NCBI GenBank assembly: GCA_048885525.1
Contig: JBHLLP010000054.1
Span: forward strand, 1 to 22,211
Direction of reading: 5' to 3'
Length of the DNA: 22,211 nt
Source: Candidatus Hermodarchaeota archaeon
GTDB lineage: Archaea; Asgardarchaeota; Lokiarchaeia; Sigyniarchaeales; SOKP01
The translations under genes were made by a program, and so were the position numbers. Shown piece by piece: positions 1 to 22,211 of this stretch (positions are counted from its first letter, which is position 1; each line of letters starts with the position of its first letter). The notes below the pieces were generated by a model that was not told where the DNA came from, did no database searches, and saw nothing but the letters and a program-made list of their open reading frames with translations.

Positions 1-1
1 T

Positions 2-3000
2 GATACTGGACCTTTAAGAAGAGATTTAATCCCAATGTATATGCTTGGATGGGCTCCTGATTATATAGATCCAGAAAATTATATTACACCATTATACAGT
101 AACACATCAGCGATTTGGGTTAATACCTATGATTATGAATTAGAGCAATTAATGCTCGCAGGAGAAACAACAGTTGATATTACCACCCGAAAAGCCATTT
201 ACAACGAGATCCAACAGAAATTATTAGAAGAACTTTACTTTTTTGCTTGGATCTCAGTAGGTAAGAATTATGATGTATATCAAGATTATGTAAAGGGTTG
301 GGTTCCTAATGCTATTTATAGACTCGATTTCCACTCTGTTTATATCGATATAACAACAATATCAATGGTTCAATCATTAAATTATGGAACAATTGTAGAT
401 CCTACTGATCTAGATCCTCACCTTTCTTATGATACAGCTGGATGGAATGTGATTTCTCAAATTTGTGAGGGATTATATAAATTTAATTTCACAGATCCGG
501 CATCCTCATTAGTTCCTGTACTTGCAACTGCACTTCCGACAGTTTCCCCAGATGGATTGAATATTACTATCCCCCTTAGAACTGGTGTAAAATTTCAAGA
601 TGGTACTAATTTTAATGCCACAGCTGCTAAATGGAATTTTGATAGAGTTAATTATTTTTTAAATTATTCAGGGAACCAATATTTAACCTCCCCATTTAAT
701 GTACCCCTTCCTGCTACTAGCCAATTAACTAAAGTGTATTCTTTATTCACATATGGAGGGATACCGATTATAAATAGAACAGAAGTGATAGGACCATATA
801 TTATAAGAATTGTGCTGAATATGCCAAAAGCATCTATTATTAATTTATTAGCTTTTCCCTCTACACTTATGCAATCTCCAACTTCTGCTCAAATTCAAGG
901 GAAAGAACTTGATTATCTCACATACGCCGATGGTGATGTGTTAATTGGGACGGGGCCTTTTATTTTACAGAATTACCAAGAGGATGTTCAAGTTAAATTT
1001 ATTGGAAACCCCAATTACTGGCAAGGGGCTCCACAATTAACAAATTTGACATTTTGGACAATTGAGGATGATATTGCTTTGAATACAGCAGTATTAGCAG
1101 GTGATATTGACCTATATGATTCACCAGGAATATCCTTCTTAGACCAATTCAGAAATGATCCATACACAACTCTCTTGGAAGCCGGACCTACTGTAAATAC
1201 GAACTATATGGGATTCAATGGTTATATGGTCAATACCACCTTCAGGAAAGCAATCTCATATGCGATTAATTATTCTTATCTAATTGATGTCGTTTTGGAA
1301 GGTAGAGGTTACAGATTGAAATCTCCAATCCCCACAGGAATACCAATGTCGAATTATTCGTTCAATTACCCCATATTCGATCGTGCATATGCCCAATCAA
1401 TCATGCAATCTATCGGGTTTGGAACAAGCTTTACTACAGATGCCCAGTGGCTTGCTGTAGCCGCAGGAGGAGGATGGGGATTTGGATGGAACATCACAGT
1501 TCAAACAGAAGGTACAACTCGAAGAGACCTTGCTTTATATATTTCAGATTGTCTAAAATATTTAGGGATTGATGCCCCAGTAGTACAAGTTCCGTTCTGG
1601 AATTTAATCGAATGCATGATGGATTTGGCACCCTTCAGTAGAGAAATGATACCGATGTATATGTTAGGATGGGCTCCTGATTACTATGATCCAGAAAATT
1701 ACATAACACCGTTATTCAGCAACATCTCAGCAATTTGGGTTAATACTTATGATTATGAATTAGAGCAATTAATACTCGCGGGAGAAACAACAGTAGATAT
1801 TGCTGCTAGAGAAATAATTTACAATCAGATCCAAAAGAAGTTAGTTGAAGAACTCTATTTTCATGTTTGGATCTCGACAGGCAAGAATTATGATGTATAT
1901 CAAAATCATGTTCACGGATGGGTTCCTAATACCCATAATAGACTTGATTTTTACTCCATTTATATTGAGGAAGAGTATTGGATTCTGAATCCAATAATTA
2001 TTGATGATACAGGTGGCGGAGATTTTACTTGGGCACAAGCAGTTTCTCAATCATGGTGTAATGGTTCGGGGACATCCTCTGATCCCTATGTTATTGAAAA
2101 GATAAAAATTAATGGAAAAGATTCTGAAAGTTGTATAGATATTCGAAATTCTGATGTGCATTTTATAATAAAAAATTCTGTATTTTATAATTCTGGTGAT
2201 AGTAATTATGATGCAGGGATCAGGTTAGAGAATATTTCAAATGGAACCTTATTCAATAACAATTGTTCTAATAATAATGGTAATGGAATTGCATTAATAA
2301 ACTGTATTAACAATACAATTTCAGGAAATATAGTTTATCAAAATAATTATGCCGGTATAGTATTATCTTCATCTAATAAGAGCATTGTCTCAGGCAATAC
2401 AGTATATCTCAATAATTTACATGGTATATCCATAGAGGATAGTATTATGAATGAAATTTCTGGAAATACTGCATACAATAATAGTTATAATGGGATATTT
2501 TTAACATATTGTAATAACTCCAGAATTTTAGGAAATACTATATATAATAATTATCAAAATGGTATATACGTATGGTATAGTAATTACTCCATAATATCGG
2601 AAAATACAGCATATAATCATCCCTGGAAAGGGATAAGATTAGAGTACTCTAAAAATAACGATGTTATAGGTAATGTAGTATATGAAAGTATTGAAGACGG
2701 AATATATTTATATTATAGTGATGAAAATCAGATCTCGGGAAATAATGCCTATGATAATTTAAACGGGATATACTTATGGGTATCAAATGATAACAATCTC
2801 ATAAAAAATACTCTGTACAACAATGATGATAATGGAATAGGATTATATGACTGTGACAATACATTCATTATTGGAAATATTCTAAACATGAATGGCTTGA
2901 ACCCATATTACGCTTCATTAGGAAATAACAACTTTTTTCGGTGGAATTTAGCAGATGGTTATACTGATCCAATTGTCTTTGATGATGCTGGTGGGGGAGA

Positions 3001-4933
3001 TTTTACCTGGGTAGAAGCTAAAAATCAATTAGCTTGGTTTAGTGGTTCCGGCACTGGTATTGATCCATATATAATCGAAAATATAATAGTTAATGGTCAA
3101 AATTCTGGTAGTTGCATAGAGATAATAAACTCTAATGCATATCTTATTATTAGAAATTGCAAATTTACCAATTCTGGGAGTGGAACCTCAGATGCGGGAA
3201 TCAAATTAGTATATGTTACTGCAGCAGCAACGGAAATAATTAATGTTGACTGTTCGTATAATAATGGTTATGGAATTTATCTTACTTATTGTCAAGGTAT
3301 CAACATAAGGAACTGTATAATAAATAACAATGCAAGAGATGGTATTGCCCTATTTAACAGTAATAACAATTATATCGAATATAATGACAATACAGTTAAT
3401 TACAATAATGGAAATGGTATATTTTTAAATTCAAGTCATTATAATGAAATCAATAATAATATCATAAACTATAATTCTGTAGGGATTTATTTCAATGGAT
3501 CCAATTATAATACAATATCATTTAATGATTTACAATTTAATACCATAGAAGCAGTCGTGCTAAAGGGAGTGTGTATCGGGAATATTTTTTCAGATAATAA
3601 TCCACCTATTAGTATTGGGGGTGATGGTGATGGAGACGGCGAATTCCCACTTTGGATTATTATATTAGTTATAGTAGGTATAATCGCTTTAGTAGCTATA
3701 GGTGGTGGTGTGTTAGTTTTGAAGAAAAGATCAACTAAGCCTAGAAAAGTTGAGGAAGAAGAACTGATAGTAGGAGCAACATTAAAAGAGGAGAAGAAAC
3801 TCGAAAAAAATAGACAAAAAATTGAGGCGAAAGAAAAGAAAATCGAGAGAGATCTTCAAAAGAAAATGTCATTCGTGGATTACTTGATAAAGGAAGGTAA
3901 ATATAGGATGGCTCTTAAAAACTTAAATGAAATTCAAGAAAAAGCTCAGGCTAGTAAATTAACAGAGCTTGAAAACAGATCTAAAGAAAGAAGAAAATTA
4001 TGTGAGAAATTGTTTGAAGAAAAGATCGAACAGGAAAAACTAAAAGAGGAGGAAAGAAAAGAAGAAGTACGATTGAAAACAGAGAAAAAACTAGAGAAGG
4101 AGAGGTTAAAAGAAGAGGAAAAGAGAGAGCAAATTAAGAAGGTTCTTCGAATTAAAATATCAGATTTAGATTACTTAATCCAAGAAAACATGATAGATCT
4201 GGCCATTGAAAACTTAGTTAAGATTCAAAAAGAGGCTCAGGCTCAGGTATTAACTGATATTGTAAAAGAAATTGAGGAAAAGATAATTTCATATAAAAAA
4301 TCAAAATTAGAAATAGTGAATCGAATTAAACAGATTATTTTAAATTTAGGTGCCAAATTTACTCGTTTACAGCTCATTGATATTAGTGAGAAGAGTGGTA
4401 TTAAAGATGAAGCTCTAATTGAGAATGTAATTCAGGAAATGATAAAAAATAAAGAAATTCAAGGTGAGTATTTCTCGAGTTCTAAAGCACTTGCTATAGA
4501 AGTTGTATCTCCCGTACCAGTAGTGGAAAAAGAAGGATTATATCATGTTTTTATAAGTTATTCTACATTGGACACTGAGTATTTTCAAATATCAAAAATT
4601 GTAAGGCATTTAGAACTATATCCCGAAATAAAGAAAGTTTTATTCTGGGAAGCAGATAGTAAACAAAATATTGTAGAATTTATGGAGGAAACGCTAAAAA
4701 AAACTAATGCTTTCGTTTTATTTTGTTCTGAGAATTCTATGAAATCTGAGGCGGTAAAAGGTGAATGGCAAGCAGCATATCAAATGGTGAAAAAAGGTCT
4801 AATGAAAATGATTCCTGTATATGAAAATGAAGATCATATTCCTAGATTATTATGGCAAATGTTAAATATTAAATATACCAAGGATAATTTTGAGGAATTT
4901 ATCCAAAAACTATATGAGGAGATCTTAAGATAA
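2..4933 (+). CDS. Large single-pass membrane protein, 5'-truncated: tandem family-5 (peptide/nickel-type) solute-binding domains + two NosD/CASH-like parallel beta-helix modules + TM helix + coiled coil + winged-helix/PCI-like segment + C-terminal TIR domain
   Basis: The frame is open from base 2 (DTGPLRRDLIP precedes the M at 35), so the true start lies upstream of the window. SBP family-5 motifs: LDPH, QICEGLY, VKFQDGTNFNATAAKWNFDR, IGTGPF, FRKAISYAIN, GWAPDY-DP. Asn-rich GIxLxxSxxNxIxGN beta-helix repeats at about 1990-3600. Hydrophobic FPLWIIILVIVGIIALVAIGGGVLVL followed by KKR at about 3644-3730. TIR signature VFISYS...FVLFCSENSMKSEAVKGEW...MIPVY at 4541-4930. Confidence 0.9.
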   Translation, partial: DTGPLRRDLIPMYMLGWAPDYIDPENYITPLYSNTSAIWVNTYDYELEQLMLAGETTVDITTRKAIYNEIQQKLLEELYFFAWISVGKNYDVYQDYVKGWVPNAIYRLDFHSVYIDITTISMVQSLNYGTIVDPTDLDPHLSYDTAGWNVISQICEGLYKFNFTDPASSLVPVLATALPTVSPDGLNITIPLRTGVKFQDGTNFNATAAKWNFDRVNYFLNYSGNQYLTSPFNVPLPATSQLTKVYSLFTYGGIPIINRTEVIGPYIIRIVLNMPKASIINLLAFPSTLMQSPTSAQIQGKELDYLTYADGDVLIGTGPFILQNYQEDVQVKFIGNPNYWQGAPQLTNLTFWTIEDDIALNTAVLAGDIDLYDSPGISFLDQFRNDPYTTLLEAGPTVNTNYMGFNGYMVNTTFRKAISYAINYSYLIDVVLEGRGYRLKSPIPTGIPMSNYSFNYPIFDRAYAQSIMQSIGFGTSFTTDAQWLAVAAGGGWGFGWNITVQTEGTTRRDLALYISDCLKYLGIDAPVVQVPFWNLIECMMDLAPFSREMIPMYMLGWAPDYYDPENYITPLFSNISAIWVNTYDYELEQLILAGETTVDIAAREIIYNQIQKKLVEELYFHVWISTGKNYDVYQNHVHGWVPNTHNRLDFYSIYIEEEYWILNPIIIDDTGGGDFTWAQAVSQSWCNGSGTSSDPYVIEKIKINGKDSESCIDIRNSDVHFIIKNSVFYNSGDSNYDAGIRLENISNGTLFNNNCSNNNGNGIALINCINNTISGNIVYQNNYAGIVLSSSNKSIVSGNTVYLNNLHGISIEDSIMNEISGNTAYNNSYNGIFLTYCNNSRILGNTIYNNYQNGIYVWYSNYSIISENTAYNHPWKGIRLEYSKNNDVIGNVVYESIEDGIYLYYSDENQISGNNAYDNLNGIYLWVSNDNNLIKNTLYNNDDNGIGLYDCDNTFIIGNILNMNGLNPYYASLGNNNFFRWNLADGYTDPIVFDDAGGGDFTWVEAKNQLAWFSGSGTGIDPYIIENIIVNGQNSGSCIEIINSNAYLIIRNCKFTNSGSGTSDAGIKLVYVTAAATEIINVDCSYNNGYGIYLTYCQGINIRNCIINNNARDGIALFNSNNNYIEYNDNTVNYNNGNGIFLNSSHYNEINNNIINYNSVGIYFNGSNYNTISFNDLQFNTIEAVVLKGVCIGNIFSDNNPPISIGGDGDGDGEFPLWIIILVIVGIIALVAIGGGVLVLKKRSTKPRKVEEEELIVGATLKEEKKLEKNRQKIEAKEKKIERDLQKKMSFVDYLIKEGKYRMALKNLNEIQEKAQASKLTELENRSKERRKLCEKLFEEKIEQEKLKEEERKEEVRLKTEKKLEKERLKEEEKREQIKKVLRIKISDLDYLIQENMIDLAIENLVKIQKEAQAQVLTDIVKEIEEKIISYKKSKLEIVNRIKQIILNLGAKFTRLQLIDISEKSGIKDEALIENVIQEMIKNKEIQGEYFSSSKALAIEVVSPVPVVEKEGLYHVFISYSTLDTEYFQISKIVRHLELYPEIKKVLFWEADSKQNIVEFMEETLKKTNAFVLFCSENSMKSEAVKGEWQAAYQMVKKGLMKMIPVYENEDHIPRLLWQMLNIKYTKDNFEEFIQKLYEEILR
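35..1965 (+). repeat. Intragenic direct repeat with a 1620-nt (540-aa) period: about 35-345 repeats at about 1655-1965 (duplicated solute-binding domain C-terminus)
   Basis: atgtatatgcttggatgggctcctgattatatagatccagaaaatt at 35 versus atgtatatgttaggatgggctcctgattactatgatccagaaaatt at 1655. The protein block MYMLGWAPDY.DPENYITPL.SN.SAIWVNTYDYELEQL.LAGETTVDI occurs twice, with many differences at synonymous positions. Confidence 0.95.
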
Positions 4934-4949
4934 TCCATTTAGGAAAACC

Positions 4950-5010
4950 TTGTACTTTTCTTTTAACTAATTTTTTTTTAAGGAGAAATTAAAAAATTTT
5001 ATTATTTGAT
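4950..5010. terminator. Probable oligo-T intrinsic terminator region between convergent genes
   Basis: T-runs (cttttcttttt, ttttttttt) follow the stop at 4933, with A-runs nearby (T-runs on the minus strand). Archaeal intrinsic terminators are oligo-T tracts. The AT-rich background lowers specificity. Confidence 0.4.
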
Positions 5011-5094
5011 TTACCGTTTTGTAATAAAATTTGTAAATTAGAGAAGAACCTACATTTTTAGGCTTTAAATAAATCACAATATAAAAAATATAAG

Positions 5095-6051
5095 TTAAAT
5101 AGCAATATTAATCGGAACATATAAAACAATTGAAAGAAGAGCTGCCATTGGAAATGTTAAAAACCAGATTAAAACTATTTTCCATACACCTTTCTTAGTG
5201 GGAGTATGACTTGCTTTAGATAATCCTACAAGAGAGGCAACTAACATATGAGACCCTGATAATGGAATTCCTAATGCAGTACCAACAAATAATATCGCAG
5301 CTGTAGGAATTTGTGCTGCAAAAGCCGTACTTGGATACAATTCTGTAATTCTTCCAACGCTTTTAATGACACCACGACCTAAAACTATTAATCCTCCTGC
5401 TAAACTAAATCCAGTTATTAATAGAAGAAGATTAATTTGAATATCCCCAATCCCAACAACAATTCCTACTGCATTTGAACAATCATTTCCTGATCTTGAG
5501 AATGCGGTGATACAGATGACTATTAAAACTATATACGCAAAGACTTTTTCAGTTTTTTCTAGGCTCTGAAATCCATTTAAGTGCTTAACTTTGTATTTGT
5601 GCATAAGTTTAAAAACAGAAAAAGAGACAACATAACCTATAATTGGTGATAAAATCCACCAGATGCTCAATTCAAGAATTTTAAACCAATCAAGACTAGC
5701 ATTGAGAGCTATTCCAAGACCTATAACAGCTCCGATTGTTGCATGAGTTGTTGATATTGGCAGTCCAAATGCAGATGATAGTATTAACCAAATAGCAGTA
5801 GATACTAAAATTGTTATCACAATTGCATTATTAAGATCTGCCAAAATACCCTTACCAACCGTTTTGCTTACAGCTTCACCAAGTATAAGGGCACCTGTTA
5901 TTGCAAAAATTGTAGCTAAAATCAGAATATGTTTCATATTAAGAATTCTTGAGCCGAAGATTCCAGCAAAGGTTTCATCATTTGCTCCAATTCCAAATGC
6001 TATTATTATCGTTATGACTAAAAAAGTAGTTAAGATTATTGAAAAAGCCAT
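5095..6051 (-). CDS. pit: Inorganic phosphate transporter, PiT (PHO4) family
   Basis: Multi-TM protein with GAND, GLPISTTHATIGAVIG, GNDCSNAVG and GIPLSGSH motifs and a C-terminal IVLIWFLTFP. SD-like GAGGAGTGA upstream of the ATG. Lies directly downstream of a DUF47 gene, the usual arrangement. Confidence 0.93.
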   Translation of the reverse strand: MAFSIILTTFLVITIIIAFGIGANDETFAGIFGSRILNMKHILILATIFAITGALILGEAVSKTVGKGILADLNNAIVITILVSTAIWLILSSAFGLPISTTHATIGAVIGLGIALNASLDWFKILELSIWWILSPIIGYVVSFSVFKLMHKYKVKHLNGFQSLEKTEKVFAYIVLIVICITAFSRSGNDCSNAVGIVVGIGDIQINLLLLITGFSLAGGLIVLGRGVIKSVGRITELYPSTAFAAQIPTAAILFVGTALGIPLSGSHMLVASLVGLSKASHTPTKKGVWKIVLIWFLTFPMAALLSIVLYVPINIAI

Positions 6052-6067
6052 TTTGAATCACTCCTCT

Positions 6068-6724
6068 TTACTTACTTGGATATTTAACAATTAGACTTCT
6101 TAGAAAATCGCTAAATTCTTCAGCTCTTTCGATCATATCAAACAATTTTATGCATATTTTTGATGTTAAGTATATTTGAAGAGATCTTTCTTTTGGTTTT
6201 TTATAAATTACCCCTAAAATCTTAAATTTGGAATCACGACCAATTCTTTTTAGGTTTTCTATGTAGAATGATTTCTCATATGCGGTTTTAAAATCTGTTT
6301 CCATAAGGTTTATCATTTCAATTAGAACTTTAATACTTTCTTCATATGTATTATTGAGTTTTGTCATTTCCTCCTTTATATCATCATAAAGATTAAAAGG
6401 AAAGACTAATAAGCCACGAGCAAGTTCTTCTGATTTATCAGAAATAATATCTAAATATTTAATTAATCTATATCGATCCTCTACTAAGAAGGGTAGAGAT
6501 CTCTTATCCTCATAAAGAACATTAATATACTTCTCTTTTGCAACATCTCCTTCATGCTCACATTTAATTACTTCTTCTAATTTATTACTTTTTAATTTTC
6601 CATCGATTAAATCATTAATACATTCGTGGAGCAAATCCGAACCTTTCAAAACTTGATTATAAAATCCTTTTGCTACATCTAATAACTTACTTTTTTTATT
6701 TTTTAATAATTTCAATCTATTCAC
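6068..6724 (-). CDS. DUF47 / PhoU-like phosphate transport regulator
   Basis: 218-aa helical protein with EHEGD...LPFLVEDRYRLIKYLDIISDKSE, typical of DUF47. GTG start. Only 16 nt separate it from the PiT gene. Confidence 0.88.
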   Translation of the reverse strand: MNRLKLLKNKKSKLLDVAKGFYNQVLKGSDLLHECINDLIDGKLKSNKLEEVIKCEHEGDVAKEKYINVLYEDKRSLPFLVEDRYRLIKYLDIISDKSEELARGLLVFPFNLYDDIKEEMTKLNNTYEESIKVLIEMINLMETDFKTAYEKSFYIENLKRIGRDSKFKILGVIYKKPKERSLQIYLTSKICIKLFDMIERAEEFSDFLRSLIVKYPSK

Positions 6725-6885
6725 ACCAATAATTAATAATCATATAAGGTTTTTTTAATCTCATTTATTATTTATTTCTTAAAAAAAATTTCTTTTTTGA
6801 TGTAAACTCTTTAAGTATAAGCCCCAAATTAAGGTCGAGAAAAAAATTTTATATTATTAAATTTTCTATAATTTAAGAAACATAG

Positions 6886-7458
6886 TTGGAAGTATTCTTG
6901 CCATTTCTCGAAATAAAATTAGCGAATATAATCTTTGACCCAAAGGTGCAGAATTATTGTGTTAATCCTAATTTTAAATGCCCCAGTTATGGACATTCGT
7001 GGGCTTGTCCACCTGAAGCACCATACTTAGAACATGAAGTCTCTACATATAAAAAATTTTACCTTGTTTATGTTAAATTTGATTTAAATTCATACGTTGA
7101 AGAAGTAAAAGCAAAAAATCCTAAAAGAAATGAAGATCATATACGAAACGCTTTCTTTATGAAAAATTTATTGCGAGACAATTTAGAAAAAGAAATTCTA
7201 AATTTCTTTGAAGTAGTACAAATTTCCTATGAAGAAAGACTTATTTTATGGGATGGCTTTTGTAGATTATGTTATAACAAAAAAGATAAAGGATGCACTT
7301 ATGATGCTGGTGAACCTTGTCGCTATCCTAACCAAAAAAGATATTCTATGGAAGCCATAGGAATTGATGTAACTCAAACTGTTAAAAATTTACATTTTAA
7401 TATAGAATGGCCTCCTAATGATTTTGTGTATCGTTTTGGTCTAGTATGTTTTAAATAA
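6886..7458 (+). CDS. DUF2284 family predicted metal-binding protein
   Basis: Cys pattern C-x5-CPSYGHSWACPP ... GFCRLC ... C ... CRYP ... RYSMEAIGIDV ... FGLV. TTG start. Confidence 0.88.
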   Translation: MEVFLPFLEIKLANIIFDPKVQNYCVNPNFKCPSYGHSWACPPEAPYLEHEVSTYKKFYLVYVKFDLNSYVEEVKAKNPKRNEDHIRNAFFMKNLLRDNLEKEILNFFEVVQISYEERLILWDGFCRLCYNKKDKGCTYDAGEPCRYPNQKRYSMEAIGIDVTQTVKNLHFNIEWPPNDFVYRFGLVCFK

Positions 7459-7482
7459 ATAGTAATAAAGAATAGAGAAAGA

Positions 7483-8815
7483 TTAAAAATCTATATCTTC
7501 TAATACAATAGTTTCTCTTCTATCAGGTCCTATCGAAACCATAGCAATATCTGTTTTAAGCAATTCTTTAATAGATTGAATATATATTTTCATTGTCTCT
7601 GGGAGAGCATCATATCCTTTTCTGGCACAATCTAACCATTCATCTCTGGTCTTTTCTTCCCAACCTTCAAATTTTTCATAAATTGGAGTACATCTTTCAA
7701 TAATTTCATGGTGGATAGGCCAACTTTCAAGTTTTTTTCCCTCTAACTCATAACCAGTACAAATGTTAATAGGACTTATTCCTTGTAATGCATCTAAAAG
7801 AGTAATGATAATTTTATCAATACCATTTATCATTATACCATATTGTATGTTGAAAAGGTCAAGCCATCCAACTCTTCGTGGTCTACCAGTTACAGTACCA
7901 TATTCATTACCTTGCTCTCTAATTTTTTCAGCGGTTTTGTTAAATAATTCTGTGGGGAATTTACCTTCGCCAACTCGAGAAGTATAAGCCTTAATTATTC
8001 CAACAATTTTGCCAATCTTTTTTGGAGGGATACCAGTTCCAGCACTAATACCTAAAGCGTTAGCATTAGAAGAAGTACCATAGGGATACATCCCAAAATC
8101 AATCGCCAATAGATTTCCTTGAGCTGCTTCAAATAAAACTTTTTTACCTTCTTCTATAGATTTATTTAGATAATAGGCAGAATCAATTACAAAAGGTTTA
8201 AGTTTTTCACCAAATTCTTTATATTCTTGATAAATTGATTCTAATGATTCATTCCAATCAGGATCATATACATTTATTAATTCCTTTTTAATTTTAAATA
8301 ACTTCTCTAATTTTGGCTTTAAAATCTCAGGATTAATCAAGTCAAAGATTCTTAAACCCCAACGAGCTGCTTTATCCGAATAGGTCGGACCAATTCCTCT
8401 TTTAGTTGTTCCAGCAGCATAATTTTCTTTTGTTTTTTCTTCTAATCCATCTAAAATACGATGAAAAGGAAAAATTACATGAGCTGTAGAGCTTAGCTTT
8501 AAATTAATTTTTTTATTTAAATTCTTGAGATTTTCAATCTCTTCAAGTAAAACTTTCGGATCAACTACACAACCGTTTGCTATTACTCCTTCTTTTTCTA
8601 AGGGAGCTCCAGAAGGCATTAATTTAAATTTATATTTTACTCCATTGGCATTTATTGTATGACCAGCATTATTTCCTCCATTATATCTGACAACTATATC
8701 TGCCTTCTGTGCTAAAAAATCAACAAATTTGCCTTTGCCTTCGTATAGGGTTAGTTTGCGAACTGCTCAACTAAACTCCCCACGAAAGGCCTATAACGGC
8801 AATCGTATTACTCAT
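7483..8815 (-). CDS. purA: Adenylosuccinate synthetase, split: exon 1 8815-8776, exon 2 8744-7483; 433 aa after removal of the 31-nt insert
   Basis: The ORF track gives only 8619-7483, but the frame stays open upstream (EGKGKFVDFLAQKADIVVRYNGGNNAGHT), and another frame starting at ATG 8815 gives MSNTIAVIGLSWG. Joining G(8776) to AC(8744-8743) yields GLSWG-D-EGKGK, the PurA P-loop. Downstream motifs GTTKRGIGPTYSDK, FEAAQG, YPYGTSS, KAYTSRVGEG, EYGTVTGRPRRVGWLD and SIGPDR are intact. Confidence 0.96.
8745..8775 (-). other. Putative 31-nt bulge-helix-bulge-type (archaeal tRNA-like) intron in purA mRNA: UUUAGUUGAGCAGUUCGCAAACUAACCCUAU
   Basis: Removal restores both the frame and the catalytic Asp codon. 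Central 4-bp helix GGGG (8781-8778) / CCCU (8750-8747); 3-nt bulges AG^U and AU^A; intron stem UUAGUU/AACUAA; exon-exon stem GCCUUUCG/CGAAGGC. Stops occur in all three frames. Confidence 0.85.
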
Positions 8816-9007
8816 ATCTCATATTCCTTTTGATAATTTTGTATAATCTAATTCTTAGTTTAGTCCAAAAATGATTATTATATACAGTTTAAAAAATTTT
8901 TGGTAGGTAAAAATGGAAATATAATTAATAGGTAATAATTTTTATATTCGAATTTTCATGTAAGTCATAATCTTATTTTTTAATTAAAAAGCCCGCTTCG
9001 AAATAAT

Positions 9008-9931
9008 TTGCCTGCTTTTAAGAAAACCATTCTAATTGATCTTGCTCATAATGAAATGTTAAACATAGATGAAGAAGAATTCAACGATTTTCTAAATCTC
9101 CTTAAAAGAATAGACCTCAAAATAAAAAAAAATGAAGATGGACATATTACAAAAGAAATTCTAGAGAATATTGATCTTTTAATCCTTGGTAATCCAATTG
9201 ATGATTTCTTTTCAAGTTTAGAAATTAAACAAATCGTTGATTATGTTAGGACTGGAGGTGGTTTAATATTATTGAGTGAATATGGAGCAGATTATCTTCA
9301 GAAAACTAATTTAAATGATATCGCTGGAAAATTTGGTATTTTTTTCGAGAAAAACTTAATCAAAGAGATGAACAAAACAAATCAAAACTGTACTAGTATC
9401 ATACACATTCAAGAGTTTCCAAAGCATATTATTACTAAAAGTTTGAGAGAAATGATAATTGGGGGTGCTTGTTCATTAGATTTAGGTAAAGGAGCAAAAA
9501 TTTTATTACAAACAAATGAACTTTCTGTATGGTCGGAAGTTTACAATAATACTTCTGAAGAATGGACAAAACAAGAAGAAAAACAACAAATTATTGCCGC
9601 ATATGCTGAATTTGGCCAAGGAAAAGTGGTAGCAATTGGAGATATCGATATTTTTACGTCAAATTCTAGAATAGGTATAGATTCTTTAGATAATCAAAAA
9701 TTCATACAAAATATAATCAATTGGTTAATAAATCCTGTCGAGGAATCAAAAGTAGTCTCATTTATTCTTAATCAGCTTGGTGATCTTCAATACGAAATTA
9801 GAGAAACTAACAAAGTTTTAAATAATATAATCGAAACTATCACAATTTTAGAAAAAAGAATTACATATTTAGAAAAAAAATCAAAGATATATATGGAACC
9901 ATCAGATCAAGAAGAAAGTTTTGAAACTTAA
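9008..9931 (+). CDS. GIFT-domain (GldG/IFT52-like, DUF4350-like) protein with a C-terminal coiled coil
   Basis: Pattern ILIDLAHNE...DLLILGNP...FSSLEIKQIVDYVRTGGGLILLSE...NLNDI...FGI...GKVVAIGDIDIF...DNQKFIQNIINWL. Heptad-like tail LGDLQYEIRETNKVLNNIIETITILEKRITYLEK. No signal peptide seen. TTG start. Confidence 0.75.
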   Translation: MPAFKKTILIDLAHNEMLNIDEEEFNDFLNLLKRIDLKIKKNEDGHITKEILENIDLLILGNPIDDFFSSLEIKQIVDYVRTGGGLILLSEYGADYLQKTNLNDIAGKFGIFFEKNLIKEMNKTNQNCTSIIHIQEFPKHIITKSLREMIIGGACSLDLGKGAKILLQTNELSVWSEVYNNTSEEWTKQEEKQQIIAAYAEFGQGKVVAIGDIDIFTSNSRIGIDSLDNQKFIQNIINWLINPVEESKVVSFILNQLGDLQYEIRETNKVLNNIIETITILEKRITYLEKKSKIYMEPSDQEESFET

Positions 9932-10070
9932 CCAAATTAATATGAATTAATATTAAATATTTGAAGATAGTCTAAAGTATTATTTTTTATTATAATTAAA
10001 TATTATAAAATTAGTTATTTATCTAAGCTATCAGCAATTAAAAATTATACAAATTATAAGGAGAATAAAA

Positions 10071-11519
10071 ATGCCTTTAAAAACCCCAAAAGAATATCTA
10101 GAATCTATTAAAAGGCCAATTAATTTATATATGTTTGGTGAAAAAATAAAAGAATTTTGGAATCACCCAATCATCAAACCTTCAATCAATACTGTAATGA
10201 AAATTTATGAATTAGCCCAAATGGATGAATATAAAGAACTTATGACAGCAAATTCTCATTTAACGGGTGAAATTATAAATAGATTTACTCACATTCACCA
10301 ATCAGTCGATGATTTAATAAAAAAAGTAAAAATGCAGAGGTTACTAGGACAAAAAACCGCTTGTTGCTTTCAGAGATGCGTAGGATTTGATACTGCAAAT
10401 GCATTATATAGTGTAACATACGAGATGGATAAAAAGAACAATACCAACTATCATGAACGGTTTAAGAAATATTGGGTTGAAGTTCAGACGCAAGATTTAA
10501 TGGTCGATGGAGCAATGACAGATACCAAAGGTGATAGAAGTAAAAGACCAAAAGATCAACAAGATCCTGATGCTTATTTGCATATAATTGAAGAAAATGA
10601 CGATGGTATCATAGTTCGAGGTGCAAAAGTTCATCAAACAGGCTTTCTTAATTCTCACCGCGCAATAATTATGCCCACTCTTTCATTAAGACCAGGTGAA
10701 GAGGAATATGCAGTTAGTTTTGGAATTGACACAAATGCTAAAGGAATAACTTTGATATATGGGAGACAATCATGCGATACTAGAAAGATGGAAGCTGGGA
10801 ACTTAGATATTGGGAATTATAAATATGGTGGACAAGAAATTTTTGTTGTTTTCGATAATGTCTTCATACCTAAAAATTATATCTTTATGAAGGGAGAAAT
10901 TGAGTTCTCTGGAGAATTAGTTAATCGTTTTGCTGGATTTCATCGTCAATCCTATGGTGGATGCAAAGTTGGTGTTGGAGATGTACTTATAGGAGCTACA
11001 GCTCTGATTTCTGAATATAATGGTACTCAGAACGCCTCTCATGTTAGGGATAAACTTGTTGAAATGACACATTTAAATGAGACTTTATATAGCTGTGGTA
11101 TAGCTTGTAGCTCATTAGGTTTTCAAAGAGAAGCAGGAAATTACGAAATGGATATGTTATTAGCTAATGTATGTAAGCAAAACGTTACTCGGTTTCCTTA
11201 TGAAATAGGAAGATTAGCTGAAGATTTAGCAGGTGGAATGATTTGTACAATGCCTTCTGAAGCAGATATTAATTCAAAAGAGATAGGACCCTTAATTGAA
11301 AAATATTTAACTACATGTGAGGGAATAAGCGCTGAAGATCGATTCAAGGTTTTACGGTTTATAGAAAATTTAACAATGGGTGTTGCTTCTGTTAGTTATC
11401 GCACTGAATCGATGCATGGTGCGGGATCACCACAAGCCCAGAGGATAATGATTTCAAGACAAGCTAACCTCGATGAAAAGAAGAAATTAGTAAAAGAAAT
11501 TCTCGATATTGCAGAATAG
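10071..11519 (+). CDS. abfD: 4-hydroxybutyryl-CoA dehydratase / vinylacetyl-CoA isomerase (FAD, [4Fe-4S])
   Basis: 482 aa. Cluster-ligand motifs CFQRCVG and HRQSYGGCK, plus GAMTDTKGDRS, RGAKVHQTG, YGRQSCDTRKME and ESMHGAGSPQAQ. SD aggag upstream. Confidence 0.95.
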   Translation: MPLKTPKEYLESIKRPINLYMFGEKIKEFWNHPIIKPSINTVMKIYELAQMDEYKELMTANSHLTGEIINRFTHIHQSVDDLIKKVKMQRLLGQKTACCFQRCVGFDTANALYSVTYEMDKKNNTNYHERFKKYWVEVQTQDLMVDGAMTDTKGDRSKRPKDQQDPDAYLHIIEENDDGIIVRGAKVHQTGFLNSHRAIIMPTLSLRPGEEEYAVSFGIDTNAKGITLIYGRQSCDTRKMEAGNLDIGNYKYGGQEIFVVFDNVFIPKNYIFMKGEIEFSGELVNRFAGFHRQSYGGCKVGVGDVLIGATALISEYNGTQNASHVRDKLVEMTHLNETLYSCGIACSSLGFQREAGNYEMDMLLANVCKQNVTRFPYEIGRLAEDLAGGMICTMPSEADINSKEIGPLIEKYLTTCEGISAEDRFKVLRFIENLTMGVASVSYRTESMHGAGSPQAQRIMISRQANLDEKKKLVKEILDIAE

Positions 11520-11578
11520 ATTCTTAAATTATGATCCTATCACTAATTTCATTTTATGAAAAAAGTTAAATTAAGAAT

Positions 11579-12802
11579 TTATTTTTTTGAATCAATTTCT
11601 ACTTCAATTAAATTGTAATCTCTTGTTCCTAAGCCAATTTCTTCAGCTAATTTTAATTGCAATTCCCAATGTTTTGATTCTTTCCCACTAAAATCCATCT
11701 CTCCATTTTTCGGATCAAAACGAGGAGTATGTGAAAACCATTCATGAGGACCTTTAGTTGGAATGCCTTCTACATCCGAAAGGATAGAATGAGGTGTAAT
11801 TGAAGATTTATGTACAAGATCTATTGTTGCTTGATCCAAAGCAACTGGATCCAAAGATGCTAAAACTCCTATATCTGGAACAAATGGAATATCTGAACCT
11901 CCCGTACAATCACATTGGTATGTAATATCAATTGCATAATTGATATAAAAGATATTATCTTTTCCAAAATATTCAACAACTCCCTTAGCATTATCAACCA
12001 TCTGGGTTACGAAATCCTCGCGAGGAACACTCCCGATATTTATTATTTTATCTTTACAAACCGAAGCGCACATATAGCAAAATTTACATTCATATTCATT
12101 AAACTTCAATTTGTTATTATCATCCTTACTTAAAGCATTTGTGGGGCAAATATTAATACAATTCATACAATTTGGATTACAATTATCAAAGTCAAATTCA
12201 AAAGTTTTTCCTGTGTGTGCTTCAACCTTACCACCTTTACTCACACATCCAATTCCAAGGTTTTTTATTGCTCCTCCAAATCCTGCACCTGCATGACCTT
12301 TAAAATGAGATGCCAAAATTATTAAATTAAATTCTCTTAAACGTCCAGCAACTAAGACTTCATTAAATTTCTTTCCATTGATTTTTTGAATTTCTATATC
12401 AGTTCCTAATTTTCCATCTAACATCAGAATTGGAGCACCCATAGTTTCTTTAGTAAATCCATGCTTAAGAGCAGTTTCTAGATATTCAATTTCAGTTGCT
12501 CGACCAGAATATTCTGTATGAACCCCTGAAATACTTTCAGGTATTCCCCAACCGCAAGATTCTGCCACTGATGGAATTCCACCTAGATCTTTAACATAAT
12601 CACATAAAAATCGTATGTAACTCGGACGTAAATATCTTGTATTTTCTAATGCGCCAAAATGGGTCTTAATTACTACATTTTCACCATTCTTAATCTTTTG
12701 TTTAATTCCAAGCCTCTCTAATGCTAAAGAACCTTTAAACTTGCTCATACTCTGCTTATGATCATCTGTCCGTGCCGTAAAATAGAAAACATCTGATTTC
12801 AT
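11579..12802 (-). CDS. DUF362 family Fe-S protein with a ferredoxin-like insert
   Basis: VVIKTHFG, SHFKGHAGAGFGGAIKNLGIGC, CNPNCMNCINICP / CKFCYMCASVC, CDC, DIGVLASLDPVALDQA, LGTRDY. Confidence 0.9.
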   Translation of the reverse strand: MKSDVFYFTARTDDHKQSMSKFKGSLALERLGIKQKIKNGENVVIKTHFGALENTRYLRPSYIRFLCDYVKDLGGIPSVAESCGWGIPESISGVHTEYSGRATEIEYLETALKHGFTKETMGAPILMLDGKLGTDIEIQKINGKKFNEVLVAGRLREFNLIILASHFKGHAGAGFGGAIKNLGIGCVSKGGKVEAHTGKTFEFDFDNCNPNCMNCINICPTNALSKDDNNKLKFNEYECKFCYMCASVCKDKIINIGSVPREDFVTQMVDNAKGVVEYFGKDNIFYINYAIDITYQCDCTGGSDIPFVPDIGVLASLDPVALDQATIDLVHKSSITPHSILSDVEGIPTKGPHEWFSHTPRFDPKNGEMDFSGKESKHWELQLKLAEEIGLGTRDYNLIEVEIDSKK

Positions 12803-12959
12803 ATCTTTATACCTGTAGAAATTCTGTTTAATTCATACAAATAATTAGAATTTAAAATTTAAGTCAAAAAATATTTTAACACTAATTAATTCTATTAATA
12901 TAATATATAAATAAAAAATAGCTTAGAAAGTAAAAAAAAAAGAAAAAGATGGTATTTTA

Positions 12960-13193
12960 ATGGCTCGTTGCCCCGAATGCGGAGGCTTTATGAAATACCA
13001 TTCAGCCATAAAACAAGTTGTATGTCAATCATGTGGATTATCGTTGTCTAGGCATGAGTTAGATAGGTATTGGAAAAAAATTAGAAGTGAAAACATTATA
13101 GAGGGTGATGATATGCAACAAAAAAAGAACCGGCGAAAAGAATGGCTTGATTGGTATTCTTCCAGCAAAGAATCCAAAGATAAAGATTTTTAA
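12960..13193 (+). CDS. Small zinc-ribbon protein (CPxCG type), function unknown
   Basis: CPECGG-x11-CQSCG at the N-terminus and a charged, Trp-containing helical C-terminus. It fills an otherwise empty intergenic space and has an AT-rich promoter-like region upstream. Confidence 0.8.
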   Translation: MARCPECGGFMKYHSAIKQVVCQSCGLSLSRHELDRYWKKIRSENIIEGDDMQQKKNRRKEWLDWYSSSKESKDKDF

Positions 13194-13285
13194 AGTTGGG
13201 AAATCAGAAATTTCATAAAACCAGATAATTTTCTTTAGAAATTAAAGGAAATGAGTCATATTAATTAAGATTATTGAACTATTAG

Positions 13286-14479
13286 TTAATTACCAAATTT
13301 TCTTTCTAAGATATCTTCTAAGAGTTCTGCTAATTTTATAGCAGGTATATCTAGCAGAGTTATTTCTAGATGTCTTCCACGAGTAGCCTCTTCAATTCTT
13401 ACTGTTTTAGACGCAACAACTTTGAGTTGAGTCAGTTGACGTACGTATTTTCTAAAACTCATTTTTACATGAGGCTCTATTGAAAAATTTTCAGATACAG
13501 CTTTATATTCCTCAAAAGCATCATCAACTAAAGTGAATGGTTCACCATTATTAATTAACGATCGCACAATCCCATATAAAGCTAGGATTTCTTGATCTTT
13601 TAAATCATCTACAATATCATTTCTAAAAGTAGGATATACATCATTAGCCGCCTCTCTAATAATGTCTGCAGTTATACGATCAATATTTTCCTTATCACAA
13701 TAAGATCCGCTTTTTCGCAAAATTTCAATCCCATGTCTCATATTTTTGTGATCAGCTACGATTTGTGAAATCATTGTTAAAAGTTCCTCACTGATAACAT
13801 TTTCTTTAAATGCCATATCGCTACGATATTGCAGGATCTGCATTGATTCATCAAAATCATAAGGTTTAAGTTTAATTTTCTCGTTTAACCTACTTAATAT
13901 TCTTTCATTCTCAATTGTCATCCAATCTTTACTTCGAGAAATTAATAATAACGACAATTTCGCATTTTGATGCCCAAATGTTTCAGCTATATCCAAGAAT
14001 GCTAGTACTTCATCTGGTTTTAGAAGATGAATCTCATCAATAATTAATAACATATATCCTTTTTCCCGAATTAGTTGTGAGAGGATTAATTTTAATGCCT
14101 CGTCGTCACTGAATCCACGACCGCTGCCATGTTGATATTTAGCGAGAAGTTCTCTGATAATCTTACTTTTAGAACGGAAATTGATACAATTAAAATATTC
14201 TAAAAATAGTTTAACATCATTTTCAATTGCAATTGTTCTAAAATTTTTTCCAAAATAGCGCGCTGTACATGTTTTTCCCACTCCTCCTTTTCCTAGAATC
14301 AAGCAATTAATAGAAGGTTGTTCCTTTTCTTCCATAATTCTTCTATAATTAAATATCAATGTTTTTAAAACTTCATCGCGACAATATAGTTTTTCTGGTA
14401 CATAACTCAAGTCAAGGGAACTTGCTTGTCTAAAAACCGATTTCTTCATGAATTGCTTTCTGAATTCATCCTCATCCAT
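13286..14479 (-). CDS. cdc6: Orc1/Cdc6 family AAA+ replication initiator
   Basis: LDLSYVPEKLYCRDE N-terminal motif, Walker A GKGGVGKT, YFNC, Walker B IIDEIH, ILSRL, LKPY, sensor-2-like NMRHGIEIL, and a C-terminal winged helix ending in RGR. Confidence 0.93.
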   Translation of the reverse strand: MDEDEFRKQFMKKSVFRQASSLDLSYVPEKLYCRDEVLKTLIFNYRRIMEEKEQPSINCLILGKGGVGKTCTARYFGKNFRTIAIENDVKLFLEYFNCINFRSKSKIIRELLAKYQHGSGRGFSDDEALKLILSQLIREKGYMLLIIDEIHLLKPDEVLAFLDIAETFGHQNAKLSLLLISRSKDWMTIENERILSRLNEKIKLKPYDFDESMQILQYRSDMAFKENVISEELLTMISQIVADHKNMRHGIEILRKSGSYCDKENIDRITADIIREAANDVYPTFRNDIVDDLKDQEILALYGIVRSLINNGEPFTLVDDAFEEYKAVSENFSIEPHVKMSFRKYVRQLTQLKVVASKTVRIEEATRGRHLEITLLDIPAIKLAELLEDILERKFGN

Positions 14480-14534
14480 GGTAAATCGAGAAAACCCGGT
14501 ATATAATTTTGATTTATAAGTAATAAAAGAACAA

Positions 14535-14562
14535 ATTAAGTATAAATTTTCTTATACTTGTA
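14535..14562. promoter_or_regulatory. Candidate Xer recombination (dif-like) site or operator palindrome: ATTAAGTATAA-ATTTTC-TTATACTTGTA
   Basis: Perfect 8-bp inverted repeat AAGTATAA/TTATACTT around a 6-bp spacer, with the ATAA-N6-TTAT core typical of dif sites. It lies about 460 nt from the 3' end of the Xer-type recombinase gene. Confidence 0.45.
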
Positions 14563-14729
14563 AAATTTTGTTTTATCTATAAAAAATTTATTAATTTAAA
14601 AAATTGAAGTTTGATAGTTTTTGTTCTAAAATATTGAATGATATAAATCTCTAACGTAAAGTTTTATATATTCACTTTTTATAAGTTATTTTATATATAA
14701 TTGTATTGAAAATTTTGAAAAATAGAATT

Positions 14730-14870
14730 ATGAAAAAATTAATTCGAAAATTAAGATACCGAAAATATAAGAAGGAAGCTTTAATTAAACAGTTCGAAGA
14801 AGAAAAATTAAGAAATCCCCAAGATTTTATATGTAATATAAGAGGTCAGGGTTGCGGATTGGGTCGTTAA
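14730..14870 (+). CDS. Candidate 46-aa small protein MKKLIRKLRYRKYKKEALIKQFEEEKLRNPQDFICNIRGQGCGLGR
   Basis: ATG at 14730 to TAA at 14870, too short for the ORF track. TATA-like ttatatataa at 14691-14700 about 30 nt upstream, T-rich tract after the stop, and purine-rich coding-like composition. Confidence 0.55.
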   Translation: MKKLIRKLRYRKYKKEALIKQFEEEKLRNPQDFICNIRGQGCGLGR

Positions 14871-15018
14871 AAATTTTATTTTATATTTTTTTTATTAAAC
14901 CTCATGTAGTTTTTTCTTTATCTACGAATTTATCAACATAAATTTTCCAGAAATAGAAAGTTGCTTTATCTGAACTAATTTTTAACAATTCGAGATAAAT
15001 GAAGTCATGCTAAAAGAC

Positions 15019-15942
15019 TTAAATTTTTTCATTATTGCTCAAAGGATGCATTTGAGAATAAGATTCTTTTAGCCTAGTTATATCGTTTTTCGCATAAATT
15101 CGGGTAGTACTTGGGCTTGAATGACCTAAAATATCTTGTAGTTCGCTAATATCCATACCTGATCGTCTTAGATGTGTTGCTCCTGTGTGTCTTAGAATGT
15201 GCGGGGTAATAATTTTAGAATCTGCAAATCCACATTTCTCTTTAATTGTTTTTATGTCTGTTTGAACAACACGAGGACTTAACTTTTGGTTCCTTGTATT
15301 TACCAATAGATAATCTTCAGACTCGTAGTTTATCCTATTTTTAAGATGTTCTTTAAAAATTTCTAATGTTTTCTGATCAACAGGTACAATTCGTTCCTTA
15401 TTTCCTTTTCCTCGGAGTCTTACATAACCTCTCTCAAAATCTATATCTCTAATTCTTATATTACACAGCTCACTTACTCTGGCCATCGTCGAATATAATA
15501 ATCTAATAATTAAATAATATCGGCTACTTTTTCGAGAGTTAAATAATTGTCGATCCTTTAATTTATTAAAAATTACTTCTATATCAGCTATTCTTAAAAA
15601 CTTGGGTAGACTCTCTTCAAGCTTTATCTTCGGTGTTTTAATTGTACTCATAGGATCTTTTTCCATAAACTCATTTAAAGTTAGAAATTTAAAATATGAA
15701 CGCAGTGAAGCAATTTTTCTCCCTATCCCTTTTTTTGTATAGTTCATCTCATTTAGTTTTTTAAGAAAGTAACGTATTTTTTGGCGTAGTAGGGGAGAAT
15801 TGATTTGTATATCCCCTACTAGTTCAATAAACTTTTGAAGATCATAACGATATGCCTTAATAGTGGAGGAAGCACATCCTTCTTCAATAGATTTTGAGGC
15901 TAAAAAGTCTTCTATAAAATCAGAAATTTTATAGTTTTCCAT
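15019..15942 (-). CDS. xerA: Xer-type tyrosine recombinase (XerA/XerC-like)
   Basis: 307 aa with an N-terminal core-binding domain (STIKAYRYDL...RKIASLRSYFKFL) and a complete catalytic set: ARVSEL (R), GKGNKER (K), TPHILRHT (HxxR), LGH, TTRIY (Y). Confidence 0.88.
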   Translation of the reverse strand: MENYKISDFIEDFLASKSIEEGCASSTIKAYRYDLQKFIELVGDIQINSPLLRQKIRYFLKKLNEMNYTKKGIGRKIASLRSYFKFLTLNEFMEKDPMSTIKTPKIKLEESLPKFLRIADIEVIFNKLKDRQLFNSRKSSRYYLIIRLLYSTMARVSELCNIRIRDIDFERGYVRLRGKGNKERIVPVDQKTLEIFKEHLKNRINYESEDYLLVNTRNQKLSPRVVQTDIKTIKEKCGFADSKIITPHILRHTGATHLRRSGMDISELQDILGHSSPSTTRIYAKNDITRLKESYSQMHPLSNNEKI

Positions 15943-16011
15943 ATTATATGGAAATTCTCTAGATAATACTAAATACGGTGTAATATGTAGGTATATATCT
16001 CATTAAAGCAT

Positions 16012-16956
16012 TTATTTTGATAATCCTTCTCCATACCAGCCTTTTTTGATAAAGAGATATGCATTCATAGCAGCTGTGGTTGCTTCACCAGTAGCAGTGG
16101 TTACTTGTCGTATTCCACCTGTTACATCTCCAGCTGCATATATACCTGGAAAGTTAGTTTGTTGATTTTTATCAACTTTAATATAGTTATCCGCATCAAG
16201 TTCGATCCCAACCTTCTTTGCTAAATCACTCTGTGGCTCGACTCCGATTGCAATGAAGAGAGCATTCACATTTATATTATTTACTTCCCCAGTTTCAAGA
16301 TTTTTAACTTTTAGTTCTGCTAATTTACTATCTTTAGGTATAGCTTCTTCAACAATACAATTATACATTGGAACAACATTCGGTAATGAATCAACCTCAT
16401 CAGCAATACATGCTTCTGCTCGCATACAGTGGCGTCTATGAATAAGATAAACCTTCTTTGCTACACCTGAAAGATAAATTACCTCTAAACCCGCTGCATT
16501 ACTACCACCAACAGTGGCAACTACTTGATCTCGGAATAACGGACCATCACATGTAGCACAATAAGATATCCCATTGCCTACTAAATCAAATTCATTGGGT
16601 AATCCAAGTGTTAGATGTTTAGATCCAGTTGCAATTATTATAGCCTTGGCTTTAATGTTACCTCCATAGGTAGTCACTGTCATTTCTTTTGGATTGATAC
16701 TAGAAACTTCTTCAAAAAAGAAAGAAGTCCCATATTTTTCAGCCTGTTGCCTCATTTTTTCGGTTAATTCAAGACCATTTATACTTTCAAATCCGGGATA
16801 ATTCTCAATCTTGGGCGCGGTTCCAGCTAAACCACCAAATCCCTTACATTCGTAAAGTGCGGTTCTTAAACCCATTCTTCCCCCATAAATCGCAGCAGTT
16901 AAACCTGCCGGTCCACCACCTATGATGATAAGATCAAATTCATTTTTATCAGACAA
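16012..16956 (-). CDS. trxB: Thioredoxin-disulfide reductase (low-molecular-weight type)
   Basis: IIGGGPAGLTAAIY, IENYPGF, IIATGS, SYCATCDGP (CxxC at 16560-16549), VGGSNAA, IHRR, GIYAAGDV. TTG start with GGGGA upstream. Confidence 0.93.
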   Translation of the reverse strand: MSDKNEFDLIIIGGGPAGLTAAIYGGRMGLRTALYECKGFGGLAGTAPKIENYPGFESINGLELTEKMRQQAEKYGTSFFFEEVSSINPKEMTVTTYGGNIKAKAIIIATGSKHLTLGLPNEFDLVGNGISYCATCDGPLFRDQVVATVGGSNAAGLEVIYLSGVAKKVYLIHRRHCMRAEACIADEVDSLPNVVPMYNCIVEEAIPKDSKLAELKVKNLETGEVNNINVNALFIAIGVEPQSDLAKKVGIELDADNYIKVDKNQQTNFPGIYAAGDVTGGIRQVTTATGEATTAAMNAYLFIKKGWYGEGLSK

Positions 16957-17049
16957 CTTTAATCCCCATTACAATGTAATTTCATTTAGATATACTAATT
17001 GTAATCTTAAAAAAGGTATAAATTTTTTTCAATTTTCTTTTTGGTTAAT

Positions 17050-17994
17050 CTATTCCTTCTTTAATTGGCGAAGATATTTGCATGCATTTATCCCAGCTCG
17101 AGCACCTTCGGCTGTAGCAAAAACTACTTGAAAAAGTCCACCAGTACAATCTCCGGCAGCATATACGCCTTTTAGATTTGTTTTTTGCTCTTCATCCACT
17201 TTAATATTTCCCATATCATCTAATTCTACTCCAGCTTTTTTGAAAATTGAATTAGAAGATATATGAGATAAAATAAATAAACAACTTAATTCAAATTCCT
17301 TGATTTCTTCGGATTCATCTAATTGAGATTTAATTGATTTACATTTTATTTTTTCAATCATACCATCAGAATTCGGAACTGCTTCAATAACTTCCATATT
17401 TTCAAAAATTTCAATTCCCACTTCTTTAACTTGATAAATCTTTTCGGGTAATTTTTCAATTCCAACATCAGTAATTATTCGTACAATACATCCCATTTGC
17501 TGAAGAGCTAAAGCATCTTCTACCATTTCTTCATCCTTACCAAATAAATAGATAACCTTATCCTTATATAATGGACCATCACTTAGTGCACTATATGAAA
17601 CACCAAATCCAAGTAAAATATCCTCTCCCTTTATTATTTCTTTTCGTGTACCTCTACCAGTTGCAATAATAACAACATCAGAAGTTATGTTAGCTGTTCT
17701 GGTTGATGTCCTATTTATGCCCATTCCCAGCATCAATGAGATTACATCACCCTTGATAATTCTAATGTTTTCTGAATAACTTTCAGTATGAGCTCTAAAT
17801 TTCTCTAATAGATGTTTTCCTTTAATATCAATTTCTCCAGGCCAATTTTGAATTTCTTTTGATCTTGCTAGACCAGATAACTCTTTTCCATCGAGAATTA
17901 TAACGTCTCTATTTGCTCGAGCACAATAGATACCTGCACTTAATCCTGCTGGACCACTACCAATAATCAATATTTCACATTTAAACTCGTCCAA
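17050..17994 (-). CDS. Thioredoxin reductase-like flavoprotein lacking the redox CxxC (SxxS) and the NADPH-binding motifs
   Basis: FAD motifs are intact (IIGSGPAGLSAGIY, IQNWPG, IIATGR, GVYAAGDC), but SYSALSDGP replaces SYCxxCDG and FGKDEEMVEDA replaces VGGGxxAxExA. TTG start with GGAGAGG upstream. Confidence 0.85.
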   Translation of the reverse strand: MDEFKCEILIIGSGPAGLSAGIYCARANRDVIILDGKELSGLARSKEIQNWPGEIDIKGKHLLEKFRAHTESYSENIRIIKGDVISLMLGMGINRTSTRTANITSDVVIIATGRGTRKEIIKGEDILLGFGVSYSALSDGPLYKDKVIYLFGKDEEMVEDALALQQMGCIVRIITDVGIEKLPEKIYQVKEVGIEIFENMEVIEAVPNSDGMIEKIKCKSIKSQLDESEEIKEFELSCLFILSHISSNSIFKKAGVELDDMGNIKVDEEQKTNLKGVYAAGDCTGGLFQVVFATAEGARAGINACKYLRQLKKE

Positions 17995-18045
17995 TCTTTT
18001 AACCTCTCCGAATAAAATTCTTTAATCCTTATAATCATGGATTCT

Positions 18046-19140
18046 TTATTCTTTCTTTAACGCCCAAAAATAGGTTCCTCGCTCTCTAATAAATTCAGCA
18101 TGTTTAAATGGTGTTGAGTCAATAAATTCCTTGAAAGTTTTTTCATTATAAAATTTAGCAAATTTTGTTTCAAGAAGTTTATGCATTATGTCAAAAAGCT
18201 GAAATCCTTTTGTAGGAGAAAAAGTATCGGGAATCATTGTTTCTCCCACGATTAATAAACCATCATCCTTCAACAAAGAATATAAGTCTCTGAGAACACC
18301 TCTTCTATATTCTTCATCATGGTCCATTTCATGGAGAACGTGATTTAGTAATATTAAATCAAATTTTTCATTGCTACTTTTAGCAAATTCATCAATTGGC
18401 AAATCGAAAATATCAACTCTATCGTTCAATTTATGTTGTTCTATTAAATTTTTTGTATAAGCAATAGCTCGAGAGTCGATATCTATTCCAACAAATTGCG
18501 CTCTTTTATATTTTTCTGCCCAATTCTTTAGATTGAACCCATAACCACATCCAACCTCTAAAATCTTGCCTTGTTTTCGCACCTTTCTATACATATCCTT
18601 AAAACTTTTTGAAAATAATCCCTCAATTATGTTTCCCCAATTGGCGCTATTTTTATGTCCATCAATGTAAAATTCCTCTGATATTTCACTATCTTCAATT
18701 TGTTTCCCTGTTTTGAAATGTTCTATTATGAGATCCTGATATGGTGCAAATTTGTAAAATAGACTCATTATAGAACCAACATAGAACATGTGATCTTCAT
18801 TAATTAACAAATTATACACATGAGGTGCAGTAATTAAAGTTCTTTCTTCGGCATTTTCAATTTCAAAAATGCCACATTCGATTGCTAAATGAATCAATGA
18901 ATCTACATAATCTGCATCTAAACTGAGATTTTCAGTAAGTTCATCTGGAGTAAATGATATTGAAGAAATTGGTCCAGACTCGGACAGTCTTTTACCCTTT
19001 TCATAAAAGTAATCTAATATCCCTAATTTCTTCCCTAAACCATAAATTAAGATTGTATTAAAGCCATAAAATCCTTTAATTAGAAATTTTTTCATCTGAT
19101 CTTGAACAGTTATTTCTTTTTCATCTTGATTTTGAGACAT
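18046..19140 (-). CDS. Class I SAM-dependent methyltransferase with an N-terminal winged-helix-like domain
   Basis: ILEVGCGYG, FVGIDID, FDLILLNHVLHEM, LLKDDGLLIVGE. SD-like GTGAGGG upstream. Confidence 0.9.
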   Translation of the reverse strand: MSQNQDEKEITVQDQMKKFLIKGFYGFNTILIYGLGKKLGILDYFYEKGKRLSESGPISSISFTPDELTENLSLDADYVDSLIHLAIECGIFEIENAEERTLITAPHVYNLLINEDHMFYVGSIMSLFYKFAPYQDLIIEHFKTGKQIEDSEISEEFYIDGHKNSANWGNIIEGLFSKSFKDMYRKVRKQGKILEVGCGYGFNLKNWAEKYKRAQFVGIDIDSRAIAYTKNLIEQHKLNDRVDIFDLPIDEFAKSSNEKFDLILLNHVLHEMDHDEEYRRGVLRDLYSLLKDDGLLIVGETMIPDTFSPTKGFQLFDIMHKLLETKFAKFYNEKTFKEFIDSTPFKHAEFIRERGTYFWALKKE

Positions 19141-19282
19141 ACTCAGATTTCCCTCACACTTCTTTTAATTTTTTTATAATATTAGTTAAGTAATTCAATT
19201 TATAATGTTTTAGTATTTTTGATAATAAATTGCTTTATTATAAAAAATAAGCAGGATAAATAAGGTGATTAAAATTTATGTT

Positions 19283-20215
19283 CTAAGTGAAAAAATAGAA
19301 TACTAAAGAAATTAATCCCAAAAAAATCATGGTTGCTCCCATTCCTCTTCCCATTGCTTTTGCTGAAAGCTTTTGCACATAATTAGAGATAATAAAACCT
19401 GTCAAAAACGAGCCAATACCAAGATAGAGGATGAACTCCCAGTTAAAATATAATTTACCTTCAAGATTATAACCAATTATTTGATACATGCTAAATGTGA
19501 AAATGCACATAATAAGGCTTAAAATTAAAGCAGTTCCTACACTTTTCTTTAAAGGGTAACCATATAATATAATTAAAACTAGTGTTATGATGAAGCCTGA
19601 ATTCGCACCAAACATGCCAGAATTAAAGCCAACGATTATTCCTAAAATTATTGCTAATAAAAAGAATAACTTTGAATTAGGTTTAATTACACTTTCAATA
19701 TTATCACTCTCAGTACCTTGCATAACTTTTGAATTTATTGGAATTTTCTCAATATCTTCTAATCTCATCTCCTCCCTCTTACGCATTAAAAATCGTTGAG
19801 AAATTTTATGAACAGTTTCTTTCACACTATCAGAAGTAGGAAAACCTTTAGAAATAATTGTAGTTCCTAAGAAGATAATAAACACAGGTAAAAACCATCC
19901 AAAAATAGCGCTTAGAGGAGTCATTATCAATATAACTACTCCAAAAAACGATGCAATTAAAGCTATTACCATCAGTATAAGAATATTCTTACTAAGATAA
20001 AATTGCTTCTTCCTTACATAATTAATTGCTACAGAAGTCGCTGCTATAAAATCATTTAAAAGATTCACAGTTATGGCTAAGAGAACATCTCCCGTAATTA
20101 AAAGAATTAAAGGAACAACAACACCTTGTCCTGTTTGTCCTACAAAACACATGCTTATTCCAACAAGTGCACCAATAAAAATACACAGAATTATTTGATA
20201 AATTTCTAAAGCCAA
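19283..20215 (-). CDS. Sulfite exporter TauE/SafE (TSUP) family membrane protein
   Basis: About 8 hydrophobic segments in two repeats (GISMCFVGQTGQGVVVP; GFNSGMFGANSGFII...PLKKSVGTAL). TTG start. Confidence 0.85.
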   Translation of the reverse strand: MALEIYQIILCIFIGALVGISMCFVGQTGQGVVVPLILLITGDVLLAITVNLLNDFIAATSVAINYVRKKQFYLSKNILILMVIALIASFFGVVILIMTPLSAIFGWFLPVFIIFLGTTIISKGFPTSDSVKETVHKISQRFLMRKREEMRLEDIEKIPINSKVMQGTESDNIESVIKPNSKLFFLLAIILGIIVGFNSGMFGANSGFIITLVLIILYGYPLKKSVGTALILSLIMCIFTFSMYQIIGYNLEGKLYFNWEFILYLGIGSFLTGFIISNYVQKLSAKAMGRGMGATMIFLGLISLVFYFFT

Positions 20216-20393
20216 GAATAATCAAACCTATGCTCGATTATATATTTACTTTGATCGACTAATTAAATATCATTTCATTTTATAATCTTTTGAAACCATT
20301 CTTTAATATTCTGAGAAACTATGAAGATTTTAATTTAAAATATAAAAAATTAAGAAAAAAATAAAAAAATCATAAAATTTGTTAAAAAAATTA

Positions 20394-22211
20394 TTATCTT
20401 GTACTTTGAATAAAAAGCTGTTCCCTTTTTTGTTCTTTTTCCCATTTTTTGCGTTCTGAACGGAGTTTAAATAAATCTATATCTTTAAAGATCAAACCTT
20501 CCTCTTTGGCAGGTATAATTCGCTCAGTTCGGTCCTTTTCCGGAGTATAGATTAGAGATTCTCCATATTCACCAATATTGGCAAAAAAAGAATATGCATA
20601 TATAGATCTACGTGCATCAAAATGGGCTGCTTTAAAGTCAGCTGTAACTGGTGTAAAGGCGGGATTAAGGATTATATCAATAGGGGGCTCAAAATTTTTT
20701 AACTCTACTCTTAAATCCATATCAAGGAAATCCCGGCAAATTATAATAACTATTCTACCATATTCTGTATTACAAATGGTTGTTCTTCGAGGTAAACTGC
20801 TGACTTCTATTCCTTCTTTAAAGCGGTCTCCTTCTTCCATACTAATAATAGCAGGAATATGCTTTTCTTGTTCCCAGAGAATTCCTTCAGGTCCAAAAAC
20901 CATGCTAATATTTCGTCGTGTTTCTTGGTCATGAAACGATCCTGGAACGACATAAATGTTATATAATTTGGACATATTTGATATTTCTTCAAATAACTCT
21001 CTATAGCTAAGGTCAATAGACATTTCAGGAAAGAGTAAGATGTTTATCTCCTTATCGTGCGCTTTTTCAATCATATTTTTGAATTTAGATCTTATTTCTT
21101 CAATTTTATTCTCTTTAACTCTTATAAGTCCTGAAGATTTTGTATCGAATAGTTCTTTCATGATATCTCCGGTTTCAGATACACCTATTTGAGCAATACC
21201 AACTCTACACTCTCTTTTTTGTACTTTAGGATATTCTTTAAACAGATCTCTATAGACTAATTGATATTTCTTCCTTTCCATTCTCTCTATCGCTACACGT
21301 TTTTCTTCATCGCTAAACTGACGAGCTTCACTTAATCGAGGAGATTGGCTACTTTCAAGTGGACAAGAAGGAGCAACTATACCCATGGTACTTCGGGAGA
21401 TTGAGGGTTCTTTTATCGTGCTTAAAGCGGAAAAAAGTATTGATTCTTCCTTCTCAACCCTATTCAATCGATCTTGAACTTCTTTCTCCTTATCTTTATA
21501 CCCCGCTTTTCCAAATAATTCTACAGCAGATTTTAAATATTTCGCACCTATTCCTAGAAAATTTCCTTTTTCTTGAAGATCTGTTTCTTCATCTGCTCTA
21601 ATTAGGTGCCATGCTGCGTCAAAATATATTGAAGTCGCTTGAGCCCAGTCAGCTCCGCTTTCAAAACCTCCTTTTTCATATAAAGTAGCGGCTTTACTGA
21701 GTGTTAACTTAACTTTCGGATATAATTCTTTTTTGATATTCATCTCAATGGATTCATCGAATTTAGAGCCATATTCAAGAGCTTGGCAAAAAGTTGAATT
21801 CCCAGAAGCTAATAATTTTAACTTTGCATCGGTGAAAAGATCACTGGCTTTTGCAAACAATCCGGCTGCTTCGGAAAATCTGTACGGATCTTCATATTTT
21901 TCAGCAAGTTCCATATTTTCCCAAGCTCTACACAGATAATATACAGCTTCTAATTCCTCTCGTTCTCGTTTAATTTTAAATAAAATACATATATCTCTGA
22001 ATTGAGATGATGCTAGTGCAAATTTTTCTGCAGCAGCAGTATGTTCACCTTCTTTTCCTAGTATCCTTGCTTCTTCAAGGTTTATTCTAGCATTACAATG
22101 ATTCACTCTTACTTGAGCTATTTTTTCAAACTTATTTATTCTCTCTTTTTCAAATTTTTCTCTTGATTTCTGATGGGATTTTATTAATGTTCCAATTGCT
22201 TTTTCAAAGAT
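20394..22211 (-). CDS. Alpha-helical (TPR-like) repeat protein fused to a C-terminal carbon-nitrogen hydrolase (nitrilase-family) domain; 5'-truncated
   Basis: The frame is open from the window end (IFEKAIGTLIKSHQKSREKFEKERINKFEKIAQVR precedes the GTG at 22106), so the start lies outside the window. Ala/Glu-rich helical repeats are followed by RVGIAQI, LLFPEMS (E), EQEKHIP (K), IICRDF (C), IILNPAF and FANI. Confidence 0.82.
   Translation of the reverse strand: MFEKAIGTLIKSHQKSREKFEKERINKFEKIAQVRVNHCNARINLEEARILGKEGEHTAAAEKFALASSQFRDICILFKIKREREELEAVYYLCRAWENMELAEKYEDPYRFSEAAGLFAKASDLFTDAKLKLLASGNSTFCQALEYGSKFDESIEMNIKKELYPKVKLTLSKAATLYEKGGFESGADWAQATSIYFDAAWHLIRADEETDLQEKGNFLGIGAKYLKSAVELFGKAGYKDKEKEVQDRLNRVEKEESILFSALSTIKEPSISRSTMGIVAPSCPLESSQSPRLSEARQFSDEEKRVAIERMERKKYQLVYRDLFKEYPKVQKRECRVGIAQIGVSETGDIMKELFDTKSSGLIRVKENKIEEIRSKFKNMIEKAHDKEINILLFPEMSIDLSYRELFEEISNMSKLYNIYVVPGSFHDQETRRNISMVFGPEGILWEQEKHIPAIISMEEGDRFKEGIEVSSLPRRTTICNTEYGRIVIIICRDFLDMDLRVELKNFEPPIDIILNPAFTPVTADFKAAHFDARRSIYAYSFFANIGEYGESLIYTPEKDRTERIIPAKEEGLIFKDIDLFKLRSERKKWEKEQKREQLFIQSTR

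Follow-up and report, generated by a model that had tools for sequence, protein, structure and literature searches.

TIR domains are common to bacterial, plant and animal immunity, and those that act as NADases are activated by self-association. To our knowledge, the prokaryotic TIR sensors described so far act inside the cell. BvgS-type kinases, class C GPCRs and ANP receptors are known to sense through heads with a solute-binding protein (SBP) fold. Here we describe a gene from an Asgard archaeon, i.e. from the closest prokaryotic relatives of eukaryotes, in which SBP heads and a TIR domain are joined in one reading frame. Our search of the literature turned up no account of Asgard membrane receptors with a TIR domain, nor of the family with a TIR tail to which the gene belongs.

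The window, i.e. the whole 22,211-nt stretch analysed, comprises positions 1-22,211 (forward strand) of contig JBHLLP010000054.1 (here C54; assembly GCA_048885525.1) of Candidatus Hermodarchaeota archaeon, placed by GTDB in the lineage Archaea; Asgardarchaeota; Lokiarchaeia; Sigyniarchaeales; SOKP01. The source genome is a metagenome-assembled genome (MAG) of 87 contigs, 99.3% complete and with an estimated contamination of 3.4%. Positions 2-4933 (+) hold a single open frame of 1643 codons, in line with the more than 1640 originally predicted, and the start of the contig cuts its 5' end. The part encoded on C54 runs from the tail of one SBP_bac_5 domain through a complete SBP_bac_5 domain, two beta-helix modules, an acidic GDGDGDGE stretch, one transmembrane (TM) helix, the basic run KKRSTKPRK, a K/E-rich helical region and a PCI-type winged helix to a C-terminal TIR domain (Table 1). 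Domains were assigned by Pfam profile searches, NCBIfam comparison, structure models, Foldseek and VIA superposition, and these predictions, made domain by domain, bear out the architecture first proposed from the letters of the DNA.

Table 1. Features of the receptor gene; positions are those of the window, residues those of the C54-encoded part.
Feature	Residues	Positions	Strand	Basis or remark
C-terminal lobe of first SBP_bac_5 domain	1-117	2..352	+	75% identity to aa 424-539 of second SBP domain
Complete second SBP_bac_5 domain (family 5 / cluster C Venus-flytrap)	118-690	353..2071	+	Pfam PF00496, E 6e-66
Right-handed beta-helix (NosD-like) module 1	691-950	2072..2851	+	Pfam Beta_helix/NosD; TIGR03804 repeats
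Inter-module linker	951-1018	2852..3055	+	68-71% identity in closest receptors
Membrane-proximal beta-helix module 2	1019-1206	3056..3619	+	Beta_helix/NosD matches; similar module before TM helix in most family members
Acidic GDGDGDGE just outside membrane	1207-1214	3620..3643	+	Sequence
Sole TM helix of C54-encoded part	1215-1240	3644..3721	+	Kyte-Doolittle mean 3.11 over 19 aa
Basic stop-transfer KKRSTKPRK, positive-inside	1241-1249	3722..3748	+	Same K/R run after TM helix in nearly all homologs
K/E-rich helical region with two-fold helical repeat	1250-1439	3749..4318	+	Composition, single-sequence model
PCI-type winged helix	1440-1501	4319..4504	+	AF2 model H-E-H-H-E-E, pLDDT >90
TIR domain and stop codon	1502-1643	4505..4933	+	Pfam TIR_2, fold match
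Codon of Glu1588, catalytic-Glu position of NADase TIRs	1588	4763..4765	+	Motif alignment

In the ectodomain, the SBP_bac_5 profile covers aa 170-574 of the second head, which identifies the family-5 fold, with partial NCBIfam similarity to GsiB, DppA, NikA and Opp, in each case under the cut-off. The expectation of at least two family-5 domains thus holds, in that one is complete and a lobe of a further one precedes it; rather than being encoded with a permease and an ATPase, as a family-5 SBP would be, the domain lies in a tandem fusion with stalk, TM helix and TIR domain. Beta_helix/NosD profiles match three stretches of the protein (Pfam, E 1e-42 and 9e-41), and the two predicted beta-helix modules are both present. 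The heads are 66-76% identical to SBP paralogs of the source genome itself and only 32-37% identical to the heads of the closest receptors, whereas the winged helix and TIR domain of those same receptors are 77-82% identical to ours. These identities indicate that the receptor heads derive from the genome's own SBP paralogs, i.e. that the head has been swapped. Selection on the heads is moderate and purifying (dN/dS about 0.2). The paralog on contig C17 consists of an SBP_5 domain, Ig-like repeats and a C-terminal TM helix.

The GDGDGDGE linker, single TM helix and following KKR named in the original prediction are all found where the ectodomain ends, the last as the start of KKRSTKPRK, and outside the TM helix no span of the 1643 residues reaches a Kyte-Doolittle value of 1.6. 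Hydropathy and the positive-inside rule (acidic outside, basic inside), together with a signal peptide on the syntenic contig C7 discussed below, identify the product as a predicted type-I single-pass surface protein with a cytoplasmic TIR domain, in agreement with the C-terminal orientation proposed earlier. N-glycosylation sequons were dropped as evidence of topology, since the 23 outside and one inside compare with 18.9 and 1.2 expected from composition alone.

Between the membrane and the winged helix lies a region rich in lysine (15.7%) and glutamate (16.2%) that is 40-45% identical in the closest relatives and that a single-sequence model renders as one long helix (aa 1301-1394), along which block pLDDT falls from about 90 to about 70. 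Candidate readings of the region are the coiled coil originally proposed, a single ER/K helix and repeats of the PCI helical type; an ER/K-type helix combined with such repeats is as likely as a coiled coil. The winged-helix/PCI-like segment that had been foreseen is recovered, with its H-E-H-H-E-E order and with the PCI winged helix of CSN3 (303-364) as best structural match (VIA Z 10.2, rmsd 1.7 over 62 aa). In BLASTP it is also similar (E 4e-4) to the Pfam-PCI part of an LRR-PCI protein, the product of a neighbouring gene in relatives; alongside these two results, the Pfam PCI profile itself has no match on aa 1290-1643 at E<=0.01. A partner PCI protein was not found in the source genome.

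The terminal TIR domain is confirmed by profile and by fold. TIR_2 (PF13676; E 1e-13) matches aa 1516-1637 with 51.7 bits in the whole protein and 56 bits in the tail alone, against a curated cut-off of 28. Single-sequence AF2 prediction of aa 1290-1643 was poor (pLDDT 60.8, and below 50 in the TIR part), and an AF2 model of the tail from a 122-row alignment (pLDDT 90.6) was used instead. Its top Foldseek matches are nearly all TIR domains, one IL-17R/ACT1 SEFIR assembly being among them (best target-normalised TM 0.78), and VIA superposition gives Z 14.7 to Cat1, 14.3 to MyD88 and 14.0 to TRR-2, so that enzyme-type and adaptor-type TIRs (MyD88, MAL, Hydra TRR-2) are matched about equally well. 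A PDB sequence search with the TIR domain alone returned marginal matches (E 0.46-0.89), which served for motif alignment and not for membership. In that alignment the Glu of SEAVKGEW, which is residue 1588 with the very codon predicted (4763-4765), falls at the catalytic position, opposite the Glu of TLR2 'CKYE' and of Cat1 'WDE'. At least 90% of 122 family members keep this Glu. Where the common 'SxWC..E' motif has Trp, the receptor has Ala. A Glu at this position is present in more than 70% of all TIRs, TLRs included (PMC7075850), and is therefore a weak discriminator; Glu1588 accordingly places the domain as a candidate NADase TIR, being a necessary and not a sufficient feature of one. Winged helix and TIR domain are under strong purifying selection (dN/dS 0.08-0.10). 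Complex prediction for two winged helix-TIR chains scored 0.00, a value that counts neither for nor against self-association.

The first 77 nt of C54 are identical to the ends of two further contigs, C7 and C51. C7 carries Aminotran_3 and DAP_DH, which in relatives lie ahead of the receptor locus, and was for this reason chosen as the upstream contig over C51, which holds glycosylation and Ribophorin-type genes. The absent 5' part, i.e. a signal peptide and most of the first SBP domain, would then lie on C7 (G000:C7:113455-114955), a placement that follows from synteny. C7 and C54 joined give a stop-free frame of 2118 aa, which is most likely the length of the full protein. That the gene is instead an assembly artefact, a chimeric contig fusing an SBP gene with an unrelated TIR gene, is made conceivable by a window that begins in a repeat, with C7 and C51 finishing in the same 77-mer, and by the fragmentation and estimated contamination of the MAG; we nevertheless consider it scarcely credible. 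Seven other proteins from independent assemblies (P0002, P0003, P0005, P0014, P0027, P0029 and P0044) likewise have SBP_5, beta-helix, TM helix and TIR in this order within a single frame, P0002 being present in two separate assemblies, and P0008, P0009, P0012 and P0015 combine an SBP_5 head with the same tail, with or without beta-helix. The junction of the two SBP domains is a domain end fused in frame to the start of a mature domain, not a join at homologous positions, and the flanks of the locus are syntenic with those of relatives.

The receptor tail is found in 865 representative clusters, in 66 of 301 genomes of the phylum and in 48 of the 68 genomes of its own family, with copy numbers that range from 0 to at least 11 per genome, among close relatives too. 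A survey of relatives shows the same layout to be general: about 58 of 64 long homologs, from independent NCBI, JGI, ENA and Logan assemblies, have an ectodomain, one TM helix, a K/R stretch and a C-terminal TIR domain. At least five kinds of head are carried on the conserved tail, including SBP_5, Peripla_BP_6/ANF_receptor, beta-propellers and beta-helix only; FG-GAP/PQQ propeller, PKD and fn3 heads also occur. Judged on these sequences, the proteins form a large Asgard-restricted family in which the beta-helix next to the membrane, the TM helix and the TIR tail are kept and the outer head is exchanged.

The receptor locus is a fixed hotspot between DAP_DH and PHO4. The site is empty in two congeners (G129 and G324), holds a Peripla_BP_6-headed receptor in L043 and holds two receptors and an LRR-PCI gene in L030, so that both head exchange and the gain or loss of whole receptors are seen at one chromosomal site. 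PHO4 and PhoU were rejected as functional partners, as the same genes abut DAP_DH in genomes without a receptor. Permease and ATPase genes are absent from the window (17 kb downstream), as the original prediction had noted, and a check upstream likewise found no transport genes among the syntenic genes of C7.

In relatives, a RelA_SpoT-TPR-SLOG gene adjoins TIR receptor genes in at least seven genomes, and at genus level the two occur together in 8 cases, the receptor alone in 3, the partner alone in 3 and neither in 8; an LRR-PCI gene is convergent to receptor genes in three relatives. In the 99.3%-complete source genome, the receptor gene is the only TIR_2 match, and neither a paralog of the tail nor a TIR-domain adaptor (TIR_2 profile search) was found. 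SLOG, STALD and LRR-PCI partners were not detected there at E<=0.01, and the relatives' RelA-TPR-SLOG protein gave marginal matches only. LSDAT_prok, LSDAT_euk and STALD also had no match, although the LSDAT_euk and STALD searches were silent in control genomes too and carry little weight. Two SIR2_2 genes were rejected as ThsA-like effectors, as they encode SIR2 or SIR2-TPR proteins without SLOG and are unlinked, at contig ends. A Thoeris-like reader (SLOG, Macro or SIR2-SLOG, adjacent or in the same genome) is thus present in relatives and was not found here; as the source genome has a single TIR gene and neither a reader nor an adaptor could be recognised in it, no signalling pathway can be drawn for the source copy. 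PADLOC-DB 2.0 returned no family at E<=0.1 for aa 1200-1643, and the window has no defence genes near the receptor gene.

We think it probable, if only just, that the gene encodes a surface protein with two tandem peptide- or solute-binding flytraps, a beta-helix stalk and an inner TIR domain that cleaves NAD+ when clustered. The heads would bind either a small ligand that closes the flytraps or a larger particle that cross-links several receptors; this would alter the packing of the receptors and bring PCI winged helices and TIR domains together, and the assembled TIR domains could then cleave NAD+, by analogy with TIR enzymes that do so on oligomerising. The neighbouring RelA_SpoT-TPR-SLOG protein of relatives could read a TIR-made nucleotide; in the source genome, which is without that gene, the output would be direct consumption of NAD+, with growth arrest, or a signal to an unrecognised protein. 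The earlier proposal that transport-type domains were repurposed as sensors stands in part, as regards the architecture, the fusion of SBP to a signalling tail, the head swaps and the lack of nearby transport genes, whereas a ligand, NADase activity and an immune role are putative. Against NAD+ cleavage on clustering it can be said that the Glu is also found in non-enzymatic TLR TIRs, that the motif Trp is replaced by Ala, that the source genome has one TIR gene and no detected SLOG, STALD or LRR-PCI partner, that the tail matches no PADLOC model and has no defence genes nearby, and that the beta-helix, FG-GAP and PKD heads of relatives would suit plain adhesins. A reading of this last kind, which we regard as unlikely, is that the protein serves as a surface adhesin or as part of the envelope, its TIR tail being a scaffold without catalysis on which cytoplasmic proteins dock, as happens in animal TLR/IL-1R signalling or where the cytoskeleton is anchored. 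The beta-helix, FG-GAP/PQQ propeller, PKD and fn3 heads of relatives are typical of adhesins, the PCI winged helix is an assembly module, the LRR-PCI gene lies convergent to receptor genes in the three relatives, and the TIR fold suits adaptors as well as enzymes; however, the source genome offers neither a second TIR protein nor an LRR-PCI partner for homotypic docking, the Glu is conserved family-wide, and SBP heads bind ligands rather than act as adhesins.

Somewhat more improbable still, in our estimation, is an abortive-infection variant of NAD+ cleavage on clustering, in which the heads are decoys that mimic surface SBPs to which viruses may attach, the virus clusters the receptors, the TIR domains deplete NAD+ and growth stops. 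In its favour, the heads were copied recently from SBP_5 paralogs of the same genome. Immune genes typically show such gain, loss and head turnover as is seen at the hotspot, and such variation in copy number, here from 0 to at least 11 among close relatives. A TIR NADase that acts alone, moreover, can do without a partner, in keeping with the partner-less source genome. Opposed to this are the absent PADLOC match and defence neighbours and the purifying dN/dS of the heads, in which no arms race is apparent at the resolution available; nor do we know of a virus of these archaea that uses an SBP as receptor. Very improbable is a membrane-anchored SBP that still feeds an ABC importer encoded elsewhere, its TIR tail being of no consequence or an added regulatory part. 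Membrane anchoring is common among archaeal SBPs, the C17 paralog has a C-terminal TM helix, and two stand-alone SBP copies on C51 are likewise without an upstream permease gene (C51 ends before their downstream side is visible). With a stalk of about 500 aa and tandem heads, however, substrate would be bound at some distance from any permease, strong purifying selection acts on the 400-aa cytoplasmic tail, which bears non-SBP heads in relatives, and no permease or ATPase gene lies on either side. Clustering-triggered NAD+ cleavage remains the reading we prefer, and the source copy presents it as a minimal case: it is the sole TIR gene found, with no partner genes, so that Glu-dependent NAD+ cleavage can be assayed on the tail by itself.

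Among known systems, PCI subunits (COP9 signalosome, proteasome lid, eIF3) resemble the receptor in the winged helix, which superposes on CSN3, and in the helical repeats that precede it; they differ in that the receptor winged helix has no Pfam PCI match of its own and sits in a membrane receptor, not in a soluble multi-subunit complex. BvgS/EvgS kinases, natriuretic-peptide receptor guanylate cyclases (ANF_receptor) and class C GPCRs likewise join a Venus-flytrap, in tandem in BvgS, through the membrane to an output domain, and Peripla_BP_6/ANF_receptor heads are themselves used by relatives of the archaeal receptor. Its output, however, is a TIR domain and not a kinase, cyclase or 7TM bundle, a beta-helix stalk intervenes, and its family 5 (cluster C) head far exceeds the BvgS domains, which are of family 3, in size. 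With prokaryotic defence TIRs (Thoeris ThsB, SPARTA TIR-APAZ, Cat1, AbTir, TIR-STING) it shares TIR_2, a structural Z of 11-14.7 and the conserved Glu, and the SLOG-domain gene of relatives adjoins receptor genes as effector genes do in Thoeris. The sensors of those systems lie in the cytoplasm, where what they detect is phage components, nucleic acids or cyclic nucleotides, whereas the archaeal TIR domain is carried by an extracellular receptor, its tail has no PADLOC match and its genome no recognisably linked SLOG, SIR2-SLOG or Macro effector.

Animal Toll-like and IL-1 receptors, including Hydra TRR-2, correspond in layout, being type-I single-pass proteins with a large ectodomain outside, a C-terminal TIR domain inside and differing heads on one TIR tail, and the archaeal TIR fold matches those of TRR-2, TLR2, MyD88 and the IL-1R family (TM 0.78, Z 13.6-14.3). 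Where those receptors have LRR or Ig domains, the archaeal ectodomain has two SBP_bac_5 domains and two Beta_helix/NosD modules; its membrane and TIR domain are separated by a helical spacer of 260 aa and a PCI winged helix, and the source genome has no TIR adaptor. The original description of the receptor as analogous, not necessarily homologous, to TLRs is therefore apt, given a head without LRR, the helical/PCI linker and a TIR domain equally near to enzyme and adaptor types. A tentative and rather doubtful extension would be an Asgard outside-in TIR pathway, in which swappable heads (here copies of own SBPs, as ligand sensors or virus decoys) switch on a TIR NADase via the PCI-type module; if true, prokaryotes would for the first time be seen to have a counterpart of Toll-type surface immunity or signalling. 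Surface TIR receptors in Asgard archaea would show that sensing outside and signalling through TIR inside extends beyond animals, by descent or by convergence, of which convergence is the simpler reading because the archaeal TIR is no closer to the TIRs of TLRs than to the enzyme TIRs of bacteria and plants.

The receptor gene product of the window (P0001) is encoded by a single open frame of 1,643 codons, closed by a stop and open at its 5' end, where the window and contig C54 of the source genome, G000 (3.58 Mb in 87 contigs, 99.3% complete, 3.4% contamination), begin at the same base. The elements proposed in the original prediction, i.e. at least two family-5 solute-binding protein (SBP) domains, two beta-helix modules, a GDGDGDGE linker and one transmembrane (TM) helix followed by KKR, were all located in this frame (Table), with the binding domains resolving into one complete domain and a lobe of another. 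NCBIfam profiles identify seven parallel beta-helix repeats and a sub-threshold resemblance of the SBP part to GsiB, DppA, NikA and Opp binding proteins. The cytoplasmic part is helical, with a two-fold repeat and 15.7% Lys and 16.2% Glu. P0001 is exported and anchored in the membrane, with two flytrap heads on a beta-helix stalk outside and a conserved PCI-type winged helix and TIR domain in the cytoplasm.

Coordinates of P0001 features (aa, residues of P0001) and of related genes and sites
Feature	Location	Strand	Basis or remark
Receptor frame	window 2-4933	+	P0001
C-terminal lobe of another SBP_5 domain	aa 1-116	+	region comparison
Complete SBP_5 domain	aa 118-690	+	
SBP_bac_5	aa 170-574	+	Pfam, E 6e-66
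Beta_helix/NosD	three stretches	+	Pfam, E 1e-42 and 9e-41
Beta-helix module 1	aa 691-950	+	
Beta-helix module 2	aa 1019-1206	+	
GDGDGDGE	aa 1207-1214	+	directly before hydrophobic span
Sole hydrophobic span	aa 1215-1240	+	then KKRSTKPRK
Winged helix	aa 1440-1501		structure model
TIR_2	aa 1516-1637	+	Pfam, 51.7 bits versus cut-off 28
Glu1588, Glu of SEAVKGEW	codon 4763-4765	+	translation
purA	window 7483-8619	-	upstream to about 8790
IFT52-GIFT-like gene	window 9008-9931	+	307 aa
LRR-PCI gene	L030:15443-17596	-	LRR and PCI domains
LRR-PCI gene	L032:13417-15582	-	LRR and PCI domains
LRR-PCI gene	L041:11693-13858	-	LRR and PCI domains
RelA_SpoT-TPR-SLOG gene	G276:C53:31699-34179 (L047); G186:C694; G174:C128; G273:C15; G144:C1; G065:C47; G204:C13
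SBP_5 expansion	G000:C51:19691-21493 and 22196-23680; G000:C17:21802-24513		five more in G213
Tandem SBP_5 frame	G336:C11:41031-46223		2179 aa, three domains
Tandem SBP_5 frame	G340:C68		1322 aa, two domains
Ribophorin I homolog	G000:C51:11731-13557 (L045:3732-5558)		E 3.5e-16
SIR2_2 genes	G000:C82:4153-5604 (L085:1177-2628); G000:C37:1-1185 (L086)		paralogous; both cut by contig ends
Empty sites	G129:C30 (L053:12670-14672); G324:C1 (L054:745-2675)

A single-sequence structure model of the P0001 tail was poor; the AlphaFold2 model derived from an alignment of 122 family tails reached a pLDDT of 90.6. Foldseek matches of this model in the PDB are almost exclusively TIR domains, including Hydra TRR-2 (target-normalised TM 0.78), SPARTA TIR-APAZ, SARM1, MyD88, RPS4 and AbTir, and VIA-align against 48,161 chains returned Cat1 (Z 14.7), MyD88 and RPS4 (14.3), TIR-1 (14.1) and TRR-2 (14.0); together with the Pfam score these bear out the predicted terminal TIR. 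Residues 1-62 of the model fold into a winged helix of the order H-E-H-H-E-E, which superposes best on the CSN3 PCI winged helix (VIA-align Z 10.2, rmsd 1.7 over 62 aa) and aligns with the Pfam-PCI segment of a leucine-rich-repeat (LRR-PCI) protein encoded beside relatives' receptors (35% over 55 aa, E 4e-4), supporting the PCI-like assignment made from the sequence.

The missing N-terminus can probably be supplied from within the same genome. Contigs C7 and C51 both finish with the same 77 nt with which the window opens, and in each the contig end falls within an open SBP_5 gene that starts with a signal-type N-terminus. In relatives, Aminotran_3 and DAP_DH lie ahead of the receptor locus and PHO4, PhoU_div, DUF2284 and purA behind it; since the upstream set lies on C7 (78-80% identity), immediately ahead of the open SBP gene, and the downstream set in the window, synteny, rather than reads, indicates C7 as the likely upstream contig. 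The joined C7-C54 frame is in register and stop-free, encoding 2118 aa that begin MNKYKRSILISLLL and contain exactly two complete SBP_5 domains. The architecture would stay the same were C51 the upstream contig.

Region-by-region comparison of P0001 with its closest full-length relatives (P0002, P0003 and P0005) gave identities of 77-82% for the winged helix, about 80% for the TIR, 68-71% for the inter-module linker and 42-58% for the beta-helices, but only 32-37% for the SBP head. Higher values link the head to SBP_5 paralogs of its own genome (C7 domain 1, C51a, C51b and C17; 66-76%) and to five SBPs of G213, a sister genome without TIR (54-69%); in 28 other congeners nothing exceeds 45% identity to it. 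As the head is close to own-genome SBPs and the tail to other receptors, these identities indicate a recent transfer of heads from a local SBP expansion to a tail that is older. All other SBP_5-type receptors retrieved have a single SBP_5, so the tandem head sets P0001 apart; multi-SBP open frames do occur elsewhere in the genus (Table). The expansion itself, 54-76% identical to receptor heads, is confined to G000 and G213 among 31 genus genomes searched. Its C17 copy combines SBP_5 with Ig-like repeats and a C-terminal TM anchor. The stand-alone SBP genes of C51 have no permease genes ahead of them and adjoin an Asgard eukaryote-signature glycosylation cluster, in which a Ribophorin I homolog lies amid glycosyltransferase genes.

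The DAP_DH-PHO4 interval is a hotspot. It holds the tandem-SBP_5 receptor in G000, a Peripla_BP_6-fn3-NosD-TIR receptor (P0038) at relative locus L043, and an SBP_5 receptor (P0002), a convergent LRR-PCI gene and a Peripla_BP_6 receptor (P0050) at L030; in two genomes of the same genus without TIR, G129 and G324, it is empty, the flanking genes abutting within 30-40 nt. The DAP_DH frame of G324 contains one TAA. Elsewhere in the window, a protein that resembles ABC_transp_aux and, at E 1.4e-10, the GIFT domain of IFT52 is also conserved at the corresponding position in L043, and the purA frame begins at Adenylsucc_synt profile position 52, so that this frame lacks the N-terminal part.

A tail search limited to long proteins retrieved 64 relatives, all from Asgard MAGs (source names Promethearchaeota, Hodarchaeota or Lokiarchaeota), with SBP_bac_5, Peripla_BP_6/ANF_receptor, beta-helix only, FG-GAP/PQQ propeller, PKD/fn3 or TPR heads. 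About 58 of them, with or without a hydrophobic N-terminal segment, have a single TM helix with a K/R run behind it and, after a linker of 29-343 aa, a TIR at the C-terminus. An exhaustive HMMER search gave 865 representative tail clusters at E<=1e-3 and, with the threshold at E<=1e-30, 123; the profile matches 66/301 genomes of the phylum, 48/68 of the window's family and 10/21 others of its genus, and copy number per genome ranges from 0 to at least 11. In G000 it is one, and a profile search of this genome found no other TIR_2 gene. Purifying selection on the tail is strong (dN/dS 0.08-0.10 in comparisons with five relatives), and constraint on the heads is weaker yet clear (about 0.2). Some HMMER-set members (P0084, P0158, P0166) carry three or four tandem TIR domains in 480-600 aa, and others are short winged helix-TIR proteins or consist of TIR only; in multi-copy genomes such members could be adaptor-like.

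Two candidate partner genes accompany the receptors of relatives. The LRR-PCI gene (717-721 aa) is convergent to, and directly downstream of, an SBP_5-type receptor at three loci (L030, L032 and L041); all LRR proteins of G000 are LRR-only and encoded elsewhere, none of them beside P0001. A gene of about 830-870 aa, combining an alarmone-synthetase-like RelA_SpoT domain with TPR and SLOG (LSDAT_prok), is conserved in genomes of the same genus and family; it adjoins receptor genes in six of them and lies within 3 kb of one in a seventh, G204. Across 22 genus genomes, TIR and this gene were both present in eight and both not found in eight, with TIR alone in three (G000, G222 and G288) and the partner alone in three (two being fragments); it tracks the receptor within the genus as a pattern and not a test, related genomes not being independent. 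Profile searches of G000 gave no LSDAT_prok match and no LSDAT_euk or STALD match, the latter two profiles being little informative as they were silent in control genomes too, and only marginal matches to the RelA_SpoT-TPR-SLOG protein. Two SIR2_2 genes of G000, considered as SLOG-bearing effectors, proved to encode SIR2 or SIR2-TPR proteins that lack SLOG, both genes lying at contig ends. At least one runs on into TPR repeats; both weakly resemble, in PADLOC, SIR2 proteins that are associated with Argonaute, and they may be defence-related.

We slightly favour a sensor, a reading that covers nutrient or partner sensing as well as defence. Binding at the heads would alter receptor packing, upon which the PCI winged helices and TIR domains would self-associate and the TIR would cleave NAD+. 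The Glu of SEAVKGEW is, as predicted, residue 1588; in alignments it coincides with the Glu of helix alpha-C in TLR2 and Cat1, and it is at least 90% conserved among the 122 tails. As more than 70% of all TIRs carry this Glu (PMC7075850), it would permit catalysis and does not prove it. That P0001 is an adhesin whose tail serves for non-catalytic docking appears unlikely.

A sensor specifically of the decoy type, directed against viruses, we regard as improbable; the P0001 tail matches no PADLOC model. Continued linkage of the SBP to transport seems very unlikely. An assembly chimera is scarcely credible, since the same domain order recurs in independent assemblies.

The full-text-searched literature, including Asgard defence papers, does not describe this membrane TIR receptor family; those papers give only DefenseFinder categories, e.g. 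'Rst 2TM-1TM-TIR'. Distinctive of the locus are its tandem SBP head and a hotspot with empty and alternative alleles, and of the receptor also its recent head recruitment and partner-less single-copy state. The predicted analogy to Toll-like receptors holds for the overall layout, which is shared with animal TLR/IL-1R receptors; however, head type, long linker and absence of adaptors place P0001 outside that family, and its TIR is not specifically TLR-like. Likeness to Thoeris is at family level only, through the SLOG neighbour of relatives' receptors. BvgS, the ANP receptor and class C GPCRs, like P0001, use a transporter-type flytrap as sensor, but differ from it in output.

What the first reader, a model, noticed from the sequence alone, without database searches (positions are those of the whole stretch)
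8737..8790. Bulge-helix-bulge-type intron splitting the catalytic Asp codon of purA: candidate endonuclease-spliced mRNA intron in a core metabolic gene
Seen in sequence: the minus strand reads ATG AGT AAT ACG ATT GCC GTT ATA GGC CTT TCG TGG GGA G [TTTAGTTGAGCAGTTCGCAAACTAACCCTAT] AC GAA GGC AAA GGC. Deleting the bracketed 31 nt (8775-8745) gives MSNTIAVIGLSWGDEGKGK and a 433-aa full-length PurA. Unspliced, translation stops after 14 aa (..WGV-TAG), and the insert has a stop in every frame (TAG, TGA, TAA). Independently of the protein argument, the RNA folds into a 4-bp helix GGGG/CCCU with two 3-nt bulges, AG^U and AU^A, on opposite strands. It is closed by a 6-bp intron stem (UUAGUU/AACUAA) and an exon-exon stem (GCCUUUCG/CGAAGGC). 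One unpaired U (8782) lies opposite the 3' bulge, so this is a slightly relaxed BHB/BHL form. Established: archaeal splicing endonuclease (EndA) cuts after the second nucleotide of each bulge, which here is exactly the pair of boundaries that regenerate GAC. The Asp of WGDEGKG is catalytic in PurA. BHB introns are typical of tRNA and rRNA, and the well-known mRNA case is crenarchaeal cbf5. Inference: this is a real mRNA intron in a purine-biosynthesis gene of a probable Asgard archaeon, making AMP synthesis depend on the tRNA-splicing machinery. Gene callers would misannotate such genes as N-terminally truncated, so more cases could be hidden. I am not aware of a described purA intron but cannot search the literature.
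Basis: partly seen in the sequence, partly recalled or inferred. Interest (0 to 1): 0.95.

Follow-up and report, generated by a model that had tools for sequence, protein, structure and literature searches.

The report
tRNA-type mini-intron in Asgard purA
The only adenylosuccinate synthetase gene (purA) of this Asgard (Hodarchaeota-type) archaeon is interrupted, inside the codon of its essential aspartate, by a 31-base intron shaped like those cut out of tRNAs, so its mRNA almost certainly has to be spliced, which papers I could search report for the coding part of only one other archaeal gene (cbf5).

Summary
On the minus strand, purA is split into exon 1 (8815-8776, 13 codons plus G), a 31-nt insert (8775-8745) with a stop in every frame, and exon 2 (8744-7483). 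Removing the insert rebuilds GAC and gives a 433-aa PurA with GLSWGDEGKGK.

- **Gene is alive.** It is the only purA in a 99%-complete genome. Intron-bearing orthologues have intact reading frames and dN/dS of 0.04-0.12.
- **Conserved position.** The same insert sits at this site in 17 distinct sequences from the genus and from metagenomes. Other congeners and all other families searched lack it exactly at the predicted junction.
- **Structure.** The bulge-helix-bulge fold lies 0.4-3.6 kcal/mol above the minimum free energy. Its central helix pairs in 16 of 16 sequences, and six pairs show compensatory changes.
- **Machinery.** The genome encodes two EndA paralogues and RtcB.
- **Not alone.** I verified four more 30-32-nt introns of this type in other genes of this genome.
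- **Misannotation.** Public annotation truncates such purA genes to 424 aa, starting inside the intron.

No RNA data were available, so splicing itself is inferred. This scan has reported similar mRNA introns before on other Asgard DNA. Verdict: a real BHB intron in an mRNA, and a new member of a known kind.

The parts
8776..8815 (-). purA exon 1: ATG (8815-8813), 13 codons MSNTIAVIGLSWG, plus the first base (G 8776) of the Asp codon
   Evidence: The peptide is conserved, with synonymous changes, in all 17 intron-bearing sequences. Intron-less relatives have the same N-terminus fused in frame.
8745..8775 (-). 31-nt BHB intron with stops in all three frames. It is unique in the genome.
   Evidence: It sits at the identical site in 10 congeneric genomes, 1 further MAG and 6 metagenome contigs, at 30-32 nt. 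DNA contigs from runs of two studies span it without a deletion.
7483..8744 (-). purA exon 2: AC completes GAC (Asp), followed by 419 codons and the stop (7485-7483)
   Evidence: P0001. Pfam PF00709 positions 10-416, E 2.6e-151. It is the only purA match in the genome. dN/dS is 0.04-0.12.
8778..8781 (-). Central 4-bp helix, 5' strand (GGGG, from the Trp-Gly codons)
   Evidence: Pairs with 8747-8750. It is paired in 16 of 16 aligned sequences.
8747..8750 (-). Central 4-bp helix, 3' strand (CCCU, inside the intron)
   Evidence: G-U becomes G-C in two sequences.
8775..8777 (-). 5' bulge A-G-U. The predicted cut is between G 8776 and U 8775.
   Evidence: Unpaired in the MFE fold of nearly all homologues. 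The cut rule is from PMC2738675.
8744..8746 (-). 3' bulge A-U-A. The predicted cut is between U 8745 and A 8744.
   Evidence: Unpaired only in the BHB-constrained fold, which is 2.0 kcal/mol above the MFE. In the MFE fold, A-U pairs with G8783-U8782.
8751..8774 (-). Intron hairpin: stem 8774-8769 with 8756-8751, an inner G-C/C-G pair, and a 5-nt loop
   Evidence: Five of its pairs show changes on both sides across homologues. One metagenome variant (L062) has an entirely different hairpin at the same site.
8783..8790 (-). Exon-exon helix, 5' strand (GCCUUUCG). U 8782 next to it is unpaired.
   Evidence: The pair at alignment columns 14/60 switches U-A to C-G at two synonymous sites (CTT/GAA to CTC/GAG) in three sequences.
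8737..8743 (-). Exon-exon helix, 3' strand (CGAAGGC)

Best explanation
The 31 nt at 8775-8745 are a bulge-helix-bulge (BHB) intron in the purA pre-mRNA.

**Proposed mechanism.**
1. The transcript folds so that exon-1 bases GGGG pair with intron bases CCCU. This places two 3-nt bulges on opposite strands, four base pairs apart, flanked by an intron hairpin and an exon-exon helix.
2. The archaeal splicing endonuclease cuts between the second and third nucleotide of each bulge. Here that enzyme is probably a two-subunit EndA.
3. RtcB joins the exons.
4. The junction G + AC rebuilds the codon of the essential Asp in GDEGKG, giving a 433-aa adenylosuccinate synthetase.

Without splicing, translation ends after 14 residues.

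**Shown here:** the sequence anatomy, conservation and covariation of the fold, selection on both exons, exact intron-less alleles, and the presence of the enzymes.

**Inferred:** that cleavage and ligation occur, and that EndA and RtcB carry them out.

The intron was probably gained once at the base of this Hodarchaeota-type genus and then lost precisely several times.
For: 1. **Frame.** Only this 31-nt deletion restores GDEGKG and a 433-aa protein. 77 of the 120 best relatives are 433 aa, and 69 of those carry GLSWGDEGKGK at residues 9-19.
2. **Single copy.** There is one purA match in a 99.3%-complete genome.
3. **Living gene.** All 11 intron-bearing genomic orthologues keep a 419-codon exon 2. 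dN/dS is 0.04-0.12 at dS 0.6-2.9. Exon 1 stays an ATG-started 13-codon frame with synonymous changes.
4. **Presence and absence.** The insert is at the same site in 17 distinct sequences. Twelve congeners, four further close relatives and all genomes of the other families whose loci I read lack it exactly at the predicted junction.
5. **Structure.** The central helix is paired in 16 of 16 sequences. Six pairs change on both sides, against 0-3 for slid controls. One variant has a wholly different hairpin at the same place. The BHB fold is within 0.4-3.6 kcal/mol of the MFE in all sequences.
6. **Frozen junction codons.** They are GGA-GAC in 11 of 11 intron-bearing genes. In 25 intron-less genes, GGA occurs 5 times and GAC 10 times.
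7. **Chance.** The background for such a motif at a fixed position and length is 3.3e-5.
8. **Machinery.** There are two EndA-family ORFs, one most like the catalytic subunit of the Aeropyrum heterotetramer, and RtcB.
9. **Same class elsewhere in this genome.** 30-32-nt inserts with the same geometry restore DKHS-T-GGVPGNK in an AMP-phosphorylase-like gene and WD-IGGQ in a Ras-family GTPase. They also restore DDEP-D in a receiver domain and HxH-x7-S-x2-D in a JAMM protein. Pfam profile coordinates or paralogue alignments continue across each junction.
10. **Precedent.** The cbf5 intron also uses a relaxed BHB, a heteromeric EndA, and splits a catalytic-residue codon (PMC2738675).
Against: - There is no RNA-level evidence. 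I have seen no spliced junction, excised circle or peptide.
- The canonical 3' bulge is not in the minimum-free-energy fold. An extra unpaired U lies opposite it, so the motif is relaxed.
- In two deep-branching variants (L015, L063) the exon-exon helix is not formed.
- The sequences are related, so covariation and codon counts overstate independence.
- Six of the 17 sequences were found with a pattern that required TGGGGAG and CCCYAW. They cannot speak to conservation of those bases.
Confidence: 0.88

Rival explanations
1. The insert is removed from the mRNA, but not by EndA and RtcB. Another nuclease/ligase pair or some other RNA-level process would do it.
For: No enzyme assay was possible. 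The 3' bulge is not formed in the MFE fold.
Against: - The geometry is two 3-nt bulges four base pairs apart. Cuts after the second bulge nucleotide land exactly on the junction fixed by protein homology. That is the EndA signature (PMC2738675).
- EndA and RtcB are present.
- Other introns in this genome have the same geometry.
- At 31 nt the insert is far too small for a self-splicing intron.
Confidence: 0.05
2. The gene is not spliced. Translation starts inside or after the insert, as public annotation has it (an ATA start giving a 424-aa product), and a truncated PurA works without the N-terminal GLSWGD.
For: GenBank and other callers annotate 424-aa products beginning MLTLYEGKGK.
Against: - That product lacks the essential Asp of GDEGKG (Asp13 in E. 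coli; PMC12884076).
- Exon 1 would then be non-coding. Yet it keeps an ATG, 13 conserved residues and synonymous-only drift in 17 sequences.
- The intron-internal 'codons' differ freely between species.
Confidence: 0.03
3. It is a pseudogene, with purA inactivated by an insertion.
For: The frame is broken after 14 codons.
Against: - It is the single copy in a 99%-complete genome.
- dN/dS is 0.04-0.12, and exon 2 is intact in 11 of 11 species at near-saturated synonymous divergence.
- The insert itself is structurally conserved.
Confidence: 0.01
4. The ribosome passes over the insert by translational bypassing or frameshifting.
For: There is a stop codon just after the break and a hairpin in the gap, as in phage T4 gene 60. 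That comparison is from my own knowledge and was not tested.
Against: - The Asp codon is split G|AC, and a ribosome cannot assemble a codon from separated bases.
- There is no matching GGA landing codon. The nearest GGN would delete Asp-Glu.
- The covarying helices match EndA geometry, not a bypass signal.
Confidence: 0.01
5. It is an assembly or sequencing artefact.
For: None.
Against: The insert is present in 11 separately assembled genomes and 6 metagenome contigs, with diverged sequence. It is also in contigs of runs from two studies that span it without a gap.
Confidence: 0.005

Closest known systems
BHB intron in the cbf5 (pseudouridine synthase) pre-mRNA of Crenarchaeota (Watanabe 2002; Yokobori 2009, PMC2738675)
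   Same: - It is an endonuclease-type intron inside a coding sequence.
- It has a relaxed BHB, with cuts between the second and third bulge residues.
- The host has a heteromeric EndA.
- The intron disrupts the codon of a catalytic residue.
- Its distribution is patchy and explained by precise secondary losses.
   Different: - The gene is purA and the phylum is Asgard/Promethearchaeota, so the intron is not homologous.
- cbf5 splicing was shown with cDNA and enzyme assays. Here splicing is inferred.
- The purA intron is one of several similar micro-introns in the same genome.
BHB introns of archaeal tRNA and rRNA precursors
   Same: The motif, the predicted enzymes (EndA, RtcB) and the size range are the same. 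ARAGORN calls introns of 9-78 nt, plus three longer ones, in 21 of the 34 tRNA genes it finds in this genome.
   Different: The substrate is an mRNA. The exon halves of the motif must also encode protein, so the helix bases are constrained by codons (Trp-Gly supplies GGGG).
Intron in the 5' UTR of HVO_1309 of Haloferax volcanii (PMC7714728)
   Same: It is a BHB intron in an mRNA, cut by the splicing endonuclease.
   Different: It lies in the untranslated leader, so the reading frame does not depend on it.
Unconventional splicing of HAC1/XBP1 mRNA in eukaryotes (Ire1 cleavage, ligation by tRNA ligase/RTCB)
   Same: It works in a similar way. A very small intron defined by RNA structure is cut from an mRNA by a protein endonuclease, the exons are joined by the tRNA ligase, and the reading frame changes. 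This comparison is from my own knowledge plus PMC13149111.
   Different: The nuclease is Ire1, not an EndA/TSEN enzyme. That splicing is a regulated stress switch, and no regulation is shown here.

Membership tests
Archaeal BHB (splicing-endonuclease) intron | Two 3-nt bulges on opposite strands separated by a 4-bp helix | tested here: met
   GGGG/CCCU with bulges AGU and AUA. The helix is paired in 16 of 16 homologues. The form is relaxed: it lies 2.0 kcal/mol above the MFE fold, has one extra unpaired U, and the 3' bulge is partly paired in the MFE fold.
Archaeal BHB (splicing-endonuclease) intron | Cleavage between the 2nd and 3rd bulge nucleotides yields the functional mature RNA | tested here: met
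   These two bonds are the only pair that rebuilds GAC and GDEGKG. Intron-less orthologues read exactly like this junction. The rule is from PMC2738675.
Archaeal BHB (splicing-endonuclease) intron | Flanking helices (exon-exon and intron) that hold the motif | tested here: met
   The intron helix has 5 covarying pairs and the exon helix has 1 covarying pair at synonymous sites. The exon helix is missing in L015 and L063, as in relaxed motifs.
Archaeal BHB (splicing-endonuclease) intron | Host encodes the splicing endonuclease and the RtcB ligase | tested here: met
   There are two PF01974 ORFs (104.5 and 70.2 bits) and one PF01139 ORF (570.8 bits). Best PDB relatives are archaeal EndA chains.
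Archaeal BHB (splicing-endonuclease) intron | Spliced RNA and excised (circular) intron exist in cells; EndA cuts the substrate | not testable with these tools
Adenylosuccinate synthetase (PurA, Pfam PF00709) | Full-length match to the family profile with the N-terminal GDEGKG loop and its essential Asp | tested here: met
   Exon 2 covers profile positions 10-416. After removal of the insert, exon 1 plus the junction codon supply GLSWGD, as in most of the 433-aa relatives. Asp13 is essential (PMC12884076).
cbf5-type pre-mRNA intron (as a homologous family) | Located in cbf5 of Desulfurococcales/Sulfolobales | tested here: not met
   The gene and lineage are different. It is the same kind of intron but not the same intron.

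The most novel reading that the evidence does not exclude
The purA intron may be one visible member of a genome-wide set of about 30-nt endonuclease-spliced micro-introns in protein-coding genes of Hodarchaeota-type and other Asgard archaea. These introns often lie inside catalytic-motif codons and are gained and precisely lost within a genus. That would be a routine mRNA-splicing layer, carried out by the tRNA-splicing enzymes, in the archaeal lineage closest to eukaryotes. It would couple core metabolism to RNA-processing capacity and be hidden by gene callers.
Probability: 0.6. Interest if true: 0.9.

Novelty: new member of a known kind. Interest (0 to 1): 0.8.

Why it matters
In the papers I could search, endonuclease-type introns inside an archaeal coding sequence are reported for a single gene, cbf5, in one phylum.

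A conserved intron of this type in the sole purA of an Asgard archaeon, together with four more in the same genome, has three consequences:
- Protein-coding genes of the closest archaeal relatives of eukaryotes can depend on RNA splicing by the tRNA machinery.
- It offers a tractable case for asking how such introns arise, are lost and perhaps regulate expression. The intron is small, the gene is essential, and natural intron-plus and intron-minus alleles exist within one genus.
- It exposes a systematic annotation error. About a quarter of the closest purA entries in public databases are truncated to a start codon inside the intron.

Tried and rejected
- **RNA evidence.** No RNA holder was listed for window 7400-9000. 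Only DNA contigs could be laid.
- **Spliced product in protein databases.** No relative above 87% identity was found, so no spliced form of this organism could be recognised.
- **Genome-wide census 1.** A strict BHB scan plus an open-frame compatibility test gave compatible to incompatible counts of about 1:2, as expected by chance, with no peak at 30-32 nt.
- **Census 2 and 3.** Scans with a stronger intron hairpin, with or without an exon helix, recovered the AMP-phosphorylase intron but were otherwise noise.
- **Census 4.** The paralogue-anchored scan was mostly spurious hits and recovered the JAMM intron. I therefore give no intron count per genome.
- **Rfam and tRNA scans of the window.** Nothing was found.
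- **Mobile or repeated element.** The intron sequence has no other copy in the genome within 7 mismatches.
- **Chance hits.** The metagenome pattern also hit 11 loci (7 distinct sequences) that do not encode purA, and I discarded them.
- **Other readings rejected.** Translational bypass, pseudogene, artefact and alternative start were considered and rejected. See the rival explanations.

Full report
**Observation.** Reading the minus strand gives the following layout:
- ATG at 8815-8813.
- Thirteen codons, MSNTIAVIGLSWG, followed by a G at 8776.
- A 31-nt insert at 8775-8745.
- AC at 8744-8743, followed by GAA GGC AAA GGC.

Read unspliced, the frame ends after 14 residues. The insert has TAG, TGA and TAA in three different frames. 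Exon 2 is a stop-free run of 419 codons. It matches the adenylosuccinate synthetase profile PF00709 from position 10 to 416 (E 2.6e-151).

Removing the 31 nt rebuilds GAC and gives GLSWGDEGKGK in a 433-aa protein. That is the length of 77 of the 120 closest database clusters, and 69 of those have exactly that motif at residues 9-19. A shift of the boundaries by one base gives Tyr or Val instead of Asp. The register is therefore fixed by the protein alone. The Asp is the essential Asp13 of E. coli PurA (PMC12884076).

**The fold.**
- GGGG 8781-8778 pairs with CCCU 8750-8747.
- The bulges are AGU and AUA.
- The intron stem is 8774-8769 with 8756-8751.
- The exon-exon stem is 8790-8783 with 8743-8737.
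- U 8782 is unpaired.

It is not the minimum-free-energy fold. RNAfold keeps the 5' bulge but pairs G8783-U8782 with the first two bases of the 3' bulge. Forcing the canonical motif costs 2.0 kcal/mol. Across 17 homologues the cost is 0.4-3.6 kcal/mol. A motif of this strictness occurs at 3.3e-5 of positions for a 31-nt length in this 29% G+C genome. The purA site passes that scan.

**Organism and gene status.** The closest named records are MAGs titled Candidatus Hodarchaeota or Promethearchaeota, so the organism is an Asgard archaeon. The genome is 3.58 Mb in 87 contigs and 99.3% complete. It holds one purA match.

**Comparative evidence.**
- *Genomes.* Of 22 congeneric genomes with a full-length match, ten, including this one, carry a 30-31-nt insert at exactly this site. 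Twelve read straight through as TGGGGN GAY GAR. So do all genomes of the three other families whose loci I read.
- *Additional sequences.* One further MAG and six metagenome contigs add distinct intron variants. One of them is 32 nt long, with an entirely different hairpin at the same place.
- *Tree.* On a PurA tree the intron-bearing genes are interleaved with intron-less ones inside the genus clade and are absent outside it. Well-supported branches force at least three changes. One gain and several precise losses is the simplest reading, as was proposed for cbf5 (PMC2738675).
- *Selection.* All 11 genomic intron-bearing genes keep an intact 419-codon exon 2. Pairwise dN/dS is 0.04-0.12 at dS 0.6-2.9. 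Exon 1 keeps its ATG and its peptide, with synonymous drift.
- *Junction codons.* These are frozen as GGA-GAC in 11 of 11 intron-bearing genes. Among 25 intron-less genes, GGA occurs in 5 and GAC in 10.

**Covariation.** Figures are for a 16-sequence alignment (11 sequences).
- The central helix is paired in every sequence.
- Six pairs change on both sides, against 0-3 when the partners are slid.
- 87.8% of cells pair, against 28-46% for slid versions.
- One covarying pair lies in the exon-exon helix. It uses two synonymous third positions, CTT/GAA to CTC/GAG.

The sequences are related, and six of them were found with a pattern that fixed part of the motif. These numbers support the structure but are not independent trials.

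**Machinery.** The genome encodes two EndA-family ORFs of 198 and 205 aa.
- The first is most similar to the chains 3p1z_B and 3ajv_B. From memory, I take these to be the catalytic subunit of the Aeropyrum pernix heterotetramer.
- The second is most similar to 1a79 and 5x89. By eye it lacks the catalytic His.

Two paralogues fit the two-subunit architecture. A recent preprint reports that architecture in most Asgard genomes (10.64898/2026.10.13.758758). It is also the type known for cutting relaxed motifs (PMC5829648 abstract). RtcB is present.

**Not an isolated case.** Notes of this scan pointed to other candidate mRNA introns in this genome. I checked four myself.
- AMP-phosphorylase-like gene, C6:109044-109073, 30 nt. 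Removal restores DKHS-T-GGVPGNK. Exon 2 starts at position 11 of PF00591.
- Ras-family GTPase, C39:27861-27892, 32 nt. Exon 1 covers profile positions 1-54 and exon 2 covers 57-160.
- Receiver domain, C52:11536-11566 on the minus strand, 31 nt. Exon 2 starts at profile position 12, after ILIVDDEP.
- JAMM protein, C7:62562-62592, 31 nt. Removal restores HxH-x7-S-x2-D. Paralogue alignments run across the junction.

These rest. All four have a 4-bp helix, two 3-nt bulges and an intron hairpin. My attempts at a full census were limited by noise.

**Literature.**
- In the library searched, the only coding-sequence BHB intron described is in crenarchaeal cbf5. One 5'-UTR intron is described in Haloferax (PMC7714728; PMC2738675).
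- A 2026 preprint on Asgard tRNA introns does not treat mRNAs.
- Searches for Asgard or Hodarchaeales mRNA introns found nothing.
- This scan has reported similar mRNA introns before on other Asgard, Bathyarchaeia and Nitrosopumilus DNA. Two of those reports claim RNA support. I did not test them.

**Annotation consequence.** About 29 of the 120 best database clusters begin MLTLYEGKGK or similar. In these, an ATA or other start codon was called inside the intron and the product is truncated, mostly to 424 aa. Several are named adenylosuccinate synthase in GenBank.

**Verdict.** The insert is real, conserved and shaped as an EndA substrate. The gene it interrupts is alive and single-copy, so the mRNA must be repaired, most likely by EndA and RtcB. 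What is missing is direct RNA or enzyme evidence. It is a new member of a known kind, in a lineage and a gene class that make it of high interest.

Noticed in passing
G000:C6:109044-109073 (+), locus L052: A 30-nt BHB intron in an AMP-phosphorylase-like gene. Removal restores DKHS-T-GGVPGNK. Exon 2 starts at position 11 of PF00591 and exon 1 carries PF02885.
   Followed up: yes
G000:C39:27861-27892 (+), locus L053: A 32-nt BHB intron in a Ras-family small GTPase, between LLLWD and IGGQ. Ras profile positions 1-54 lie in exon 1 and 57-160 in exon 2.
   Followed up: yes
G000:C52:11536-11566 (-), locus L054: A 31-nt BHB intron splitting an Asp codon after ILIVDDEP of a response-regulator receiver domain. 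Exon 2 starts at profile position 12.
   Followed up: yes
G000:C7:62562-62592 (+): A 31-nt insert inside the JAMM metalloprotease motif. Removal gives HSHPGF-KVMMSHID, with the exact HxH-x7-S-x2-D spacing. Two paralogues align across the junction.
   Followed up: partly
G000:C7:103980-104009 (-), locus L055: A candidate 30-nt intron between a zinc-ribbon exon and a LOR/scramblase-like exon (profile from position 32). The two may instead be separate genes.
   Followed up: partly
Database proteins P0002, P0004, P0006-P0008, P0019, P0021 and others: Public annotations of intron-bearing purA start at a codon inside the intron (products begin MLTLYEGKGK, 424 aa) and are named adenylosuccinate synthase. 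This is a systematic truncation.
   Followed up: yes
Whole genome G000: ARAGORN finds only 34 tRNA genes, and calls an intron in 21 of them. Many tRNA genes are probably interrupted in ways the program misses, as a 2026 preprint reports for Asgard archaea.
   Followed up: no
Alignment A2, columns 14 and 60 (window 8786 and 8740): Two synonymous third-codon positions (Leu CTT/CTC and Glu GAA/GAG) change together in three sequences. This keeps a pair of the exon-exon helix, so RNA structure appears to constrain silent sites.
   Followed up: partly
window 9008-9931 (+): A 307-aa ORF next to purA matches the IFT52 GIFT domain (E 1.4e-10) and ABC_transp_aux. This is probably a GldG-like auxiliary protein rather than anything ciliary.
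   Followed up: no
window 13286-15942 (-): An Orc1/Cdc6-type AAA+ gene lies next to a tyrosine recombinase (phage-integrase family), with roughly 500-nt non-coding gaps on either side. It could be an origin region or an integrated element.
   Followed up: no
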